Shown piece by piece: positions 1 to 64,000 of a DNA stretch of 64,000 bases; within the stretch, counting starts at the first letter, position 1, and every line of letters begins with the position of its first letter. A program made the translations under genes and the position numbers. Where the stretch lies: IMG/VR virus record IMGVR_UViG_3300044956_000431, positions 32,001 through 96,000 of that record; one strand, 5' to 3'. This DNA is from a virus. The notes beneath the pieces are model-generated. The model worked only from the letters and a program-made list of their open reading frames with translations, ran no database searches and was not told the DNA's origin.

Positions 1-82
1 AAATTCGGCACTCTTGCATGATACCGTACCACTGCTCTTCTGTAGAGACAGATACGTAGATTCGATGTAGTCTAGCTTCCAT
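1..82 (-). CDS. hypothetical protein, 5' part only (runs off window edge)
   Basis: ATG at 82 reads MEARLHRIYVSVSTEEQWYGIMQECRI, open to the edge. Confidence 0.6.
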   Translation of the reverse strand, partial: MEARLHRIYVSVSTEEQWYGIMQECRI

Positions 83-100
83 AATATATTATACTAGGAG

Positions 101-622
101 TTAGTCCCAAGTGCGATCCTTTTCGGCAACCCACTCCAAGCCATTATATTCGTCTATTTCTCACTCAATGTTAGCGGGTATTACTTCTACCTTAAGAGAA
201 GCGAATTGACTGTCTGCTTTTTCACCAAGCTCTCGAACTACTTGTACTAGCACTGGGTCGTCTTGGGCAATGTCTTTATCGTCAAATACTTGCTGTTCGT
301 GCAGTTGGTTATGTTTTTGTGGTTCAGTCAAAGACATTGCATTCCATGTTGATGCGTCAAGTTCGCTGAGGCGTTGTTCTTCTGGCACCAGCCAATATAT
401 AGATCCAAGACTACTGTATTTTTTATGAGGAACTACCTAGTGCTCTATACCTTTTATTTCAAGATATCGTTCAACACCTTCTTGGCTTAAACCAAAACCG
501 CCATGCTGTTTGTTGATCACAACATAGCGGACGCCTTGGATTTCATTGAGAAACTGTTTTTGATCTACTGTGAGATCAGAGTCTTCAAGAGCTTTTATAA
601 GTTTGCCATGTGTTGGTTTCGT
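101..622 (-). pseudogene. conserved phage hypothetical protein with two in-frame stops
   Basis: Single frame reads VVINKQHGGFGLS...GIEH*VV...DDPVLVQVVRELG...IPANIE*EIDEYNGLEWVAEKDRTWD; TAG at 437-439, TGA at 161-163; start uncertain. Confidence 0.7.
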
Positions 623-872
623 CGTTCCAATGTCGTGAATCCACTATACGCAGATCCACGGTATATCCAAATACATTGATCGTGGCCCAAGGTCCTGCAT
701 GATCGGTCTGTCGCCAGTTAAAATCTATTGCAAGCTCGAACCAGTTGAATCGATAATAACTAAACTGTAGTTCTACAAACTTATGTTCGGTCAACTGTTT
801 TGCACCGGCCCAGATATTTCTAAATGGGCTAGCCGGAAATGGATTACGGAGTCGGATACCAAAGTCGATCAT
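585..872 (-). CDS. hypothetical protein
   Basis: 95-aa ORF; ATGA overlap with the upstream frame. Confidence 0.75.
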   Translation of the reverse strand: MIDFGIRLRNPFPASPFRNIWAGAKQLTEHKFVELQFSYYRFNWFELAIDFNWRQTDHAGPWATINVFGYTVDLRIVDSRHWNDETNTWQTYKSS

Positions 873-1054
873 TTGTCAGTCCTTACACAAATAAACTTCA
901 TGGCCTTGTTAGTGGCTGTGGCCATTTTTACAGCCTAATCACCAGCGGCTTGACATGCTGGTTGATTCTGGAATCCACCAATGCTGGTCATGACCATAGA
1001 GTCAGCGTTGCTTAATGCACCAGCATGCACAATAATAATCTGTATCCAGTTCAT
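869..1054 (-). pseudogene. small hypothetical protein with internal TAG
   Basis: MNWIQIIIVHAG...ACQAAGD*AVKMATATNKAMKFICVRTDK; ATGA overlaps at both ends; in-frame TAG at 935-937. Confidence 0.7.
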
Positions 1055-2424
1055 ATTTTTTCTCCTGCTGCCCAACCACGGAATCTCACAAAACGTGGAA
1101 ACCTTAGGCTGTATGTTCCATCTTGATTTTGGGTTACCGCATCAGCTTCGATTTCAACCAAGCGACCAACAAGGTCATCGCGGGCGAGCCAATACTCATC
1201 ACGATCGCTATCAGACAAACCGCTACCAACATTAACGCGAATGTCACGTCCATTGTCAACTCCTTCACAGATTAACGCACCCAAACGATCCGAGTTTCGA
1301 CCGGTGCCTTGTTCGAAACCAACAATATTCAAATCCACAGTGATGGTGGGCTTCCACTTCATCCAGAAACTGCTACGTTTACACTCGTAAGGAGCATCAA
1401 TATCTTTGATCATGATGCCTTCGTAGCCTTGTGTGACAGCATTTTCAGCAAAGCGCCGCATGATATCATGCCCTTCTGATGTGTCAAGATCAACATCCAG
1501 GCCAGGCATCACACGCACACAGTCGCTGGCGTCAATAACGGCCTGGCAATCTTCTAGGATCTGTGTACGCTTGTACTGTTGAGCGTTCCAGAATCCACGC
1601 TCAAAGTCTTGCATAGTTATTACGTCAAACACATAATAAGTCATGCCGTCTGTCTTGGCATCGCTCTTGCGGTGTGCTTGGCGCATGAGTTGTTGAAAAC
1701 TTTCACCCACAATCTCACCATCTAGCACAAACGGGCCCTTGGTTGTGAGACTCATCTTGTTGCGAAATGACTCAATGGCCGCGGCCACTTGCGGAAAGTT
1801 GTCAAAGGGCTTGCCATTGCGGCTGTACAAGTTTACGGTGTTTTTACTGACCACTGCCAGTACACGAACACCGTCTAGTTTACATTCGATACGTTTGGTG
1901 CCTCGGAGCTTGTTTTGGTGATCGTTGGAATCTGTGGCCAACTGGCAAGTAAACACAGGAATCTTCCATTCCGAGTTGCCCAGAACTTTGTTCAAGGTTT
2001 TTTCTGAGATACCACAACGGAGATCTTTGATCAAAACTCGGCGGGCCAGGCTGTTCCACTCCGCAGAGTCAAAACGACTGGCCAGCTCTTCTATCTTGTC
2101 CTTTGCCTTGCCGCCAGTGATGCTACGAGTGCGGAGAGCTTCTGTCAGTGCCCAGAACTCTGTCCAAGGATTGTCCTTGCCTGTGAGCCCTGAGGTTTTA
2201 GGAACTTTCTTTACACCATAGACGAAATAAGGATTGTAGGCCAGGTAGCAGTTGTATAAAAAACACTGCGCCCCTGCCGAGCCCAATCGAGCCGCTACCA
2301 GAGCCTTTTCGATCACTGCTTCTTTGTGTAGCCTAGAGTCTGAGCCTTCGAGATCTTCGATCCAATCTGCCGCCACTTTTAATCCATTGAATTCTTTATT
2401 TTGCCAATTGCAAGCCTGTGTCAT
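1051..2424 (-). CDS. lig: ATP-dependent DNA ligase
   Basis: Motif I ECKLDGVR, LDGEI, YVFD, EGIMIKD, KWK, SLRFPRF. Confidence 0.95.
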   Translation of the reverse strand: MTQACNWQNKEFNGLKVAADWIEDLEGSDSRLHKEAVIEKALVAARLGSAGAQCFLYNCYLAYNPYFVYGVKKVPKTSGLTGKDNPWTEFWALTEALRTRSITGGKAKDKIEELASRFDSAEWNSLARRVLIKDLRCGISEKTLNKVLGNSEWKIPVFTCQLATDSNDHQNKLRGTKRIECKLDGVRVLAVVSKNTVNLYSRNGKPFDNFPQVAAAIESFRNKMSLTTKGPFVLDGEIVGESFQQLMRQAHRKSDAKTDGMTYYVFDVITMQDFERGFWNAQQYKRTQILEDCQAVIDASDCVRVMPGLDVDLDTSEGHDIMRRFAENAVTQGYEGIMIKDIDAPYECKRSSFWMKWKPTITVDLNIVGFEQGTGRNSDRLGALICEGVDNGRDIRVNVGSGLSDSDRDEYWLARDDLVGRLVEIEADAVTQNQDGTYSLRFPRFVRFRGWAAGEKI

Positions 2425-2440
2425 GCCTGTACCTTTTTAT

Positions 2441-2689
2441 TTAAACCAGATCTACTTGGAAATCAATGTCCATTTTTTGCATCTTGCTGTCATATATGCT
2501 GGTACAACTGGCCATGCCCAAGATACCTTTGCGAGCAATACGCTCAAGAGCAGTCCACACAGCCATACGCTGTTCAGTGAAACACATCTTAGTCATGCCT
2601 TGCACAGTAGTGTAGAATCCCAAACCGTTAACAATGACTCGGATTTTTTGGCTGTTGTTCAGACCTTGGATGATTTGTTTTTGACGCAT
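2441..2689 (-). CDS. hypothetical early protein
   Basis: 82-aa ORF, SD AGGAG, sigma70-like promoter upstream. Confidence 0.75.
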   Translation of the reverse strand: MRQKQIIQGLNNSQKIRVIVNGLGFYTTVQGMTKMCFTEQRMAVWTALERIARKGILGMASCTSIYDSKMQKMDIDFQVDLV

Positions 2690-2722
2690 GTTTAGCTCCT
2701 GCTTTATTACTCTCTATGCTAT

Positions 2723-2752
2723 ATTATAGCCGAAATGGACGTTTCTGGTCAA
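2723..2752 (-). promoter_or_regulatory. sigma70-like early promoter
   Basis: TTGACC-N18-TATAAT. Confidence 0.7.
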
Positions 2753-2816
2753 CTGTTTTAAGATAGTGTGTACAAACCACAAAAAACTCTGCTATTTGCA
2801 GGGTAAATACTTTAGT

Positions 2817-3008
2817 TTACTTTTTTGTAATTCTAGCACGGAAGTAGTAATCTGGGTTGCCGCCCTCTTCCGAATGCTTTGCATAGTGTTCTGCTTCTTC
2901 CAGGGTGGAAAATAAGCAAGTATCGTTGGGGGCAACCCGCTGTCCCCAGCCCCGCTCGTACTCGATTATACTAACTTTTAACAGTCCGGAAAGTTTGACT
3001 TCTACCAT
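2817..3008 (-). CDS. hypothetical early protein
   Basis: 63 aa, EYERGWG motif, SD AAGGAG. Confidence 0.75.
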   Translation of the reverse strand: MVEVKLSGLLKVSIIEYERGWGQRVAPNDTCLFSTLEEAEHYAKHSEEGGNPDYYFRARITKK

Positions 3009-3045
3009 TTTGAGCTCCTTTTTGACTACTACATACTGTAACTAT

Positions 3046-3074
3046 AGTATAAGCGAAATGGAGTTACTTGTCAA
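3046..3074 (-). promoter_or_regulatory. sigma70-like early promoter
   Basis: TTGACA-N17-TATACT. Confidence 0.8.
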
Positions 3075-5311
3075 CTACGGATTAACAAGGCCTCGGCTTG
3101 TTCTTTGGTGTATTGATTTGGCGCCAAGGTGCCTGGCTCTTCGATTGTGGTTGTGTCAAGGGCAGTGTCTTGTTCAAGGCCAGCCGCATTTAATCTTTGT
3201 ACGTTTCTACCTTCTCTCATGGCCGCGATAATGGCCTGACCGCCTAGACTGTTTGCCACAGCCACACGCTCTAACCACATAGCCGGTCCGCCAAACTCTG
3301 TGCGCTTTCCGTATTCAGGCAGTTGCTCAGCAAAACTCATGGCCACGGTATTGTTTGGTAGAATATCTTCTGCTACCAAGTCTATGCGTTGACGGTTGAG
3401 GTATTCTCGACCCAACTGATCTTGCCAGGCATTTTCATTGTTATATACTGTTTGCGCCACAGGATAGTTTTGGATGATGTCTACATTGGCCAATGCTGTA
3501 AAAGGAATGATACCGTTGATCCAGGCGTCTTCGTAGGCCTCTTCTGCTGTGTCAAATGGACCATATGTGCCGGCAGCAGCCCACCCTGCTGGAATTTCAA
3601 CTTCCCATTCAGGAGGGTCTGTTTCAGGATAAACTGCTACGTTAACTGGTCCAAAGATACCTTGGCTAAAGGCCTGGATGGTTTCGTAGATACCTTGTAC
3701 CTGTGTGAACTCATCAAATGCACCAATAGCATCTAGTTCTGCTAACTTTGTTGAATTGTCTTGCAGGTATGATCCACTGTTATAACCGGCGGCAAAACCA
3801 ATCACATCCGATATCACTAGTTGCCCTAGAGCACCAGTGCCCAGCGGAATATCATAATCTTCATTGTACTGTGCTTTCCAATAATCTAGAACACCTTGTG
3901 GCGCATTCTGTGTTTGATTTTGTATCAGTGGTAGACCTTCAAGGTTTTCCAATCCGCTGATTGCCGCGGCTATCAAGTCTGTGCTAGAATTTTGTATACC
4001 TTTGATCTGTAGCAAACTGCGAGCTACCGCATCGTTGGCCACAGCCAAATCATCAGGAACGATGCCTTTGAGATTTTGACCAAGATTATTGAGTTCGGGG
4101 TTTACTGCACCCGAAGAATCTTCATATATGGCCCTAAAGCCCACTGATGCTGTACGTATGGGAGTGGTCAGTGTGGTATAACTCTTTCCAAACAGTTTGG
4201 TTGGATTTAGCAAGTCCTGACCTTGTCTAACACTAGCCTGTGTGTTGTTCAATATAGCCTTGACTTGTGACACTTCTGTTGGATTCAATGTACCCAACTG
4301 CCTATATATTTCTTTTTGTATGGTGGGTGGAAGGTTGGTACCTCTTCTGGCTAGACCATTTAAGTCTACTCCCAGTTCTTTGAGAGTGATATTTTGTGTC
4401 AAGTCTCCTAATCCGGTGCTGGATTTTTTACCAGTGACCACATTAAAAGCCGACGTTACAAGATTGTAACCAAGTTCTTGGGCAGTTTTTTCATTGACTC
4501 GGATCGCTCCCAACTTATCATACATGGGTCCTAGAGTCCCATTATTTTCCATATTGGCCATGAGCTGTCCTGGACTGCCAAGATTTTTGAGATTTTTCCA
4601 ACTCACTGTATCACCAAGGTTGCCAATATCTTCGCCTACGCCTTCTGTCCAGTTCGACACGCCTGTGACTCCAGCAGTGATGGTGTTTTCCATATTGGTA
4701 AATGTTTTTTTAGGGTACTTGTCGCTACGCTCAGCCGCATTGACAAAACTGTTGGTAGTGTCTACATAGCTCTGTGCCGAGTTGAAAATACTTCCCAATA
4801 CTTTAGCATCACCTTGTAAAACTCCCGATACAAACTCTCCAGGGCCGCCTAAGCTAGTACCAGCCCATTTGATGCCAGTTTGTATGGCAGTGCTATAGGC
4901 TTTTTCGGTCACGGTCTCCAAAAACGCGGCTGTTTTGGGTCCGTAGGTTCCTACAGTGCTCAAGAATACTATGTTGTCAGCAGCCACTGGAGCTGTGGCA
5001 ATCTGATTCCAGGCAGTACGCATAGGTTCGGTAAACTCTAGCACAGCAGTTTTCATCTCACCAAGAGTTTGTGTGAGACTGCTGTACCAGCTTTGGCTAG
5101 TTGTAGATAACAGACCTTGTGACGTGGCCTGGGCAGTGCTCATGACCTGGCTAACACCATCAGGAAAAAATGCAGTGACTTCGCCGAGACCGCCCAGGGC
5201 CTCAGCACCCCCAATGGGTGCGCCACCCAGGATATCTGCCAAACCGCCGTTGGCAATAAAGCTGGCGCCCGCAGTCATGATGATAGAGGTAAACCCACCT
5301 TGGCAGGCCAT
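3071..5311 (-). CDS. putative baseplate/virion structural protein
   Basis: 746 aa, G/A/T/N-rich, directly downstream of PAAR. Confidence 0.55.
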   Translation of the reverse strand: MACQGGFTSIIMTAGASFIANGGLADILGGAPIGGAEALGGLGEVTAFFPDGVSQVMSTAQATSQGLLSTTSQSWYSSLTQTLGEMKTAVLEFTEPMRTAWNQIATAPVAADNIVFLSTVGTYGPKTAAFLETVTEKAYSTAIQTGIKWAGTSLGGPGEFVSGVLQGDAKVLGSIFNSAQSYVDTTNSFVNAAERSDKYPKKTFTNMENTITAGVTGVSNWTEGVGEDIGNLGDTVSWKNLKNLGSPGQLMANMENNGTLGPMYDKLGAIRVNEKTAQELGYNLVTSAFNVVTGKKSSTGLGDLTQNITLKELGVDLNGLARRGTNLPPTIQKEIYRQLGTLNPTEVSQVKAILNNTQASVRQGQDLLNPTKLFGKSYTTLTTPIRTASVGFRAIYEDSSGAVNPELNNLGQNLKGIVPDDLAVANDAVARSLLQIKGIQNSSTDLIAAAISGLENLEGLPLIQNQTQNAPQGVLDYWKAQYNEDYDIPLGTGALGQLVISDVIGFAAGYNSGSYLQDNSTKLAELDAIGAFDEFTQVQGIYETIQAFSQGIFGPVNVAVYPETDPPEWEVEIPAGWAAAGTYGPFDTAEEAYEDAWINGIIPFTALANVDIIQNYPVAQTVYNNENAWQDQLGREYLNRQRIDLVAEDILPNNTVAMSFAEQLPEYGKRTEFGGPAMWLERVAVANSLGGQAIIAAMREGRNVQRLNAAGLEQDTALDTTTIEEPGTLAPNQYTKEQAEALLIRS

Positions 5312-5312
5312 G

Positions 5313-5597
5313 TCAGTTTCCTACTATTACGTTCAAGCTACCCAAGACTCTGGGATCGAAACAGGTGTCTAGTGATCCTACATACACTATGGGTTTACCC
5401 TCGGCCGTGACAGAACGGCTACCCAATGTTGTCTTTGCTCGACAATGTATTTTCATTACGGGGCAAGGTAGGTGTGGCGAGACAGATGTACCTGTAATGC
5501 AGGCTGGACGTCCATTGATCAGTACGCTCCTGGCTCCGGGAGACATAGCAAGTCCTCCCGCTTCGTTTGGATCACCAATTCTAACTGCTGGTGGCAT
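5313..5597 (-). CDS. PAAR spike-tip protein (gp5.4-like)
   Basis: PPAVRIGD, VLINGRPA, SVTAEGKP, DTC..GSLNVIVG. Confidence 0.9.
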   Translation of the reverse strand: MPPAVRIGDPNEAGGLAMSPGARSVLINGRPACITGTSVSPHLPCPVMKIHCRAKTTLGSRSVTAEGKPIVYVGSLDTCFDPRVLGSLNVIVGN

Positions 5598-5601
5598 AAG
5601 T

Positions 5602-5907
5602 TTATCCTGTTATGATTTGCTTGGCAGGAGGAGTGACAATGCCTGTGGTGGCTTCGAGATATTTGGCACGTACGTCTTCGCGAGTTTCACCTGTCAATGC
5701 AATACTAGCAGTATTTATATGCACATTTTTATTGGGATTTAAGCTCAACAAACAGGGCATCATTTGTAGCCCTTGCGGGCCCAAGACCATGCAGATGGGC
5801 TGGGCTACTTCGATGCTGTCTGAAGTTTTTTTGTAGACTTTGGCTGTGATTTCTTCACCGCTGACCAGTTTAAAAGTGTAGATCTGGTTGAGTTGTATAT
5901 GGTTCAT
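5602..5907 (-). CDS. conserved phage protein, Sm-like fold possible
   Basis: TFKLVSGEEITAK start, TTGIVTP end. Confidence 0.6.
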   Translation of the reverse strand: MNHIQLNQIYTFKLVSGEEITAKVYKKTSDSIEVAQPICMVLGPQGLQMMPCLLSLNPNKNVHINTASIALTGETREDVRAKYLEATTGIVTPPAKQIITG

Positions 5908-5914
5908 AGGGTTC

Positions 5915-6172
5915 CTAGGTTTTCAGTAAGGCCATACGAGTACGGATCTCGTCTGTGCTCAGCTTACTTAAACCTTGGAATCCACCTTCTACTAATAATT
6001 CACCATTGTGATAGATCTGCGGAACTGTGCGATGTCCTTGGCCAACAATAAAATCTCGTGCGGCTGAGTCTTCGTCGATTTTGATTTCTTCAAACGCAAT
6101 GTCTTTGCTTTGAAGCAGAGCTTTGGCTTGATCGCAAAATGGGCAGTGTTTTTTTGAATATACTGTTAGCAT
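5915..6172 (-). CDS. grx: glutaredoxin
   Basis: CPFC, TVPQI, GGF; next to nrdAB; C-terminus possibly frameshifted. Confidence 0.92.
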   Translation of the reverse strand: MLTVYSKKHCPFCDQAKALLQSKDIAFEEIKIDEDSAARDFIVGQGHRTVPQIYHNGELLVEGGFQGLSKLSTDEIRTRMALLKT

Positions 6173-6173
6173 C

Positions 6174-6833
6174 CTATTTTCCTTGATGTATTTTTGAAGC
6201 TAGAACTATTTTACAAATATGCTCTAGTCGTTCAATGTGTTCAAATGCACGCCACGGAGTGGAATCTATGGCCACGACTCCGTGTTCTTTGATACCTACG
6301 ATATCGTAAGCAACATTGCCTTCATTATCTAGCTCAAAATGATGATGACATTGATCGGCTAGTTCTTGACTGATGGGCGGAACATCTCCTACATTGTAAG
6401 CGACCTTAGTATAGCGACTTAGTTCAGGAAACTTTCGGGCAATAGCCCCTAGTTCAATACCGGCATGCATGGCCGCCACACAATAGGTAGGATGTAGATG
6501 AACTACTACCCGCACATCGGTTGAGTGCTGACCCATGGCTCGCTGTAATCCAAAGTGCAAAGGTAACTCGCCGCTAGGTTTTAGGTTAGCACTAATATCA
6601 GTGTAATAATCTTCTTGCCAGGTTTTGCTTAAGAACGGAGGCACCGTGCTGAGTTGATCAATAATGCGAATTTTCTTGAACTGGTCAGGTTGCAGTGTTT
6701 GTTTACGAACACCACTGGGAGTGATGTAAAAGTAATCACGGTCATGATGACGTATGCTGACATTACCATCGCGACTGGTAATCCAGTTACGACGATATGC
6801 CTCTACTAAAGTTTCGCAGATAGTCTCTAGCAT
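6174..6833 (-). CDS. class II aldolase/adducin family protein
   Basis: DGNVS, ITPSG, PSGELPLH, HLHP, HGVVA. Confidence 0.88.
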   Translation of the reverse strand: MLETICETLVEAYRRNWITSRDGNVSIRHHDRDYFYITPSGVRKQTLQPDQFKKIRIIDQLSTVPPFLSKTWQEDYYTDISANLKPSGELPLHFGLQRAMGQHSTDVRVVVHLHPTYCVAAMHAGIELGAIARKFPELSRYTKVAYNVGDVPPISQELADQCHHHFELDNEGNVAYDIVGIKEHGVVAIDSTPWRAFEHIERLEHICKIVLASKIHQGK

Positions 6834-7957
6834 TAAAGACTCATGCCCGTAAATGTGTTTAAGTCAACGTCTTGTTTGGTACCACCAATTACGTAAGAGG
6901 TGATTTCTGTTTCTTGTGGTGCCACTTGCACATCGCCGCCAGCAATCCACTTCTGAGTCCACGGCAGTGGATTTGATTCGCCCTTATAATGATTAGGCAA
7001 ACCCAAGGCAGTCATTCGCTTGTGCGCAATCCACTCTATATAGTCGCGGAGCAACTGCTTGTTGAGACCAAGCATAGATCCGTCTTTGAACAAATAGTCA
7101 GCCCAGGCTTCTTCTTGCGCCACAGCAGAATCAAACATAGCTACAACTTCAGCTTGTGTTTCCTGGCGTATCTTTACAAAATCGGCATCGTCTTGTGGAA
7201 GAATCTTCAACAGACTTTGTGAGAAGCCCAAGTGGACGTTTTCGTCACGTGCAATAAGTTTGATAATCTTGGCATTGCCTTCCATCTTTTTCAGTTCGGC
7301 AAAGGCCCAGCTACAAGCAAAGCTCACATAGAAGCGAATGCCTTCTAGCACATTGACCGAGTTAAGGCACAGCCACAGTTTCTTCTTGAGCTCATACTTT
7401 GATACTTCAAACTCAACACCATTGCATGTGTGTTTGCCTGCGCCCAACAGTTGATACCATTGGCTGTAACCTATCAAATCGTCATAGTATTTGGAAATAT
7501 CATTGCCGCAGGCAATGATGTCGTCAATCTCCAGCATCTCGTCAAACACTCTAGCAGGATCTGAATACACATTACGGATGATGTGAGTGTAACTACGACT
7601 GTGAATGGTTTCGGAAAAGGCCCAAGTTTCAATCCAAGTCTCTAGTTCTGGCAGAGTAACAATGGGAAGAAATGCCAAGTTTGGTGAACGACCTTGTACT
7701 GAGTCCAAAAGAATCTGACGCTTGAGGTTGGCGGTAAAGATGTGTTGTTCAAACGGAGTTAGGTCTTTGAAGTCCTTGGCATCACGCAACACATCAACTT
7801 CTTCAGGTCGCCAGAAAAAACCCAACTGCTTGTCAGTGAGCTTGTCAAACTGACGATACTTCAATGTATCATATCGTTGCATGCCCAGGCTACCTTGAGG
7901 ATCAAGAAAGGCCAGGGCGGTGGTATGGTCACGCTTTTTTAGATTAAGTACGGTCAT
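6833..7957 (-). CDS. nrdB: ribonucleotide reductase class Ia beta subunit
   Basis: FFWRPEE, LDSVQ, ETIHSRSY, LEGIRFYVSF, RDENVH, APQETEI. Confidence 0.97.
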   Translation of the reverse strand: MTVLNLKKRDHTTALAFLDPQGSLGMQRYDTLKYRQFDKLTDKQLGFFWRPEEVDVLRDAKDFKDLTPFEQHIFTANLKRQILLDSVQGRSPNLAFLPIVTLPELETWIETWAFSETIHSRSYTHIIRNVYSDPARVFDEMLEIDDIIACGNDISKYYDDLIGYSQWYQLLGAGKHTCNGVEFEVSKYELKKKLWLCLNSVNVLEGIRFYVSFACSWAFAELKKMEGNAKIIKLIARDENVHLGFSQSLLKILPQDDADFVKIRQETQAEVVAMFDSAVAQEEAWADYLFKDGSMLGLNKQLLRDYIEWIAHKRMTALGLPNHYKGESNPLPWTQKWIAGGDVQVAPQETEITSYVIGGTKQDVDLNTFTGMSL

Positions 7958-7969
7958 ATTTATTCTCTT

Positions 7970-10282
7970 TTAAATTTTACAACTATCGCAGTCGGCATCA
8001 TCTGCGATCATTATGTCAGGTGCTTGGATCAGGATTTCTTGTCGATTAATTCTGTCAACATCTATTTCTCCTGACCCGTCATAGGTATTGAAGTAATAGA
8101 GTTGCTTGCCGCCATACTTATAAAACATGATCATATGCTTGAGCATTTCGCTCATTGGAATCTTTTCATCATCAAAGAATTGCGGATTATAGCTGGTGTT
8201 TACACTGATACCTTGGTCAATGTATTTCTGTAACATTGCCATGATCTTCAAGTAACCTTCGGGCGACTTCTGATCCCACAGCAGTTCGTATTTGTTTTTC
8301 AATCTGCGGTATTCGGGAACCACTTGTTTGAGCACACCGTCCTTGCTTTGTTTCACTGTGACATAGCTACGAGGAGGTTCTACTCCATTGGTCGAGTTTG
8401 AAATCTGTGCTGATGTTTCTGCTGGCATCAACGCCATTAGCGTGGAGTTGCGAATACCCGTTGTCTTGAGTTGTTTGCGAAGTTCTGCCCAGTCTACTAC
8501 ATCAACGTGTGGCACCAGCTCGTCAACTTCACGCTTGTAAGTATCCACAGGAAGGATACCGTCACCGTACTTGGTTTCGTTGCTCTTGGGGCAAGCACCA
8601 AACTCACGTGCAAGATCTGCTGATGCTTTGATCAAATAGTATGACCAGTACTGTGCCCAACGATCTACCACAGGCAAGGCTGCTGGATCACTGTAGCTCA
8701 GATCATTCTTGGCCAGCCAGTAGGCAAAGTTAATGATTCCAACTCCCAACGGACGTCGTGCTTCTGTGGCCAACTGTGCGGCAATGATAGGATAGTTTTG
8801 ATAACTCAACAGTGCATCAAGTCCGCGCACTGACAGTGTGCAGGCTTTTTCCATGTCTTCAGGATTACGGAACACACCCCAGTTGATTGCACTTAGTGTA
8901 CACAAGGCAATCTCACCATTCTCATCATGTACATCGTCTAGAGGTTTGGTTGGCAACGTGATCTCACAGCAGAGGTTGCTCATTTTAACAGGCGCCAAGT
9001 CTGGTTTGAATGATCCGTGAGTGTTGGCGTGATCAACGTTTTGTAAGTACACACGACCCGTGTCCTTACGTTCTTGCATGAAAGCAGTAAACAGGTCAAT
9101 GGCTTTGACTTTTTTCTTACGTAGTTTGGTATTGCGCTCAGCTGTTTCATACAGCTCGCGGAATCGATCTACGTCTGAGAAGAAAGCTTCATACATCTCT
9201 GGCACGTCATGCGGCGAGAACAAGGTAATGTCGCCGCCCATGAGCAATCGTTCGTACATGACTTTGTTGAACTGCACACCGTAGTCCATGTGACGCACAC
9301 GATTGTCTTCAGTGCCTTTGTTGTTTTTAAGCACTAGAAGATCTTCAACTTCATAGTGCCAGATTGGGTAATAGAGAGTGGCGGCTCCATTGCGTACACC
9401 GCCTTGGCTACACGAGCGGGTAGCTGCCTGAAACATTTTGTAAAAGGGAATAACACCTGTATGGTATGCATCACCATTGCGAATAGGTGATCCTAGCGCA
9501 CGAATGCGACCGCCGCCAATGCCAATGCCGGCTTTTTGGCTCACATACTTTACAATACTAGACGATGTAGCATTGATCGAATCCAGACTGTCTCCTGTTT
9601 CAATCAACACACAGCTTGAGAACTGGCGCATGGGAGTACGCACACCGGCCATCACAGGAGTGGGCAGACTCACTTGATGCTGACTAATGGCATCATAGTA
9701 TTCGCGAACCCACATCATGCGGCTGTCTTGGGGATAGTGCTGGAACAAGGTGGCTGCGATCAACGCATAGGCCATCTGCGGTGTTTCAAAGATTTCTTTG
9801 GTCACTCTATTCTGTACAAGATACTTGCCACGGAACTGTTCCATGGCTGCATAGGTCAACTGCTCGTCGCGATCGTGACGAATGAAACTGTTGATGCGCC
9901 GCCATTCATTTGCGTTATATACTGTAAGCAACTCATTGTCATAGAATCCAGCAGCCACATTTTTCTTCACAAGATCAAGGATGTGCCAAGGCTGGAACTG
10001 ACCATAGACTTGTTTGCGAAGATGATAGCAAATCAATCTGCCAGCCACGTACTGATAGTTAGGAGTTTCTTCCGTAATCAAGTCTGCCGCGCTCTTGATC
10101 AGTGTTTCTTGAATGTCTGCTGTTTTGATTCCGTTGTAAAACTGTATGTGTGATTTGATTTCAACTTGACTGGCCGAAACTCCTGTGATACCTTCTGTGG
10201 CCCAAAACACCACTTTATGCAGTTTCTCTAAATCCAGTGGCTCCCGTCGTCCGTCTCTTTTTGTTATTTGTATTTGTGTCAT
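7970..10282 (-). CDS. nrdA: ribonucleotide reductase class Ia alpha subunit with ATP-cone
   Basis: ITKRDG cone, FSSC, SNLCCEI, MPAETS, LYY, C-terminal CDSCKI. Confidence 0.97.
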   Translation of the reverse strand: MTQIQITKRDGRREPLDLEKLHKVVFWATEGITGVSASQVEIKSHIQFYNGIKTADIQETLIKSAADLITEETPNYQYVAGRLICYHLRKQVYGQFQPWHILDLVKKNVAAGFYDNELLTVYNANEWRRINSFIRHDRDEQLTYAAMEQFRGKYLVQNRVTKEIFETPQMAYALIAATLFQHYPQDSRMMWVREYYDAISQHQVSLPTPVMAGVRTPMRQFSSCVLIETGDSLDSINATSSSIVKYVSQKAGIGIGGGRIRALGSPIRNGDAYHTGVIPFYKMFQAATRSCSQGGVRNGAATLYYPIWHYEVEDLLVLKNNKGTEDNRVRHMDYGVQFNKVMYERLLMGGDITLFSPHDVPEMYEAFFSDVDRFRELYETAERNTKLRKKKVKAIDLFTAFMQERKDTGRVYLQNVDHANTHGSFKPDLAPVKMSNLCCEITLPTKPLDDVHDENGEIALCTLSAINWGVFRNPEDMEKACTLSVRGLDALLSYQNYPIIAAQLATEARRPLGVGIINFAYWLAKNDLSYSDPAALPVVDRWAQYWSYYLIKASADLAREFGACPKSNETKYGDGILPVDTYKREVDELVPHVDVVDWAELRKQLKTTGIRNSTLMALMPAETSAQISNSTNGVEPPRSYVTVKQSKDGVLKQVVPEYRRLKNKYELLWDQKSPEGYLKIMAMLQKYIDQGISVNTSYNPQFFDDEKIPMSEMLKHMIMFYKYGGKQLYYFNTYDGSGEIDVDRINRQEILIQAPDIMIADDADCDSCKI

Positions 10283-10289
10283 CGCTATC

Positions 10290-10721
10290 TCAGTTAATTT
10301 TCTTTACTACCACTTGTGAATCTACGCTCCTCTTTATGCTTACTTGTGTGGATGTCATATTTAACAACTCCCCCGATGCCCAATTCAGGATATATTTTCC
10401 CCCGTTCACTAGAACTAAATTGTCCCCGGAATCACCATTGTCGGCTATGTGCATGGCGGTTATGTCAGATCTTCCGGTCATTTGGATAGTATACACTATG
10501 CCCAGAGCTTTTGCAAGACTGCAAAAGTGATTGTCAACCAATAACTGCCAAGGATCTGGCCAATCATGCAAATCGTCCCAATGCAAATAATGATTGACCA
10601 TGGGTGCCTGTTGCCACCAATCATTGATGGCCAACAGTGCTTGATCGATTGGATTATTTTGGTTGGCAGTGCGTAGTTCTCTCCACTGAACCAACCGTTC
10701 TTCATAACGGTCAGACCACAC
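10290..10721 (-). CDS. hypothetical protein (possible transglutaminase-like Cys peptidase fold)
   Basis: WPDPWQLL..NHFCSLAKALG; GTG start. Confidence 0.5.
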   Translation of the reverse strand: MWSDRYEERLVQWRELRTANQNNPIDQALLAINDWWQQAPMVNHYLHWDDLHDWPDPWQLLVDNHFCSLAKALGIVYTIQMTGRSDITAMHIADNGDSGDNLVLVNGGKYILNWASGELLNMTSTQVSIKRSVDSQVVVKKIN

Positions 10722-10723
10722 AG

Positions 10724-12343
10724 TTATCCTAGATAGCTGATGGAATATTTTAATGTGCCGCCAGTGGCAATGCCACCCAGTGTGTACTGTACGTTGATAT
10801 TGCTACCGCTTTGGGTCACACTCAATACCAAGTCTGTGGGATTGTTTTCAGTATAATCATCTGTGTAGCTCAAGGTACCTGCCGAATCATCGCTGTCTTG
10901 TGCTACCACTGTTAGTGTGCCAAAACGTATGGTTAAGTTTAAATCGTCTCTAAATCTGTATTGCATAGTAAACGCCTGTGCTTCTGCTGTATTAATAGTC
11001 ATCACAGTAGTTGGTGCACCAGTAAGATCTAGATAGACCTGGTCGCCTGCGTTTTGAATATAGGTACCAAACTTGTAACGTTCACCTTTGTCTAAGGCAA
11101 AAACTTTTTTATTATTAACCTTGATTCTAGGCTCAACAATGTTGAACGCTTCATCTCGCTCAAACATGTCTCCTAGCGACACGTTGTTGTCATTTTGTAT
11201 GTCAACGATGGGTGCTGTGGGAGTCTGGTTACCGCCCTGGAAGTTTGTGGCCACATCCAAGAAGATGTTATAGCCAGTCATGTTGTTTTCAACAGCACCA
11301 ATAATGATGCCTTCTTGCGCTATATTATCAAACAGATTATGCAACACACGGAAGCCTACAGGTCCGCCGTTGACGGGTGCACCTGTGCCTAACAATATGC
11401 CTTGGTACAGTACATTGAACTTAGAGTTTTGTACGGTCACGCCCTGTATCTGCTGGTCTGCGTTAAATGCATAGGTCATGCCTGTGTAGTGGCAAAAATC
11501 AAACGTGATGGTGTTGGTAATATAACTCACAGTGCTGGCAAATCTCACACAGACAATGTTGGCCGTGGTTACATCGCCGGCATTGTTTTCAATGTAACTC
11601 TGACTAAAAGGACCTCGAAAGCTAACGTTTTGAAAGGTGATCTGTTCAGCGTCTTCAACCAAGAAAAGATCAACTTCTTCGTTGCTTTGGAAACCCATGT
11701 TGTAGATTTCAATGTTCTGTGGAGGTGCGGCACCATTGTTACCAATGTTTACACCTGTTTGCTGTAGACTGTCAGCAGTGCGAGCCGCATAAGATGCCAC
11801 TGTAGAGTCATCTCTAGCAACAAGGAATATGATAGAACTGTCACCACCTTCGCCATATAGTTTGGCGTAAGGCGGAATGTTAATGGTCTCATTGACAAGA
11901 TACACACCAGCTGGAAAAAACAAACTACGGCGCACTTGTGGATTGGCTTCGCGACAGAACATCTGGAACAGCGCACGATTGATAGCATCTGTATCGTCGG
12001 TTTCTCCGTCTCCAGTGGCACCAAAGTCCTTGACTGATGCCATTTCGTCCAGTACCGACTGTAGGGTACGTTTTACAGGATTGCTGGATGTGGGACCTGT
12101 TTGTACAGTGTATCCACCAGCTTCGCCTTTGTAGGTATAGAGTCCGGCGATAGCAAATATGTCAGAATACTGTGTGAGTATTTCAGTGTTGCCAATGGCA
12201 GGTGCACCTTCTTGTATGGTGCCGTTACCAATGAAAAGCCGACGCTCGTCAATGACCCAGCCAAACTCTGCACCTGCTAGTTGCGGTAAGTTTTCACTGA
12301 GTCCTTTGCGCTGGGTGATACGTGATATCTGAACTATTGCCAT
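10724..12343 (-). CDS. tail fibre/spike-like protein (Mtd-N-like head, pectate-lyase-like beta helix)
   Basis: LPQLAGAEFGW..RLFIGNG; SVKDFGATGDGETDDTDAINRA; FFPAGVY. Confidence 0.8.
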   Translation of the reverse strand: MAIVQISRITQRKGLSENLPQLAGAEFGWVIDERRLFIGNGTIQEGAPAIGNTEILTQYSDIFAIAGLYTYKGEAGGYTVQTGPTSSNPVKRTLQSVLDEMASVKDFGATGDGETDDTDAINRALFQMFCREANPQVRRSLFFPAGVYLVNETINIPPYAKLYGEGGDSSIIFLVARDDSTVASYAARTADSLQQTGVNIGNNGAAPPQNIEIYNMGFQSNEEVDLFLVEDAEQITFQNVSFRGPFSQSYIENNAGDVTTANIVCVRFASTVSYITNTITFDFCHYTGMTYAFNADQQIQGVTVQNSKFNVLYQGILLGTGAPVNGGPVGFRVLHNLFDNIAQEGIIIGAVENNMTGYNIFLDVATNFQGGNQTPTAPIVDIQNDNNVSLGDMFERDEAFNIVEPRIKVNNKKVFALDKGERYKFGTYIQNAGDQVYLDLTGAPTTVMTINTAEAQAFTMQYRFRDDLNLTIRFGTLTVVAQDSDDSAGTLSYTDDYTENNPTDLVLSVTQSGSNINVQYTLGGIATGGTLKYSISYLG

Positions 12344-12363
12344 TCTTGTCTCCGATCACGTAT

Positions 12364-13074
12364 TTAGCTGGTCAAGTAGTAGAGATCCACACGCTTGTTC
12401 CACTCATTTTTCCAGTGCGCAAACTCTTCTTTTTCTATCACAAACTCCTGATATTCGGGGGTTGTATAGGTGTTGTCTTCCAACAGTTTGGGCTGGGCAG
12501 CCATCAAAATTACGCCCGTGTCTATGTCTGTGCCATGCATGTGATCATGAGCTTGTGCATAGGCCGCCAGTTGAATGAAGTAATCGCTGATCCATTCACG
12601 ACGTTTGGGTTTGTTTGTTTGTTTAAAGTCCATGATTGCAGGACGCCCTTTCCAGATACCAACACAGTCTGTGGTCCCTGCGTACAGTCCTGAATAATAC
12701 AGCGGAACTTCGCTGCCCCAGTATTCGTCAACATTGCACAGTCCCTGGAGTATGACTTCTGCAGCCATGAACCACGACGGGTGTGCAAAAGGATTGCCTG
12801 GCAAAGGTTTCATATCATCGCTGAGAATATAACGTTCAAGATAAGCATGCATTCTCGTGCCACGATTGGCGGCTTCTGTGGTAATAGTCTGTGCCTGTTG
12901 CTCGCCCACTCGCTTTTTCCAGTTGGCCAAAGCTTCACGTTGTTCTGCGGGCTTGGTTCGGTCTAAAATAGTTGTTACCGAAGGAACTTTTGAGCCATCG
13001 GGTAGACAATAGTGTCGTTTGCCTTCTAGTGTAGTGCGATCCAACGGTGCATAGTTGTAGCATTGTGTTATCAT
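12364..13074 (-). CDS. PD-(D/E)XK exonuclease
   Basis: PSVTTIL, RGTRMH, AGTTD, IMDFKQT, QLAAY; start reassigned to MITQ. Confidence 0.88.
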   Translation of the reverse strand: MITQCYNYAPLDRTTLEGKRHYCLPDGSKVPSVTTILDRTKPAEQREALANWKKRVGEQQAQTITTEAANRGTRMHAYLERYILSDDMKPLPGNPFAHPSWFMAAEVILQGLCNVDEYWGSEVPLYYSGLYAGTTDCVGIWKGRPAIMDFKQTNKPKRREWISDYFIQLAAYAQAHDHMHGTDIDTGVILMAAQPKLLEDNTYTTPEYQEFVIEKEEFAHWKNEWNKRVDLYYLTS

Positions 13075-13403
13075 TAAACTCGGAAACTTTCTCCGCAACC
13101 ACAGCGATCACGTTCATTGGGGTTAACAAAATCAAATCCTTCATTGAGTCCTTTACGGACCCAATCCATGATCATACCTTCAAGGTAAGGACGATGTTTG
13201 GGATCTACATAAATGCGCACACCATTGACATCATAGTGCGCTATACAGTGTTCTCGGCCCTGCTCTGTATCCACATATTCCAAAGTGTAGGCTAGCCCCG
13301 AACAACCTGTGGTTTTTACTCCAATCTTGATACCTAGACCGCGCCCACGACGTGCAATGTTTTCCTTGACTTTGCAGGCAGCTAGTTCAGTTATATTAAT
13401 CAT
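13074..13403 (-). CDS. iscA: A-type Fe-S carrier (IscA/HesB family)
   Basis: GCSGLAY and CGCGESF. Confidence 0.93.
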   Translation of the reverse strand: MINITELAACKVKENIARRGRGLGIKIGVKTTGCSGLAYTLEYVDTEQGREHCIAHYDVNGVRIYVDPKHRPYLEGMIMDWVRKGLNEGFDFVNPNERDRCGCGESFRV

Positions 13404-14392
13404 TGTTTGAAATATTTTCCAATCAAACTAGCGTAGATATCGCGATTGTAATCTGCAATAGCATTGATTTGAGTCAGCATCTTTTGTTTCTGCTCATAGT
13501 CCAAAGATGCTATACGACGTATTTCGTCTTTGATCATGTCAAAACGTTTTTCTGGGTTTGACTCTTTATCGTAGTCTTCGTTGATCCATGGATCAAAAGT
13601 CTTGAACCCTAGGCCTCTCAAATCAACTAACTGCCCCTGAGTGCCTAACAGAATAAAAGGTTTACCTGATACCAAACACTTGGCAGTTTTTTCTGTCCAC
13701 CAACCACATTCATATACATTGGTTTCTATTACAACTTCTATATGATACAATGGAAAAACATTGTGATAATCTGGCAAGCAGTTGAATCCATCTACTCGCC
13801 CATTGTATCCACCTTCGATGGTAGCATTTTTCTCTTGTCTTGATCGCAACCAATCAAGTTCTTTAACAAACCATTTCTTTACGGATTCAAATTCGTATTC
13901 TGCCCATTCAATCTTGGGTTGGAACGCCACAACACTGTGTTGTGCTATCTCTGTTTCCAAAAAATACGCCATCAAAAATCTATGAGGAGTAAATCTTCCA
14001 AAAAAGCCCCCAAACATCCTGGCGTTGGGATCTCGAATGCATTTGTCAACCTTAATGTCTCTGAGCGCCTGTGTTAAACTTGTGCTAGGTCTCGTTATCA
14101 CCGTAGCCCAGGGAGTTTCAAACAGTGGAACATGATCGTAGGTATCCAACACAAGTCTGTGTTTGGGCAGTGACATCGTAGTAGCTACATGTTCTAACAC
14201 ACGATCAAATGCTACCATCCTAAAAGGTTCTGTTTCGTGAGACAAGAATCTCACGGTGCGGGTACTGATAGTGTCGCTGAGCTGATAGAGAGTCCTATAC
14301 AGTTCTGGTAAATGATGCACATATCCGTCATGTTTGATATAATCGGTTAGACGTACAATCACTTCATTGTCTGTGACGTTTACACAATCCAT
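13400..14392 (-). CDS. putative glycosyltransferase-like protein (TEKT motif)
   Basis: VVIET..WWTEKTAK..KPFI..LGFKTF..INEDYD. Confidence 0.55.
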   Translation of the reverse strand: MDCVNVTDNEVIVRLTDYIKHDGYVHHLPELYRTLYQLSDTISTRTVRFLSHETEPFRMVAFDRVLEHVATTMSLPKHRLVLDTYDHVPLFETPWATVITRPSTSLTQALRDIKVDKCIRDPNARMFGGFFGRFTPHRFLMAYFLETEIAQHSVVAFQPKIEWAEYEFESVKKWFVKELDWLRSRQEKNATIEGGYNGRVDGFNCLPDYHNVFPLYHIEVVIETNVYECGWWTEKTAKCLVSGKPFILLGTQGQLVDLRGLGFKTFDPWINEDYDKESNPEKRFDMIKDEIRRIASLDYEQKQKMLTQINAIADYNRDIYASLIGKYFKQ

Positions 14393-14779
14393 TTAGGCCT
14401 GATGTTTTTTACGATAATCGTCTACTGCGGCCTTGATAGCATCCTCGGCCAGGATTGAACAATGTATCTTTACTGGTGGAAGTGCTAGTTCTTCTGCAAT
14501 GGCTGAGTTTTTGATTGAACTGGCTTGGTCGAGAGTTTTACCTTTGACCCACTCTGTGACCAGACTTGAGCTTGCGATAGCCGATCCGCAGCCATACGTT
14601 TTAAATTTCGCATCTGTAATAATACCTGTAGCATCATCTACCTTTATCTGTAGTTTCATTACATCCCCGCAAGCAGGTGCTCCAACCATACCAGTACCAA
14701 CGGTAGGATCAGACTTATCAAGACTACCAACATTACGGGGGTTTTCATAGTGATCTACGACCATATTGCTGTACGCCAT
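14393..14779 (-). CDS. iscU: Fe-S scaffold protein
   Basis: DHYENPRNVG, APACGD, GCGSAIAS, LPPVKIHC. Confidence 0.97.
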   Translation of the reverse strand: MAYSNMVVDHYENPRNVGSLDKSDPTVGTGMVGAPACGDVMKLQIKVDDATGIITDAKFKTYGCGSAIASSSLVTEWVKGKTLDQASSIKNSAIAEELALPPVKIHCSILAEDAIKAAVDDYRKKHQA

Positions 14780-14811
14780 AAGAACCTCCTTTTGTTATTA
14801 TACTAGATTAT

Positions 14812-15147
14812 TTACTTTAGGTCAATGGCACGTTTGGCCATTTGGTTCACGGTTTTACGGGCTTGATCCACACTCATTTTTTGATTGCTGGCATCTGGAG
14901 TTTTAGAACCTTTCCAAATAATCTCGCCGTTTTGAATAGAGTCAATGACATTGTTGAGCGGTGGTTGTACTGCCAAGGTTTCCAGGCGTTCGGCTGTCAT
15001 GTTGATACCATTCTCGTGAGCAAGACTGATAAATGCATCCACATTCATGGGTTTGATTGCGTCTGTATCTTGAGCCCGCTTGAGTAAAAAATGGCCTATG
15101 GCGGCCAGTTTTGTTGAGTCTGGATCCCGGAACTCTCGGATCAACAT
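14812..15147 (-). CDS. hypothetical, probable virion protein
   Basis: start reassigned to MLIREF. Confidence 0.65.
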   Translation of the reverse strand: MLIREFRDPDSTKLAAIGHFLLKRAQDTDAIKPMNVDAFISLAHENGINMTAERLETLAVQPPLNNVIDSIQNGEIIWKGSKTPDASNQKMSVDQARKTVNQMAKRAIDLK

Positions 15148-15148
15148 A

Positions 15149-16147
15149 TTATCTACGCTCTCGGCCCAGGGCCTTGGCAGGGATTTCTTCGCTGTCTTCT
15201 GGTGGAAGATTAGCATCAAGATCTAAATCTGCACTCATGTCTACTTCGCCAGTGTCAGCACCGGATACATTGCCTCCTGGAAGGGTAGGTGCGTCGGCAT
15301 CAGCATCTTGTCCTGGCACCACTGGGGCTTGGCCTGTAAGTACACCTTGTGCGGTTTCCAGCTGGGTTTTGGAACCCTGAAGTCCCTGGATGAGACCTTG
15401 TAGTGCGGTTGTGACGTCATTGTTAAACTGTTGTGCTTGATCCATGCCAACATCGTTGCGGATAGAATCTACAAGAGCAGGAAGATCTTTGAACTGCATG
15501 GCCGAAACTTGTTCGATCATTTTCTGGATCTGATCAACCATGTCTTGAGCGGCCAGAACAACTTGTGCTTGTTGTAACTCGCTGGCTTCGCGCAGTCTGC
15601 GTCCACGATGTTTTTTGCTTTCTGCGGCAGTGGCTTTTTTCAACATCTGCTGCAGACGTGACGCTGTAGCTGGATCGCTCATGGCTTTTTGTAACCCACC
15701 TAGTTGTGTGCCGAGTGCGGTACGTTGTCTAGGATCTAGTATTTTGCCTGCCACTGCTGTATCAATGGCTTTGCCAAGTAAATTGGCCTGAGCACCTTGT
15801 CCTGTGGCAGCGGCAACTTTTCTAACTCCAGCGGCTGCGGCTGCGGCTTGCTTGGGGTCTTGTTGCGCCATGGCCATGCCTGGTGCGGCGCCTGGTTGTG
15901 ATTCTTTTACGCGGCTTTCAAGAGCACGTTCCATTACCACTAGTTTGAGATAAGCTGGATTGCGCTCACTGCGATGAAACTCAGAAGTTTCGCGATATTC
16001 GCGTATCAATCCCCGTACACGTTTGAGCATGGTCTGTGCCTGACCAGGTGTCATAGTATCAATGGCCAAATTCTGACCAAAGTGGCTTTCAAAGACTTCC
16101 AGGCTTTGTTGTGTTTTGGTTTTTGATTCCAATTCTTGCAGTTTCAT
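15149..16147 (-). CDS. hypothetical coiled-coil head/scaffold-like protein
   Basis: MKLQELE start with SD and TAAATA upstream; acidic tail. Confidence 0.65.
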   Translation of the reverse strand: MKLQELESKTKTQQSLEVFESHFGQNLAIDTMTPGQAQTMLKRVRGLIREYRETSEFHRSERNPAYLKLVVMERALESRVKESQPGAAPGMAMAQQDPKQAAAAAAGVRKVAAATGQGAQANLLGKAIDTAVAGKILDPRQRTALGTQLGGLQKAMSDPATASRLQQMLKKATAAESKKHRGRRLREASELQQAQVVLAAQDMVDQIQKMIEQVSAMQFKDLPALVDSIRNDVGMDQAQQFNNDVTTALQGLIQGLQGSKTQLETAQGVLTGQAPVVPGQDADADAPTLPGGNVSGADTGEVDMSADLDLDANLPPEDSEEIPAKALGRERR

Positions 16148-16574
16148 CGTTGAATCCTCTTTGTTGCCAGTATTTAGCACGATTTAAACATTCTTCGAGA
16201 TGTTTTTGAGCGTATTTTAGGCGTGCCTGGCTTTCCCATAACCTATCGCTGACCACGGATTTTCTTATAGCATCTTCGCTGTGCTCTAGCGTGTATCTAT
16301 AATGAGCTATTTCGTTTTGGCGTCGCTCTATTTCCTGGTCCAGCATTAGCAGTTGGTGTGCCAATGTGTCTTTACCATACTTGTCCGCCACACACCAACT
16401 GAGAGCTACCTTGCCGGAGCTGGGTTCAGCAGCCAAAGTAGCACTGCGATATACCTGATATCCAGTGGTATTCTTCGTTATTGTATATTTGCCAAACGCT
16501 CGTATTGCATCATACAAGCGTATGATAGCGTTGGGATTGTTTAATAGATGATCTCGGGTAAGGCGTTCCAGCAT
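16089..16574 (-). CDS. hypothetical protein
   Basis: 3' part of ORF 16089..16898; likely start MLERL. Confidence 0.6.
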   Translation of the reverse strand: MLERLTRDHLLNNPNAIIRLYDAIRAFGKYTITKNTTGYQVYRSATLAAEPSSGKVALSWCVADKYGKDTLAHQLLMLDQEIERRQNEIAHYRYTLEHSEDAIRKSVVSDRLWESQARLKYAQKHLEECLNRAKYWQQRGFNDETARIGIKNQNTTKPGSL

Positions 16575-16594
16575 GAGCTGGGTCTGGCGTTCGC

Positions 16595-16855
16595 TTACTT
16601 TAAGACGTAGTGTGTGAGAAACCAGCCTATTATCCCTGCTAGGAACACTATGATCCCGATCCCCCAGTTGATCAGTCGATCCGTGTGCTTGTCGCTCATT
16701 TTTTGCATCATGCCATGGATCTCTTGAATCACTGTGTTGAGATTTATCATGTTTTGTTCTACGTTTTCCAGCTTCTCTTCCAGATACTTGTACCTCTGGG
16801 CGCATAGTTCCACGTGAGTTTCTAGACTTTTCTTTTCGATGTCCGTTGTTTCCAT
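16595..16855 (-). CDS. small coiled-coil membrane protein
   Basis: HVELCAQRY coiled coil plus one C-terminal hydrophobic helix. Confidence 0.7.
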   Translation of the reverse strand: METTDIEKKSLETHVELCAQRYKYLEEKLENVEQNMINLNTVIQEIHGMMQKMSDKHTDRLINWGIGIIVFLAGIIGWFLTHYVLK

Positions 16856-16878
16856 TGGGGTCTTTCCTGGTTGACTGT

Positions 16879-17355
16879 TTATTTATTTGTTTTGGCATAA
16901 TAAATGATATTAATGTTAGGGCCTTGTGTTTTAATCCAAGGTTCCATTTTTGCTGTTTCTGTTAATCCTAATAGTATAGGAGTAAGTTCGCTGTCGGCTT
17001 TTAAAATACAAAAATTGTCTCCGTCCACAGTCCATTGTGATTGAGGTTCTATTTCAAATGTAAATCTCCATACCCGACTCTCAGTGCCTGCCCATGCAAA
17101 CTCTGGTGGTATGTCGGAAGTGATTTCAGATTTAGAGATTTCAAATACTTGTGTTCGCATACCCAATAACTGCAATACAGTATCTAAGTTGCGTTGTTGA
17201 TTTCTAGCTTGCGCCAAGTCTCGAGGGTTGTTGATCTCAACCCCACTACGACTGACATAAGGATATTCTACGTTGCGTTGATGTCCATTTACGGCTGTAG
17301 ATGTGATATCAAACAAGCACCAACATTCAACCTTTTGCAGGGTACTTGAGTTCAT
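16879..17355 (-). CDS. hypothetical protein
   Basis: 158 aa, LFDIT...RNQQRN. Confidence 0.7.
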   Translation of the reverse strand: MNSSTLQKVECWCLFDITSTAVNGHQRNVEYPYVSRSGVEINNPRDLAQARNQQRNLDTVLQLLGMRTQVFEISKSEITSDIPPEFAWAGTESRVWRFTFEIEPQSQWTVDGDNFCILKADSELTPILLGLTETAKMEPWIKTQGPNINIIYYAKTNK

Positions 17356-17569
17356 AATATACTCGGACCTGATCTAACATTTCTTTGAGCGCAGGATCAT
17401 TTAAACTAGCACGACGAATATCACCCCAGAGTTTATCTTCTTTTAACCTGTTGAGTTGGTCTTGAGTTTCTCTATCCACTGAGACTAGTTCTCTATCTTG
17501 TTTGCCCACGTACCGACGATATACAGTGTGTCCACCATCGGGGCTTTCAAAAACATATTCTCCGCTCAT
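17327..17569 (-). CDS. conserved phage hypothetical protein
   Basis: FESPDGGHTVYRR; TAAATA 5 nt upstream. Confidence 0.75.
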   Translation of the reverse strand: MSGEYVFESPDGGHTVYRRYVGKQDRELVSVDRETQDQLNRLKEDKLWGDIRRASLNDPALKEMLDQVRVYYELKYPAKG

Positions 17570-17586
17570 GCAGGTATTTAAGCCGT

Positions 17587-17620
17587 AAAAAAAACCCTAG
17601 TTAAAGAACTAGGGCTTTTT
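17587..17620 (-). terminator. intrinsic terminator, possibly bidirectional
   Basis: CCCTAGTT-aaag-AACTAGGG flanked by A8 and T5. Confidence 0.85.
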
Positions 17621-17639
17621 AGGTCTGATCTAACTGCTA

Positions 17640-18023
17640 TTAAGCGGCTAGTTTGAAACCGTTTGCTGTTGCGCTGTCCAACTGGAAACCAGTGTAAGTG
17701 ATGTTAGCGGCTGCCAAGAAAGCGGCTGCGTCTTCAAATGCTTTGGTTGGGTACACAGCAACAGAAAGTGCTGTGTTGTCAACTTGGTACATAGCTACTG
17801 TAGCTGTTTGCGAGATCGCTTGGATCACGTTTGCAACATACTCTGCAACACCGCCTTCACCGTTGATGCTAGTGTTAGCAACTGCACGGAAGAAGTCAAG
17901 TTTAGGACCTTGTGGTTGTACAGGAACGCCTGCCAACGAAGTTGAAGGTGCAACTGGACCGTTTTGTGTGTCTAGCGCGAATACTGGTTGTGAATCACCA
18001 TTGACTCTTGTAAATTGTGCCAT
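17640..18023 (-). CDS. abundant virion protein (decoration-like)
   Basis: Own TATAAATA, SD AAGGAG and terminator; Ala-rich. Confidence 0.6.
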   Translation of the reverse strand: MAQFTRVNGDSQPVFALDTQNGPVAPSTSLAGVPVQPQGPKLDFFRAVANTSINGEGGVAEYVANVIQAISQTATVAMYQVDNTALSVAVYPTKAFEDAAAFLAAANITYTGFQLDSATANGFKLAA

Positions 18024-18063
18024 TTCAAATCTCCTTGATATGTGACCTCATTGGGTCTACTTT

Positions 18064-18071
18064 TATTTATA
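18064..18071 (-). promoter_or_regulatory. T4-type late promoter
   Basis: TATAAATA on the minus strand. Confidence 0.8.
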
Positions 18072-18094
18072 CCAAAATGGAGAAATCGGCAGTA

Positions 18095-19960
18095 TCAGTC
18101 CAGATCAGGATTATTGCGGACAAAGTTTGCCTGGCTAAAACGCATGCGATCAACGTATTTCATGCCCTGCCCTACATAACCTTCGTGTCCAGGTTCTCCG
18201 TTGATTGATGCTTGTACATCGTGTGCTTGTGCATCTAGTTGACGCACTAACTCATTTTTAAGACTGCTTAGATCTAAGAATGCTTGAAACACAGCGGCCA
18301 GGGCTGCTTTGTTTTCGTTGGCCCATTCAAAAATACGCAGTGCTTTAGTGGATTCCTTGGCTTGTACCCAAGGCCCAAACCCGGCCAACAAATCATTGAA
18401 GTTTCCTTCTCGAACACGGCTATTGATATATGCCTTCATTAACTGTGGAAGGTTGCTGATTTTCCTAGCTCTGAGCTCTTGAGGGTTAAAGAGCTGGTCA
18501 ATGGCCGCACCTTGTGCTGTGGCTATCTTTTTTAGATTTGCCACAGTGCTGGCGTTGAGTTTGATATTTCTAGGTTCTTTAAGGCTGGGGTCAAGAATCA
18601 ACAAGCCCGGCACTGGTTTGAGCGCGGCTGCTCGTATGGGCTGAGGTTGTGCGCCAGGCGCTTCTAACGAAGTGTGTATTACTACAGCGGCTTCGCTCTT
18701 GCCAACCTGCTGGCCCAAGGACGAGTCTGCAGGAATAGAATATGTCACAGTGTTGGGTTGGAAAACATAGGAACCGTTGACTAGCTGTGGTGTTTGACTG
18801 TACAACAAATCGCCCTGAATATATCCGCGGAAGTCTGGCGGTACAGCGGCCCTTAGTAGTGGAAATAGCTTTTGGTACAGTGCTACAAGTTCACCACGCT
18901 CGCCACCACGTTGAGCCATGATCTGTGCGATCTGTTGCGGGCTAGTGGCCAGGCCATCATAGCCTTTGGCTAAAAATCCACTTTTGTCTGTGAGCACAAA
19001 ATCACCGTTGGGTTTGCGACCAAATATAATAGCTGGCTTGCCATCCCATTTCACTGTGGCAGTGTTGGGTTCACGTGCTGTGTTGACAATACCTGTGATG
19101 GCTTGTTGTATGCCGCGACTGCCCATGTCAAATACCATGTCTTCAGGATGCTCAATACGCACACCCTCCATGATCATAATCATGCCTTGGTTCACAATAC
19201 GATCACGCAGGCGTGCCAAGAAGTGTACGTCATTTTCTGCCACAGGTGCATCAGGATCAGTCAGGCCTTCACGTGCTAGATATTCTCTGAAGTCAGCCAG
19301 TTTGGCATCACGCTGTGGGTCTCGGGCCAGGGCCGCATAAATGCTTTCTACGTTTTTTAAGTTTTCCCGAGTGGACTTTTTGCCCAACAATGCCTGTGCC
19401 ACATAATCAGGATCTAAACCGCCGTCGACTAGTTCATTGGTAGTTCTGCTGAACATGCCATTGGCGCCAACTTTGAGTCCTAGATACTTGGCTATGGAGC
19501 TCATCAATACATTGCGTACCATGACTTTGTATGCACTGTTTTCGCCACCAGCATAAAAGAATGTGCCCCAATCTAAGTTAGGGAAAAACATAAAGTCTGT
19601 TTGAACAAACCCACGTTTTGGGTCGCCAGCAATGGGTGTGCGCAAATGAACTTCGCCACTCTTTTTGACCCATAACTTTGGATCTTCACCGTGGCTTTGC
19701 GCCCACTGAATAAGTTTGGCTGCCAGTTGATCCTTGCTAACTTCATTGACATCAACTGCCATATCTAAATCGCCTGATGTTGTGTCTCGCCCTGTGGAAC
19801 CTAGCCAGCGTTCTCGAGGAAAATCTATACCTGTGAGTTGCTCCAGCCACATCACAGTGGCAGGAACATCGCTTTGATTGATACGTTGTGTGAGTGGGTT
19901 GCCGTCTTTGTCTTTGAAGACGTTGCCACCTTCAAATAGTTGCCGCACCGCTACCACCAA
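18095..19960 (-). CDS. Pol-beta-like nucleotidyltransferase fused to ligase-like (KxDG) domain
   Basis: LGSTG..SGDLD..VQTDFM; TVKWDGKPA, QGDLL, HEGYV, KYVDR. Confidence 0.65.
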   Translation of the reverse strand: MVVAVRQLFEGGNVFKDKDGNPLTQRINQSDVPATVMWLEQLTGIDFPRERWLGSTGRDTTSGDLDMAVDVNEVSKDQLAAKLIQWAQSHGEDPKLWVKKSGEVHLRTPIAGDPKRGFVQTDFMFFPNLDWGTFFYAGGENSAYKVMVRNVLMSSIAKYLGLKVGANGMFSRTTNELVDGGLDPDYVAQALLGKKSTRENLKNVESIYAALARDPQRDAKLADFREYLAREGLTDPDAPVAENDVHFLARLRDRIVNQGMIMIMEGVRIEHPEDMVFDMGSRGIQQAITGIVNTAREPNTATVKWDGKPAIIFGRKPNGDFVLTDKSGFLAKGYDGLATSPQQIAQIMAQRGGERGELVALYQKLFPLLRAAVPPDFRGYIQGDLLYSQTPQLVNGSYVFQPNTVTYSIPADSSLGQQVGKSEAAVVIHTSLEAPGAQPQPIRAAALKPVPGLLILDPSLKEPRNIKLNASTVANLKKIATAQGAAIDQLFNPQELRARKISNLPQLMKAYINSRVREGNFNDLLAGFGPWVQAKESTKALRIFEWANENKAALAAVFQAFLDLSSLKNELVRQLDAQAHDVQASINGEPGHEGYVGQGMKYVDRMRFSQANFVRNNPDLD

Positions 19961-20603
19961 TGGTTATAGTGCTACCTGACGCGGCCGCGGCTTGATCCAT
20001 GGCCTGTTGTACTAGATCAGAATGTAATGCAGTGTAGGTAGGTACCTCTGCGCCACGAGCATCCACGAAACGTCCTTTGGAGCTATCCCAGGTATAAGTT
20101 ACCTTGCTGGTTTTTCTGCCCACAGTGGTTGTGGTATCTATTTTAGTACCATTGGGTATGACAAACACAGGGTTGGTTTGTGCTTTGAGATATCCTGGGA
20201 TAAAATGTTGGGTGAAATAGTTTTTTACTGCTTCAATACTCTGCACAGGTATCAATGTTTTTAATGGTGCGTTGTTAACGTTGACCTTGGCTGCTTTTTC
20301 TAGCCAGGATCTAAAAAGTCCGCGGTATTCATCATCAGTAAAAGGCTTACCTGCGGCAGCTTCTATTCGTTTTAATTCTTTGTCCCAGGCCGCTGTCCAT
20401 GCATTGGCCAGCATACCTGCCTGTTGTTTGGCTTTTTCAGCTCCGACCTTGTCAGACAGATCTTTGTACCATTGAGGAGTTATCTCACCACGAAATACTG
20501 AGAGAGCTTGTTTGATTTTTTGTGCGTTCTGTGCTTGACTGGCCTTGCCTATAGCTCTTAGATCATCAAACACACCTTCATTGACTATGTCATTGACTTT
20601 CAT
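19932..20603 (-). CDS. hypothetical, probable internal virion protein
   Basis: MKVNDIVNEG start. Confidence 0.65.
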   Translation of the reverse strand: MKVNDIVNEGVFDDLRAIGKASQAQNAQKIKQALSVFRGEITPQWYKDLSDKVGAEKAKQQAGMLANAWTAAWDKELKRIEAAAGKPFTDDEYRGLFRSWLEKAAKVNVNNAPLKTLIPVQSIEAVKNYFTQHFIPGYLKAQTNPVFVIPNGTKIDTTTTVGRKTSKVTYTWDSSKGRFVDARGAEVPTYTALHSDLVQQAMDQAAAASGSTITIGGSGAATI

Positions 20604-20844
20604 CAGTGCGCCTTACTGTACGGGTAAACTTAGATGCATCGCGCATCTTTATGGCGTTGATCAGTTTGCGCTGTAGATTTTCTGCTGATTCAGTGTTGTA
20701 GGTCTGCTCGATCTGTTCCAAGAGACGGATAGCACTGGCAATGATATTGCTGGCGCGATTTTCTATCACATGACGTCGATCTCTCTCGATGTACATAGCA
20801 TCAAGTTCTTCTAATATACTACGGGTCTTTTTTTGCATGATCAC
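20590..20844 (-). CDS. conserved hypothetical protein
   Basis: KTRSILEEL; TAAATA upstream. Confidence 0.7.
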   Translation of the reverse strand: MIMQKKTRSILEELDAMYIERDRRHVIENRASNIIASAIRLLEQIEQTYNTESAENLQRKLINAIKMRDASKFTRTVRRTDESQ

Positions 20845-20862
20845 AAAGCCTTTGTTTTATAT

Positions 20863-21870
20863 TTATTGGCTTTGTCCACAAACGTCATTGCAAATAACCA
20901 AGCGGCCCTGCTCAAAGGTAGATATTTTCCAGGATTTTTCCACGGTTACGAACCAGTCTATGCAGGATTCCAAATCATTTTCTAGAGCATTGTTGTTTTT
21001 TAATATAGATTTAACTTGTTTATTGGCTGCTTGATGGTAGTTGCCGTGCCCATAAGTGCTGGGATTGAATCCTAAAAAACAACAAGGGTAAACATCGCCA
21101 GTACTGCTGACATAAACTGATTTGTTTTTTTGTATTTGACAAGCGATGGGCTTAGGGGCCCGACTGGGAGTTATATCTTCCAATAGCACTTCGTCAGTTT
21201 TTCTGCTGTCAAACAATATTTTAAACTCTGTTTGTTTAGGAGTACCAATCACATGAGTTAGTTCACCGCGAGAGTTGTAAACAGGTGTCTGATCTCTACC
21301 GTGATTTACCAACCGAAACTCTTGAAATCCTAGCTCTTGTGCCAACTCACGGGCCTGGCCCCATTGGTGCTGATTATGTTCAAACTCAATCATTTTCCAC
21401 ACAGCATGACCTCCTGCCAAAATAAAAGTTTCAGCATTTTTCATCACAGTGGAATACAAGGTGTTTTGTCTATAGAGACTGTGCGTGTCCTCAAGCCCAT
21501 CAATACAGAAAATCACTATAACATTTAACTTGGCCAATGCTTGCCAAAATTTACGATCGCGAGCGCCACCATTGGTGCTGACTGATATTTTTATGTTGGA
21601 ATTTTGTGTTCGGAAATAAGTTAAAATATCAACTGTGTCAAGATTCATCACAGCATCGCCAAAGTTACCATTGACGTAGAGTTGGTCAAGTTGTGCTATG
21701 AAATCAGGGTGAAATATCTTTTGTGCTTCCTCCAAGGTCATGTCATGTTCAACATAACCATCATTATAGGGATATCCGTAAAAGTTCCTGGGGCACAGTG
21801 GGCAGGCGGCATTGCACCTACTGGATATTTCTAAATGAACGTGACGTATCTGATTGAAGCTGTATATCAT
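20863..21870 (-). CDS. radical SAM protein with C-terminal SPASM/twitch-like domain
   Basis: CNAACPLC, GNFGD, STNG, GDVYPCC, C..VC. Confidence 0.9.
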   Translation of the reverse strand: MIYSFNQIRHVHLEISSRCNAACPLCPRNFYGYPYNDGYVEHDMTLEEAQKIFHPDFIAQLDQLYVNGNFGDAVMNLDTVDILTYFRTQNSNIKISVSTNGGARDRKFWQALAKLNVIVIFCIDGLEDTHSLYRQNTLYSTVMKNAETFILAGGHAVWKMIEFEHNQHQWGQARELAQELGFQEFRLVNHGRDQTPVYNSRGELTHVIGTPKQTEFKILFDSRKTDEVLLEDITPSRAPKPIACQIQKNKSVYVSSTGDVYPCCFLGFNPSTYGHGNYHQAANKQVKSILKNNNALENDLESCIDWFVTVEKSWKISTFEQGRLVICNDVCGQSQ

Positions 21871-23273
21871 CCGTTGGCTTTGATATTGCTTAACATCTTT
21901 TTCAACGCAGAGCTTTGTACATCTGCGGATACCTTTAATACTTCGCCGGTTTCTTCATCTAGAGATTCACTGCCACTGACTTGACTCTTAGCTTTGATAG
22001 ATTCATAAATGCTGGGTTTCTTTACAAAGCCTGAACTTTGTTGCTGATCTTCCCCTAGGTCTCTGATGCGCAGACTTTCAATGTCAAACTCTAAGTCTAC
22101 CTTTTGTCCAACACCGCTGGAACTACGAGTTTTCATCAGCTGAATCTGATAACGTCCACGCTCACGCATAGCGCGGCTAGTAAAAATACCAAATACGTTA
22201 TCCGCAGTATTAATCTTTGAAATACCACCTGAAATATGTGAGTGATCAAATTCAATCTCCTCTACAGCCGCACGGTTCAACTGCGATGCTGTGACAAATA
22301 GCACATTGAGTTCTTTGGCCAAGTTACGCAGTTCTTCACTCACGTACTTGTCTTTGACAAACAAGTCATTGGGAGATACTTTTGCGCTGACAGGCATGAT
22401 CAAGTCCAAGTAGTCAACACACAAAAAGTCCACACGCTTGCCAGTTTTAACTTGTAGTTCTTTAAGATAAGCACGAATGTCGTTGACTGTGCTTTGTGCT
22501 GGCATGTATTTGATTTGCAGTGCGCCCGACTTCTTCTGCATCATTTTGACTTTCATTTCAACTGTGTCAATATCTCGGAAAATCTCTTTGGCAGACGTAT
22601 TGGTCATCATAGAATCAATACGCATTGAACACAAACCTTCTGAAAGTTCTAGTGTGATATAACAACCATTGAGTCCGGCCTGTGCCCAGTTTACAGCCAA
22701 GTTCTGCATGAACAAACTCTTGCCTGACCCTGAACCACCAGCAAAGATCTGTAGTTCGCCACGATTGAATCCGCCATATAGTAGTTGGTCCAACGCAGGC
22801 CAACCTGTGGAGTTTTGTCCGTTGTTGTTTTTAAGTGCCATGAGTCGAGCACGTGGATCGTCGAAGTAATCTGTGCCTAAGTCTTTGGTCAATGATATCT
22901 GCACAGCATCTTTGATCAACTTCTCTACAGGATCAAAGTTTCCTTTTTCCAACAAGTCTGCTGATTTAAGAATAGCACGTTCTAGTTCTTGGCGTCTAGT
23001 AAAGCCTTCAAACTCTTCCATGAACCAGTCAAGATGGCCATCATTGAGTTCAGGTATTTCTTCCAAGCTCACACTGGTCACTGCTCGCACTTGTTTGCGG
23101 TCAGGCAATGTTTTGTGTTTGTCTGCATGTTCTTTGATAAACTTTGCGGCACTGCGTAAGCTACGATCAAAGTTTTCGTCGTTGTAGATATTTTGCACTC
23201 GCACAAAACTCTGCGCATCTTGCATCATGATCTCAAGAAACAATCGCTGTACTTCTACTGGGTAATCTTTCAT
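21867..23273 (-). CDS. DnaB-family replicative helicase (gp41-like)
   Basis: GGSGSGKS, LELSE, VDYLDL, TASQLNR, MKTR. Confidence 0.95.
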   Translation of the reverse strand: MKDYPVEVQRLFLEIMMQDAQSFVRVQNIYNDENFDRSLRSAAKFIKEHADKHKTLPDRKQVRAVTSVSLEEIPELNDGHLDWFMEEFEGFTRRQELERAILKSADLLEKGNFDPVEKLIKDAVQISLTKDLGTDYFDDPRARLMALKNNNGQNSTGWPALDQLLYGGFNRGELQIFAGGSGSGKSLFMQNLAVNWAQAGLNGCYITLELSEGLCSMRIDSMMTNTSAKEIFRDIDTVEMKVKMMQKKSGALQIKYMPAQSTVNDIRAYLKELQVKTGKRVDFLCVDYLDLIMPVSAKVSPNDLFVKDKYVSEELRNLAKELNVLFVTASQLNRAAVEEIEFDHSHISGGISKINTADNVFGIFTSRAMRERGRYQIQLMKTRSSSGVGQKVDLEFDIESLRIRDLGEDQQQSSGFVKKPSIYESIKAKSQVSGSESLDEETGEVLKVSADVQSSALKKMLSNIKANG

Positions 23274-23286
23274 GGTGTCTTTCGTA

Positions 23287-23976
23287 TTACGTATCTATGC
23301 GTTCTAATATGAGTTTGACAAGTTTTGCATGAGTATCTGGGCCTGGATGTGCATCCATTGGTGCTTTATCCGTTTGCATGTTGGCAACACTTTGCCAAGG
23401 ATTGGCCCATGATTTCCAATCAACTAGTTCAAAGTTATTGACCAGTTGTTGCGCAAAGTTTGCTCGTTGTTCTTTTTTTAGATCGCACAAAAGATTTTCA
23501 AACTCAGTACTCATTGGTAGACTACTGTCAGCCATGTCCGGAGTCATATCAATCCTTCCATTGATAAAAACTACCTTTTTGTTTTTACACTTGGCTATGT
23601 CTTGTATTATACGACAAAAATCTATAAGTTGCATTATATTTCCGTAGTCATGATTTCTTTTCTGAAACTCTGCTACAAATCTCGTGTCATCCCCACTTTC
23701 TAGTGGTGTGCCAATAAATAATCCCGAATCAGGTGTAGGATAAAGCCAATGGCGATGTATTGCCGTCCACTGTACTACAAAAATTTCACATTGATTATCA
23801 ATAAGGGCTTTGCAAGTCCGTAAAAATATTTTAAGATTGCTAGAGCCGCCTTCGGCATCGTTAATCACATCCATCTTTAATGCTTGGGCCAAAAGATTTG
23901 GATAGATCCTAGCATCGACTTGCTCTTGTTCAAATCCTGCACCTGTAGATATGCTACAGCCTCCTATATAAATCAT
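23287..23976 (-). CDS. SGNH/GDSL-like protein
   Basis: GGCSISTG, GGSSN, DAHPG. Confidence 0.65.
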   Translation of the reverse strand: MIYIGGCSISTGAGFEQEQVDARIYPNLLAQALKMDVINDAEGGSSNLKIFLRTCKALIDNQCEIFVVQWTAIHRHWLYPTPDSGLFIGTPLESGDDTRFVAEFQKRNHDYGNIMQLIDFCRIIQDIAKCKNKKVVFINGRIDMTPDMADSSLPMSTEFENLLCDLKKEQRANFAQQLVNNFELVDWKSWANPWQSVANMQTDKAPMDAHPGPDTHAKLVKLILERIDT

Positions 23977-24518
23977 ACCATACGCTCCTTGATATATTGA
24001 TAAATTTTACTGTTGCCCTGTGTATCAAGATGATTGATGTTGCCTGGATTAGTTTGTCTTAGTGTGAAAAATGAATGTATGTGAGTATTACTAAGATCAA
24101 ATCCTGTGCAATGTATTGCACTCTGGCACTGCTGGAATAATCTATCTAACAAAAGATCAAAAAGATCATCTTGAAACTGCTGATCATAAAAGTTTTTGTA
24201 ATATCCTTTGACGATATCTGCCCACCCTACTTTGTCTAAACTGTCATTGGCCAGCATATCGCAGTAGGGATGTGTTTGTAAGGTGCGACTAGGGTGAGTT
24301 ACATGATCCGGCACAAATACTCGGTCAGGGTTGGTATGAAATACTATGATATGATTGTAGTTTGTTAGATCCCGTTGCTGTATGCTTTTATAAATGCGGT
24401 ATTCGCTAACTCCGCGCTGTGCAAAGTTATCAACTTTGAACTCTCTAGCTAACTGCGACGCCCAGGAATCTGCTCTGTCAATGGTAGCAAAACTATCTCC
24501 AAATATTGCTACTCTCAT
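23973..24518 (-). CDS. SGNH/GDSL-like protein
   Basis: IFGDSF, NFAQRGVS, NHL..GN; start MRVAIF with ATGA overlap. Confidence 0.7.
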   Translation of the reverse strand: MRVAIFGDSFATIDRADSWASQLAREFKVDNFAQRGVSEYRIYKSIQQRDLTNYNHIIVFHTNPDRVFVPDHVTHPSRTLQTHPYCDMLANDSLDKVGWADIVKGYYKNFYDQQFQDDLFDLLLDRLFQQCQSAIHCTGFDLSNTHIHSFFTLRQTNPGNINHLDTQGNSKIYQYIKERMV

Positions 24519-25222
24519 ACCCATCCCAACTGTTGTAGCTTGGGTTCTAACACTTGTTCCCACCAACGCTGATTACCATCGGATCCATAATGACCGTGCC
24601 AGCCAAACTTGTCAAAGTCTACAGGACAATAGACATCTTTGTTGACACTGTAATAGGTGTCATCAAATATGATGCTGTGTGGATCAGCTGAAAATCTTCG
24701 TTGGATACTGCCTAATACTGGCCAATCAGTCTTGGGTTGAAACGGTTCTGCTAGATTTACAAACAAGTACTGATCAGTCCATCCTTTGATGTATCTACTT
24801 AACAAAAAAAGTTCTCGCAAAGTTTGTGCTTCTTGCCAACTTCGATTCCAAGCCGTCACATATCCACGACCCAGTTGATGTGTAGTTACCTGACGTAGAC
24901 CATCATGCTCCGGCAGTTCTGGCTGATCAATGGGTTGAAGATTTCCAAACATTTTGTGATATCGGGGCGGCCGTGATTCAGTATCGTACACTGTAAAACG
25001 TTCAATGGGTGGCACACCAACTACAACATAGTCATCTTGAGCAAATCCTGCACCAGCAACAATGAGATGAGATATGCTGTCTATATTGTTGCCTGGCCAG
25101 CTGTAGTTTTCTACTGTGTCAACTTGTAGTGCCCAAGCCATCAAACCCCACCAAGAGTCCTGTGGTTCTACACAAAATCTTGGTGTGCTGTAGCTATCTC
25201 CGTAGATAATCAGTCTAGACAT
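24515..25222 (-). CDS. SGNH/GDSL-like protein
   Basis: IYGDSYS, NYSWPGNN, GH...GN. Confidence 0.7.
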   Translation of the reverse strand: MSRLIIYGDSYSTPRFCVEPQDSWWGLMAWALQVDTVENYSWPGNNIDSISHLIVAGAGFAQDDYVVVGVPPIERFTVYDTESRPPRYHKMFGNLQPIDQPELPEHDGLRQVTTHQLGRGYVTAWNRSWQEAQTLRELFLLSRYIKGWTDQYLFVNLAEPFQPKTDWPVLGSIQRRFSADPHSIIFDDTYYSVNKDVYCPVDFDKFGWHGHYGSDGNQRWWEQVLEPKLQQLGWV

Positions 25223-26174
25223 TGAGTTTCCTTGCTAGATTTTTTTTGGACATTTCTATACGTATGCGATTACTATTTCTAGCTTCAAAAATACTCAGCA
25301 GTGTGGCTGCACGTCCATATTTTCTCACAGCATCATTGACGTCTTTGATATCTAAGCCCCAGTTGGGTATACTTACTGCCCAGCCCAGTTCCAGGGCACG
25401 ATCTATCAACCGAATGCCTGCTTCATCTTGATCAGGCACAACTGTTATTTTTTTGCCCAGGCTACAGATCAGACGTACTTGGGCATCGTTGATTTCTGCG
25501 TGTAACACTGCTAGACCGCTGACGCTGAGTGCATCAAACACTCCTTCCATGATCAGAACATGTTGCCATGAATCTTTCTGCAAGTCTGTGCCAAATACAT
25601 AGCCATGCTGGATATCTTGTATGTACTTGGGTGTGCGATCATCTAAAAATCTTGTGGTGTGTCCTACCACTTGGCCATCGTGTGTGAATGGAATCACTAT
25701 GCCCGGGCGTGGCATGGTCTTATACAAGAAAGGATAGTCCAACGGTACTGAACGGTTGTTGAGATATGATTGCGCGACATCTGTAAGTGGTTGAGTATCC
25801 GTGGGCAACAGTCGATCTTCAAACTCAATGTTTTGTAGTTTTTGAACTATCTGTTGACGCTCGGCTACCAGGCCTTCTATGTTACGATGTCGAAGGCTTT
25901 CTAAGTTGATGCGTTCAATCTCATTACGATCTATATTGAGCCACCCCAACAGCTTGCGAGCTTTGAAACTGAGATTCCTACCTAGCACAAAGCTGGCAGT
26001 GAATCCGCAGTTGAAGCAATGATAACTCCATCCTTGAGCAGTGACCTTAATACCACCTCGCTGACGTCGGTCAGCTGACTCTCCATTGTGTACACAGCAA
26101 GGTGCATTGAAGCTTGTCCAGCCTGAACTGGTGTTTTTGCGCTTTATGGGTAGGTAGGAAAGGACATCGATCAC
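25215..26174 (-). CDS. DNA primase (gp61/DnaG-like)
   Basis: Zn finger PCC..YHCFNC; TOPRIM EGVFDA, PDQDEAG, KDVND. Confidence 0.92.
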   Translation of the reverse strand: MIDVLSYLPIKRKNTSSGWTSFNAPCCVHNGESADRRQRGGIKVTAQGWSYHCFNCGFTASFVLGRNLSFKARKLLGWLNIDRNEIERINLESLRHRNIEGLVAERQQIVQKLQNIEFEDRLLPTDTQPLTDVAQSYLNNRSVPLDYPFLYKTMPRPGIVIPFTHDGQVVGHTTRFLDDRTPKYIQDIQHGYVFGTDLQKDSWQHVLIMEGVFDALSVSGLAVLHAEINDAQVRLICSLGKKITVVPDQDEAGIRLIDRALELGWAVSIPNWGLDIKDVNDAVRKYGRAATLLSIFEARNSNRIRIEMSKKNLARKLNV

Positions 26175-26911
26175 TCTAATATTTTAGCATGTTTTATGTG
26201 TTCAATCAAGTGATCTGCTATGATCTGATGGCCTTTTTCATTGGGATGACCGCCAGATGCAAAAGGCTCTATGCCCAGTTCTTGTTTTTTTTGGTACAGG
26301 ATTTCTCGCCAGCTTAGACCTGGATAGATAAGGCTGGGTGCCGTAACTCCATAACGGTTAGGCAACACTGAAAACTGTATGACCGGAATCTTGTAACGAC
26401 TAGTGGCCTGATCAAACAAGTTGATTGATGTCTGAAAGTTGTACTCGGCCCAATCTGCGTGAAAACTCATACCTAACCAAAGTTTCTGTAGACGGAACCA
26501 GTTTTCGTCAATGTCAGGATTGGGCTGAGTGAGCCATGTGCCATGCATGTGTCGATTCCATTGTGGATCCTTGCGACTTATTTCGTGCAAAGGATTGAAC
26601 CAACTCTGGCGAGTGGCGTCTGTGTGTCCTACCAAAAACAATACATCATCAATGCTTTGTCCGTTGCGCAAATACCACATAAAGTTCCAGCGCATGCTTT
26701 CCAAGCTAGAACCAGGAAAGGCCATGTTGTCCAGTTCGAGACCAAACTTATCGGCTACTAGACCTGCGTAACCGTGTTTCAATCTGTAACTACGATTTTC
26801 ATCGTAGTGATCTCTAAACTCAGACGCCGATAACCCTCTAAACTCAGGCGTCACAAGTTCATCGCCATAGGTCCAGCTATCGCCAAATACTACCAGTTTG
26901 CGTATCTTCAT
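26171..26911 (-). CDS. SGNH/GDSL-like protein
   Basis: VFGDSWTYG, NMAFPGSS, GHPNEKGH. Confidence 0.75.
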   Translation of the reverse strand: MKIRKLVVFGDSWTYGDELVTPEFRGLSASEFRDHYDENRSYRLKHGYAGLVADKFGLELDNMAFPGSSLESMRWNFMWYLRNGQSIDDVLFLVGHTDATRQSWFNPLHEISRKDPQWNRHMHGTWLTQPNPDIDENWFRLQKLWLGMSFHADWAEYNFQTSINLFDQATSRYKIPVIQFSVLPNRYGVTAPSLIYPGLSWREILYQKKQELGIEPFASGGHPNEKGHQIIADHLIEHIKHAKILE

Positions 26912-27903
26912 CTAAATGCTATTGACGTGATAAATCCGTTGTTGATGGCGGCGTTGGGATTGTTGACATAGCCTTCACCACCAGTGATCACAAAGGCGCC
27001 AGTAACATTGCCGCCTGATGCTTCTGCATAGGCAGTGGCTCCTGTGCCCTCGCCGTGGATTTCAATATTGGGCAAAGGTGTAGATATCCACTGACTGCCT
27101 TGATTGTTCATGGTAATGTTGGTGACTTGACCACCACTGACTATGACATTGCCCACTTTGGCTTTGTAGCCATACTGATTTATTTCAAACCGTATATAGT
27201 TGTGATAGCCTTCAATGTTCCAATGATCGCGAACTTCTTGGTTGATATATTGGCGTTGGCTACCAATGTCATACCAAGGGCCCAACTGTGTGTTGGAACC
27301 CTGTGGCTTCACATTGCCCGAAAAGTTATCAAAAGTCATTTGAAACGTAACCAGGGGGCGGCCCTGTACATACACAGCAGATGTGTGATTTCGATTGGGA
27401 TTGCTTTGGCTGATCTCTGGATTGGCAGGTATGGTCATGATTTCGCTGGGCACGAAATCAGGGTACACTGAATCTACCACATCAGCTTTGCCACGACCAC
27501 CGGAATAGGCATCTGTAAACACAGGTTCGTACAGTGTGCTGGTCACTGTGTTGCGTTCAAGACTCCAGCCCACGGGCTGTGCATCTATAGAATCCAGTTC
27601 AGTTGACAGCAAGGTCACTTTGGCTCTTCCAAAGGTGGCATTTAGGATTTCCAAGTCTTTGCTCAACAGTAATATGTCTCCATTGGTGCTGATCAGTCTA
27701 AATGTGATAGTTGATTCTGTGATATTCACAGGCTTTTCGTCTTGATTGACGAACTGAAACAATATGACGTTGTCTACGCCACGATGTATTTTTAGATTTT
27801 TTGTGTACACAGGTTGCCACCTCCGGTCAAAGTAAGCACCACTGGTATCAATCAATAATACCTGTTGTTTTTGCTGATATAAATAGGCAGTGGTAGAATA
27901 CAC
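26908..27903 (-). CDS. virion structural protein (baseplate/tail accessory)
   Basis: RGVDN..FQFVNQD N-terminal domain; GTGATAYA..ITGGEGY repeat typical of T4-like tail proteins. Confidence 0.6.
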   Translation of the reverse strand: MYSTTAYLYQQKQQVLLIDTSGAYFDRRWQPVYTKNLKIHRGVDNVILFQFVNQDEKPVNITESTITFRLISTNGDILLLSKDLEILNATFGRAKVTLLSTELDSIDAQPVGWSLERNTVTSTLYEPVFTDAYSGGRGKADVVDSVYPDFVPSEIMTIPANPEISQSNPNRNHTSAVYVQGRPLVTFQMTFDNFSGNVKPQGSNTQLGPWYDIGSQRQYINQEVRDHWNIEGYHNYIRFEINQYGYKAKVGNVIVSGGQVTNITMNNQGSQWISTPLPNIEIHGEGTGATAYAEASGGNVTGAFVITGGEGYVNNPNAAINNGFITSIAFR

Positions 27904-27926
27904 TTTAATAATTCCTTAAGATATTT

Positions 27927-28304
27927 ATGGGCACAGAGATCTTCGCCAAAATAGCAGAACGCTATCCTTTCATTACATTCTGCACCTATGCAGGCAATGA
28001 GTACATCGGAGTAGTACAAAACCGCGACGATGCAGTGACCACTATCTATGATTTTGGAAATATTCCACACCCAGAGCTAAAAAAAGTGTTCTTAGAACTG
28101 GCCAATGTATGGTGGTGGGAAAGCAATCGTAGCATACCTATCAACATATTTCTCAAGCAAGATTGGGAAGTGTTCCGTCCGTTCCTGCGAACGTTTACCA
28201 ACAAAGATCTTGAAATATTGCACGGGCCTTGTACCAGCCTAACAGACATTGCCCGTAAAAAATCCAAACGTAAATCAATCACCCTGGTCCGCAGAATGGA
28301 CTAG
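27927..28304 (+). CDS. conserved hypothetical protein
   Basis: 125 aa, WWWESNR motif; TATAAATA at 27878-27885. Confidence 0.8.
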   Translation: MGTEIFAKIAERYPFITFCTYAGNEYIGVVQNRDDAVTTIYDFGNIPHPELKKVFLELANVWWWESNRSIPINIFLKQDWEVFRPFLRTFTNKDLEILHGPCTSLTDIARKKSKRKSITLVRRMD

Positions 28305-28856
28305 ATTCATGTGCAAGGCTACTAGCTGTGCGTAGCCTACAGCATGGCTTTTCTTGAAAAAATAACTGTCGTCCTGCGGGCGAGTCCAGATATCTTTGGC
28401 TATTGCAGACCACCCGCCCTGTGCTAGATGGCGTTTGGCCGGGCGGATCACTGCCAACAACATGGCCATTCTGGGTATGTTATCAGGCTGTAGTTGATGT
28501 ACTAGATCATAGTGGTTACCAATGTGCGCAATCTTTTCACAGAAATCACGCTCCTGCAAACGACACCACGGCGGTTCTTGTGCCAACATTGAATCATAGT
28601 GTGCTTGATCACGCACAAGCTGATATACTGTCATGTTCAACAGGTCTATCTTAAAATAGCCACGCTGTTTGGCTTCTTGGTAGTCTATGGCCGCACACTG
28701 ATTAACAGGATCTCTAGGTATGTCTGTGATATAAACACCAGAGTTATGCCGGCGCACACAACCGTCTACAATCTGTCGAGCAGACACATGCTGTATCAAC
28801 TTCAGCACTTGCTCTCTATCTGCTAGATCAATGTCTACATCTGCACTCATTACCAA
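28275..28856 (-). CDS. miniature DnaE (Pol III alpha)-like protein
   Basis: ADVDID, RHNSGV, GYFKIDLL, AVIRPA, FKKSHAVGY in DnaE order. Confidence 0.8.
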   Translation of the reverse strand: MVMSADVDIDLADREQVLKLIQHVSARQIVDGCVRRHNSGVYITDIPRDPVNQCAAIDYQEAKQRGYFKIDLLNMTVYQLVRDQAHYDSMLAQEPPWCRLQERDFCEKIAHIGNHYDLVHQLQPDNIPRMAMLLAVIRPAKRHLAQGGWSAIAKDIWTRPQDDSYFFKKSHAVGYAQLVALHMNLVHSADQGD

Positions 28857-29533
28857 CCTGCCCGGGCCAATATGTCTTTGACGTATTCTTGATCTGCTAG
28901 ATAGTCTCGAAACTTTTTCTGCCAGAACTCAGGATCAATCCAGGGCCAGATTATGGCCAGTTGTTCCCGGTCTAGATCGTCAAGGAACTGCTGACCAGAC
29001 GCACAGTTATACAACACCCAAGCACTGACACGCCCTGTGCTCACAGCATAGACCACTGCATTGGCATTGCCGTACCGTAAGAAATCGCTGGCTGGATGCT
29101 GGTGTGTTTCACTCCAGACAATCGAATGTTCAATGGCCCGTGCAAGTGCATCTGTAACACTTTCCTTGCGCATGTACTCATTGAGGTATTCTGTGTATAC
29201 ACTGTCTCTGCACCAATGATCAATCTTTTTGTTTTTTTCAACTACCCAATCAATAAACCGGGATGTGTTCACTGCATTGATAGCTACACAATACCTTCCA
29301 AACTTTACAAAGGCACGATAGTAAGGACTGGTCACAAAATCATCAAAAGTTTTGAGCTTGGCTGATCCTTGAGTCATTTCGTAAAATCGGAGATATGCCT
29401 GTAGACCCAACCTCACTCCTGGATCATCTTTGCTTTGGTAACGTTGTTTTTGCTCGCAGACATGTACAGAAAGACTGGTCTCTCTTTGAAAGTCTTTTTT
29501 GCAATATTGGCATGTATACTTTACTGCTTGCAC
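28850..29533 (-). CDS. protein with N-terminal zinc finger
   Basis: CQYCKKDF...SVHVC. Confidence 0.7.
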   Translation of the reverse strand: MQAVKYTCQYCKKDFQRETSLSVHVCEQKQRYQSKDDPGVRLGLQAYLRFYEMTQGSAKLKTFDDFVTSPYYRAFVKFGRYCVAINAVNTSRFIDWVVEKNKKIDHWCRDSVYTEYLNEYMRKESVTDALARAIEHSIVWSETHQHPASDFLRYGNANAVVYAVSTGRVSAWVLYNCASGQQFLDDLDREQLAIIWPWIDPEFWQKKFRDYLADQEYVKDILARAGW

Positions 29534-29546
29534 GATTTATTGTAGC

Positions 29547-30707
29547 TTACTTGAACCAGTTTTGTACAGAGCCTTGCCGAGAAATATCATTGGTCACGCA
29601 ATGAATACCACAGTCCCAAAAATACTTGTGACGGAATGGCACTACATGAACTTCGATTCCATGTCGAGCACAGGCTTTCTCCACTTGATCGTTGTGGGTT
29701 GACACAACAATATTTTTTGGATCCATTATCAGTATGTTGACATCAAACACTGTTTCCGACACCTGGCCTACCCACTCATCAAAATAATGATCTACCATGT
29801 GTATGAGATTGTTGTCTTGTTCAAATCCAGGTATAAACCAACGACCTTTGTTGCGTTTCATTGAAAACTCAAACTCTCGCATGTGAGCATAGTTTGACGG
29901 TGGCAAATATACCACCTCCCAATCTGGGAATGTGTCAGTATAAGTGGGTATATCATTAAGGCTAATGATAAGTCCTGGAGCAACAGGGCAGTACACAGCA
30001 TCACCATGGCCGCCAGAGTTCACTACTTTGTTCACTGTGCGAGGGAACAGTTGATTAACTTGTTTCAGTATAGCCTGTTTATCATCGTGATATGTTTGTG
30101 TGGCAAAAAACAAGTTCTCACCAATGCGACTAACAAAGCAACCGTTGACAAAGTCTAGGTCGGTATATACAATCTCGTTACCTTGAGCACGTATTTCATC
30201 AAACACGTGATTGTAAAAACTCAACTTGCTGTCCAAATGACGTTGATCTGTTTCGCAAAACTTTGCAAACTTTTCACGAATCTCTTGAGCATGGTTAGGC
30301 CAGGCTTGGTAAAAATCATCTGGGCGTTCATAGTCTGGACAATGTACAGGTTTGTTTTGTCTGTAAAAAACTGACCAAGCATGACTGGCATTGGGTACAC
30401 GTGGTACCCAAAAACGATCTTCAATCATCAAGAAGTAGTCGCGTGGTGCAGTAGGAGGCTGGACCCACTTGCCATCAATATATAACTCATTTAGATCGCT
30501 AGGAAACTCAGGACGATGTATGCGTACACTAAAGTGTTGGGTCAATAGCTTGATCAGTTCTTGATAATCTTCCTCTGTTTCTTCTGCCAGCCGTTCAAAT
30601 CGACTGCGTGTCTCTGCGTCATTGATCCAGCTGTAGAACTCAGGAGGATAGGTAAGTCCCACTAAGCAAACCTTTAACGGATCCCAATGTTGGTATACTG
30701 AGTACAT
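29547..30707 (-). CDS. amidinotransferase family protein
   Basis: WDPLK, PRD, GHGD..PGLII, FDVNIL, GIHCVT.DI.R. Confidence 0.85.
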   Translation of the reverse strand: MYSVYQHWDPLKVCLVGLTYPPEFYSWINDAETRSRFERLAEETEEDYQELIKLLTQHFSVRIHRPEFPSDLNELYIDGKWVQPPTAPRDYFLMIEDRFWVPRVPNASHAWSVFYRQNKPVHCPDYERPDDFYQAWPNHAQEIREKFAKFCETDQRHLDSKLSFYNHVFDEIRAQGNEIVYTDLDFVNGCFVSRIGENLFFATQTYHDDKQAILKQVNQLFPRTVNKVVNSGGHGDAVYCPVAPGLIISLNDIPTYTDTFPDWEVVYLPPSNYAHMREFEFSMKRNKGRWFIPGFEQDNNLIHMVDHYFDEWVGQVSETVFDVNILIMDPKNIVVSTHNDQVEKACARHGIEVHVVPFRHKYFWDCGIHCVTNDISRQGSVQNWFK

Positions 30708-31153
30708 TATTCTTTGTGTCCTTGATTTTTCAATATTTCTTTAAGTTCAGTCTTGGTCATCATGGCTGCCATGGTGTCAATGTCACTCATCTTCATGGCT
30801 GGATATAAGTCTACAAGAGATTTCTTTATTTCATTGTTTGCTGTTTCTTTTTTCTTGGGAGCAATCCATTGATGCCTATGTGTGCCTATGCCAGGACTCA
30901 CACTTGTGGCCATGAGCCACTGTAGCTTTGGATGTCGGTTTACTGCAAAGAAATGTTTGTTGAGTCGTTCGTTTGTGGCAATAACATAGAACTCTTGTAG
31001 TTCTTTCGATCCTTGCACACTGGATCCCCAACGTATCATAAGATAGTTAGAGAACTTCTTGCGTTCTTCCTCGGTGAGACTATCGTAGAACTCTCGATCT
31101 TTACGATCAAAGCACGTCATCTCGTTTTGTATTGAGAGTTTTTCCATTACCAA
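30707..31153 (-). CDS. possible clamp-loader small subunit (gp62-like)
   Basis: KKFSNYLMIRW...HQWIAPKKK pattern, size and context. Confidence 0.45.
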   Translation of the reverse strand: MVMEKLSIQNEMTCFDRKDREFYDSLTEEERKKFSNYLMIRWGSSVQGSKELQEFYVIATNERLNKHFFAVNRHPKLQWLMATSVSPGIGTHRHQWIAPKKKETANNEIKKSLVDLYPAMKMSDIDTMAAMMTKTELKEILKNQGHKE

Positions 31154-31656
31154 GCCTTGTTGTAATCTACTATCTCACAGTTACGACTGATGTCTTTGAC
31201 AAAATAAACACAATCGGGTTCTGGATCATTGTTCAGCGGTATGCACAGCATCTGTCCATTTTTTAGCTTAGGTGCAAACCACGCAACATCATGATACACG
31301 TCTACAATCTCAATGTCAAGAAAGCTGGGTCTAAAGCTGGTCAGAGGATTGAACTGAAATGCTTTGAACCCACGGTCATTGATTGATGTCAGTGGTAGCA
31401 TTTCTAAATCGCCAAGGTCGGGCTCTCCAATCAGGATTTGCCAGTCAATGGGCATCTTTAAACGATGCTCGCCAATCTGTAAAACCAACGCAGGTGAGTT
31501 AAAACTCTCTAAAAAGATTAATGGTATGTAGTGGTAGTCTGGGTCAGATGGGTCTGAGTTATCTAAAATAGCAAACCGCATGTCATCTACTTCTTCGGGT
31601 AGCGTATCTAGATCATAGGCTTTGTTGTCTAGTGTCAATATTTTCATGTTATCCAT
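31147..31656 (-). CDS. conserved hypothetical protein
   Basis: PLIFLESF, beta-rich. Confidence 0.75.
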   Translation of the reverse strand: MDNMKILTLDNKAYDLDTLPEEVDDMRFAILDNSDPSDPDYHYIPLIFLESFNSPALVLQIGEHRLKMPIDWQILIGEPDLGDLEMLPLTSINDRGFKAFQFNPLTSFRPSFLDIEIVDVYHDVAWFAPKLKNGQMLCIPLNNDPEPDCVYFVKDISRNCEIVDYNKAW

Positions 31657-32285
31657 TATACAATATTATTACGTATTCCGCGACCAAGGATCACTCCGTA
31701 ATCGCCGGATTTTATAATTTGATAACCATTGATTATCAAATACGGTACCACAGCACCGCCCTTGCCTGTATAAACTGCATTGTGCTCATAGGTGTCGTCC
31801 ACACAGATAATACTCTTTGTTGCCATGCTAGGTAACAGGCCCATTATCTGACTGAGATGATTAACTTGGCAGTTGATATTGGTCATATCTATACCCATTT
31901 TGCAATACCAGGCCTGCTGTTGTCTCATATTATCGCTGGGCTTGTGTGATTCCCAATCCCAATCAAAGTTATCCAGATACAACACTTTGATAAGTTGGTG
32001 GCGTTGGTCAAACCGCTGACACCATTCAGTGGCATTGGCGCAGGTAAACTCTACTCTTTGCAAGTGGTCTGTATTTACAGTCTTGATCACACGATGGTAA
32101 GCTTCTGGATCTATGTCCACGGTGATCAATCTAGAGTTGTGTGTATTGGCCAGGTCAGCAAAATATGCTGTGCTACCTTCCCAACGGTCACTGCCTAGTT
32201 CTACAATGACTTCATTACAATCAAACTCACCTAGTAAATATTGCCCAACTTCTCGAAACAGTGTGCCCATTATGTGGTCATCCAC
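31656..32285 (-). CDS. class I SAM-dependent methyltransferase-like protein
   Basis: IVELGS, TVDID, LYLDN, ICVDDT, GKG. Confidence 0.7.
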   Translation of the reverse strand: MDDHIMGTLFREVGQYLLGEFDCNEVIVELGSDRWEGSTAYFADLANTHNSRLITVDIDPEAYHRVIKTVNTDHLQRVEFTCANATEWCQRFDQRHQLIKVLYLDNFDWDWESHKPSDNMRQQQAWYCKMGIDMTNINCQVNHLSQIMGLLPSMATKSIICVDDTYEHNAVYTGKGGAVVPYLIINGYQIIKSGDYGVILGRGIRNNIV

Positions 32286-33736
32286 TCAAGTTTTTCGTGC
32301 GTGAAAGGATAACGAGCTTCTTTGTAATAGGCTTTACGTTTGGTTAAATGTCTTTTCGCAAACTTGCAGGTGGATGTAATGTCCCAGATTTGTACATGGT
32401 CTTTATCCTTTGCTTTTCTAATACCGCGCCCAATGCTCTGTATAACTCGTACAAAGCTCTTTCCGGGTTCCACAAGCACCAGATTGAAAATCCTAGGAAT
32501 GTTAATACCAACAGCGGCCACACCGTAAGTAGCAACAATAATTTTATCAATAGCTTGAGCCACTTCATCGTATTCATCTTGTCTATCCTTTGCCTTGGTT
32601 GCACCTGATACAAATACAGCACGTTCGCCCAGCCGTTTGACCAACTCTTGTCCAGCCGTAATACGGTCAACTAGCACAAGAGTGTTTCCTGTTTCATTAA
32701 CTTGACGTATAAGGTCTGCCATGGTATCAAGTCTACCAGATTCTTCTAACAGATACTTTAGTTCACTTTGATAGTTGGTATATTCAACATGATCAACCAG
32801 CTGTACAATGTTTACATGGCACTGAGCCAACACACCCTTATCTTGTAGTTCTGCGGCTGCCAATCTGCTGACAACAGGCCCAAGACTCACATGAATAGCC
32901 TGAAACTCAAAGTCCTCTTTGGGTACTGTTCCTGTGAGGCCCCAGCGAATTGGCACTCGCGACATTACGCCAGTGAGTAGAGTTTTCAGTGCGTCGGCTT
33001 TGGCCATGTGTACTTCGTCTACCATAACGCATACAACATCTTCCAAGAACTCACCAATGGTACAATCTGTAGTTCCTGACTTGGTATTCTTTAACAGTAC
33101 GTTAAGACTTTGCCAAGTACAGATGGTATGTGTTTTACTCCATTCTTTTCTGTCGCCAAAGTACACCCCAACGTCTAGCCTTAGATTGCGATAGTCTTTT
33201 TCTGTTTGTGTAACAAGACTTTTATTGGGCACAATCACCAGGCTACGGCCATAGGGTTCCACAGCATGACTTAGTGTAGCTGTCATTAGAGTCTTGCCAG
33301 CGCCCGTGGCAATCTCTTGAATACACTGTGGGTTACTTAGAAAGTTGTTGACTATTTCAACTTGATAGTCTCGCAACATAATGGGTTCACCGGTCTGTGG
33401 ATGCCCTGTGGGCCAGGTCTTGTTGGCAAAAGTATTTTCTGTGATTGTTGGAAACTCAAAGGTAATAGAATACTCTCTCTGATCATCTAGTTCAATGTCA
33501 TAGTTGTATTCTTCTAATATGGGTATAATTTCAGGTAATAGGTTTACATAACTACTGCCGCCCAGTTGGAAAAAGGATACCTTACCGTCCCATCGTCCCA
33601 ATCTCACTGCTGGTAGATACCTTGCATAAGGAACATCATATTTGAACCGCTTGACCAGAGTTCGTCGAACGTCTAGCTCTAGTCCTTCTATTTTGACGTT
33701 TACTTCGTCTTGTATGATTAGTCGTGCAGTTCTCAT
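32270..33736 (-). CDS. uvsW: UvsW-like SF2 helicase
   Basis: WDGK, LRDYQ, ATGAGKT, DEVH, LTGT, QSIGRGIR. Confidence 0.92.
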   Translation of the reverse strand: MRTARLIIQDEVNVKIEGLELDVRRTLVKRFKYDVPYARYLPAVRLGRWDGKVSFFQLGGSSYVNLLPEIIPILEEYNYDIELDDQREYSITFEFPTITENTFANKTWPTGHPQTGEPIMLRDYQVEIVNNFLSNPQCIQEIATGAGKTLMTATLSHAVEPYGRSLVIVPNKSLVTQTEKDYRNLRLDVGVYFGDRKEWSKTHTICTWQSLNVLLKNTKSGTTDCTIGEFLEDVVCVMVDEVHMAKADALKTLLTGVMSRVPIRWGLTGTVPKEDFEFQAIHVSLGPVVSRLAAAELQDKGVLAQCHVNIVQLVDHVEYTNYQSELKYLLEESGRLDTMADLIRQVNETGNTLVLVDRITAGQELVKRLGERAVFVSGATKAKDRQDEYDEVAQAIDKIIVATYGVAAVGINIPRIFNLVLVEPGKSFVRVIQSIGRGIRKAKDKDHVQIWDITSTCKFAKRHLTKRKAYYKEARYPFTHEKLEWMTT

Positions 33737-34554
33737 TAAATGATTGCCAAAGAAAAATAGTTATCTTGTATTGTAACATTTTTTGTAACTATATTCCTAG
33801 CCGAAGGAAGTTGTTTTTGCCACCCTACTAGATTTGCGATTGGTTGAGTATATCCGTGTGGTACTAAGTTTTGTTTCTTGCACCAGTCAAGAAACTCTGT
33901 TGGAGGGTCGACTCGGTATGGTTTTACCAGATTCATACCTAAAAATGCATCTATGTTGTCCCAGTTATTTGAGTCTCTAGAAGCATCTGCACTGTCGTCC
34001 ATCCACTGAAACTGTTCATAGGCATTACGACCGTGCCCAGGATATTCAAGATATAGATGACAAACTTGCCACTGTTGTATTTGATTTTGAAAAGGATTCG
34101 GCACTCGCCAGTGAGTGTTGTCTCTAAATCGATATTGAAAAGATTGTTCTATTAGATGTATATGGCAGTTCATCTCTTGATAGGCCTCATAATATTTCTT
34201 ATCAAGTTTATACAATAGCTCAGTAAAACGTGGTTGGTTGTATCTAGTTTCTGCCCAATCCTTGTGAAGTTTGTTTAGCTGTGCTTGATCAAACCAGTCT
34301 GTAGGCAAATCAAATCTTGGAAGTTTAAGTTTACCCAGTACCTCATTTACTGTGCTAATGTATGCAATCTCTTGCTCAATCAGTATCAACGTGTCGCTAG
34401 GCTTTGTTATTTCGTCGATTACTTGATCGCCCAGGATGTATCTATTCTGCCCAATCGAGTTACTTTGCTCAACAAACCAAGCAGTTAGATCTTTGCTGAC
34501 AACATCAAAAAACAGTTCGTCTTGAGTTGCATTCCAAGTTAGTTTTAATCTCAT
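33736..34554 (-). CDS. hypothetical protein (paralog of 47444..48346)
   Basis: LNKLHKDW, MNCHIH.IE, FLDWC...PIANL. Confidence 0.75.
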   Translation of the reverse strand: MRLKLTWNATQDELFFDVVSKDLTAWFVEQSNSIGQNRYILGDQVIDEITKPSDTLILIEQEIAYISTVNEVLGKLKLPRFDLPTDWFDQAQLNKLHKDWAETRYNQPRFTELLYKLDKKYYEAYQEMNCHIHLIEQSFQYRFRDNTHWRVPNPFQNQIQQWQVCHLYLEYPGHGRNAYEQFQWMDDSADASRDSNNWDNIDAFLGMNLVKPYRVDPPTEFLDWCKKQNLVPHGYTQPIANLVGWQKQLPSARNIVTKNVTIQDNYFSLAII

Positions 34555-34565
34555 AATGATCTTTT

Positions 34566-34594
34566 ACTATAAAGGAATGTATTTAAGAAGTCAA
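34566..34594 (-). promoter_or_regulatory. sigma70-like promoter with TAAATA in the spacer
   Basis: TTGACT-N17-TATAGT. Confidence 0.55.
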
Positions 34595-34624
34595 AAAAAC
34601 AGGCACCGTTTTATGGGTGCCTGT
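34593..34624 (-). terminator. intrinsic terminator after the AAA gene
   Basis: ACAGGCACC/GGTGCCTGT stem followed by T run on minus strand. Confidence 0.85.
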
Positions 34625-34678
34625 GTAAAAGTTGGAATGTCTAGGAGCTAGACTATTGATGACACTCCAACAATACTG

Positions 34679-35701
34679 TTAGTGTTTCATAACAGTATTT
34701 TCTGCCAGTGCTCGCCAGTTGGCGCTCACTTTAGTTAGATCCGCAATCTTCAGCGCCATACGCAGGCTCATTTCGCGGAGTTGATCTTTGTTCTCGTCCA
34801 TGAACTGCAGGATCTCATCACCTTGCTCGGGTGTGAAGTCATAGTCGTTAAACAGTTGACCCTGACGGAAGATTTGCTTGATACGCAGGAACTTGTCACG
34901 CATGGTGTCCAAGGTCAGATCCAAGAAGTGACAACGACTTTGCAGAGCTTCAAGGTGATCTTGCAGTTTCTTGCTCTTGAGGTGATCAAACTTCAAATTG
35001 GTAATAAAGATTGCAGAACCTTTGAAGTCAAAAGTGTCAGGCACGCCTTCACGACGCAACATGGCACTGTCTGAGTTCCAGCAGATACGACGCTTCTTGC
35101 CAGAGTCCAGGGCGGCTTTGAGGATGTTCAGTGCCACATCGTCCTGGAAAACAGAGTCACAGTCGTCAAACACTAGAACGTTGTTAGGATCACTGTGACG
35201 ATACAGAGTGCAGTACAGTCCAATGGGAGTCATTGCACCTTTAATCACTGCGTACTTGATCTTGCGACCGCTGAGCTGATCAAACAGGCCGGACTTTTGC
35301 AGCTGATACTCAACCCCGTAGGATTTACCCACACCAGGAGGGCCAACTACAATCATAGCACGGATGTCGCCAGCAATAGCGGCCTTGGTCATGTCGTCAA
35401 GAATATTGAAACGCTGTTCAATACGAGCCATGACTTCTTCGTCTGTTTCAACCTGGACGGGTTGTTTGAACTCAACTACTTTGTCTGCTTTGCCCATGGG
35501 CTCTCCGTCTACAAACTCGATGTTATTGATGCTATCAACACGAACACGGATTTCGTCGGGGAAACCCGGAAAATAGTCACCATTGGCCACGGTTACATAG
35601 TTACCCTTGGCACTGGTTGTGAAGTCTTTCACCAACGCAAAGGTAGCGTTGACGATGGGTTTGTTGCGGTAAACACCGTCAATGATACGAACTGTGCTCA
35701 T
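34679..35701 (-). CDS. AAA+ P-loop ATPase, early
   Basis: GPPGVGKS, LVFDDCD, FITN, ALQSR. Confidence 0.85.
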   Translation of the reverse strand: MSTVRIIDGVYRNKPIVNATFALVKDFTTSAKGNYVTVANGDYFPGFPDEIRVRVDSINNIEFVDGEPMGKADKVVEFKQPVQVETDEEVMARIEQRFNILDDMTKAAIAGDIRAMIVVGPPGVGKSYGVEYQLQKSGLFDQLSGRKIKYAVIKGAMTPIGLYCTLYRHSDPNNVLVFDDCDSVFQDDVALNILKAALDSGKKRRICWNSDSAMLRREGVPDTFDFKGSAIFITNLKFDHLKSKKLQDHLEALQSRCHFLDLTLDTMRDKFLRIKQIFRQGQLFNDYDFTPEQGDEILQFMDENKDQLREMSLRMALKIADLTKVSANWRALAENTVMKH

Positions 35702-35733
35702 TTAGTCTGCTCCTAAAATGATTGTGAACTTGT

Positions 35734-35917
35734 ATTGTATGCTAGTGCTCTTTTTGTGTCAACGGCGCTGGGCACACAACCTTTTACTTACTATACCATT
35801 ATTGTAGCAAAATGGGCATTTCTGGTCAACCTTTTGTTTTTGCTGGATTTTGTGGCTTTTTTTTGCAATATTTTTACTGTGCGCTTATATTGTAGCATTA
35901 AGCGCATTTTTGGTCAA
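35734..35917 (-). promoter_or_regulatory. three tandem sigma70-like promoters
   Basis: TTGACA-17-TACAAT (35734-35762); TTGACC-17-TACAAT (35801-35829 and 35889-35917). Confidence 0.8.
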
Positions 35918-35920
35918 CCA

Positions 35921-35950
35921 TAAAAAAAGGGCTGTAAACAGCCCTATTTT
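35921..35950 (-). terminator. intrinsic terminator
   Basis: AGGGCTG(T)/(A)CAGCCCT stem with T run on minus strand. Confidence 0.85.
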
Positions 35951-35966
35951 GTTGCTGGTCTGTGGA

Positions 35967-36362
35967 TTACAATATTGTGCCCACCGGATGATTTACCATA
36001 GTAAATGTAATAGTTTCGCCAGCGCTGACTTCAAAATACCATCCTGCCCAATCTTTTGCTGGCACAAATCCAACATGCGAATCAGGTTGTTCAGGGAGTT
36101 GTCCGTTGATTAATATATTTTTACGCATGTCACACTGAGCATCTCCCAAAGCGGCACCCACGGTAACAATGCCTGAAGTCACTGCAATACTGACGGATGC
36201 AGTATCATTGTCTGCGGCCGCCCAATCAAAAGTCAACAGGTCAATTTCAGAATCCAATGGCAAACCTTGGCCTACAGGTCCGCTGTGTACTAATGTGCCG
36301 TTGCTTAATGCCGTGATAGCTGCCGGTGTAGAGAATATTCTTCCTAATATAGTTACTTGCAT
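35967..36362 (-). CDS. hypothetical late protein
   Basis: Likely start MQVTIL; TATAAATA at 36393-36400. Confidence 0.65.
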   Translation of the reverse strand: MQVTILGRIFSTPAAITALSNGTLVHSGPVGQGLPLDSEIDLLTFDWAAADNDTASVSIAVTSGIVTVGAALGDAQCDMRKNILINGQLPEQPDSHVGFVPAKDWAGWYFEVSAGETITFTMVNHPVGTIL

Positions 36363-36406
36363 AGTGAATCCTTTCAATAAAATTCATAGTAATATTTATA
36401 CCAAAC

Positions 36407-37174
36407 TTATTTCCAATGCTGTAAAATAGTGGTATCATTGACTTGATGCGGCTTTGGATGCCCGTGAAATATCATTACACTAGTATCCGGCAACAATGTT
36501 GTGCCTGTGCCAGGAGTTCGATGCTTGCGGTGTTGAAAATCATATCCACCATCTAGCAGTTCCCAGCGCCAGCTTTTTACACGAGTTTGATCAAAATAGC
36601 TTACCTGATCAATGGCTATTTTTTCCTGTATATAATCCTGATCGCCGTGCCAGGAAGATCTACGGTGTGCAATATCCCCGGGCTCAAATTCTCTATAGAT
36701 ATGATTGAAACGTGCTGGGTCAAACCACATCATAGACGAGTTAATAGTAGCTCGTGTTGGGCGAAAAAGATATTTGAAATCTTGCACTGCCCAGAGTTTG
36801 TCTGTTGAAAGCTGCCATATCCAGTCTATGTTGCCTGTAATCACTGTGTCAAGATCAAAATACAACAACGGTCCAGAATGGTATCTGTTATCAAATAGCT
36901 GTAATTTATACCACCAACTGCGCTTGGGCCCACGTATACCCGACCATTCTTGCAAAGGATGATGTATCATATGCCCAGGAACCACTCTATTTTTTTCTGT
37001 GTACACATGCATGCGTACAACGGGAGTGAGATTGCGGCATAGGCTGTTGTATAGCCGTTCTACGTAGACCCATTGATACAGCACATCATGAATAAGACAT
37101 GCGCAATCAATGATTGTAGGCATAGTTGGTTGCAGTCCCAACTTCCTGGCTCTTTTTTCTTCTTTGGTTTCCAT
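36407..37174 (-). CDS. GT-A glycosyltransferase (GT8-like)
   Basis: WWYKL, YFDLD, NSSMM, GDQDYI, FHGHPKP. Confidence 0.8.
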   Translation of the reverse strand: METKEEKRARKLGLQPTMPTIIDCACLIHDVLYQWVYVERLYNSLCRNLTPVVRMHVYTEKNRVVPGHMIHHPLQEWSGIRGPKRSWWYKLQLFDNRYHSGPLLYFDLDTVITGNIDWIWQLSTDKLWAVQDFKYLFRPTRATINSSMMWFDPARFNHIYREFEPGDIAHRRSSWHGDQDYIQEKIAIDQVSYFDQTRVKSWRWELLDGGYDFQHRKHRTPGTGTTLLPDTSVMIFHGHPKPHQVNDTTILQHWK

Positions 37175-38022
37175 CAGGTGTATAATCTTGATTCTAGTCT
37201 TTGATACCAGGCGCCTTGAGATATTTCATCAACGGTATATTCTGTGTGGCATATTTCTACCAGCCACTGAGATCGATCTATTTGACAAGGACGTTCGATA
37301 TCTTGTAATGCTGTACTTACCGGCCATGCCAAACTGGTTTGATCTACTATTGTTTTAGTTCCTGCCAGCGCCGCCTGTATTCCTGGTCCAGCATTATAGT
37401 TTACCATGGCATAGCAATCAAATGCAAGATCGTAACTGTCGTAAGTGTTGATGATTTTTTTTGGAAGTTCTATATATACTTTGTTTGTCAATCTTAGCTT
37501 TGAAAAATTCAACGGAGACCTAGGATGCGGACGAACAGCAATGGGTCTATCTGTGACCGATTTCAGTTGGGAAATATTTTGATTTATCCATTGTTCGATG
37601 CTGTCTAAGGAGGCTGTTTGTAAACTTTTGGCATGCTGTGCGGCTATAACGATCTTGGGATTCCTAGAAGTATTGTTGAGTAAGTCAATGCCCAGTTTAC
37701 CTGGGCGAGTCCAATCGAGATTTTGTTGATGCCCATAAAAACCCAATGCTGTGATAGAATCAACTGCTATCTTCCAAGTGATGTTTCGTCGGAGAGTACC
37801 TACATCTAGAATGATGACTGGCTTGTTGTGTTTTTTATAATGGTTCCAAATATGTTGATTTGGTTGCATACGACCATTCCAAAGCACAGACCAAATCACT
37901 GCCACATCAGCGTCTAAGGAGTTTTTGATCAGAGAAAAATATCGCCCGGCGCTGTTGAGAAATGCGGCAAGCACGGGCCCAGAGTTAAGAGCAGTATAAT
38001 CTGGAAAGTAGGCCAGTTTCAT
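37174..38022 (-). CDS. capsule-synthesis (KpsS/KpsC-like) GT-B protein
   Basis: AAQH..S.Q, VRPHP, NYNAGPGIQAALAG; start MKLAYF. Confidence 0.65.
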   Translation of the reverse strand: MKLAYFPDYTALNSGPVLAAFLNSAGRYFSLIKNSLDADVAVIWSVLWNGRMQPNQHIWNHYKKHNKPVIILDVGTLRRNITWKIAVDSITALGFYGHQQNLDWTRPGKLGIDLLNNTSRNPKIVIAAQHAKSLQTASLDSIEQWINQNISQLKSVTDRPIAVRPHPRSPLNFSKLRLTNKVYIELPKKIINTYDSYDLAFDCYAMVNYNAGPGIQAALAGTKTIVDQTSLAWPVSTALQDIERPCQIDRSQWLVEICHTEYTVDEISQGAWYQRLESRLYT

Positions 38023-38040
38023 TGGGTAAATATTTACCCA
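38023..38040. promoter_or_regulatory. palindromic bidirectional late promoter
   Basis: TGGGTAAATATTTACCCA, a perfect 18-bp palindrome between two divergent ATGs. Confidence 0.75.
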
Positions 38041-38834
38041 TGCAACTACCCAACATACTTGGAACTTGTGACCAAGACGAAACATTTGTTTACACTGCCT
38101 GCGATCTAGGTTATTTTGATGAGTTTGGATCTGTGTTGATCAACAGCATCCGACAAAATACTGATCTAGGAATACATGTACATCTTTTCAATCCAGTCAA
38201 AAATCAGCTAAAATGGTGCAGTGCGCAACAAAGAGTTTCATGCACTTACGAATATGTCGAACCTGCACAGTTTGCCGCATCAAGCCAAAGATGGTGCAAT
38301 GTTCCCATAACCGAACCTGAAAAAAGTTTTCACCAACGCACACTCACTGCCATGACCAAAGGTCGAGATCAAAGTATACAAGAACGCATGATGAAAACAT
38401 ATTTTGCCTGTGCTAGATTTATACGGCTAGCAGAGATATTTTCCAATTGCCCAGTTATTGCCATTGATGTGGATGCTGTAGTGCGGTCTACTTTTCCTCT
38501 TTTATCTGTAGACAAAGATTTTTACATACATCATATATCAGGAAAGAAAGCACGATTTCTTGCTGGAGGATTGATGTTATATCCCACAGTTGGCTCTAAA
38601 AGATTTCTTGCCCAGTACTCGGCCAAACTAAAAGAATATTTTGAAAGAGATTATGTGTACTGGGGACTAGATCAAGATCTACTGGATCAACTAGTTCCCC
38701 AGTACAACCACGGGCAACTACCTATGTCAATGATTGACTGGAACATGTCCAATGACAGCGCTGTATGGACGGCCAAAGGCACTCGCAAAGAAGACCAACG
38801 ATTTATCGATGAGAAGAAGAAATATATCGTCTGA
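38040..38834 (+). CDS. GT-A glycosyltransferase-like protein
   Basis: YFACARF, AIDVD, LAGGL, WGLDQ; start MQLP. Confidence 0.7.
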   Translation: MQLPNILGTCDQDETFVYTACDLGYFDEFGSVLINSIRQNTDLGIHVHLFNPVKNQLKWCSAQQRVSCTYEYVEPAQFAASSQRWCNVPITEPEKSFHQRTLTAMTKGRDQSIQERMMKTYFACARFIRLAEIFSNCPVIAIDVDAVVRSTFPLLSVDKDFYIHHISGKKARFLAGGLMLYPTVGSKRFLAQYSAKLKEYFERDYVYWGLDQDLLDQLVPQYNHGQLPMSMIDWNMSNDSAVWTAKGTRKEDQRFIDEKKKYIV

Positions 38835-39738
38835 TTGCTGACCAAAGCTGGCCGGTGCGTACTTCGTCATTGCTCCAGTGTATGTTAGCAATCTCATGTA
38901 TCCATTGAGATCTGTCAGGCATGGGTGGATCTACTATCAATGATATATCATAAAATGCTACATCTGCCGCCCAACTGTGCCTAGGATCTTCTACATAGCA
39001 TGGCACACCTTCGATCACTGCTACCACATTGGGAGTAGAGTTATACCCAACAGCACACCAACAGTTGACTAAGTCATCTCGGATGTTGTCGTTGACGCTG
39101 ACGATTACTTTGTCCTTGGCTGTGTATCTTTTTTGTATTCTGTCCACTTGTTTGTGTCTTGACCCATCCCCTGGGTGCATGCGAATCACGATAGGTCGCT
39201 TGAGATCTATTTTTCTAATCTTGCTGATAGTTTTTTCCAACCAGTGATCCTGATTGTTACCAAACATATTCCAACCCTTGGGGCGTTGGCACAAGATCAA
39301 TATGTGCTGTCCGTTGGCTCCTTGCCTCCACGGTTTCATCATTGTGTTATGCCAAGACGCATAGCGATCCCACTTGGTTTCATCTAACTGATCAAAAAGG
39401 TAAATGCCATTATTGGGATACACAGAGTTAAGGCTGTAACGGTGCCATTCGTGTTCTTTGCAAGCATAATGAAGAATATTACTGTCAACAAAAATCTGCG
39501 GTGTTTTTTGTGCCCGCAGGCAGTTGATTATTTTTTTACGGAAGTTATCTTCCAGTGTATAACCCAGAACAAATCCTGCGTCCAAGAACTGATTGGGCAG
39601 GGCATTGTCTCGGTACTCAATGACTTCGTCACCATGGACTTTGACTCCGGCTTTGAAGTTGTCCATCAGCATCACTTTGTTGGAAAACTTAGCAGGATTG
39701 CTGATCGAGTTATAAAATATTCCTACTTTCATTGCCAA
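38803..39738 (-). CDS. capsule-synthesis (KpsS/KpsC-like) GT-B protein
   Basis: LCQR, IRMHPGD, YNSTPNVVAVIEGVP. Confidence 0.65.
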   Translation of the reverse strand: MAMKVGIFYNSISNPAKFSNKVMLMDNFKAGVKVHGDEVIEYRDNALPNQFLDAGFVLGYTLEDNFRKKIINCLRAQKTPQIFVDSNILHYACKEHEWHRYSLNSVYPNNGIYLFDQLDETKWDRYASWHNTMMKPWRQGANGQHILILCQRPKGWNMFGNNQDHWLEKTISKIRKIDLKRPIVIRMHPGDGSRHKQVDRIQKRYTAKDKVIVSVNDNIRDDLVNCWCAVGYNSTPNVVAVIEGVPCYVEDPRHSWAADVAFYDISLIVDPPMPDRSQWIHEIANIHWSNDEVRTGQLWSAIRRYISSSHR

Positions 39739-40484
39739 TCTTTAGTCTTGGTCATACTAATGTTGCCTTCCTCAGGCAAGGTATTGCGTCCCATGATATA
39801 AGTGTTGATATGCATGAGTACCACAAACTGATTGATCGCATTGTCGGCTGGGTACCAGTAAGGTCTATAGAACTTGGTCAATGCTTGCGCCGCATCAGGT
39901 GTAATGGCATATCCGCTGGCGCCTGGCATGCTGAAGTTTTGCCAGTGACGAGCTTGCGGTATTCCTGAGGGATTTTCTAGATAACTTTTTTGAGGTTCGC
40001 TCATAAAAGAACTTTTACCAAGACTCAATATAAGAACTCCGTCAAAGGCCACAGGATGGTATCCTCTGTAGAATTTGACATCATCCTCGAATATCATTAT
40101 GGGTTCATCTAACTTGGTACACAGTTTCCATAAGTTGTAATGACTGTAAAAGCAACCAATCACACCTGGCCGGCTCATTTTGGCCCGCTCGGACTCGCTG
40201 ATCAACTGGCGTTCCACTATCTCGTATCGGTGTTTCTTTTTGAACTCTTCGTAAAGTTCTGGACGGATCAACTGTTCAATGTCGCGGTCGTCCAGCAAAC
40301 GATTTTTTATGCTATAGGGGTAGAGAGTTTTTTTTGCTCGTTCGGCCAAGTCAATAGCTTTGTTACCAGGAGTACCTTCAAACAACTTAGCATCGATACC
40401 ATATTCCTTGAGTTGTTGTATCATCTCCGCAGATGAATTCACGCTGTGGGGACGTTCTGGAAGATAGATTACAAATGCTTTCAT
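39729..40484 (-). CDS. glycosyltransferase family 25
   Basis: FVIYL, GVIGCFYSH..LW, IFEDD, GYAITP.AA. Confidence 0.85.
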   Translation of the reverse strand: MKAFVIYLPERPHSVNSSAEMIQQLKEYGIDAKLFEGTPGNKAIDLAERAKKTLYPYSIKNRLLDDRDIEQLIRPELYEEFKKKHRYEIVERQLISESERAKMSRPGVIGCFYSHYNLWKLCTKLDEPIMIFEDDVKFYRGYHPVAFDGVLILSLGKSSFMSEPQKSYLENPSGIPQARHWQNFSMPGASGYAITPDAAQALTKFYRPYWYPADNAINQFVVLMHINTYIMGRNTLPEEGNISMTKTKDWQ

Positions 40485-41134
40485 ACAGAAAAAACTGCTT
40501 CGTGGCGATAACGATCTATGATTTTGTACCCAAACTGTGCAAGATACTTTTCAACTTCAGGAAAAGGTTTATCGTATCGCAAACCGTGACCGGCTTCTTC
40601 CACTGCAATGATTGGCAAATATCGTTTGATAGTTTGTTCTGCTCCGTTAAGTGCAAACCATTCAAAGCCTTCTATGTCCAAATGTATGTAAGAACACACA
40701 TCAAGATTCAAATCATCGATCATTAGTGTAGGTATCTTGTCGTGGCGTACATTCTTTTTGGCCCTCTTTACTAAATCTTGTCCGCCAGCTATATGGTTTT
40801 TGCCGCGGTTGTCCTCGCGCCAGGTTACACTAACTAGGTTTCTTTCATTACCGATACAGGCTTGATACTTCATGACATGCCTCTCAGGATTGTTTAGTGT
40901 CAGACAAAGAAAGTTGACATTATCAGGCTCAAACACATAAACTCTTTCAAACTGTCGGGCATAGATCTGTGTAAACCAACCCATGTTTCCGCCGGCCTGA
41001 ATCATGACTTTTTTGTCAGGCACATGGGTCATTAAGTGCTCGGGCAGATCTGATTCTTTCTTGGTCCAGTCGAAGCATCGGACTTCGTTCTTTGGCCACC
41101 AAAGGCCTTCTCTCATTTCCAGTTGGTCTATCAT
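40481..41134 (-). CDS. FkbM-family methyltransferase
   Basis: QAGGNMG, VFEPD, IDDL, LDIEGFE..L.GA. Confidence 0.85.
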   Translation of the reverse strand: MIDQLEMREGLWWPKNEVRCFDWTKKESDLPEHLMTHVPDKKVMIQAGGNMGWFTQIYARQFERVYVFEPDNVNFLCLTLNNPERHVMKYQACIGNERNLVSVTWREDNRGKNHIAGGQDLVKRAKKNVRHDKIPTLMIDDLNLDVCSYIHLDIEGFEWFALNGAEQTIKRYLPIIAVEEAGHGLRYDKPFPEVEKYLAQFGYKIIDRYRHEAVFSV

Positions 41135-41135
41135 T

Positions 41136-41822
41136 TTATATGTTCCTTTGTTGGCAATATTCAGTTAATATGCGTTCTCTGTGCCACTCTTCGCTTTGTG
41201 GTGTATCTGCAAACTCATGAAAGCAGGGAGTACCCAAGGTATAGTGTAACAGCTTGGCGTTGGTGTTTGGCCCGTATTCATCAGGCAACCAGTTCCACTC
41301 TGGAGGTAGTTCGCCTATATGTTCGTCGTCTAACCAAGAGAAACGGTGAAGAAAACTACCGGTTGAACCTTGGATGAACTCAGGGGTAAGACGCCTGTTA
41401 GGAAAGCTACTACAGTTCCAGAGAATAACACTACTCCAATTTTTCCTAGGATAATCTTCATTCTTTGCTCCAAGATATTTCACAGGCATGCAAGTTTTGT
41501 AATCATGTTTAACAACCATGACATCTTTGTTGGGTTGTTTAAGATTCCAAAGATTCGTGATGTCATCGCGCACAATCATGTCGCCATCGATAAAGATAGC
41601 CCATCCCGACCAATGCATGAGATAAGGTACAAGAAATCTAGTATAGATAAAATGATTGGATCCATCAGTATGCGTTTCATCGTAATCTTTAAACAGATTC
41701 AACGCAACAGGATGTATGGCCACAGGTTGTGTGGCATGTCTGATAATCGAGTTTGCACAGGTATGGAAGGCTATGGCCTCTCTTGGATCATACCCTACAA
41801 ATACAGGAATGATATCACTCAT
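41136..41822 (-). CDS. GT-A glycosyltransferase (GT8-like)
   Basis: VGYDPRE, FIDGDM, YPRKNWSS, WNWL, HYTLGTP. Confidence 0.85.
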   Translation of the reverse strand: MSDIIPVFVGYDPREAIAFHTCANSIIRHATQPVAIHPVALNLFKDYDETHTDGSNHFIYTRFLVPYLMHWSGWAIFIDGDMIVRDDITNLWNLKQPNKDVMVVKHDYKTCMPVKYLGAKNEDYPRKNWSSVILWNCSSFPNRRLTPEFIQGSTGSFLHRFSWLDDEHIGELPPEWNWLPDEYGPNTNAKLLHYTLGTPCFHEFADTPQSEEWHRERILTEYCQQRNI

Positions 41823-42595
41823 TTTCTTTGTATATCCGTTTCCTCACAACGATCACCATATTGTATTTCAATGATCTTGAGTGGTTCTGTGCCTTCATTG
41901 GCCAGCTGATGCCATTCACGTCGATTAATTACCAACATCTGATGTTCTGTGTATCGACCATGCAGTTCCGCATCTGATGACCTGTTCAGAGTGTACAGCG
42001 TGGCTTCGCCTTGGCTGACAAACCAAACTTCGCCACGATCTTCGTGACGTTGCATACTCAATGTTTGACCTGGGTCCACTGTTAGTTCTTTGAGTTTGAC
42101 TCTTTCATTGGGCTCGTGTAACACACGGTAGTATCCCCAGGTGCGTTCAGTCTTGGGTGCTTTCCATTGTTCCAATATCCAAGAGCTCGAATTATCTTTG
42201 TTGAAACCGCCCACTCCAAACACAAACTTGATATTGTTATCGTTGACATCCATCTCTGGAATATTTTCGTTGGTACGATCACCACCGTTGGCGAATATTA
42301 TTTCATCTTGTGGGTACATGGCCCTGACATTGTGTATGGCTTGCTTACTTGACCCGTCACTGTCATCATACACAACACAATGATCTACCATTCGTAAACT
42401 TTGCACGATGTTGACTCGTTCCTGCATTGGCAGGAAAGGTCGACCTTTTTTGCGTGTGAGCCAGGCGTCAGAGTTGACTCCTACTACTAAAATGTCACCC
42501 AGTTGTCGAGCAGCCTGGAAGTAGGCGAGATGTCCAGAATGAACAGGGTCAAATCCGCCAGTTACAAGTACGATTTTTTTCATATGGGTATTCAT
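41819..42595 (-). CDS. cytidylyltransferase-like domain fused to PMI-type cupin
   Basis: TGGFDPVHSGH, NSD, NGGDR; RTWGYY, LSMQRH, WHQL.N, EIQYG. Confidence 0.88.
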   Translation of the reverse strand: MNTHMKKIVLVTGGFDPVHSGHLAYFQAARQLGDILVVGVNSDAWLTRKKGRPFLPMQERVNIVQSLRMVDHCVVYDDSDGSSKQAIHNVRAMYPQDEIIFANGGDRTNENIPEMDVNDNNIKFVFGVGGFNKDNSSSWILEQWKAPKTERTWGYYRVLHEPNERVKLKELTVDPGQTLSMQRHEDRGEVWFVSQGEATLYTLNRSSDAELHGRYTEHQMLVINRREWHQLANEGTEPLKIIEIQYGDRCEETDIQRK

Positions 42596-42617
42596 AATAG
42601 GCCCATATTATGATACT

Positions 42618-43376
42618 TTATTGATGTCCCATCCAACTGAGACTCTTGTCAATCCAGGGCAACACAAGATTATGCTGCCGTAGATATCCATATCGGTTCA
42701 CGCATTCCACCGCCGAAGCAGGCAACAGACCTTTTTCTGCCAGGTGATACCAAGAAGTGGTTCTAGGCTCAATGGGTTCCTGATTGCTGTTATATACTAT
42801 GGCATGTAGCCAAGGATCGTTAGGCTGCTTCAGGAAGAATCCTGAACTGCAATCCCACCCTGTGACAGCCAACATGTGGATCAAACTTACCATAGTATGA
42901 TTGTAGTAACAACCCGATGGTTGGTCAAAGGCCTGGCGCGAAAATTCAATGTTAGTGGTTTGTGGTACTACCAACACCAGCATACCATCTTTGGCACACA
43001 GTCGACGCCAGTTGGCAAGACATTGCATGGGATTGATCATGTATTGAAACACATCGTGGCACCATAAGATGTCTTGACCGTGCTTGATCTGTTGTAGGCT
43101 TTCGAGATCATTTTGTAGGTAAGTGATATTGGCTATTATGGCCTCTGAACTCAAACTGTCAACTAAATCGACTCCAGTGCATCGAATGTTCAACGGTGTA
43201 GGGTCATCGTCTCTGGTGGTACGAGTAGCCCACCATTGCAAATCCAATGCTTCATGGCCACACCCCAAATCTATCACACTGTCCACACTTTCCATAAAAT
43301 CGTCGTGTTCGTATAGATCGTTTAACACTCGCAAACTATGGGCATGGCTTTCTTGTGCGTTTTTAAAAGTTGTCAT
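42618..43376 (-). CDS. class I SAM-dependent methyltransferase
   Basis: IDLGCG, GVDL, DILWCHD..QY..NP, GML. Confidence 0.8.
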   Translation of the reverse strand: MTTFKNAQESHAHSLRVLNDLYEHDDFMESVDSVIDLGCGHEALDLQWWATRTTRDDDPTPLNIRCTGVDLVDSLSSEAIIANITYLQNDLESLQQIKHGQDILWCHDVFQYMINPMQCLANWRRLCAKDGMLVLVVPQTTNIEFSRQAFDQPSGCYYNHTMVSLIHMLAVTGWDCSSGFFLKQPNDPWLHAIVYNSNQEPIEPRTTSWYHLAEKGLLPASAVECVNRYGYLRQHNLVLPWIDKSLSWMGHQ

Positions 43377-44430
43377 GTATTAACCTATGTATTGCGTCGT
43401 TATGTTTTTCTAAAGCAGTTGTATGTATGTGTTTGATCAACTCAGCATTTTTAATCAATCGACTCCAATGTTGCTGTCGTAGTTCGTTGAGGTTGAGCTG
43501 ACAAACGCAAGATACCAGTTGTACTACTTGAGTCATACGCACCCACGGATCTTGAATTTGATCGTACTGGTGGTTATCAAACAAATCATCAAATACATCA
43601 ACCCCCATTTGTCTTACACTATCTACCAGTCCAGGTACAGCATACCATATAGGAAACTGATGCCATGCCAAGGCTTTGAATGTTTTTTCTGTTATAAACA
43701 CACTGGTCCATGTATTGGGATCCAGTTGACTAGAACTTTCTACAACAAGGTTGACCGGTGCCTGATAAAACTTTTGATGATCAATCCTATGTTGAAATAC
43801 TTCATCAGCTATGGGTCGATCCACAATCATTGGAAACGGCTGCGGATATATCAACTTTTTAACTTCAGCACTGGCATCGACTCCGTTGGTACCAAATGTC
43901 ATAATCATGTCGTTGACGTTGATTTTGGCCAACAATCGTTTGGCAAGATTTCCACGATCAACACTGGCGCGGCGCATTAGGCACGTCAGTTTGTGGGTCA
44001 TGGGTATTGCAGTCCAGTCTATGTGATATTGCTCGAGATGCATGTACCAGTTGCCATTGTAGATCAGTCTATCAGGCAACGACACAGCAGGATATGGCAG
44101 TTGAGATACGTCTTCCACTGCGCTAAAAACAACTCTAATATTATGCGACGGTACTTCTAGTTTGTGTGTCAGATACTTGTAAAAGTTTGCAAAATCCGCC
44201 GAGGAGATACCTTCGGGCTTGAGATCAAACACCCATATAAAGTTTTTTTCTTTTTGAGGAAAAATGTTTTTCTTTGCACAGTCCTGCTCAAACATTCTTT
44301 GTAACTCTACTTTACATTCTCGTAACACATCTGCAGATATTTCTTTCCAGAGAGCATAGTAAACTATGCTTTCTTTTTTGACCAATCTCTCCGGAGGCGC
44401 TTTTACTCCCGGCAACAATTCTTCACTCAT
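43363..44430 (-). CDS. putative glycosyltransferase-like protein (TEKT motif)
   Basis: LVVES..FITEKTFK..G.DVFDD..YD; start MSEELL with ATGA overlap. Confidence 0.55.
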   Translation of the reverse strand: MSEELLPGVKAPPERLVKKESIVYYALWKEISADVLRECKVELQRMFEQDCAKKNIFPQKEKNFIWVFDLKPEGISSADFANFYKYLTHKLEVPSHNIRVVFSAVEDVSQLPYPAVSLPDRLIYNGNWYMHLEQYHIDWTAIPMTHKLTCLMRRASVDRGNLAKRLLAKINVNDMIMTFGTNGVDASAEVKKLIYPQPFPMIVDRPIADEVFQHRIDHQKFYQAPVNLVVESSSQLDPNTWTSVFITEKTFKALAWHQFPIWYAVPGLVDSVRQMGVDVFDDLFDNHQYDQIQDPWVRMTQVVQLVSCVCQLNLNELRQQHWSRLIKNAELIKHIHTTALEKHNDAIHRLIHDNF

Positions 44431-44879
44431 ACCTGTATATCTTCCATTCCTGCTGTTCGCAATCGCACAATGTGACCCATTTGCCATTGCTTGGTGTCTA
44501 GGCCTTTCATGATGCCCAGCCAGCAATTGCGTAACAGAGCCACTTCGTTGATGATAGTCTCAAAATCTATTACTTCGTCTTCACCGTCTACATATTTTTC
44601 AGCGTCGCGGCTGGTCAATGCACGAGCATAACCCTCAAGATATTTTTGAAAGTGCCTACGGCGTATCTTTCGTAGTTGTATGTTGAGATAGTTAAGCACT
44701 GCTTCAATCTCTTGCAGTTGGTTGAAACGATGTTCAGTAATACCTGGCAAAGCTGAAATATTTTTTTCTACGACTCCGCCAATGCGGCATTCTTTTTTAG
44801 CTTCGTCAAGCTCGCGTTCATAGTGCTGAATAAAATCAGGTATATTGGCAAGACTGGCAGTGACTTTACTGTACCACAT
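44427..44879 (-). CDS. uvsY: UvsY-like recombination mediator
   Basis: KYLEGY.RAL..RDAEKYVDGE, R.AG; near uvsX. Confidence 0.75.
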   Translation of the reverse strand: MWYSKVTASLANIPDFIQHYERELDEAKKECRIGGVVEKNISALPGITEHRFNQLQEIEAVLNYLNIQLRKIRRRHFQKYLEGYARALTSRDAEKYVDGEDEVIDFETIINEVALLRNCWLGIMKGLDTKQWQMGHIVRLRTAGMEDIQV

Positions 44880-46128
44880 TTTTAATCTCCTCGACTAGCC
44901 AGGGAAATGTTTGCTTCCAGTTGAGTTGCCTACGTCGATCTATCTCATCAAGAAATATTGATAGTTGATAGATTTTGTGTTCATCTTGGTCGCAAGATTC
45001 CACTTGTAGTTTGATACCAGTCATATATTCTTTGGCCTGTTTTTGTTGCCAAGTGTTTGTAGGCATAACATCTAGTATAGCATCAAAATCTTTAGAAAAA
45101 AACTTTGTACCAAAAATACCTGGATGTAAAAAGTCATGAGTCATGACTGTGGTAGAGAAATAGTGCCCAACTTCTCTTTGCTTTCTGATGCAGTTAATAA
45201 ACTCAATCAACTCTGGCACTGTTTTTATTGTCAACACCGACAGTGTCTGATTTACATTGAGAGTGATCCAGGGTTGATCTGCTACCAATTTGAAGTTTTG
45301 CTTCCACTGTTCTATGTCAATGCCATATCGTACATATTCTTGTTCTTTGCCAAAACAGTCAATGCTGGCAGTAAGATCAAATCGTTTGATCATTTGATTG
45401 TTGATAAGATGTTTTATGCGTTCTAACAAAGTGGCCAAACGATCTGGAGAAATCTTGAGATTACTAATGACGTTGAACTCTAGACCTGGGCTTGGGTGTT
45501 GATCAAAAAAATCCAAACAACAATCAAACTGCTCTTGATAAAATGGTTCCCCGCCTAGTACGTGAAATCTTTTGATTGCGCCATGATGTTGTTGCATCCA
45601 TTTCCAAAAACTTTGAGTCAACTCTTTTTTGTTTGAAACCTGCTGACTTTGATTGTCAATGATCACTCCATATTTTTCAAAACGACCAAACTTTTTGTTT
45701 TCAGCTTGTATCTTGCTGGAAAACCCGTCCCAACAATACAAACAAGACATATTGCAGACATTGTCAAAATAAACTTCCACTATACGAGGTGTAACTTTAA
45801 TGCTAGTTTGATCAATATCTAACTCAGGTGGATGCATGTCAGGAATAGACAGGTGAAACATTCGATCACTGGATCCACCAGCATCTTCAATATTTTTACA
45901 ATATTCACACCCGCCCGTGGGCCACTGCCCGTTGAGCATGAGAGATCTATCAGCTAGTTTTTTTGGTGTATTGTGAAAAGTATCAAACGTAGATGGTGTA
46001 AGCACATCTGCATTGACTCTATGGCAAGAACTGGTAGTACCATCATAGAGACGAATGGTACTCCAGTTCCACTTGAGTTGACACGCAGTTGTGCTTTTGA
46101 TTGGAAAATATTTTTTTGATTCCATCAA
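44866..46128 (-). CDS. radical SAM protein with N-terminal Cys-rich domain
   Basis: C..W, SSCH, GCEYC; CNMSCLYC, GGEPF, SID..EYVRYG. Confidence 0.9.
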   Translation of the reverse strand: MMESKKYFPIKSTTACQLKWNWSTIRLYDGTTSSCHRVNADVLTPSTFDTFHNTPKKLADRSLMLNGQWPTGGCEYCKNIEDAGGSSDRMFHLSIPDMHPPELDIDQTSIKVTPRIVEVYFDNVCNMSCLYCWDGFSSKIQAENKKFGRFEKYGVIIDNQSQQVSNKKELTQSFWKWMQQHHGAIKRFHVLGGEPFYQEQFDCCLDFFDQHPSPGLEFNVISNLKISPDRLATLLERIKHLINNQMIKRFDLTASIDCFGKEQEYVRYGIDIEQWKQNFKLVADQPWITLNVNQTLSVLTIKTVPELIEFINCIRKQREVGHYFSTTVMTHDFLHPGIFGTKFFSKDFDAILDVMPTNTWQQKQAKEYMTGIKLQVESCDQDEHKIYQLSIFLDEIDRRRQLNWKQTFPWLVEEIKNVVQ

Positions 46129-46370
46129 TAGTCATCGTCGTTATAGGAATTCTCGTCCTCTTCTTCTTCGAGCTCTTCCTCTTCTTTGAGATAATCTGCT
46201 AAGGCACGTTTGATATCCTCGTCGCCCTTGAATGTGGCTTTGATATCTTCAGCATCTATGTCATTGTCAATCAGAATACTAACCATGGTTTCGGCAGCTT
46301 CTCTACGGTCTACCGAGTTGATATATCTTTTTACTTCTGACCAAATTTCGTTTGTTAGTTCCACTGACAT
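46125..46370 (-). CDS. small acidic protein
   Basis: 81 aa with E/D-rich tail. Confidence 0.7.
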   Translation of the reverse strand: MSVELTNEIWSEVKRYINSVDRREAAETMVSILIDNDIDAEDIKATFKGDEDIKRALADYLKEEEELEEEEDENSYNDDDY

Positions 46371-46374
46371 CAGT

Positions 46375-47433
46375 TTATTCCTCCCTATCTGATTCAGCTG
46401 TACTTACCTCAGTCTTTTGATTTTTAAAATCAGACATGACTTTGTCCAAACACCCGTCCTCGTTGCTTTCCCAGCCCTTGCGGAAATATTTAATAATCTC
46501 ACGGTCGCTGGTCACAAACATCAAGCGATTGCCATCCTTCTTTAAAAGACCTTTCTTTTCAGCCAGATCAGTCAATCCTGAGTAAGGATTCATACCTGTC
46601 TCGTAAGGAATCTTAACTTGCACGCCTTCAAACGGCTTGGCATAGCGAGTTTTCATAACTTTACAAGCGGCACGAATACCCATAACATCTGACACTTTGT
46701 TGCCGTCCTCGTCCTCTTTGAGTTTGAGTTTCTTCATAGCCACAACAATACTTGACGCATAGATAAAGCCTTGACCGCCTGAAATCTTGTCATCCGGATC
46801 AAACATGTCCTGACTTGCGTATGTGTGGTTTGTAACAACCATGCCTACGTTATAGCTACCAAACATGTTTACACAGTTACGAACTAGTGCTGTCAGCGCC
46901 TTGGGTTTGCGACCAAGATCGCCTTTCATTTCGCCTGCGTCAAACTGATTAACGTCTGTGGGTGTCAACAACATACCCAACGAGTCAATCACAAACATAA
47001 CTTTGGGACGCTCGCCATCTGGCAGAGCCTTGTAGTCGCTCATGAATGTGGAAATAGTTTTTGCTACATCGTCAATCATGGCCATAGAAAGTTTTAACAG
47101 TTTGCTTTCTGAGGTATCAACCCCCAAGGCCCTGAGCCAATCCTCGTCAAGTGCATTTTCTGAATCAATCAGCACTACAAAGATACCTTGAGCTTGTGCG
47201 TTCTTGATGATATTACCTGAGCAGATATAACTCTTACCAGCGCCAGATTCGCCGGCAAACACAGTAACCTTGCCCAAAGGAATGCCACGGTGAAAGTCAC
47301 CGGATATGAGATAATTTAACGCATAGTTACCTGTTGAAATCCAGTCAGTGGGGTCGTTAAACCCAATTGACAATCCGTCAATTGATTTAGTAATTTCTTT
47401 TCGAAACTTTGATACATCAAAGGGCTTGGACAT
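46375..47433 (-). CDS. uvsX: RecA/UvsX recombinase
   Basis: GESGAGKS, DSENA, IDSLG, TNHTY, SGG. Confidence 0.93.
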   Translation of the reverse strand: MSKPFDVSKFRKEITKSIDGLSIGFNDPTDWISTGNYALNYLISGDFHRGIPLGKVTVFAGESGAGKSYICSGNIIKNAQAQGIFVVLIDSENALDEDWLRALGVDTSESKLLKLSMAMIDDVAKTISTFMSDYKALPDGERPKVMFVIDSLGMLLTPTDVNQFDAGEMKGDLGRKPKALTALVRNCVNMFGSYNVGMVVTNHTYASQDMFDPDDKISGGQGFIYASSIVVAMKKLKLKEDEDGNKVSDVMGIRAACKVMKTRYAKPFEGVQVKIPYETGMNPYSGLTDLAEKKGLLKKDGNRLMFVTSDREIIKYFRKGWESNEDGCLDKVMSDFKNQKTEVSTAESDREE

Positions 47434-47443
47434 TATTGTTTCC

Positions 47444-48346
47444 TTAAGTTATGTGTATAGAAAAGTTGTTGTTGCTTTTGAGATTTTTAAAAATCAACAG
47501 TCGATAGTAAGTCAATCGATCACAAAGATTAGGTATATTACCTAGATTTAAGTTCTTTCCGATAGGAACTCTGCCATGTGATTGACACCATGCTTGATAT
47601 TCTTTACTTAGCGGAATAGTTTGTGATGGACTCAAACTCAATGAAACAAATCCAAGAAACTCATTAAATGAGTTTTCATCATTGTGTTCAAGATTTCGAT
47701 CAAAGTATAAAAATTTATTATACAAAGTTCTGCCACAATGATTAAAAGTTAAACTGAAATTTGCTATGTCATTGGTTAAGATAGATTTGTCAAACATATT
47801 TGGGAATGGGTGCAATAACCCACCTGCCACTGTTTCAAAGCTGATAGTATCGAACATCTCCTCTACCATATGTGCATTAAGATTGATGTCATCGTACAAC
47901 TGAGTTCGATTTAATTTTGATAATAAGTTTCCAATTTTGACAAATCTCTCTGAATCAGGAAACATGTCATGTATGAGTTCAGCGGTGCCTGAAAAATTGC
48001 TTTGCTTTCTCTTAGCCTCTATGTCATACAACTGATTGAGACTGTTTACCCAATCCGAATGCAGTTTATTTAAATTATATTGATCTAGATAATCCTCGGT
48101 GTTAAAAACATCATACTGCCAATCTGTTAATTCATGTATCCAAGAATTAACTTCAGATAAAGTTGAATGTAGTTGATTGATTCGCTGGGCAACAACGTTG
48201 GGCCACGGTTGAGATTTTTTTAAAACCGAAAATAAATTTATATTTCGTTGATTTAGCTGATCCACATAATACTCAAGCACTTGGGGGTAAACAGATTCAA
48301 ATTCAATGGAATCACCCGAGTTTTCGAACACAATTTGAAATTTCAT
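47444..48346 (-). CDS. hypothetical protein (paralog of 33736..34554)
   Basis: LNKLHSDW, YQAWC...NLGNI; AT-rich; start MKFQIV. Confidence 0.75.
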   Translation of the reverse strand: MKFQIVFENSGDSIEFESVYPQVLEYYVDQLNQRNINLFSVLKKSQPWPNVVAQRINQLHSTLSEVNSWIHELTDWQYDVFNTEDYLDQYNLNKLHSDWVNSLNQLYDIEAKRKQSNFSGTAELIHDMFPDSERFVKIGNLLSKLNRTQLYDDINLNAHMVEEMFDTISFETVAGGLLHPFPNMFDKSILTNDIANFSLTFNHCGRTLYNKFLYFDRNLEHNDENSFNEFLGFVSLSLSPSQTIPLSKEYQAWCQSHGRVPIGKNLNLGNIPNLCDRLTYYRLLIFKNLKSNNNFSIHIT

Positions 48347-48353
48347 ATAAATT

Positions 48354-48376
48354 GTGCAAGGTCTAGAACCTTGCAC
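48354..48376 (-). other. hairpin after ssb (weak terminator or stabiliser)
   Basis: GTGCAAGG/CCTTGCAC stem with a poor U tail. Confidence 0.5.
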
Positions 48377-48388
48377 TTTCTTAAAAAA

Positions 48389-49384
48389 CTACTTTTGTTG
48401 CCTAGCGCGAATCATAGCCAGGATGTCCTCGGCTTTTTGTGCAGACTTAGTTGCGACAACAGGTGCTGCCGCAATTGCCAAATTCTCTCCCTTGTCATCA
48501 AACGCACTAGAAGAAGCAGGTGCAGGCTTGGCCTGTGCTACTGGTACTGCCGCTTCTTCAGTGTGTTCAGAGCCACTTGACGAAGAACCTTGCGGAGCGG
48601 CAAGACCAGCAGGACGGAAGTATGCACCCCAACGGTCGGGATCGTAAGGTTTGCCATCTACCGAAGCCTCAAACATTTCTTTTATGACTTTGAGTTCAGC
48701 CTCTGATGGTTTCTTAGGAAGGAAGTCGGAGAGCGTAAACAAACCGTAAGCTTCGATTGCGGCCTGTTCTGCCTCAGTCAATGCGCTTTCCTTACGAGCC
48801 CATTTACTGGTTGAGTAGTCTGCGTAACCACCTTTGGATATCTTGGTGATACGGAAATCCAGACCACGCATCAAGTCTGTTGGCAACTCTTCCAGTTCAG
48901 AATCCATGAGTGCTGACTTGATTGTTTGGAAAATCTGAGGACCGATGATAAATCGACGAATTGGATTTTCAGGATTCTTGTCATCAGACAGTGGGTTTTC
49001 GCGAACAAAACCTTGCATGATGTAACTGCGCTTTTTCCAATACTTACGGCCCATGTCTTCAAGAGCTTTGTCTTTGAACCACGTGCGTACTTCTGCCAAG
49101 ATTGGACAAGCTTCGCCCCACATCTCAACACAAGGTACTTGTACCTGAACCTGTTTGGATTCCATTTCCCCTTTGATGCCGTTAAACAGTAGTTTGATCA
49201 TTGCACGTTCAGCCCAAAAGAAAGTGTTCTTTGAGTTACCGTCAGGAAGGAAACGCACTACTGCGCTTGCGCCTTCGTCGATGTTCCAGTGGGGATAGAT
49301 TGCGTTGTCGCCGCCTTGTGATTGACCGCCTTTGTTTGACTCTGCGGCTTGGAGTCGTGCGCGGATTTCTGCTAAAGATGCCAT
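48389..49384 (-). CDS. single-stranded DNA-binding protein (gp32-like)
   Basis: VRFLPD, C...CP, YWKKRSY, GGYADY, flexible acidic tail. Confidence 0.88.
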   Translation of the reverse strand: MASLAEIRARLQAAESNKGGQSQGGDNAIYPHWNIDEGASAVVRFLPDGNSKNTFFWAERAMIKLLFNGIKGEMESKQVQVQVPCVEMWGEACPILAEVRTWFKDKALEDMGRKYWKKRSYIMQGFVRENPLSDDKNPENPIRRFIIGPQIFQTIKSALMDSELEELPTDLMRGLDFRITKISKGGYADYSTSKWARKESALTEAEQAAIEAYGLFTLSDFLPKKPSEAELKVIKEMFEASVDGKPYDPDRWGAYFRPAGLAAPQGSSSSGSEHTEEAAVPVAQAKPAPASSSAFDDKGENLAIAAAPVVATKSAQKAEDILAMIRARQQK

Positions 49385-49528
49385 AATAGAAATTGTCCTT
49401 TCAAGAAGTTTATGTGCCTATATATGCCTTGCATACACCCAACTGAGTGGGGCATAGATATTTATACTGTCATTGTCAACAGGTTGAATTTTTTCAGACC
49501 TTTGAACGTTGTGTTTAAATATCAGCAT

Positions 49529-50158
49529 ATGCCACAGTATAACACACAATTGCAACAAGTCAAGATTTATGACAAAATCAGTTTGGTAGATCCAGTGGCG
49601 TCAAACCTCTGGGAAGTTGATCAATGTTTTGATCTGCCTACCTATCAGCAGTTGAGAAATATGGTCAGCACCCACGGCAATGAGTTTGGCTGTAGTTATC
49701 TAAACAAAAGATTAGAACTAACTGCTTCTAGTCCTGGATTTGAATTTTTAACCCAACTAGGCCAGAACATGACTGCCAGTCTGAGTCACATAGTTGGACA
49801 TGCTCTAACGTTCATGACTCCAAAGTACTGGCTAGACTTGCCAGCTTTTGGTTGTCAAACACATTCTGATTCACAAGAGATTTTTGTTTCTTACCAAGTA
49901 TATTTAGGATCATCATTTGTCGATGAAATACGATCTTTACAGCACAGAGATAGCAATGCCAATGTTATTGAATATCTAGATCTTCCTAACAATCTAATGG
50001 CGCGAGGAGCAACATTCCTGCATGTTGAACCACCTGTACAGATCACGTTCAAGCCAAACCATGGCTATATTAGCCTAAACAGTGATCTCAAGCCACATCG
50101 AGTTGACGGTACCTGGGATACTAGGATCAGTGTGATGTTTCAGTATTCACGAGTATAA
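49529..50158 (+). CDS. 2OG-Fe(II) oxygenase-like protein
   Basis: THSD, QVYL, F.PNHGY, PH, RIS; start MPQY 7 nt after TAAATA. Confidence 0.65.
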   Translation: MPQYNTQLQQVKIYDKISLVDPVASNLWEVDQCFDLPTYQQLRNMVSTHGNEFGCSYLNKRLELTASSPGFEFLTQLGQNMTASLSHIVGHALTFMTPKYWLDLPAFGCQTHSDSQEIFVSYQVYLGSSFVDEIRSLQHRDSNANVIEYLDLPNNLMARGATFLHVEPPVQITFKPNHGYISLNSDLKPHRVDGTWDTRISVMFQYSRV

Positions 50159-50703
50159 CTCAACACCAAGACTTCGCGTATCGAGTTGTTAGGGACTCGG
50201 CCTATCATTCCATTGAAGCCTCTTGGATTGTTGACATAGATGCTGGCCATGTTTGGTTGATACTGAACAATATCTACATCGTGTCGTGTGAGTTTGCGTT
50301 TTGTCTGATAGTCTAGTTCGGATGTTTTGTTGACTTCTCTATCGTGACAGAAAGCAAAATCCATTCTATAATCTGAATCTTCAGACATTGCTATTTGCAC
50401 TTGTACGTAGATGTCTGGGTGCAAGCGGTGCATCATGATTGAACTGCCTGGCAAGTCAATGCTTACATAAGCAACCTGCGGTGCAATATTTTGTTGTATG
50501 ATATCGCCAATACGTTGTTTTTCTTGGCGTACGATATCTTGTAGTTCTGGAGAATCGCTCCAAGGAGTCAACAACCTATCATCGTACTGCATTGTAAATG
50601 GCATACGACTCTTACGATAGAGCTGTTTTATTTCTTGGAATCGCTGTGCATCAAAATAAGACTGCACTTGCCAAAGCTGTTGATTGACTCGATACAGGCT
50701 CAT
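50140..50703 (-). CDS. degenerate 2OG-Fe(II) oxygenase-like paralog
   Basis: DLPG..MH, VQI, Y.PN, RE pattern; lacks HxD. Confidence 0.5.
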   Translation of the reverse strand: MSLYRVNQQLWQVQSYFDAQRFQEIKQLYRKSRMPFTMQYDDRLLTPWSDSPELQDIVRQEKQRIGDIIQQNIAPQVAYVSIDLPGSSIMMHRLHPDIYVQVQIAMSEDSDYRMDFAFCHDREVNKTSELDYQTKRKLTRHDVDIVQYQPNMASIYVNNPRGFNGMIGRVPNNSIREVLVLSYTREY

Positions 50704-51974
50704 TGGTGTGCAGGTGCGGCTTGAGTGTCTAACTCAGTATCAACTTTGGCCTGTGCTTGATCAGCTGGTATGCCTAGTGCTATCAAACGTTCTATCACGC
50801 GAGAATCTTCCCAACAGTTGGCGTCAGGATTTTTATCTGCAATATCATATAATATGTCAAACAAATGGTCGTCACCAACAAGGTCATAGAGCTGTTCGGT
50901 GGCATTGGTGGCGTCTGGACCAACTATCAGTGGTTTTCCTAGAAGGTCTTGCATTTTTTTGGCGGCTTTAGGAGTGTCAGGCAATGCCCATGTGCCTTCC
51001 ATCACACGGTTAGCCCAGGTTTCAAAAACGTCGGCCTCTTTGAGTGGAGTTTCTTGTAGCTTGGCCAACACAGGCAGAGCTTGTTCTATTCGAGGATCAA
51101 GACTCTGTTGTACAAAAAGTTCGCGAATGGTTTCCACAGCTTCATCTACAGAAGTGATCTGCGCAGGATCAAAAGCAGATTTTTCTTCGTGATAACCTCT
51201 ACGACTGATCAATCGCTTGGCCTTGGCCTTGAGATCAGTGTAATGACGTACTGCCGCTTCAACCATGTGTGCCGCATTGCCGTCATAGTTTTTGTGCTTG
51301 GATGCTCTTACAAAGTTTGCCAGGGTGCGCATTTCATCAACGATTTCGTTGATATGCTGTCCAAATGAGTCGTACGGGTTGCCGCCTTCGGCCACATGCC
51401 GTGCCAACATACGACCATGCATGAGACTGCGACTGGGTACTTTGAAACGTTCACCTTGGACTGTTTCAACATAGATGCTTTCTATGTTGCGGTATCTTGC
51501 TTCGCCTTCTTCAAGATCTCTGCTGTGCTTGATACGTAGGCGAGTTTTCTGTGGTTGATCAGTGTAGCTGATTTTACGGCTGCCATAGTAGCTTTCAAAG
51601 ATACTCTCTTTGATTGCAGCCATGGTTTTCATGTTGTATTTGAGTCTTGATAGATTTTTTAGGCTAAAAGTCAACAAGTTACGCTTGGCAAACATCCGAA
51701 CAAGATACAAGAAATCATACCAATCCTTGCGATCGTCGCCTTCCATGGCACGACCCATATTGTCCCCAAAATAAATGTCTAGGTTATTTTTACCATCTAG
51801 TGCTATGACCACAGCACCATAGTCCTGTTGATCTGTGCGATAATCAAAGCTGATGATTTCGGCTTTGGCAGGATCATCAGCAGGCTTGCCCATGCTATCC
51901 AGAGCTTCGGGCTCAAAATCTCTGGAAACCAGCAGATCGTATAGTTGTTGGGCAGCAGTGTTGGATTGACTCAT
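50700..51974 (-). CDS. hypothetical virion protein
   Basis: GERFK, MLARHVAEGG.PYD; internal I/L-x-E motifs; late promoter. Confidence 0.6.
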   Translation of the reverse strand: MSQSNTAAQQLYDLLVSRDFEPEALDSMGKPADDPAKAEIISFDYRTDQQDYGAVVIALDGKNNLDIYFGDNMGRAMEGDDRKDWYDFLYLVRMFAKRNLLTFSLKNLSRLKYNMKTMAAIKESIFESYYGSRKISYTDQPQKTRLRIKHSRDLEEGEARYRNIESIYVETVQGERFKVPSRSLMHGRMLARHVAEGGNPYDSFGQHINEIVDEMRTLANFVRASKHKNYDGNAAHMVEAAVRHYTDLKAKAKRLISRRGYHEEKSAFDPAQITSVDEAVETIRELFVQQSLDPRIEQALPVLAKLQETPLKEADVFETWANRVMEGTWALPDTPKAAKKMQDLLGKPLIVGPDATNATEQLYDLVGDDHLFDILYDIADKNPDANCWEDSRVIERLIALGIPADQAQAKVDTELDTQAAPAHQ

Positions 51975-51987
51975 AGTAGTGTATTTA

Positions 51988-53553
51988 TTAGAAGGCAGCT
52001 ATGAAGGGCATGGGTTCTATGATCGTGTCTGTGTGATCGCGCAGTTGTGTATCTAACTCAGTGTGATAGCTCTGTAATACCTGCATCATGCGCACAGCCA
52101 ACACCGTGGCCATGATGAGATCGTCTGTTTCTCCCACTTTGGCCGCGTAACTGGCACCAGCCGCTATGAAAGTTTTGAGTTCAGAAACCAGCCCCGACGA
52201 GTGTATTTGCATGCGTCCAGTTTCGATAAGATTTTTCAGTTTGGCACAGGCTGCAAGTTTGGGCTTGTGGCTGGTGTTAAACCCTTTGCGATATCGGCGG
52301 CCGGACCCACCGCTGTTTTCGCTAAGAAAGTAACCCTGTATGTTTTCTTCACCGTACTCTGCAATAGAGATCAACGCCGCTTCGCCAATGGTATTGTTTT
52401 CAATGCTGAAGTAAATGTTTTTAGAATCTTTCACTGTTTCGTTGATGTGCCGGCATATATTTGATAGAATGCGCACTTGTTCAGGGATGGTGGTTCTGTT
52501 GTGTCGCCACTCGGCCACTTGCTCTGTGGTGTTGGCGTCAAAAACCTGTATGGCCGCAGGATCGCCGCCAGTGCCCAAGCTGGGATCTAGGGCCACTACG
52601 TAAAATCGATCTTTCAAAAGTTTACGGAACCAACGCACTTGTCCGGTCTTGTACAATACATCACTGCTTTTGAGATCCAACAGCTTGACGGGTGATATCA
52701 AAGTTTCGTCATCAATGATAAACTCACAGTCCATCTCCCTACGAAAACGTTCATCGCCCAGAATGGCTCGCTGTTGATTGGCCCAGGCATCATCTCGATC
52801 CGGGTGTTCGCGCCAGAAAGCCCGGAATGCCTTGAACCCATTTTGTCCTATGCTTGTTTGGTTACCGTAGTCATCTTCTAGCTTGTTAGCCATCTTCCAG
52901 ATCATGGCAAACTGATCTTCGTCTGAGTTAGGAGTTGATGTAATAATGGCTTTACCACCAGTTGACAGTGTGGGGGTGATAGAAGTCCAAAACTCTTTGG
53001 CTATGGTAGGTCGGACGAATGCAAACTCATCACAGTACAGCAAGGTTATACTCATACCACGACCTGTGTTTTCTGTAGTGGTTTGTGCTACAATACGACT
53101 ACCGTTGTCAAACTCCAAACTGCCTTTGTTATAACTGGTCACGCCCGCTCGGATATGGTCTGGGCAAGCTTCGTAAGCATAACGTACACGTTGCATGATT
53201 TCCTGCGCACCCAAATACTTGTGTGCCGCGACCAAGATGGTACTATCTGGAACAAACATAGCGTACCATAAAAGATAGCCAGCAGCCGAGGTTGATTTGC
53301 CCGTTTGCCTAGGCATCATGCTGATAGAGAATCTATAACTGTGGTATATCTCTATCAGCCGACCTTGGAACTCATAGGGCTGATACAACATTTTTCCATG
53401 TAAGGGATGTTGGATGTAAAAGAAATGACTCATGAAGTAGGCTGGCCCTGTGACAGGATCTGCACAGTTCATGAACTCTTCAATCTGCTGTTCGTTGTAA
53501 TGATGACGCCGATGTGGAGCCTTGATCAGTACGCCTTCTAAACTCTTACTCAT
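51988..53553 (-). CDS. terL: terminase large subunit (gp17-like)
   Basis: PRQTGKS, CDEFAF, STPN, LDPSLGTGGD, DDL. Confidence 0.96.
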   Translation of the reverse strand: MSKSLEGVLIKAPHRRHHYNEQQIEEFMNCADPVTGPAYFMSHFFYIQHPLHGKMLYQPYEFQGRLIEIYHSYRFSISMMPRQTGKSTSAAGYLLWYAMFVPDSTILVAAHKYLGAQEIMQRVRYAYEACPDHIRAGVTSYNKGSLEFDNGSRIVAQTTTENTGRGMSITLLYCDEFAFVRPTIAKEFWTSITPTLSTGGKAIITSTPNSDEDQFAMIWKMANKLEDDYGNQTSIGQNGFKAFRAFWREHPDRDDAWANQQRAILGDERFRREMDCEFIIDDETLISPVKLLDLKSSDVLYKTGQVRWFRKLLKDRFYVVALDPSLGTGGDPAAIQVFDANTTEQVAEWRHNRTTIPEQVRILSNICRHINETVKDSKNIYFSIENNTIGEAALISIAEYGEENIQGYFLSENSGGSGRRYRKGFNTSHKPKLAACAKLKNLIETGRMQIHSSGLVSELKTFIAAGASYAAKVGETDDLIMATVLAVRMMQVLQSYHTELDTQLRDHTDTIIEPMPFIAAF

Positions 53554-53591
53554 GCTATTACTTACCTAAATATGCACATATAAATATTCTT

Positions 53592-54137
53592 ATGAGCGAT
53601 ACACTAATACTAGCACCGGACTATCAGCCGGTCAACTACTTGCCACTATCAACCATAGACTGGCAAACTGCTATTAAGCTGTTCTTCTTGGACAAAATCC
53701 AAGTGCTAGAATGTTATGATGATTGGATCGTACGAAGCGCCAAGCTGGAGATGCAAGTACCTGCTGTGGCCGTGACCAAAAAGGGCTTTGGCAAAAATGG
53801 CGGCATGCGTTTCAGTAGACAAAATCTATATCTGCGTGACCTGTTTACATGCCAGTACTGTGGCGATACATTCAACAGTAAACAACTGACCATCGATCAC
53901 GTGTTACCACGTGCTCAAGGCGGTACCACTTCATGGCAAAACTGTGTAGCTGCCTGCAAAGAATGTAACAGTAAAAAGAGCAACAAGATCTGGCGCCCAA
54001 ACAAAACCCCAGTAAAGCCCAACTACTGGGCCTTGGTTAACTCAGTGAAAAGTACCTACACTGGTATACGACACCCAAGCTGGAATCTTTATCTTGGTCT
54101 CAAAGACAACGATTCTAGTATTGCCAAAAATCGCTGA
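53592..54137 (+). CDS. HNH endonuclease
   Basis: RD.FTCQYC, TIDHVLP, W.NCVAAC..CN. Confidence 0.92.
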   Translation: MSDTLILAPDYQPVNYLPLSTIDWQTAIKLFFLDKIQVLECYDDWIVRSAKLEMQVPAVAVTKKGFGKNGGMRFSRQNLYLRDLFTCQYCGDTFNSKQLTIDHVLPRAQGGTTSWQNCVAACKECNSKKSNKIWRPNKTPVKPNYWALVNSVKSTYTGIRHPSWNLYLGLKDNDSSIAKNR

Positions 54138-55114
54138 TCTTTATTAATCTGGAATCTGCCTTTGAGTTCAATAAGGCGATTCCAGTTATGTTCTGTGATG
54201 TCTGTTACAGCGTTGGCAAAATCAGCAGATCCAGATTTTACAATATCTTTGACAGTGGCTACTACGCTTAGAACACGATCTTGTTCGTTGCTGATGTTGT
54301 CGTAACTCTCGTCAATATAATCACCAAATGTACGGAAACCTAGATTTTGTAGTTCTTTAAGGGCCCCAGGAACGCTCATCAATATCAATGGCATCTTGGC
54401 TGCAATAGGGCGCAGGGTTTTTTCTGTGAACCAAGATCCTTCAGAAGTCAAAGATTCAGCCCCAACTTCAAATGCACATTGATTATACAAATCAAGGCTT
54501 GGAACCAGGCTCTTCTGCCACATCGTAGGTGCTGAATCTTCTCCTACATAATGTATTGGGCTCGTTGTCTGACTCCAGTCCCAGTTGCCATCTCTGTGAT
54601 AAATCATAACAGAGTTAGAACCAATGTTTTCCAGTTCGTTCCAAATAACGTCTCTCACATGAGCTTGTCGTCCCATAGTAATCAAGAAGTCTTTGGTTAT
54701 TTGTTTTTTTGCTTTCAGTGTGACACGGCATTCAACTAGTTCAACAAATCTAGATTCTGGATCGTAAGATACTTGAATATTTTTTAACCCGTGATCAAAC
54801 CAGGCCGATTCAATGATGCAAGTTATATTTTTTGATTCTGGCTCTTGGTCAAGTTCTCTCAACCATGACAGTTCGAGTTTGAGTATCACTGGAGAATCAA
54901 CATTTTCTACCAACAACACATGATTGTTTTCTAAAAGATTATAAAGTGCTGACCGTTGAGTACGCCAAGCATTTCCTAACCATACACAGTCAGTGATAAA
55001 AATAGTATCAGTGACTTCTAAACTTTCTATTTCTGTGTAGGGGATAGCAAAGTGATTGCAGAAAAATTTCCAATGCTGTGTTTCTATAATAGGGATGATA
55101 TTTATTGACTTCAT
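54089..55114 (-). CDS. putative glycosyltransferase-like protein (TEKT motif)
   Basis: WFTEKTLRP, LGFRTF..IDESYD. Confidence 0.55.
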   Translation of the reverse strand: MKSINIIPIIETQHWKFFCNHFAIPYTEIESLEVTDTIFITDCVWLGNAWRTQRSALYNLLENNHVLLVENVDSPVILKLELSWLRELDQEPESKNITCIIESAWFDHGLKNIQVSYDPESRFVELVECRVTLKAKKQITKDFLITMGRQAHVRDVIWNELENIGSNSVMIYHRDGNWDWSQTTSPIHYVGEDSAPTMWQKSLVPSLDLYNQCAFEVGAESLTSEGSWFTEKTLRPIAAKMPLILMSVPGALKELQNLGFRTFGDYIDESYDNISNEQDRVLSVVATVKDIVKSGSADFANAVTDITEHNWNRLIELKGRFQINKDQRFLAILESLSLRPR

Positions 55115-55154
55115 CCTGTATATAGCAACAGGATTGTTCTTGAGTTAGATTAAC

Positions 55155-55592
55155 TTACTGACACCAACTTTGTTTTGCATCACCGTAGTATTCTCTAGCA
55201 AAACCGTTGCGGATCAGTTCACTACGTAGGCTAACACCATCCAGAACAATGTCACCCAGCACACGTCCGCCAAACTTGTCCCATGAGTAAAGAACTACTT
55301 GATGTTTCTTTGTAGACTGCACTGCCTTCTTGGTAAACTCTGTGGCAGCTAGGCCAAGCTGATTTTCACTGTCACACTGTGCTCTGTGTCCTTTTTCGGG
55401 AGTGTCTACACCGTAGATTCTCACAGCCAGTTCGGGTTTGAGTGGTGGCGGCAAGAATGTGGCCGCAATCACAACGGTGTCACCATCCGTGACACGAACA
55501 ATTTGTGCGTCGTAGGTGGCTGAATTTTTGGGAGTTTTTTGTGCCCAGACCAGAGCTGGCAAAAGCAACAAGGTGATTAGGATTTTTTTCAT
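55155..55592 (-). CDS. thermonuclease (SNase) with signal peptide
   Basis: DGDT, RIYGVDTPE, DKFGGRVLG; hydrophobic N-terminus. Confidence 0.9.
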   Translation of the reverse strand: MKKILITLLLLPALVWAQKTPKNSATYDAQIVRVTDGDTVVIAATFLPPPLKPELAVRIYGVDTPEKGHRAQCDSENQLGLAATEFTKKAVQSTKKHQVVLYSWDKFGGRVLGDIVLDGVSLRSELIRNGFAREYYGDAKQSWCQ

Positions 55593-55602
55593 TTGTATTC
55601 CG

Positions 55603-55731
55603 TTAAGTTTGTGATTCTTCCCAGCCTAGCTTATACAACAAGTCACTGTTGGCACCAGTGTAGCTCACAGCCAGGGTCAGGGTATATTACGCAGATACCA
55701 CGGTACAACTTTGAAGGATCTGGACCGCCAT
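55603..55731 (-). pseudogene. probable C-terminal remnant of a lost gene
   Basis: YTLTLAVSYTGANSDLLYKLGWEESQT* preceded by in-frame TAA at 55687-55689. Confidence 0.45.
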
Positions 55732-55739
55732 GTCTTATC

Positions 55740-56039
55740 TCAAGGTTGGTAGTACACTATTTCGCCTGTGGCAGGGTCAAAATACAAGGACTGTAAACCA
55801 GTGGTGTCATTGACCACACGCACATTGCCAAGAAAAACATTTGCTCCTGTTGCCTGTATGACTTTGGTCAACTTCCCTGTGGCATTGCCAATGTATATTT
55901 CGTTGGTATTGATATTTACCGTCATCTCTGCAGGACGAGCGTTGCCAGTGTAGTTGGCTATGCTTTCCTGAGCATTGTCCTTCATTACTGTACGACTGAT
56001 ACCAGTCAAGTTATCATATGGTGGTGGAGGATTGGCCAT
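55740..56039 (-). CDS. small virion/fibre-like protein
   Basis: GNARPAE...IYIGN, ATGEIVY. Confidence 0.6.
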   Translation of the reverse strand: MANPPPPYDNLTGISRTVMKDNAQESIANYTGNARPAEMTVNINTNEIYIGNATGKLTKVIQATGANVFLGNVRVVNDTTGLQSLYFDPATGEIVYYQP

Positions 56040-56416
56040 TATTGTGGATATCCTTTAAAACCTTTGATTGGACTGACTTTGTTACCGCCAGGCGGTTCTT
56101 CACTGCGCATATCGCCATCATTGAGATCGTCCCAGACGGCGCCAGCGGCTTTGTAGGCCATCTTAAGCATGTCTTGTTCTTCTCGTGTGTATGGTTGTGC
56201 TGTTTTTTCTTTACCAAACCAACTTTTCTTATCCATGTCAGGAACAAATGTTCCATCTGTACAGGCCGCGGCCATCATTACACGATTAAGAGTATAGTCA
56301 GTGTTCCACTTTTCATTATCGGCAAAGGTATTCAATCCACGTGTTGGGAAACGCTTTCTTTTAGAAAGTTTTGCGTTGCCATCAGACTCTGACAAAAACT
56401 CCCATGCTCTCACCAC
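56039..56416 (-). CDS. probable internal head protein
   Basis: RAWEFLSES leader. Confidence 0.65.
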   Translation of the reverse strand: MVRAWEFLSESDGNAKLSKRKRFPTRGLNTFADNEKWNTDYTLNRVMMAAACTDGTFVPDMDKKSWFGKEKTAQPYTREEQDMLKMAYKAAGAVWDDLNDGDMRSEEPPGGNKVSPIKGFKGYPQ

Positions 56417-56422
56417 TACTCC

Positions 56423-56701
56423 TTAGGTCACGCTTTCTTGAGCAGAACTTGCTGTTCCTAACTCAAGTGCAGTAAACGGCGTCCCTGTCACAGTAACTTT
56501 GTTACCTGCTCCAGCATAAACTTCAAACACTGTGTTGGCTGGAATATTGATTGGCGCAGAATAGACATTGCCTAAGGCTGCCGCTCCACCTAAACTAGTA
56601 GCATAGGCTTGATATGTCACAGCATTGGCCCCGGTAGAGATTTGCAGTTTGTCTGTGTAAACTGTAGCATTAGCTAAACTTGTATATACATTTGCAGCCA
56701 T
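56423..56701 (-). CDS. small virion protein
   Basis: Ala/Thr-rich, ELGTASS. Confidence 0.65.
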   Translation of the reverse strand: MAANVYTSLANATVYTDKLQISTGANAVTYQAYATSLGGAAALGNVYSAPINIPANTVFEVYAGAGNKVTVTGTPFTALELGTASSAQESVT

Positions 56702-56716
56702 TTTTATTCTCTTTCT

Positions 56717-57346
56717 TTACCACGCACGGCAAGACCAATATCTTGCCTTTGTTCTTGGTCCTGGATTATCGCAGTTGTGTCTAGCACGGAAACTACGACG
56801 ACGTGCAGGATTTGATTTTTTAATCTTCATTGTTTTCTGGCCAGCACGCTTGGCTGACGTACCACCATGACCAAAGTTTACTTTTTTGATGTTGCCTGAG
56901 CTGGGATCGCGCACGTACACTTTGAACTTTTTGACATCACCTCTGGTAGGCTTGCCCAGTGCAACCTTGCGCCCGTGATATTCTGCTTCTCCCATGGGAT
57001 CTTGCGGACCGCTGCCTTGAGATGCAAGGTTGCCTACGTCACTGCTAGGTTCCTCCTCTGTAGGATCCTCACTGACCAACACATCGTCCACACTCATTTC
57101 CTCATCCACACAGCTACAGGCTGCTTGCATACACACTGAACATAGGTCTTCTACATGATAGCCATAACTTTCCAGTATGGCAATCAACTTGTCATCTGCT
57201 TCGATGCACAGTCTGTCTTCTTCCACAGCAATGATATGACTTTCCAACAAGCAATCTTCCTTGATATTGATAGCAAAGTCATCTCCCACTGCTGGATTTT
57301 CCATCCACTGCTCTGATTCAACGATGTAATCTTTTAGAGATTTCAT
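56717..57346 (-). CDS. probable internal head protein with basic C-terminal domain
   Basis: MKSLKDYIVE; RRSFRARHNC...ARYWSC. Confidence 0.7.
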   Translation of the reverse strand: MKSLKDYIVESEQWMENPAVGDDFAINIKEDCLLESHIIAVEEDRLCIEADDKLIAILESYGYHVEDLCSVCMQAACSCVDEEMSVDDVLVSEDPTEEEPSSDVGNLASQGSGPQDPMGEAEYHGRKVALGKPTRGDVKKFKVYVRDPSSGNIKKVNFGHGGTSAKRAGQKTMKIKKSNPARRRSFRARHNCDNPGPRTKARYWSCRAW

Positions 57347-59202
57347 GACGATTTGTACTGTTTGTAAAGACTCATCAAGTTAGATTCCATTTCTGATTCT
57401 GAAACCTGTTGAGTTGGTACCACTGGTATGGTTGTCATGCCAGTGACTTTGTTCTTGTTCAACCCGCCTGCTATGGTCTTGGTCATGTAGTCAGTGCTTT
57501 GCATTTCTGGCTTAGGTGCATTGGCTGCATCTTCTTCCATTTGTTCACAGCAACAATCTTGTTGTCCACACGCAGGGCATGCTTCTTTGTGTCCAGCGCC
57601 CGACCCCATGCCTGCCAGTTTCAGTATTTGTGCAAGTTTGATAGCATCTTCTTCCATTTGTTCACAGCCACAATCTTGTTGTCCACACGCAGGGCATGCT
57701 TCTTTGTATCCAGCACCCGACCCCATGCCTGCCAGTTTCAGTATTTGTGCAAGTTTGATAGCATCTTCATCTGTGGCGTTAACTGACAGACTCTTCTTAC
57801 CGTTTTCACCCATGCTCATGTTGATGCTCATGCCTTCTGACAACACTGTCTTGAGCTTGTTGTCAAAACTTTCTAAGATTTGGCCTTCGTACACGCCTTT
57901 CCCAAACACCATACCTTTTTTGCCTTTGCTGCCTGTGGGGGCAGATGCTACTGATCCGGCTACTGTGCTTTCTTCAGTTTCTTCTTTGCCTTTTTTCTTA
58001 GCCATCTTGGTAGCTGTGGCATACATGACTTCTTCGCCGCGCTCGCCATAGCGTTTTTCAAAATCGCCTTTGGATTTCTTCATTGACTTTACAAACTTTT
58101 CGCGCTTGGCCATTTCAGGCTTAGAGAGTTTGCGCTCGGGCATCATGCCTTCTTCGTCTTTTTCAACTTTCTGGCTGGCCATATAGTCACGTGCTGTGTC
58201 AATGTAGTCCATGGCCTTGGTGATCTTGCTCTGTACCCACTCAGGTAGATTTTGGTCATCACTTAGGATGCGATGTAGTTCTTTGGCGGCTGCTTCGATT
58301 GTATGTAGTTGCTCTTTGGCCATGTCGCCTTCGCGATCATATTCGCCACGATCTACTAACTGTGTTTCATCTTCCTTCATGCGAAGTAGTTTGCTACGAC
58401 CAGTTGGGCCTTTGGCGCCAAGTTTACGGCCTGAACCTTTGGGACGGCCTTTTTTCTTGTCTTTGAGATTACCGTGTTCGTCGTAGTCGTCATCAGTGGT
58501 TTCATCACGATTGGTACGATAGCCATACTTTTTGTGTATGTTGCGTTCGCTTTCAGGATCCTTTTGATTTTTAGTCATTGCGCCTTGTAGGCCTTTGAGC
58601 AATCGCATGTCTAGTTCGTCAAGACTTTCTTCACGCACTGTTTCCATATCGCCATCACCGTCAAGATCGGCTTTCTTTAATCCAGCGGCACGGGCCTTGG
58701 CCAGATTGCCTGTGAACTTGTTGCCTTCTTCCATGTCAGCTTCGTCCATCTTGTCATGTTTGGCACGAATCCGGGCCATAGTTTCTTTGCTGGCGCCTTC
58801 ACGTCCGGCCTTTTGTAGGGCCCTCATGCCTGTCTCACCATATTTTTTCTTGCCTAGATAAGCCTGTAATGCACTCTCATCCATGTCTGATTCTTCTATG
58901 CTTTCCTTGGCGCGAAGTTTTTTCAATACAGCACCAGCAACTTTTTCGCCGCGCTCGGCTGACCCATAGGCCTTACCAGCTTTGGCTGCGATAGTGGCAA
59001 AGGCTTTGCCTGGCTTGCCAATGTCTTTGCCGGCACGTGCCTTTTTAGCAGAATAGTCTCTGGTTGATTCGTCAACTTCTCCGGCAGCTTTTTTCATAGA
59101 TTCTTTTTTGTTGCCGTCTTTGTCCAGATCAAGGAAGTCAGGTTTACTACCTCGACCTTCCAACAGGTTCATCTTACCTAGTATTTCGTACATGTTGTTC
59201 AT
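57343..59202 (-). CDS. mosaic probable internal head protein
   Basis: Many x-x-E/S boundaries, DxDxDG motifs, LPEWVQSKIT. Confidence 0.65.
   Translation of the reverse strand: MNNMYEILGKMNLLEGRGSKPDFLDLDKDGNKKESMKKAAGEVDESTRDYSAKKARAGKDIGKPGKAFATIAAKAGKAYGSAERGEKVAGAVLKKLRAKESIEESDMDESALQAYLGKKKYGETGMRALQKAGREGASKETMARIRAKHDKMDEADMEEGNKFTGNLAKARAAGLKKADLDGDGDMETVREESLDELDMRLLKGLQGAMTKNQKDPESERNIHKKYGYRTNRDETTDDDYDEHGNLKDKKKGRPKGSGRKLGAKGPTGRSKLLRMKEDETQLVDRGEYDREGDMAKEQLHTIEAAAKELHRILSDDQNLPEWVQSKITKAMDYIDTARDYMASQKVEKDEEGMMPERKLSKPEMAKREKFVKSMKKSKGDFEKRYGERGEEVMYATATKMAKKKGKEETEESTVAGSVASAPTGSKGKKGMVFGKGVYEGQILESFDNKLKTVLSEGMSINMSMGENGKKSLSVNATDEDAIKLAQILKLAGMGSGAGYKEACPACGQQDCGCEQMEEDAIKLAQILKLAGMGSGAGHKEACPACGQQDCCCEQMEEDAANAPKPEMQSTDYMTKTIAGGLNKNKVTGMTTIPVVPTQQVSESEMESNLMSLYKQYKSS
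57527..57768. repeat. 117-bp in-frame tandem duplication
   Basis: Copies start at 57527 and 57644, 3 mismatches; GCATCTTC recurs at 57761. Confidence 0.95.
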
Positions 59203-59213
59203 TTTTGTTTTCC

Positions 59214-59813
59214 TTATCTGGCTGCGCTGTGTACAGCTGGTATTTTGTTGGTACCACCAATGGGACTCTTCTGTCCCATTGGGAAGTCGTCTGTGGTCAC
59301 TGCTGGTGGTGTCTTGCCACCAGCCACTGTGAACGAACTCTTGTATGCGTTCTTGACCACTGCATGTTCTTTGGGTGCCGCAGAATAATCTTTCTTGAGA
59401 TCACGTTGCTGTTTATCTGGGGCAGGATAATCAGTATCTGTGAGAAGATTTTTGTTTTCATCATCTTGTTTAATAACTTCTGCGTCAACGCTGTCAGCAT
59501 ATTTTTTATCAGTCATTGCAATACGATTTGGATCTAATCCCAACAGTTGAGCTATTTGGGTGATCTGTGGAGGTGTTGCTGGATAGTTAAAAATAACATC
59601 AACAAAAGTCATGCTCTCGTTTGGAAACTTAGGAAAATCAGGCAGGCTTTTTTGCACTGGTGTTTTCTTGGTATCGCTCATCGACACTACATCAAACTGC
59701 TTGAGTTTTTCTTTGAATCCACTCATAAAACCTGCGGGCAAATCTCCGGCGATTTTGATGCGATAATCGTATGTGTGTTTAGATTCTGTTAGGTATTCTG
59801 CAAAAGTTTTCAT
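59214..59813 (-). CDS. probable internal head protein
   Basis: MKTFAEYLTES resembles the T4 capsid-targeting sequence. Confidence 0.7.
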   Translation of the reverse strand: MKTFAEYLTESKHTYDYRIKIAGDLPAGFMSGFKEKLKQFDVVSMSDTKKTPVQKSLPDFPKFPNESMTFVDVIFNYPATPPQITQIAQLLGLDPNRIAMTDKKYADSVDAEVIKQDDENKNLLTDTDYPAPDKQQRDLKKDYSAAPKEHAVVKNAYKSSFTVAGGKTPPAVTTDDFPMGQKSPIGGTNKIPAVHSAAR

Positions 59814-59837
59814 ATTTAACCCCTATATCATATTTAC

Positions 59838-60320
59838 CTATGCTGGCTTCTTTGGTTGTTCGCGACGCAACAAGCGTTCCAATAGTTCGTTACGATCCAA
59901 GATATGCCCTGTGCCTGTTGTAACTTGAGGATTGTCTGAATCTTGATCCATCTTGGCTTTTTGTAGTTGAAGTTGTATCATTTTTAACTTCTTATTCATC
60001 TTGGCTGTTTTGGCAGTGATAGCATGTCCCAGCATGGCACCGGCCACAGCAAAGATTTCACTGGCATAGCGACTGTCTACCTGCATGCCCAAGTCCATGA
60101 GACTGTCATAGCTTTCCGTGGCTTTTTTGGCCAGCTCGTCCATTTCGGTATCTGATGCTTCAAGGCCGCGCACTGCCGGTAGTGCAGATTCGATCTTGTC
60201 TAAGGTAGCCAAGGATTCGGGCAGTATGGGTAGATTTCCCTCTACGTCGTTACCAGGGTGCGCAGGATCAGTATCATCTTGCCCTGGCAAATCAAAAAGT
60301 TCTTCAAGTTTGCGTGTCAT
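59838..60320 (-). CDS. possible terminase small subunit
   Basis: Helical gp16-like pattern (EIFAVA..L, DRNELL), late promoter. Confidence 0.5.
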   Translation of the reverse strand: MTRKLEELFDLPGQDDTDPAHPGNDVEGNLPILPESLATLDKIESALPAVRGLEASDTEMDELAKKATESYDSLMDLGMQVDSRYASEIFAVAGAMLGHAITAKTAKMNKKLKMIQLQLQKAKMDQDSDNPQVTTGTGHILDRNELLERLLRREQPKKPA

Positions 60321-60336
60321 GTGGGTATTTACCGCA

Positions 60337-60771
60337 TTATTTCTTGCCGTTGCGGAAGATATCGTCTTCGGTTATCACACGAAACTGAAGCCCTTGCCTG
60401 CGGCACCATTTGGTTGCCGCATCCCACTTGGCATAGTTTACAGCAACGATAGCACGATCTCGAACAGATGCTTTGCTTTCTAATACACTTTGTTTTTTGG
60501 GCTTGATTTCGATTAGCTCAGTTTTTACAGTATTATCTTTGGTGCGATACTGGATGAGAAAGTCAGGAATATAGTTGGTCATCTTGCCTGTCAGCGGATT
60601 GCGGTAGGGTATCGATATTGACTCACTGGCCCAACCCACAATGCTGTCATTGTTGTCACAGAAACGCATAAAGGCCTGTTCCCAACCTGAACGATATTTG
60701 GGCTTGCCTTTGCCTAAATACTTTTGTGAGTTGCGTACTTCAAAGAAACCCTGTGTGTAGTTCCTGCTCAT
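60337..60771 (-). CDS. head completion nuclease (gp4-like)
   Basis: YRSGWE, WASE, YIPDF, EIKP, N.AKW, FRVITE. Confidence 0.9.
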   Translation of the reverse strand: MSRNYTQGFFEVRNSQKYLGKGKPKYRSGWEQAFMRFCDNNDSIVGWASESISIPYRNPLTGKMTNYIPDFLIQYRTKDNTVKTELIEIKPKKQSVLESKASVRDRAIVAVNYAKWDAATKWCRRQGLQFRVITEDDIFRNGKK

Positions 60772-61127
60772 GGTAGAACATTACGGGCCGCATAGAAGTT
60801 TGGAGTGACCAAAGCATTTATACCCAACAAGGTGGCATTGCTACGCTGATTGTTGAGATAGTAACACAGAGTGGCTGTTAGTTGTAGTTGATCCTTTCCT
60901 TGTATTTCTGCCAGAAGCTCCATTATTGGACGTTTGGAATACTCAGCCACTTGGAACAGGCTAACCGTAAAGTTCTGCGCGGCTAGCTTATTTTTGAAAA
61001 CACGATTGAAATAGCTGAGCACAGCATCGTATTGGTCCACTGGTACGTCTGATTCAAACACATAGAATCGATCAAATACCTTGACCGTGGTATCAATTTT
61101 TGGATCACTGTAGTTTACTGATGTCAT
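60768..61127 (-). CDS. hypothetical tail-region protein
   Basis: 119 aa, overlaps both neighbours. Confidence 0.7.
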   Translation of the reverse strand: MTSVNYSDPKIDTTVKVFDRFYVFESDVPVDQYDAVLSYFNRVFKNKLAAQNFTVSLFQVAEYSKRPIMELLAEIQGKDQLQLTATLCYYLNNQRSNATLLGINALVTPNFYAARNVLP

Positions 61128-62329
61128 CTAGGCACAACCTGTGTGGAAGGGCTTGTCAATGTAGGTGTGGCCGAACGAGGTGTGGCCGGCGATGCGGTAG
61201 TAGTGTTTACCTGCGCAGGTACTTTAGGAAAGAAAAATCCATCGGCCTTGTTGGCAGCCTGACGCACTGCACCTGGCAGCTCGGCTCTGATCACGTCTTT
61301 GACCACAGCATTGGCTTCGTTACGAACGATGCTGGCAAGATTTTTTCCTTTGAATGTTTGATAAGCAGTTCCAGCTTTTTGTACAGCACCAATGATACCC
61401 AAAACTGATCCACTCTGTAGGTCGTTGACAATGCCGCCCACTGTGTCAATCAAGCCGCCCTGTCCCAATATGGTTGCACTGTTGCCCAATCTATTCAAAG
61501 GACTGCGTTTGGTATCATAGTTGGCAGGGTCAGCAAAACCTTTGATATTTGCGCTGGGTCTTGATGTATCAATCTTACCTTGATAGTATTTCACAGTTTC
61601 ATAGCGCACAACCATTTGATGTTCCATAAGACCATTGCCTTGGCTGTAATCATAGGTATCATGTCGCCAGTCAGCGATCATTGGGTTAATCAACACATAA
61701 GCACAGAAGTCATGTTGACTCATGCCATAAATCGTAATATCTTTGAAGAATGGTGCTTTGCCACCAACACCGGCTGCTCCGTCACTGTAACTTTCGCCAA
61801 TGTATCCCCAATCGTTGACTGTACGATCATCTTTATAGATGTCTCGACCGTTGTAACTGAGTTTGGGATCTCCACCGTTGCCGCTCTGTCCCAAGCTGCC
61901 TTGTGTAACAGGCACGCCCCAATACTGTTGAGTAGGATCTTTGTAGTAATAAGCAAAGTAGTTGTACCACATGTTACGGATCAAGTCGTTACCGTCATCG
62001 TGGAAAGTAAACTGACAGGGATTGTAGTTGATTTTTTTCTGCACCAACCGCTTGCGGTTGTACTGGTTCATCGTCTCTACGTCAATGTCGTAGTTGGGCA
62101 ACTGCACGGTCTTGACCAAGAGACCAAGATTTTGTTGATCAGCCCTGTTGAAAACTTCTTTGAGTTTGGGTATTTCTACTGTGTTGAGATTGAAGTAGAC
62201 GTGGAATAAAAACTTGTAGCGAGGCGCTAGCTGATATCCGTTGGCACGAAAAGTCTTGCTGGCGTGTGTGTAGTCCTTTAGATAGTCACTTCCAAAGAAC
62301 CCCTTTAGGAAGTCCTGTCCAAAGGCCAT
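61124..62329 (-). CDS. tail-tube-like baseplate protein (gp48/gp54-like)
   Basis: LVKTVQLP, NQYNRKR, TFHDD, L.NP. Confidence 0.7.
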   Translation of the reverse strand: MAFGQDFLKGFFGSDYLKDYTHASKTFRANGYQLAPRYKFLFHVYFNLNTVEIPKLKEVFNRADQQNLGLLVKTVQLPNYDIDVETMNQYNRKRLVQKKINYNPCQFTFHDDGNDLIRNMWYNYFAYYYKDPTQQYWGVPVTQGSLGQSGNGGDPKLSYNGRDIYKDDRTVNDWGYIGESYSDGAAGVGGKAPFFKDITIYGMSQHDFCAYVLINPMIADWRHDTYDYSQGNGLMEHQMVVRYETVKYYQGKIDTSRPSANIKGFADPANYDTKRSPLNRLGNSATILGQGGLIDTVGGIVNDLQSGSVLGIIGAVQKAGTAYQTFKGKNLASIVRNEANAVVKDVIRAELPGAVRQAANKADGFFFPKVPAQVNTTTASPATPRSATPTLTSPSTQVVPR

Positions 62330-62333
62330 GTCG

Positions 62334-62951
62334 TTAACCTGTTACTACGTCGCCCAGTGTTCGGCCCACTAACGCGCCAACACCAGAACCAATAGGAGTT
62401 TGGGTAGCGTTGTCAAAGCGGATGTTCATGGTAATAGTAACTGGTAAGCTCTCTGCGTAGTTGAGATCGTTGTAGTTCACTGAGGCCAAGTAGCAACCAT
62501 AGATCTCCCAAGTTTCAAGAACCACAGGAGTTGACGCACCGTTGCCACCATCGAGGATTTCACAACGTGTGGTAAACTTATAGTCAATGCCTGAACTGGC
62601 GGATGCCTGCTCCATAAAGTCCAACTGCTTTTGCAGTTGTTCGCCGACTAACTTGGCCACGTTACCACCTGCATCATCTCGCAAGTTAACTGTGAGAGCT
62701 TCCCAGCTGTATTTGCCAGCCAAATAAATGGTGGAGTTATAAACCGGTACTTGCATTTCTTCAAAGGTCACTGATGGACGTGTGAAGTCAATGACTTGTT
62801 TGGTCAACTCGGTTCTTGGTGTGCTGACTCCAAGATTCTCAAATACCACACGGAAGCGATACTTGAGCTTTGGCATGAGCAAGCCTTGTGTTGGACTTGA
62901 CTGATCACTGGCCAAAGGCACGGTCATTCTAGTTAATGATGCGATGGACAT
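62334..62951 (-). CDS. tail tube protein (gp19-like)
   Basis: PKLKYRFRV, AGKYSWE, LRDD, WEIYGC; follows sheath. Confidence 0.88.
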   Translation of the reverse strand: MSIASLTRMTVPLASDQSSPTQGLLMPKLKYRFRVVFENLGVSTPRTELTKQVIDFTRPSVTFEEMQVPVYNSTIYLAGKYSWEALTVNLRDDAGGNVAKLVGEQLQKQLDFMEQASASSGIDYKFTTRCEILDGGNGASTPVVLETWEIYGCYLASVNYNDLNYAESLPVTITMNIRFDNATQTPIGSGVGALVGRTLGDVVTG

Positions 62952-62992
62952 GTTTGTCTCCTATTATGTAATTATTTATGGCAGATGAGATC

Positions 62993-63020
62993 AAAAAAAA
63001 TGGGGCCAAAGCCCCATTTT
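62993..63020 (-). terminator. intrinsic terminator between sheath and tube genes
   Basis: ATGGGGC/GCCCCAT stem with T run; TAAATA at 62973-62978 restarts transcription. Confidence 0.8.
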
Positions 63021-63038
63021 TCTGCATTTGCGATACCG

Positions 63039-64000
63039 TTAGACGGTACTTGATGTTGCAATCTGGCCTGCAGATATCTCACCTGTGTTCTTGATTCGCA
63101 CAGGAATGTAGATAAACTCAACAGACTTGACAGGTTCAATAGCGATGTCAACATACAGTTCATTTCTGTCGATACGAGCTGGTGTGTTGTTTGATTCATC
63201 GCAAACTACCAAGTAGTCGTAGATACCACGTTTAGCGACCAAATCATTGAGTAGATTTTGAATGGAGCTAGAAATCTCATCGCGAGTGATTTGATCGTTG
63301 GGTTCAAACACAAAGTTCTTGCCAATGCTGTCTAAACGTGCTCTCAAGAATGCAACCAAACGTGCTACGTTGATACGATCCAGTGCGCTTGGTGCTGTAG
63401 CCTCTGTCTTGTTACCATAGTTCAAGATACCTGATCCAGGCAAGAACGTGATTGGGTTGATAGAGTTTTCATACAACACATCACGGATACCTTGACGGGT
63501 AGCTGTTGATACAAACTCTCCTGTCTGTGCGTTTACATATCCTAATGCAAATGCATTGTCAACAATACCACGGCGTGTACCAGCTGGTGCCAACCATGGA
63601 TAACTGACTTCGTCGCTACGCAAGATAGTACGGATCATCATATGGCTAGGTGGTTGTACCACTGTGGCACCTAAAAGATCTGTGGTCTGACATGAAGGAT
63701 AAAAAGTGCCTAGAAATGCATCTGCTGTGACCAGGCCGTCTTCGCTGTCTAACCCCATACCTGCGGCATTGGTAGCCCAGGCAGTGATAGCATCAGCGCT
63801 GTCATCTAGTCGCATTGGTGTGTCACCAATCACAAACGCTGTTTGACCGCGTTCGTTGTTGAGTGCTACCATGTTAGGAATCAGCTCAGGGTAGTTTGGT
63901 GTAGCTATCAAGTTAAACTGGCGTTGTTCTTCGCGCAGTTCCTGATTGCTGTCAATGCTGGACTTCATGGCCATTACCACCATGGCACGCACTGCTTTAC
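63039..64000 (-). CDS. tail sheath protein (gp18-like), 3' part
   Basis: WLAPAG.RRG, INPI, LDRINVARL, FEPND, VCDESNNTP, EFIYIP. Confidence 0.95.
   Translation of the reverse strand, partial: KAVRAMVVMAMKSSIDSNQELREEQRQFNLIATPNYPELIPNMVALNNERGQTAFVIGDTPMRLDDSADAITAWATNAAGMGLDSEDGLVTADAFLGTFYPSCQTTDLLGATVVQPPSHMMIRTILRSDEVSYPWLAPAGTRRGIVDNAFALGYVNAQTGEFVSTATRQGIRDVLYENSINPITFLPGSGILNYGNKTEATAPSALDRINVARLVAFLRARLDSIGKNFVFEPNDQITRDEISSSIQNLLNDLVAKRGIYDYLVVCDESNNTPARIDRNELYVDIAIEPVKSVEFIYIPVRIKNTGEISAGQIATSSTV

Follow-up and report, generated by a model that had tools for sequence, protein, structure and literature searches.

The locus analyzed here raises the question of whether a protein of 191 residues that carries motifs of the bacterial replicase Pol III alpha is a polymerase complete in itself or one part of a larger enzyme. 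The protein is encoded in a window of 64,000 nucleotides, positions 32,001 to 96,000 of IMG/VR record IMGVR_UViG_3300044956_000431, which comes from an uncultivated phage. A preliminary description had read it as a stripped but potentially active palm enzyme that might already have been noted in jumbo-phage surveys. As explained below, the protein is very probably the C-terminal unit of a two-polypeptide minimal C-family polymerase of group 2.2 (Rak2/PA5oct/Atu_ph07-like) jumbo phages, and we refer to it as the C unit. The observation is real and was already described in 2021, in the survey of Iyer et al. (Viruses 13:63; PMC7824862), which reported that group 2.2 jumbo phages encode a minimal Pol III alpha in split form; the present analysis contains no new kind of system.

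Results

Start codon and motifs of the mini-polymerase gene

When read from a TTG codon, the mini-polymerase ORF occupies 28275..28856 on the minus strand and encodes 193 residues. The ATG at 28850 is the likelier start of the gene and yields the protein of 191 residues listed in Table 1. This ATG overlaps the TAA stop codon of the 227-residue zinc-finger ORF upstream in the sequence TAATG, which confirms the gene overlap described earlier. The N-terminus reads M-S-A-D-V-D-I-D, with the first Asp three residues after the protein start. All five of the motifs that had drawn attention to the ORF (DVDID, RHNSGV, GYFKIDLL, IRPA and FKKSHAVGY) are present in C-family order, and the profile, BLASTP, PHROG and AF2 evidence presented below shows that this is not a matter of chance. 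The placement of the gene between a UvsW-like helicase and the primase and DnaB-like helicase was likewise confirmed, and these three genes belong, with a family B polymerase, to the group 2.2 jumbo-phage setting.

Table 1. Features of the polymerase locus and of the related DnaE-like gene (positions are those of the window unless a contig is named)
Feature	Coordinates	Strand	Evidence or remark
DnaB-like replicative helicase	21867..23273	-	Pfam DnaB_C E 8e-21
DnaG-type Toprim primase, downstream block boundary	25215..26174	-	Pfam Toprim_2; phrog_47 E 3e-35
p125, conserved convergent gene, 125 aa	27927..28304	+	phrog_11637 E 1e-32; 77/80 loci
Putative C-terminal (Mg2+- and template-binding) unit of split minimal Pol III alpha	28275..28850	-	phrog_11778, AF2, VIA, residue conservation
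Key residues of the C unit			catalytic D4, D6, D69; also K67, R136-P137, K166-K167-S168-H169
CCHC zinc-finger protein, 227 aa, conserved partner gene upstream	28850..29533	-	phrog_11058 E 1e-55
Amidinotransferase-family gene, 386 aa	29547..30707	-	PDB phmmer: HsvA 5wpi E 1.6e-9; AGAT, SxtG, StrB1
p148, conserved gene, 146-148 aa	30707..31147	-	phrog_11758 E 5e-20; 72/80 loci
p169, conserved gene, 169 aa	31147..31656	-	phrog_11279 E 5e-50; 59/80 loci
UvsW-like SF2 helicase, upstream block boundary	32270..33736	-	Pfam ResIII, DEAD, Helicase_C, weak UvsW_N; phrog_16
PHP-less DnaE-like protein, 567 aa	G000:C1:24158-25861		~34 kb from C unit

Conservation of the C unit and its relation to Pol III alpha

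The C unit matches phrog_11778, annotated as DNA polymerase, with residues 5-187 aligned to positions 7-192 of the 197 in the profile (E 2.8e-57). It is 34-44% identical to family members of isolated phages; a megablast search of isolated phages with the 12-kb region gave no match. Homologs of about 190 residues number 5710 and form 482 clusters at 50% identity. Residue conservation was determined in a set of 97 diverse sequences, down to 26% identity. The catalytic residues D4, D6 and D69 are invariant in all 97, as are K67 and P137; D8 and R136 are kept in 96 and H169 in 95.

A single-sequence phmmer search of the PDB with the mini protein found no match, and neither did Pfam, including PF07733, for which the similarity to the Pol III alpha sequence is too low. 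A search of the PDB with a profile of the mini-protein family returned E. coli Pol III alpha as its sole match, and although the overall E value of 3.2 is weak alone, the match consists of four collinear stretches at E. coli D401/D403, D555, RPG641 and FNKSH756-760. D4, D6 and D69 of the C unit correspond to D401, D403 and D555, respectively, and FKKSH (165-169) is aligned with FNKSH (756-760), so that H169 is equivalent to H760. In the E. coli enzyme, the active site is made up of D401, D403 and D555, and H760 serves as the steric gate (PMC8485763). Because H169 is kept in nearly all of the homologs, a dNTP-using DNA polymerase is favored over the DNA-modifying nucleotidyltransferase that had been offered as one possible role. 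The C unit is also related to a 567-residue DnaE-like protein of the same genome (BLASTP E 1e-4; 20 bits with the C-unit profile). The relation of the mini protein to the C family is visible only by profile and structure methods.

The predicted fold is that of a C-family polymerase core

The AF2 model of the C unit (pLDDT 96.5) could be aligned over 189 of the 191 residues to Pol III alpha and PolC cores (VIA Z 10.0, rmsd 3.6 A), the corresponding ranges being 460-841 of Taq Pol III alpha and 399-784 of the E. coli protein. All 16 VIA matches with Z > 6 were Pol III alpha, DnaE1 or PolC, and the next fold after the C family had a Z of only 3.5. The comparison with DnaE that the preliminary description called for thus gave a match over the whole length of the model. 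The bacterial cores (2HNH of E. coli, 3E0D of Taq, 5LEW of M. tuberculosis and 3F2B of G. kaustophilus) were matched with Z values of 9.3-10.0 over 186-190 residues.

The C unit shares with the bacterial enzymes the three Asp on Pol-beta-like palm strands, the strand with K-x-D, the turn at RP(G) and the finger helix that bears (N/K)KSH. In the C unit, however, 191 residues stand against approximately 385 in E. coli, the thumb and most of the finger elaborations having been deleted. Unlike bacterial Pol III alpha, it has no PHP domain, N-terminal palm half (with the GS loop), beta-clamp-binding domain, OB fold or tau-binding domain. The earlier statement that the PHP, OB and clamp-binding regions are absent is borne out by the structural alignment of the C unit, which extends only over the E. 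coli 399-784 core, and a PHP domain had no match anywhere in the 110-kb record. The GS (RGSGAGS-type) nucleotide-binding loop is absent from the C-unit chain and is carried by a separate protein, the N unit. In solved C-family structures, the GS loop helps to hold the triphosphate.

A separate N-terminal unit and natural fusions

The published description of the split enzyme (PMC7824862) agrees with the C unit point for point. The C units of the published phages (121Q gp16, PA5oct gp264, Atu_ph07 gp74 and Phosso XYS97594) belong to the same family as the protein studied here and have the same length and the same DxDxD-strand start. The N unit is a protein of approximately 175 residues with a GRGS motif (phrog_11127), and it is present in all of the complete or large relatives tested (121Q, PA5oct, Atu_ph07, Phosso, G001-G003 and G006-G008). 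In every complete relative checked, its gene lies tens of kb from that of the C unit. The preliminary description had envisioned a miniature enzyme completed by its neighbors and had named the discovery of the rest of a split dnaE elsewhere in the genome as evidence to the contrary. The distant N unit of the complete relatives is such a piece, as it supplies the N-terminal NTP-binding (GRGS) subdomain that is missing from the C unit.

The boundaries of the two units are complementary. The N units of 121Q, PA5oct, Phosso, Atu_ph07 and three IMG/VR genomes match PF07733 only at approximately 16-98, and they end with ...GVGRGSSVASYVL...EFL(K/R/N/E), with one extra residue (W) in 121Q. This end is the point just before DnaE continues with PDxDxDF, and the C units start with M..ADIDID. 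The GxGRGS motif and the EFLR ending were found in all 120 N-unit homologs listed. The two units also occur together: in the phage-database records, the C unit is found in 96, the N unit in 93 and the zinc-finger gene in 93, with near-identical genus tallies. Furthermore, rare natural fusions (P0156, P0271 and P0272; 375-376 residues) join an N unit to a C unit, match the N unit, the C unit and, across the junction, full-length DnaE phrog_405, and nest within a clade of split C units (tree support 0.98).

The 110-kb record of the source phage, which is about 32% complete, yielded no N unit; pairing in this phage, therefore, rests on its relatives and on the low completeness of the record. As a separate observation, the longest contig of P0011 (C unit) and that of P0296 (N unit) both measure 332,132 bp, which is only suggestive.

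The zinc-finger gene and the other neighbors

A synteny survey covered 80 related IMG/VR loci, 74 of which contain the zinc-finger gene. The zinc finger itself is N-terminal (C8, C11, H24 and C26), its four Cys/His residues are invariant in 71 sequences, and the body of the protein is all-helical. The AF2 model (pLDDT 94.1) had no fold match, the best being E 0.79 in Foldseek and Z 4.6 in a VIA-wide search, and an ESM Atlas look-up gave no usable match. Because a stretch of the protein, GRVSAWVLY...LDDLD, resembles GRGSGAGSLVAY...ITDLDP, we considered whether it could be the missing N-terminal palm half. This candidate was rejected: BLASTP against the 567-residue protein reached E 0.48, and in a region other than the expected one, the N-unit HMM gave E 2, and neither Foldseek nor a VIA-wide search matched the AF2 model to a C-family polymerase.

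The gene order UvsW ... zinc-finger - C unit - convergent small gene - structural gene - primase - helicase is common to the published phages and the phage studied here. The zinc-finger and C-unit genes are coupled directly here by TAATG, whereas one to three small genes lie between them in 121Q, Atu_ph07 and Phosso. The 3' ends of p125 and the polymerase gene overlap by 30 nt; p125 is on the opposite strand and overlaps the end of the C-unit gene in the majority of the longer loci listed, and the same convergent layout is annotated in 121Q (gp17), PA5oct (gp263), Atu_ph07 (gp73) and Phosso. The block in this phage also differs in having an inserted amidinotransferase gene. This gene was found in only 4 of the 80 related loci, at another position in L088, and is a variable insert outside the conserved module.

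The preliminary description had also suggested that neighboring genes, one of them gp62-like, supply the missing DnaE domains. The gene labeled in this way is probably the one that encodes p148. The label found no support, as p148 and p169 belong to phrog_11758 and phrog_11279, not phrog_225; Phage_clamp_A (PF16790) had no match at E<=10 in the source record, G001, G007, 121Q or PA5oct; and hhalign of the neighbor family alignments against T4 gp62 gave a probability of at most 2.4%. The neighbors have no detectable relation to DnaE domains, and p169 had no match of note among PDB sequences. One could still envision that the products of the p169 - p148 - zinc-finger - C unit - p125 block are subunits of a minimal C-family polymerase with many pieces instead of the published two, in which the zinc-finger protein might stand in for the absent thumb or duplex-binding domains. 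Separately, the lineage would run three polymerases, namely, the family B enzyme, the split mini Pol III alpha and the 567-residue PHP-less DnaE. We regard this extended reading as rather doubtful.

A complete DnaE-like protein in the same lineage

The 567-residue protein represents the PHP-less compact DnaE-like phage polymerases (phrog_405/phrog_11165 type), which have the same catalytic motifs as the C unit. The 567-residue protein differs from the C unit in being a single chain with a complete palm (PF07733 positions 19-260) and a finger (PF17657), and it has its own DIDLD, KID, RP and finger motifs. It also occurs in many phages that are without the split form. The presence of this gene sets the lineage apart from the account of Iyer et al. 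(PMC7824862), according to which phages with the split enzyme contain no further Pol III domains. The complete relatives G001, G006 and G007 encode a family B polymerase; none was found in the source-phage fragment.

Discussion

The two-unit reading is based on homology, fold, residue conservation, complementary boundaries, co-occurrence and natural fusions. From these we infer that the N and C units would assemble non-covalently into one Pol-beta-like palm. The C unit would supply the beta-strands with the metal-binding D4, D6 and D69 plus K67, together with a pared-down finger helix bundle that bears R136-P137 and the K-S-H steric-gate motif, and the helix-loop with G-R-G-S, which is NTP-binding in known C-family structures, would come from the distant N unit. 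The assembled pair may act as an auxiliary polymerase to the family B replicase of the phage, extending primed templates with dNTPs. Given the fixed place of the gene near those of the primase and helicase, primer extension or repair synthesis is our leading guess for its role, an assignment that is complicated by the complete 567-residue protein in the lineage.

Alternatively, the C unit might be a stand-alone palm enzyme, perhaps aided by the zinc-finger protein, that, for example, extends primers in partnership with the primase or modifies DNA as a transferase. One protein contains all of the catalytic Asp together with K67 and the KSH motif, and its translation is coupled to that of the conserved zinc-finger gene; the C unit on its own has a high-confidence predicted fold, which makes independent activity conceivable; and the N unit is absent from the 110-kb record. 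We think, however, that this is unlikely, because the C unit has no GS loop, which the co-occurring N unit carries, because the two units are fused in three natural proteins, and because the conserved steric-gate His points to ordinary dNTP use. The proposal of a stripped, potentially active palm enzyme holds, therefore, for the C-family palm/finger core and its three Asp but not for self-containment.

Less probable still is that the C unit in this lineage is a partner of, or a redundant remnant beside, the 567-residue polymerase instead of a partner of the N unit. No PF07733 match besides the 567-residue protein was found in the record, and the N-terminal region of this protein aligns weakly to N units. 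Nevertheless, its motif set is complete and needs no complement; the complete relatives G006 and G007 have the 567-like, N-unit and C-unit genes together, LR756508 has a 575-residue homolog without a C unit, and the C-unit family strictly retains its catalytic residues. That the C unit is a polymerase-derived but catalytically silent structural or regulatory component of the replisome, as could be argued from the missing thumb, clamp-binding and OB parts and from a search of the literature, including later work, that found no biochemical or genetic data on any family member, is the least probable of these alternatives, given that sequences with as little as 26% identity still keep the metal ligands, K67, R136/P137 and H169 with few or no exceptions, a hallmark of a functional active site.

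No smaller relative of the bacterial replicase is known than the split minimal Pol III alpha, which has been proposed as a model of the ancestral C-family enzyme. It is abundant in environmental jumbo phages, with at least 5,700 C-unit and approximately 8,000 N-unit protein clusters. To the published description, the present analysis adds a structural alignment that places the C unit on DnaE with confidence and the exact match of the N-unit end with the C-unit start. The natural fused forms would offer convenient single-chain constructs, and the tightly linked zinc-finger protein is a candidate partner. Some lineages, moreover, have a third, complete DnaE-like polymerase.

The C-unit gene and its setting

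The source record is a 109,984-bp IMG/VR virus estimated to be about 32% complete, of which bases 32001-96000 form the window. The C unit, named here for its place as the C-terminal part of a split enzyme, has an ATG at 28850 whose first base is also the last of the TAA stop codon ending the 227-aa ORF upstream (TAATG). This overlap points to a 191-aa product (start MSADVDIDL) as the likely one, which would be translationally coupled to the upstream gene. The preliminary description was accurate about this locus: its five motifs are all found in the C-unit ORF in the order stated, the gene overlaps the zinc-finger gene by that one base, and UvsW-like helicase, Toprim primase and DnaB-like helicase genes lie on its flanks.

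Features around the C unit (window positions) and the second DnaE-like gene of the record (G000, whole record; L001, locus)
Feature	Position	Strand	Remarks
Radical SAM/SPASM gene	20863-21870		follows helicase
DnaB-like helicase	21867-23273		flank of C-unit block
SGNH/GDSL-like genes, several	23287-26911		interleaved with primase and helicase
Toprim primase	25215-26174		flank of C-unit block
SGNH/GDSL-like region	26171-26911		weak Pfam Lipase_GDSL match
p125, phrog_11637	27927-28304	+	convergent; overlaps C-unit 3' end by 30 nt
C-unit ORF	28275-28856	-	193 aa counted from TTG
p227, zinc-finger protein	28853-29533	-	AlphaFold2 model, CCHC finger
p386, amidinotransferase family, 386 aa	29547-30707	-	HsvA, E 1.6e-9
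UvsW-like SF2 helicase	32270-33736		flank of C-unit block
PHP-less, single-chain DnaE-like protein, 567 aa	G000:C1:24158-25861 = L001:514-2217	-	PF07733 + PF17657

Relationship of the C unit to DnaE

No match to the C-unit protein was obtained in a Pfam search or in a plain phmmer search of the PDB. Its PHROG family is phrog_11778 ("DNA polymerase", E 2.8e-57); a second, faint match, at the FKKSH helix, is to the full-length DnaE-type phrog_405. A profile of 25 homologues matched E. coli Pol III alpha alone in the PDB, with a weak overall E value (3.2) and four collinear stretches located at D401/D403, D555, FRPG (638-641) and FNKSH (756-760). The AlphaFold2 model, for which an alignment of 97 diverse homologues served as input, was very confident (mean pLDDT 96.5, pTM 0.89), and the top 18 Foldseek matches were all C-family polymerases. 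VIA-align placed 189 of the 191 residues on Taq Pol III alpha 460-841 (Z 10.0, rmsd 3.6 A); the scores for PolC 970-1299 and E. coli Pol III alpha 399-784 were 9.8 and 9.3, and the best unrelated fold reached only 3.5. These structural comparisons therefore identify the C unit as a shortened DnaE palm/finger core, about half the usual length and without the thumb, PHP, clamp-binding and OB parts of Pol III alpha. The kinship with DnaE and the absence of PHP, OB and clamp-binding regions, both proposed earlier, are borne out by the model, which maps to the palm/finger core alone.

Among 97 C-unit sequences, with identity reaching down to 26%, D4, D6, K67, D69 and P137 are invariant, and thus so are the three Asp residues singled out in the preliminary description. 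D8 and R136 are each present in 96 sequences and H169 in 95; K or R stands at position 167, and S or A at position 168, in 94 each. In the profile alignment, the E. coli counterparts of D4, D6 and D69 are D401, D403 and D555, and S168-H169 align with S759-H760. The three E. coli Asp are active-site residues of Pol III alpha, and H760 is its steric gate against ribonucleotides (PMC8485763). The conserved metal ligands and steric-gate His indicate a working, dNTP-selective polymerase active site, and the C unit is probably an active DnaE-type catalytic core. The alternative of a DNA-modifying transferase, also raised earlier, fits poorly with the retention of the active-site residues and of H169. 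A decayed relic is a poor fit to the conservation pattern as well.

The N unit and natural fusions

The C-unit protein is the C-terminal unit of a published enzyme, the split minimal Pol III alpha, whose family, split architecture and phage distribution were described in 2021 (PMC7824862). Its isolate relatives (34-44% identity) belong to the same phage group: Rak2-like coliphages such as 121Q and PBECO4, PA5oct, Atu_ph07, Phosso, SCTP-2, XaC1 and RsoM2USA. Because of that publication, and because annotation pipelines have already labelled several isolate records "DnaE-like DNA polymerase III alpha", the novelty of the C-unit finding is low.

A PF07733 search of whole genomes identified one short ORF (about 170-180 aa), the N unit, in each of Atu_ph07, 121Q, PA5oct and Phosso, separated from the C unit by tens of kb, with the match limited to PF07733 positions ~16-98; the picture was the same in three large IMG/VR relatives. 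These N units all finish in W-G-V-G-R-G-S-S-V-A-S-Y-V-L...D..E-F-L-(K/R/N/E), with one more residue (W) in 121Q, and this end directly precedes the point where DnaE runs on with P-D-x-D-x-D-F, that is, the C-unit beginning. The N-unit family, with at least 7,995 members (7,995 of 8,000 scored candidates matched), is similar in size to the C-unit family, and GxGRGS and the EFLR ending are present in 120/120 members among the matches listed. Isolate-database records number 96 for the C unit and 93 each for the N unit and the zinc-finger gene, with practically identical genus tallies. The preliminary description had envisaged a stripped, potentially active palm enzyme. The DnaE-type catalytic core stands, but it is one half of a split enzyme, and the rest of the split dnaE is encoded elsewhere in the relatives' genomes, a result that the preliminary description had itself listed as refuting its view.

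An exhaustive search of representatives identified a metagenomic protein of 375 aa (P0156) in which an N unit forms the first half and the C-unit profile matches residues 190-373, the two being joined by a linker of about 10 residues (...KEFIK-DNKEGIYNI-ADFDID...). In PHROGs, it matches phrog_11127 (N unit) at 8-180 and phrog_11778 at 190-374, and residues 101-207, spanning the junction, match the full-length DnaE phrog_405. Two further fused relatives (P0271 and P0272, 376 aa each) come from other metagenomic datasets. The three fused forms nest inside a well-supported clade of split forms (0.98) in a midpoint-rooted FastTree of C units, which suggests a secondary fusion. We found no mention of fusions in the main text of the 2021 paper (PMC7824862). 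They independently support the view that N and C units make up one enzyme, and would be handy constructs for biochemistry.

A third polymerase

Profile searches detected no N unit within the 110-kb record, and no PHP domain anywhere in it. The record does encode, outside the window and ~34 kb from the C unit, a complete 567-aa chain with a PF07733 match (positions 19-260, E 3e-39), a match to the PF17657 finger domain (E 7e-16) and RGSAGS, DIDLD, KID and RP motifs of its own. This gene is of a class separate from the split form: close homologues, at 73-86% identity, occur commonly in IMG/VR, and in one uncultured phage of 484 kb a 575-aa homologue is present without a C unit. Two relatives carry a 567-like protein together with N and C units: G007, a 100% complete genome of 337 kb with terminal repeats, and G006, which is 320 kb long and 93% complete. 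This phage's N unit is therefore expected in the two thirds of the genome that its record does not cover. G007 and G006 also encode a family B polymerase, and thus have three polymerases. Phages with the split version were reported to contain no other Pol III domains (PMC7824862), a description to which the 567-aa gene of this lineage is an exception. G007 is not a very close relative, its C unit being only 57% identical to that of this phage, whereas the 567-aa polymerase is ~80% identical (L185, L128); the uneven divergence could mean that the 567-aa gene has been exchanged or that the two genes are under different constraints.

Proposed mechanism

Most likely, a single Pol-beta-like palm forms from the N unit, which would contribute the GS triphosphate-binding loop, and the C unit, which would contribute the three carboxylates together with K67, the RP turn and the KSH steric-gate helix; the pair would then polymerise dNTPs. 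Lacking thumb, clamp-binding and proofreading domains, the split enzyme would probably be distributive if no partner tethers it. It has been suggested to work with the family B replicase in one-strand synthesis or repair (PMC7824862). A role in short primer extension would fit the fixed position of the C unit beside primase and helicase. We found no biochemistry of the split enzyme in the literature searched, and in this, in the natural fusions, in the third, complete DnaE-like polymerase and in the fold-orphan p227 linked to the C unit lies the residual interest.

Neighbouring genes

Gene order is strongly conserved across 80 IMG/VR loci: AAA+ ATPase, UvsW, p169, p148, zinc-finger p227, variable inserts, C unit, p125, the structural-like p331, in some cases SGNH, and primase. 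Annotations of 121Q, Atu_ph07, PA5oct and Phosso show this arrangement too, along with the p125/C-unit 3'-end overlap (~10-30 nt), which most of the longer listed loci share. Neighbours had been proposed to supply the missing DnaE domains, and none visibly does. The candidate "gp62-like" gene has no support: T4 gp62 belongs to PF16790/phrog_225, neither of which matches these neighbours, a PF16790 search of this genome and four related ones gave no match, and hhalign gave a probability of at most 2.4%. Likewise, p227 has no DnaE match, and as an N-terminal palm half it was rejected by sequence comparison and the N-unit profile. Its finger (C-x2-C-x12-H-x-C) is invariant and its model all-helical and confident (pLDDT 94.1). 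No convincing structural relative was found in the PDB (best Foldseek E 0.79; best VIA-wide Z 4.6, within noise for helical proteins), and the modelled protein may represent a new all-helical fold bearing a CCHC finger. The p386 gene, a variable insert within the replication block that only 4 of the 80 related loci have, encodes a protein that resembles HsvA, AGAT, SxtG and StrB1 and has a C-terminal GIHC motif.
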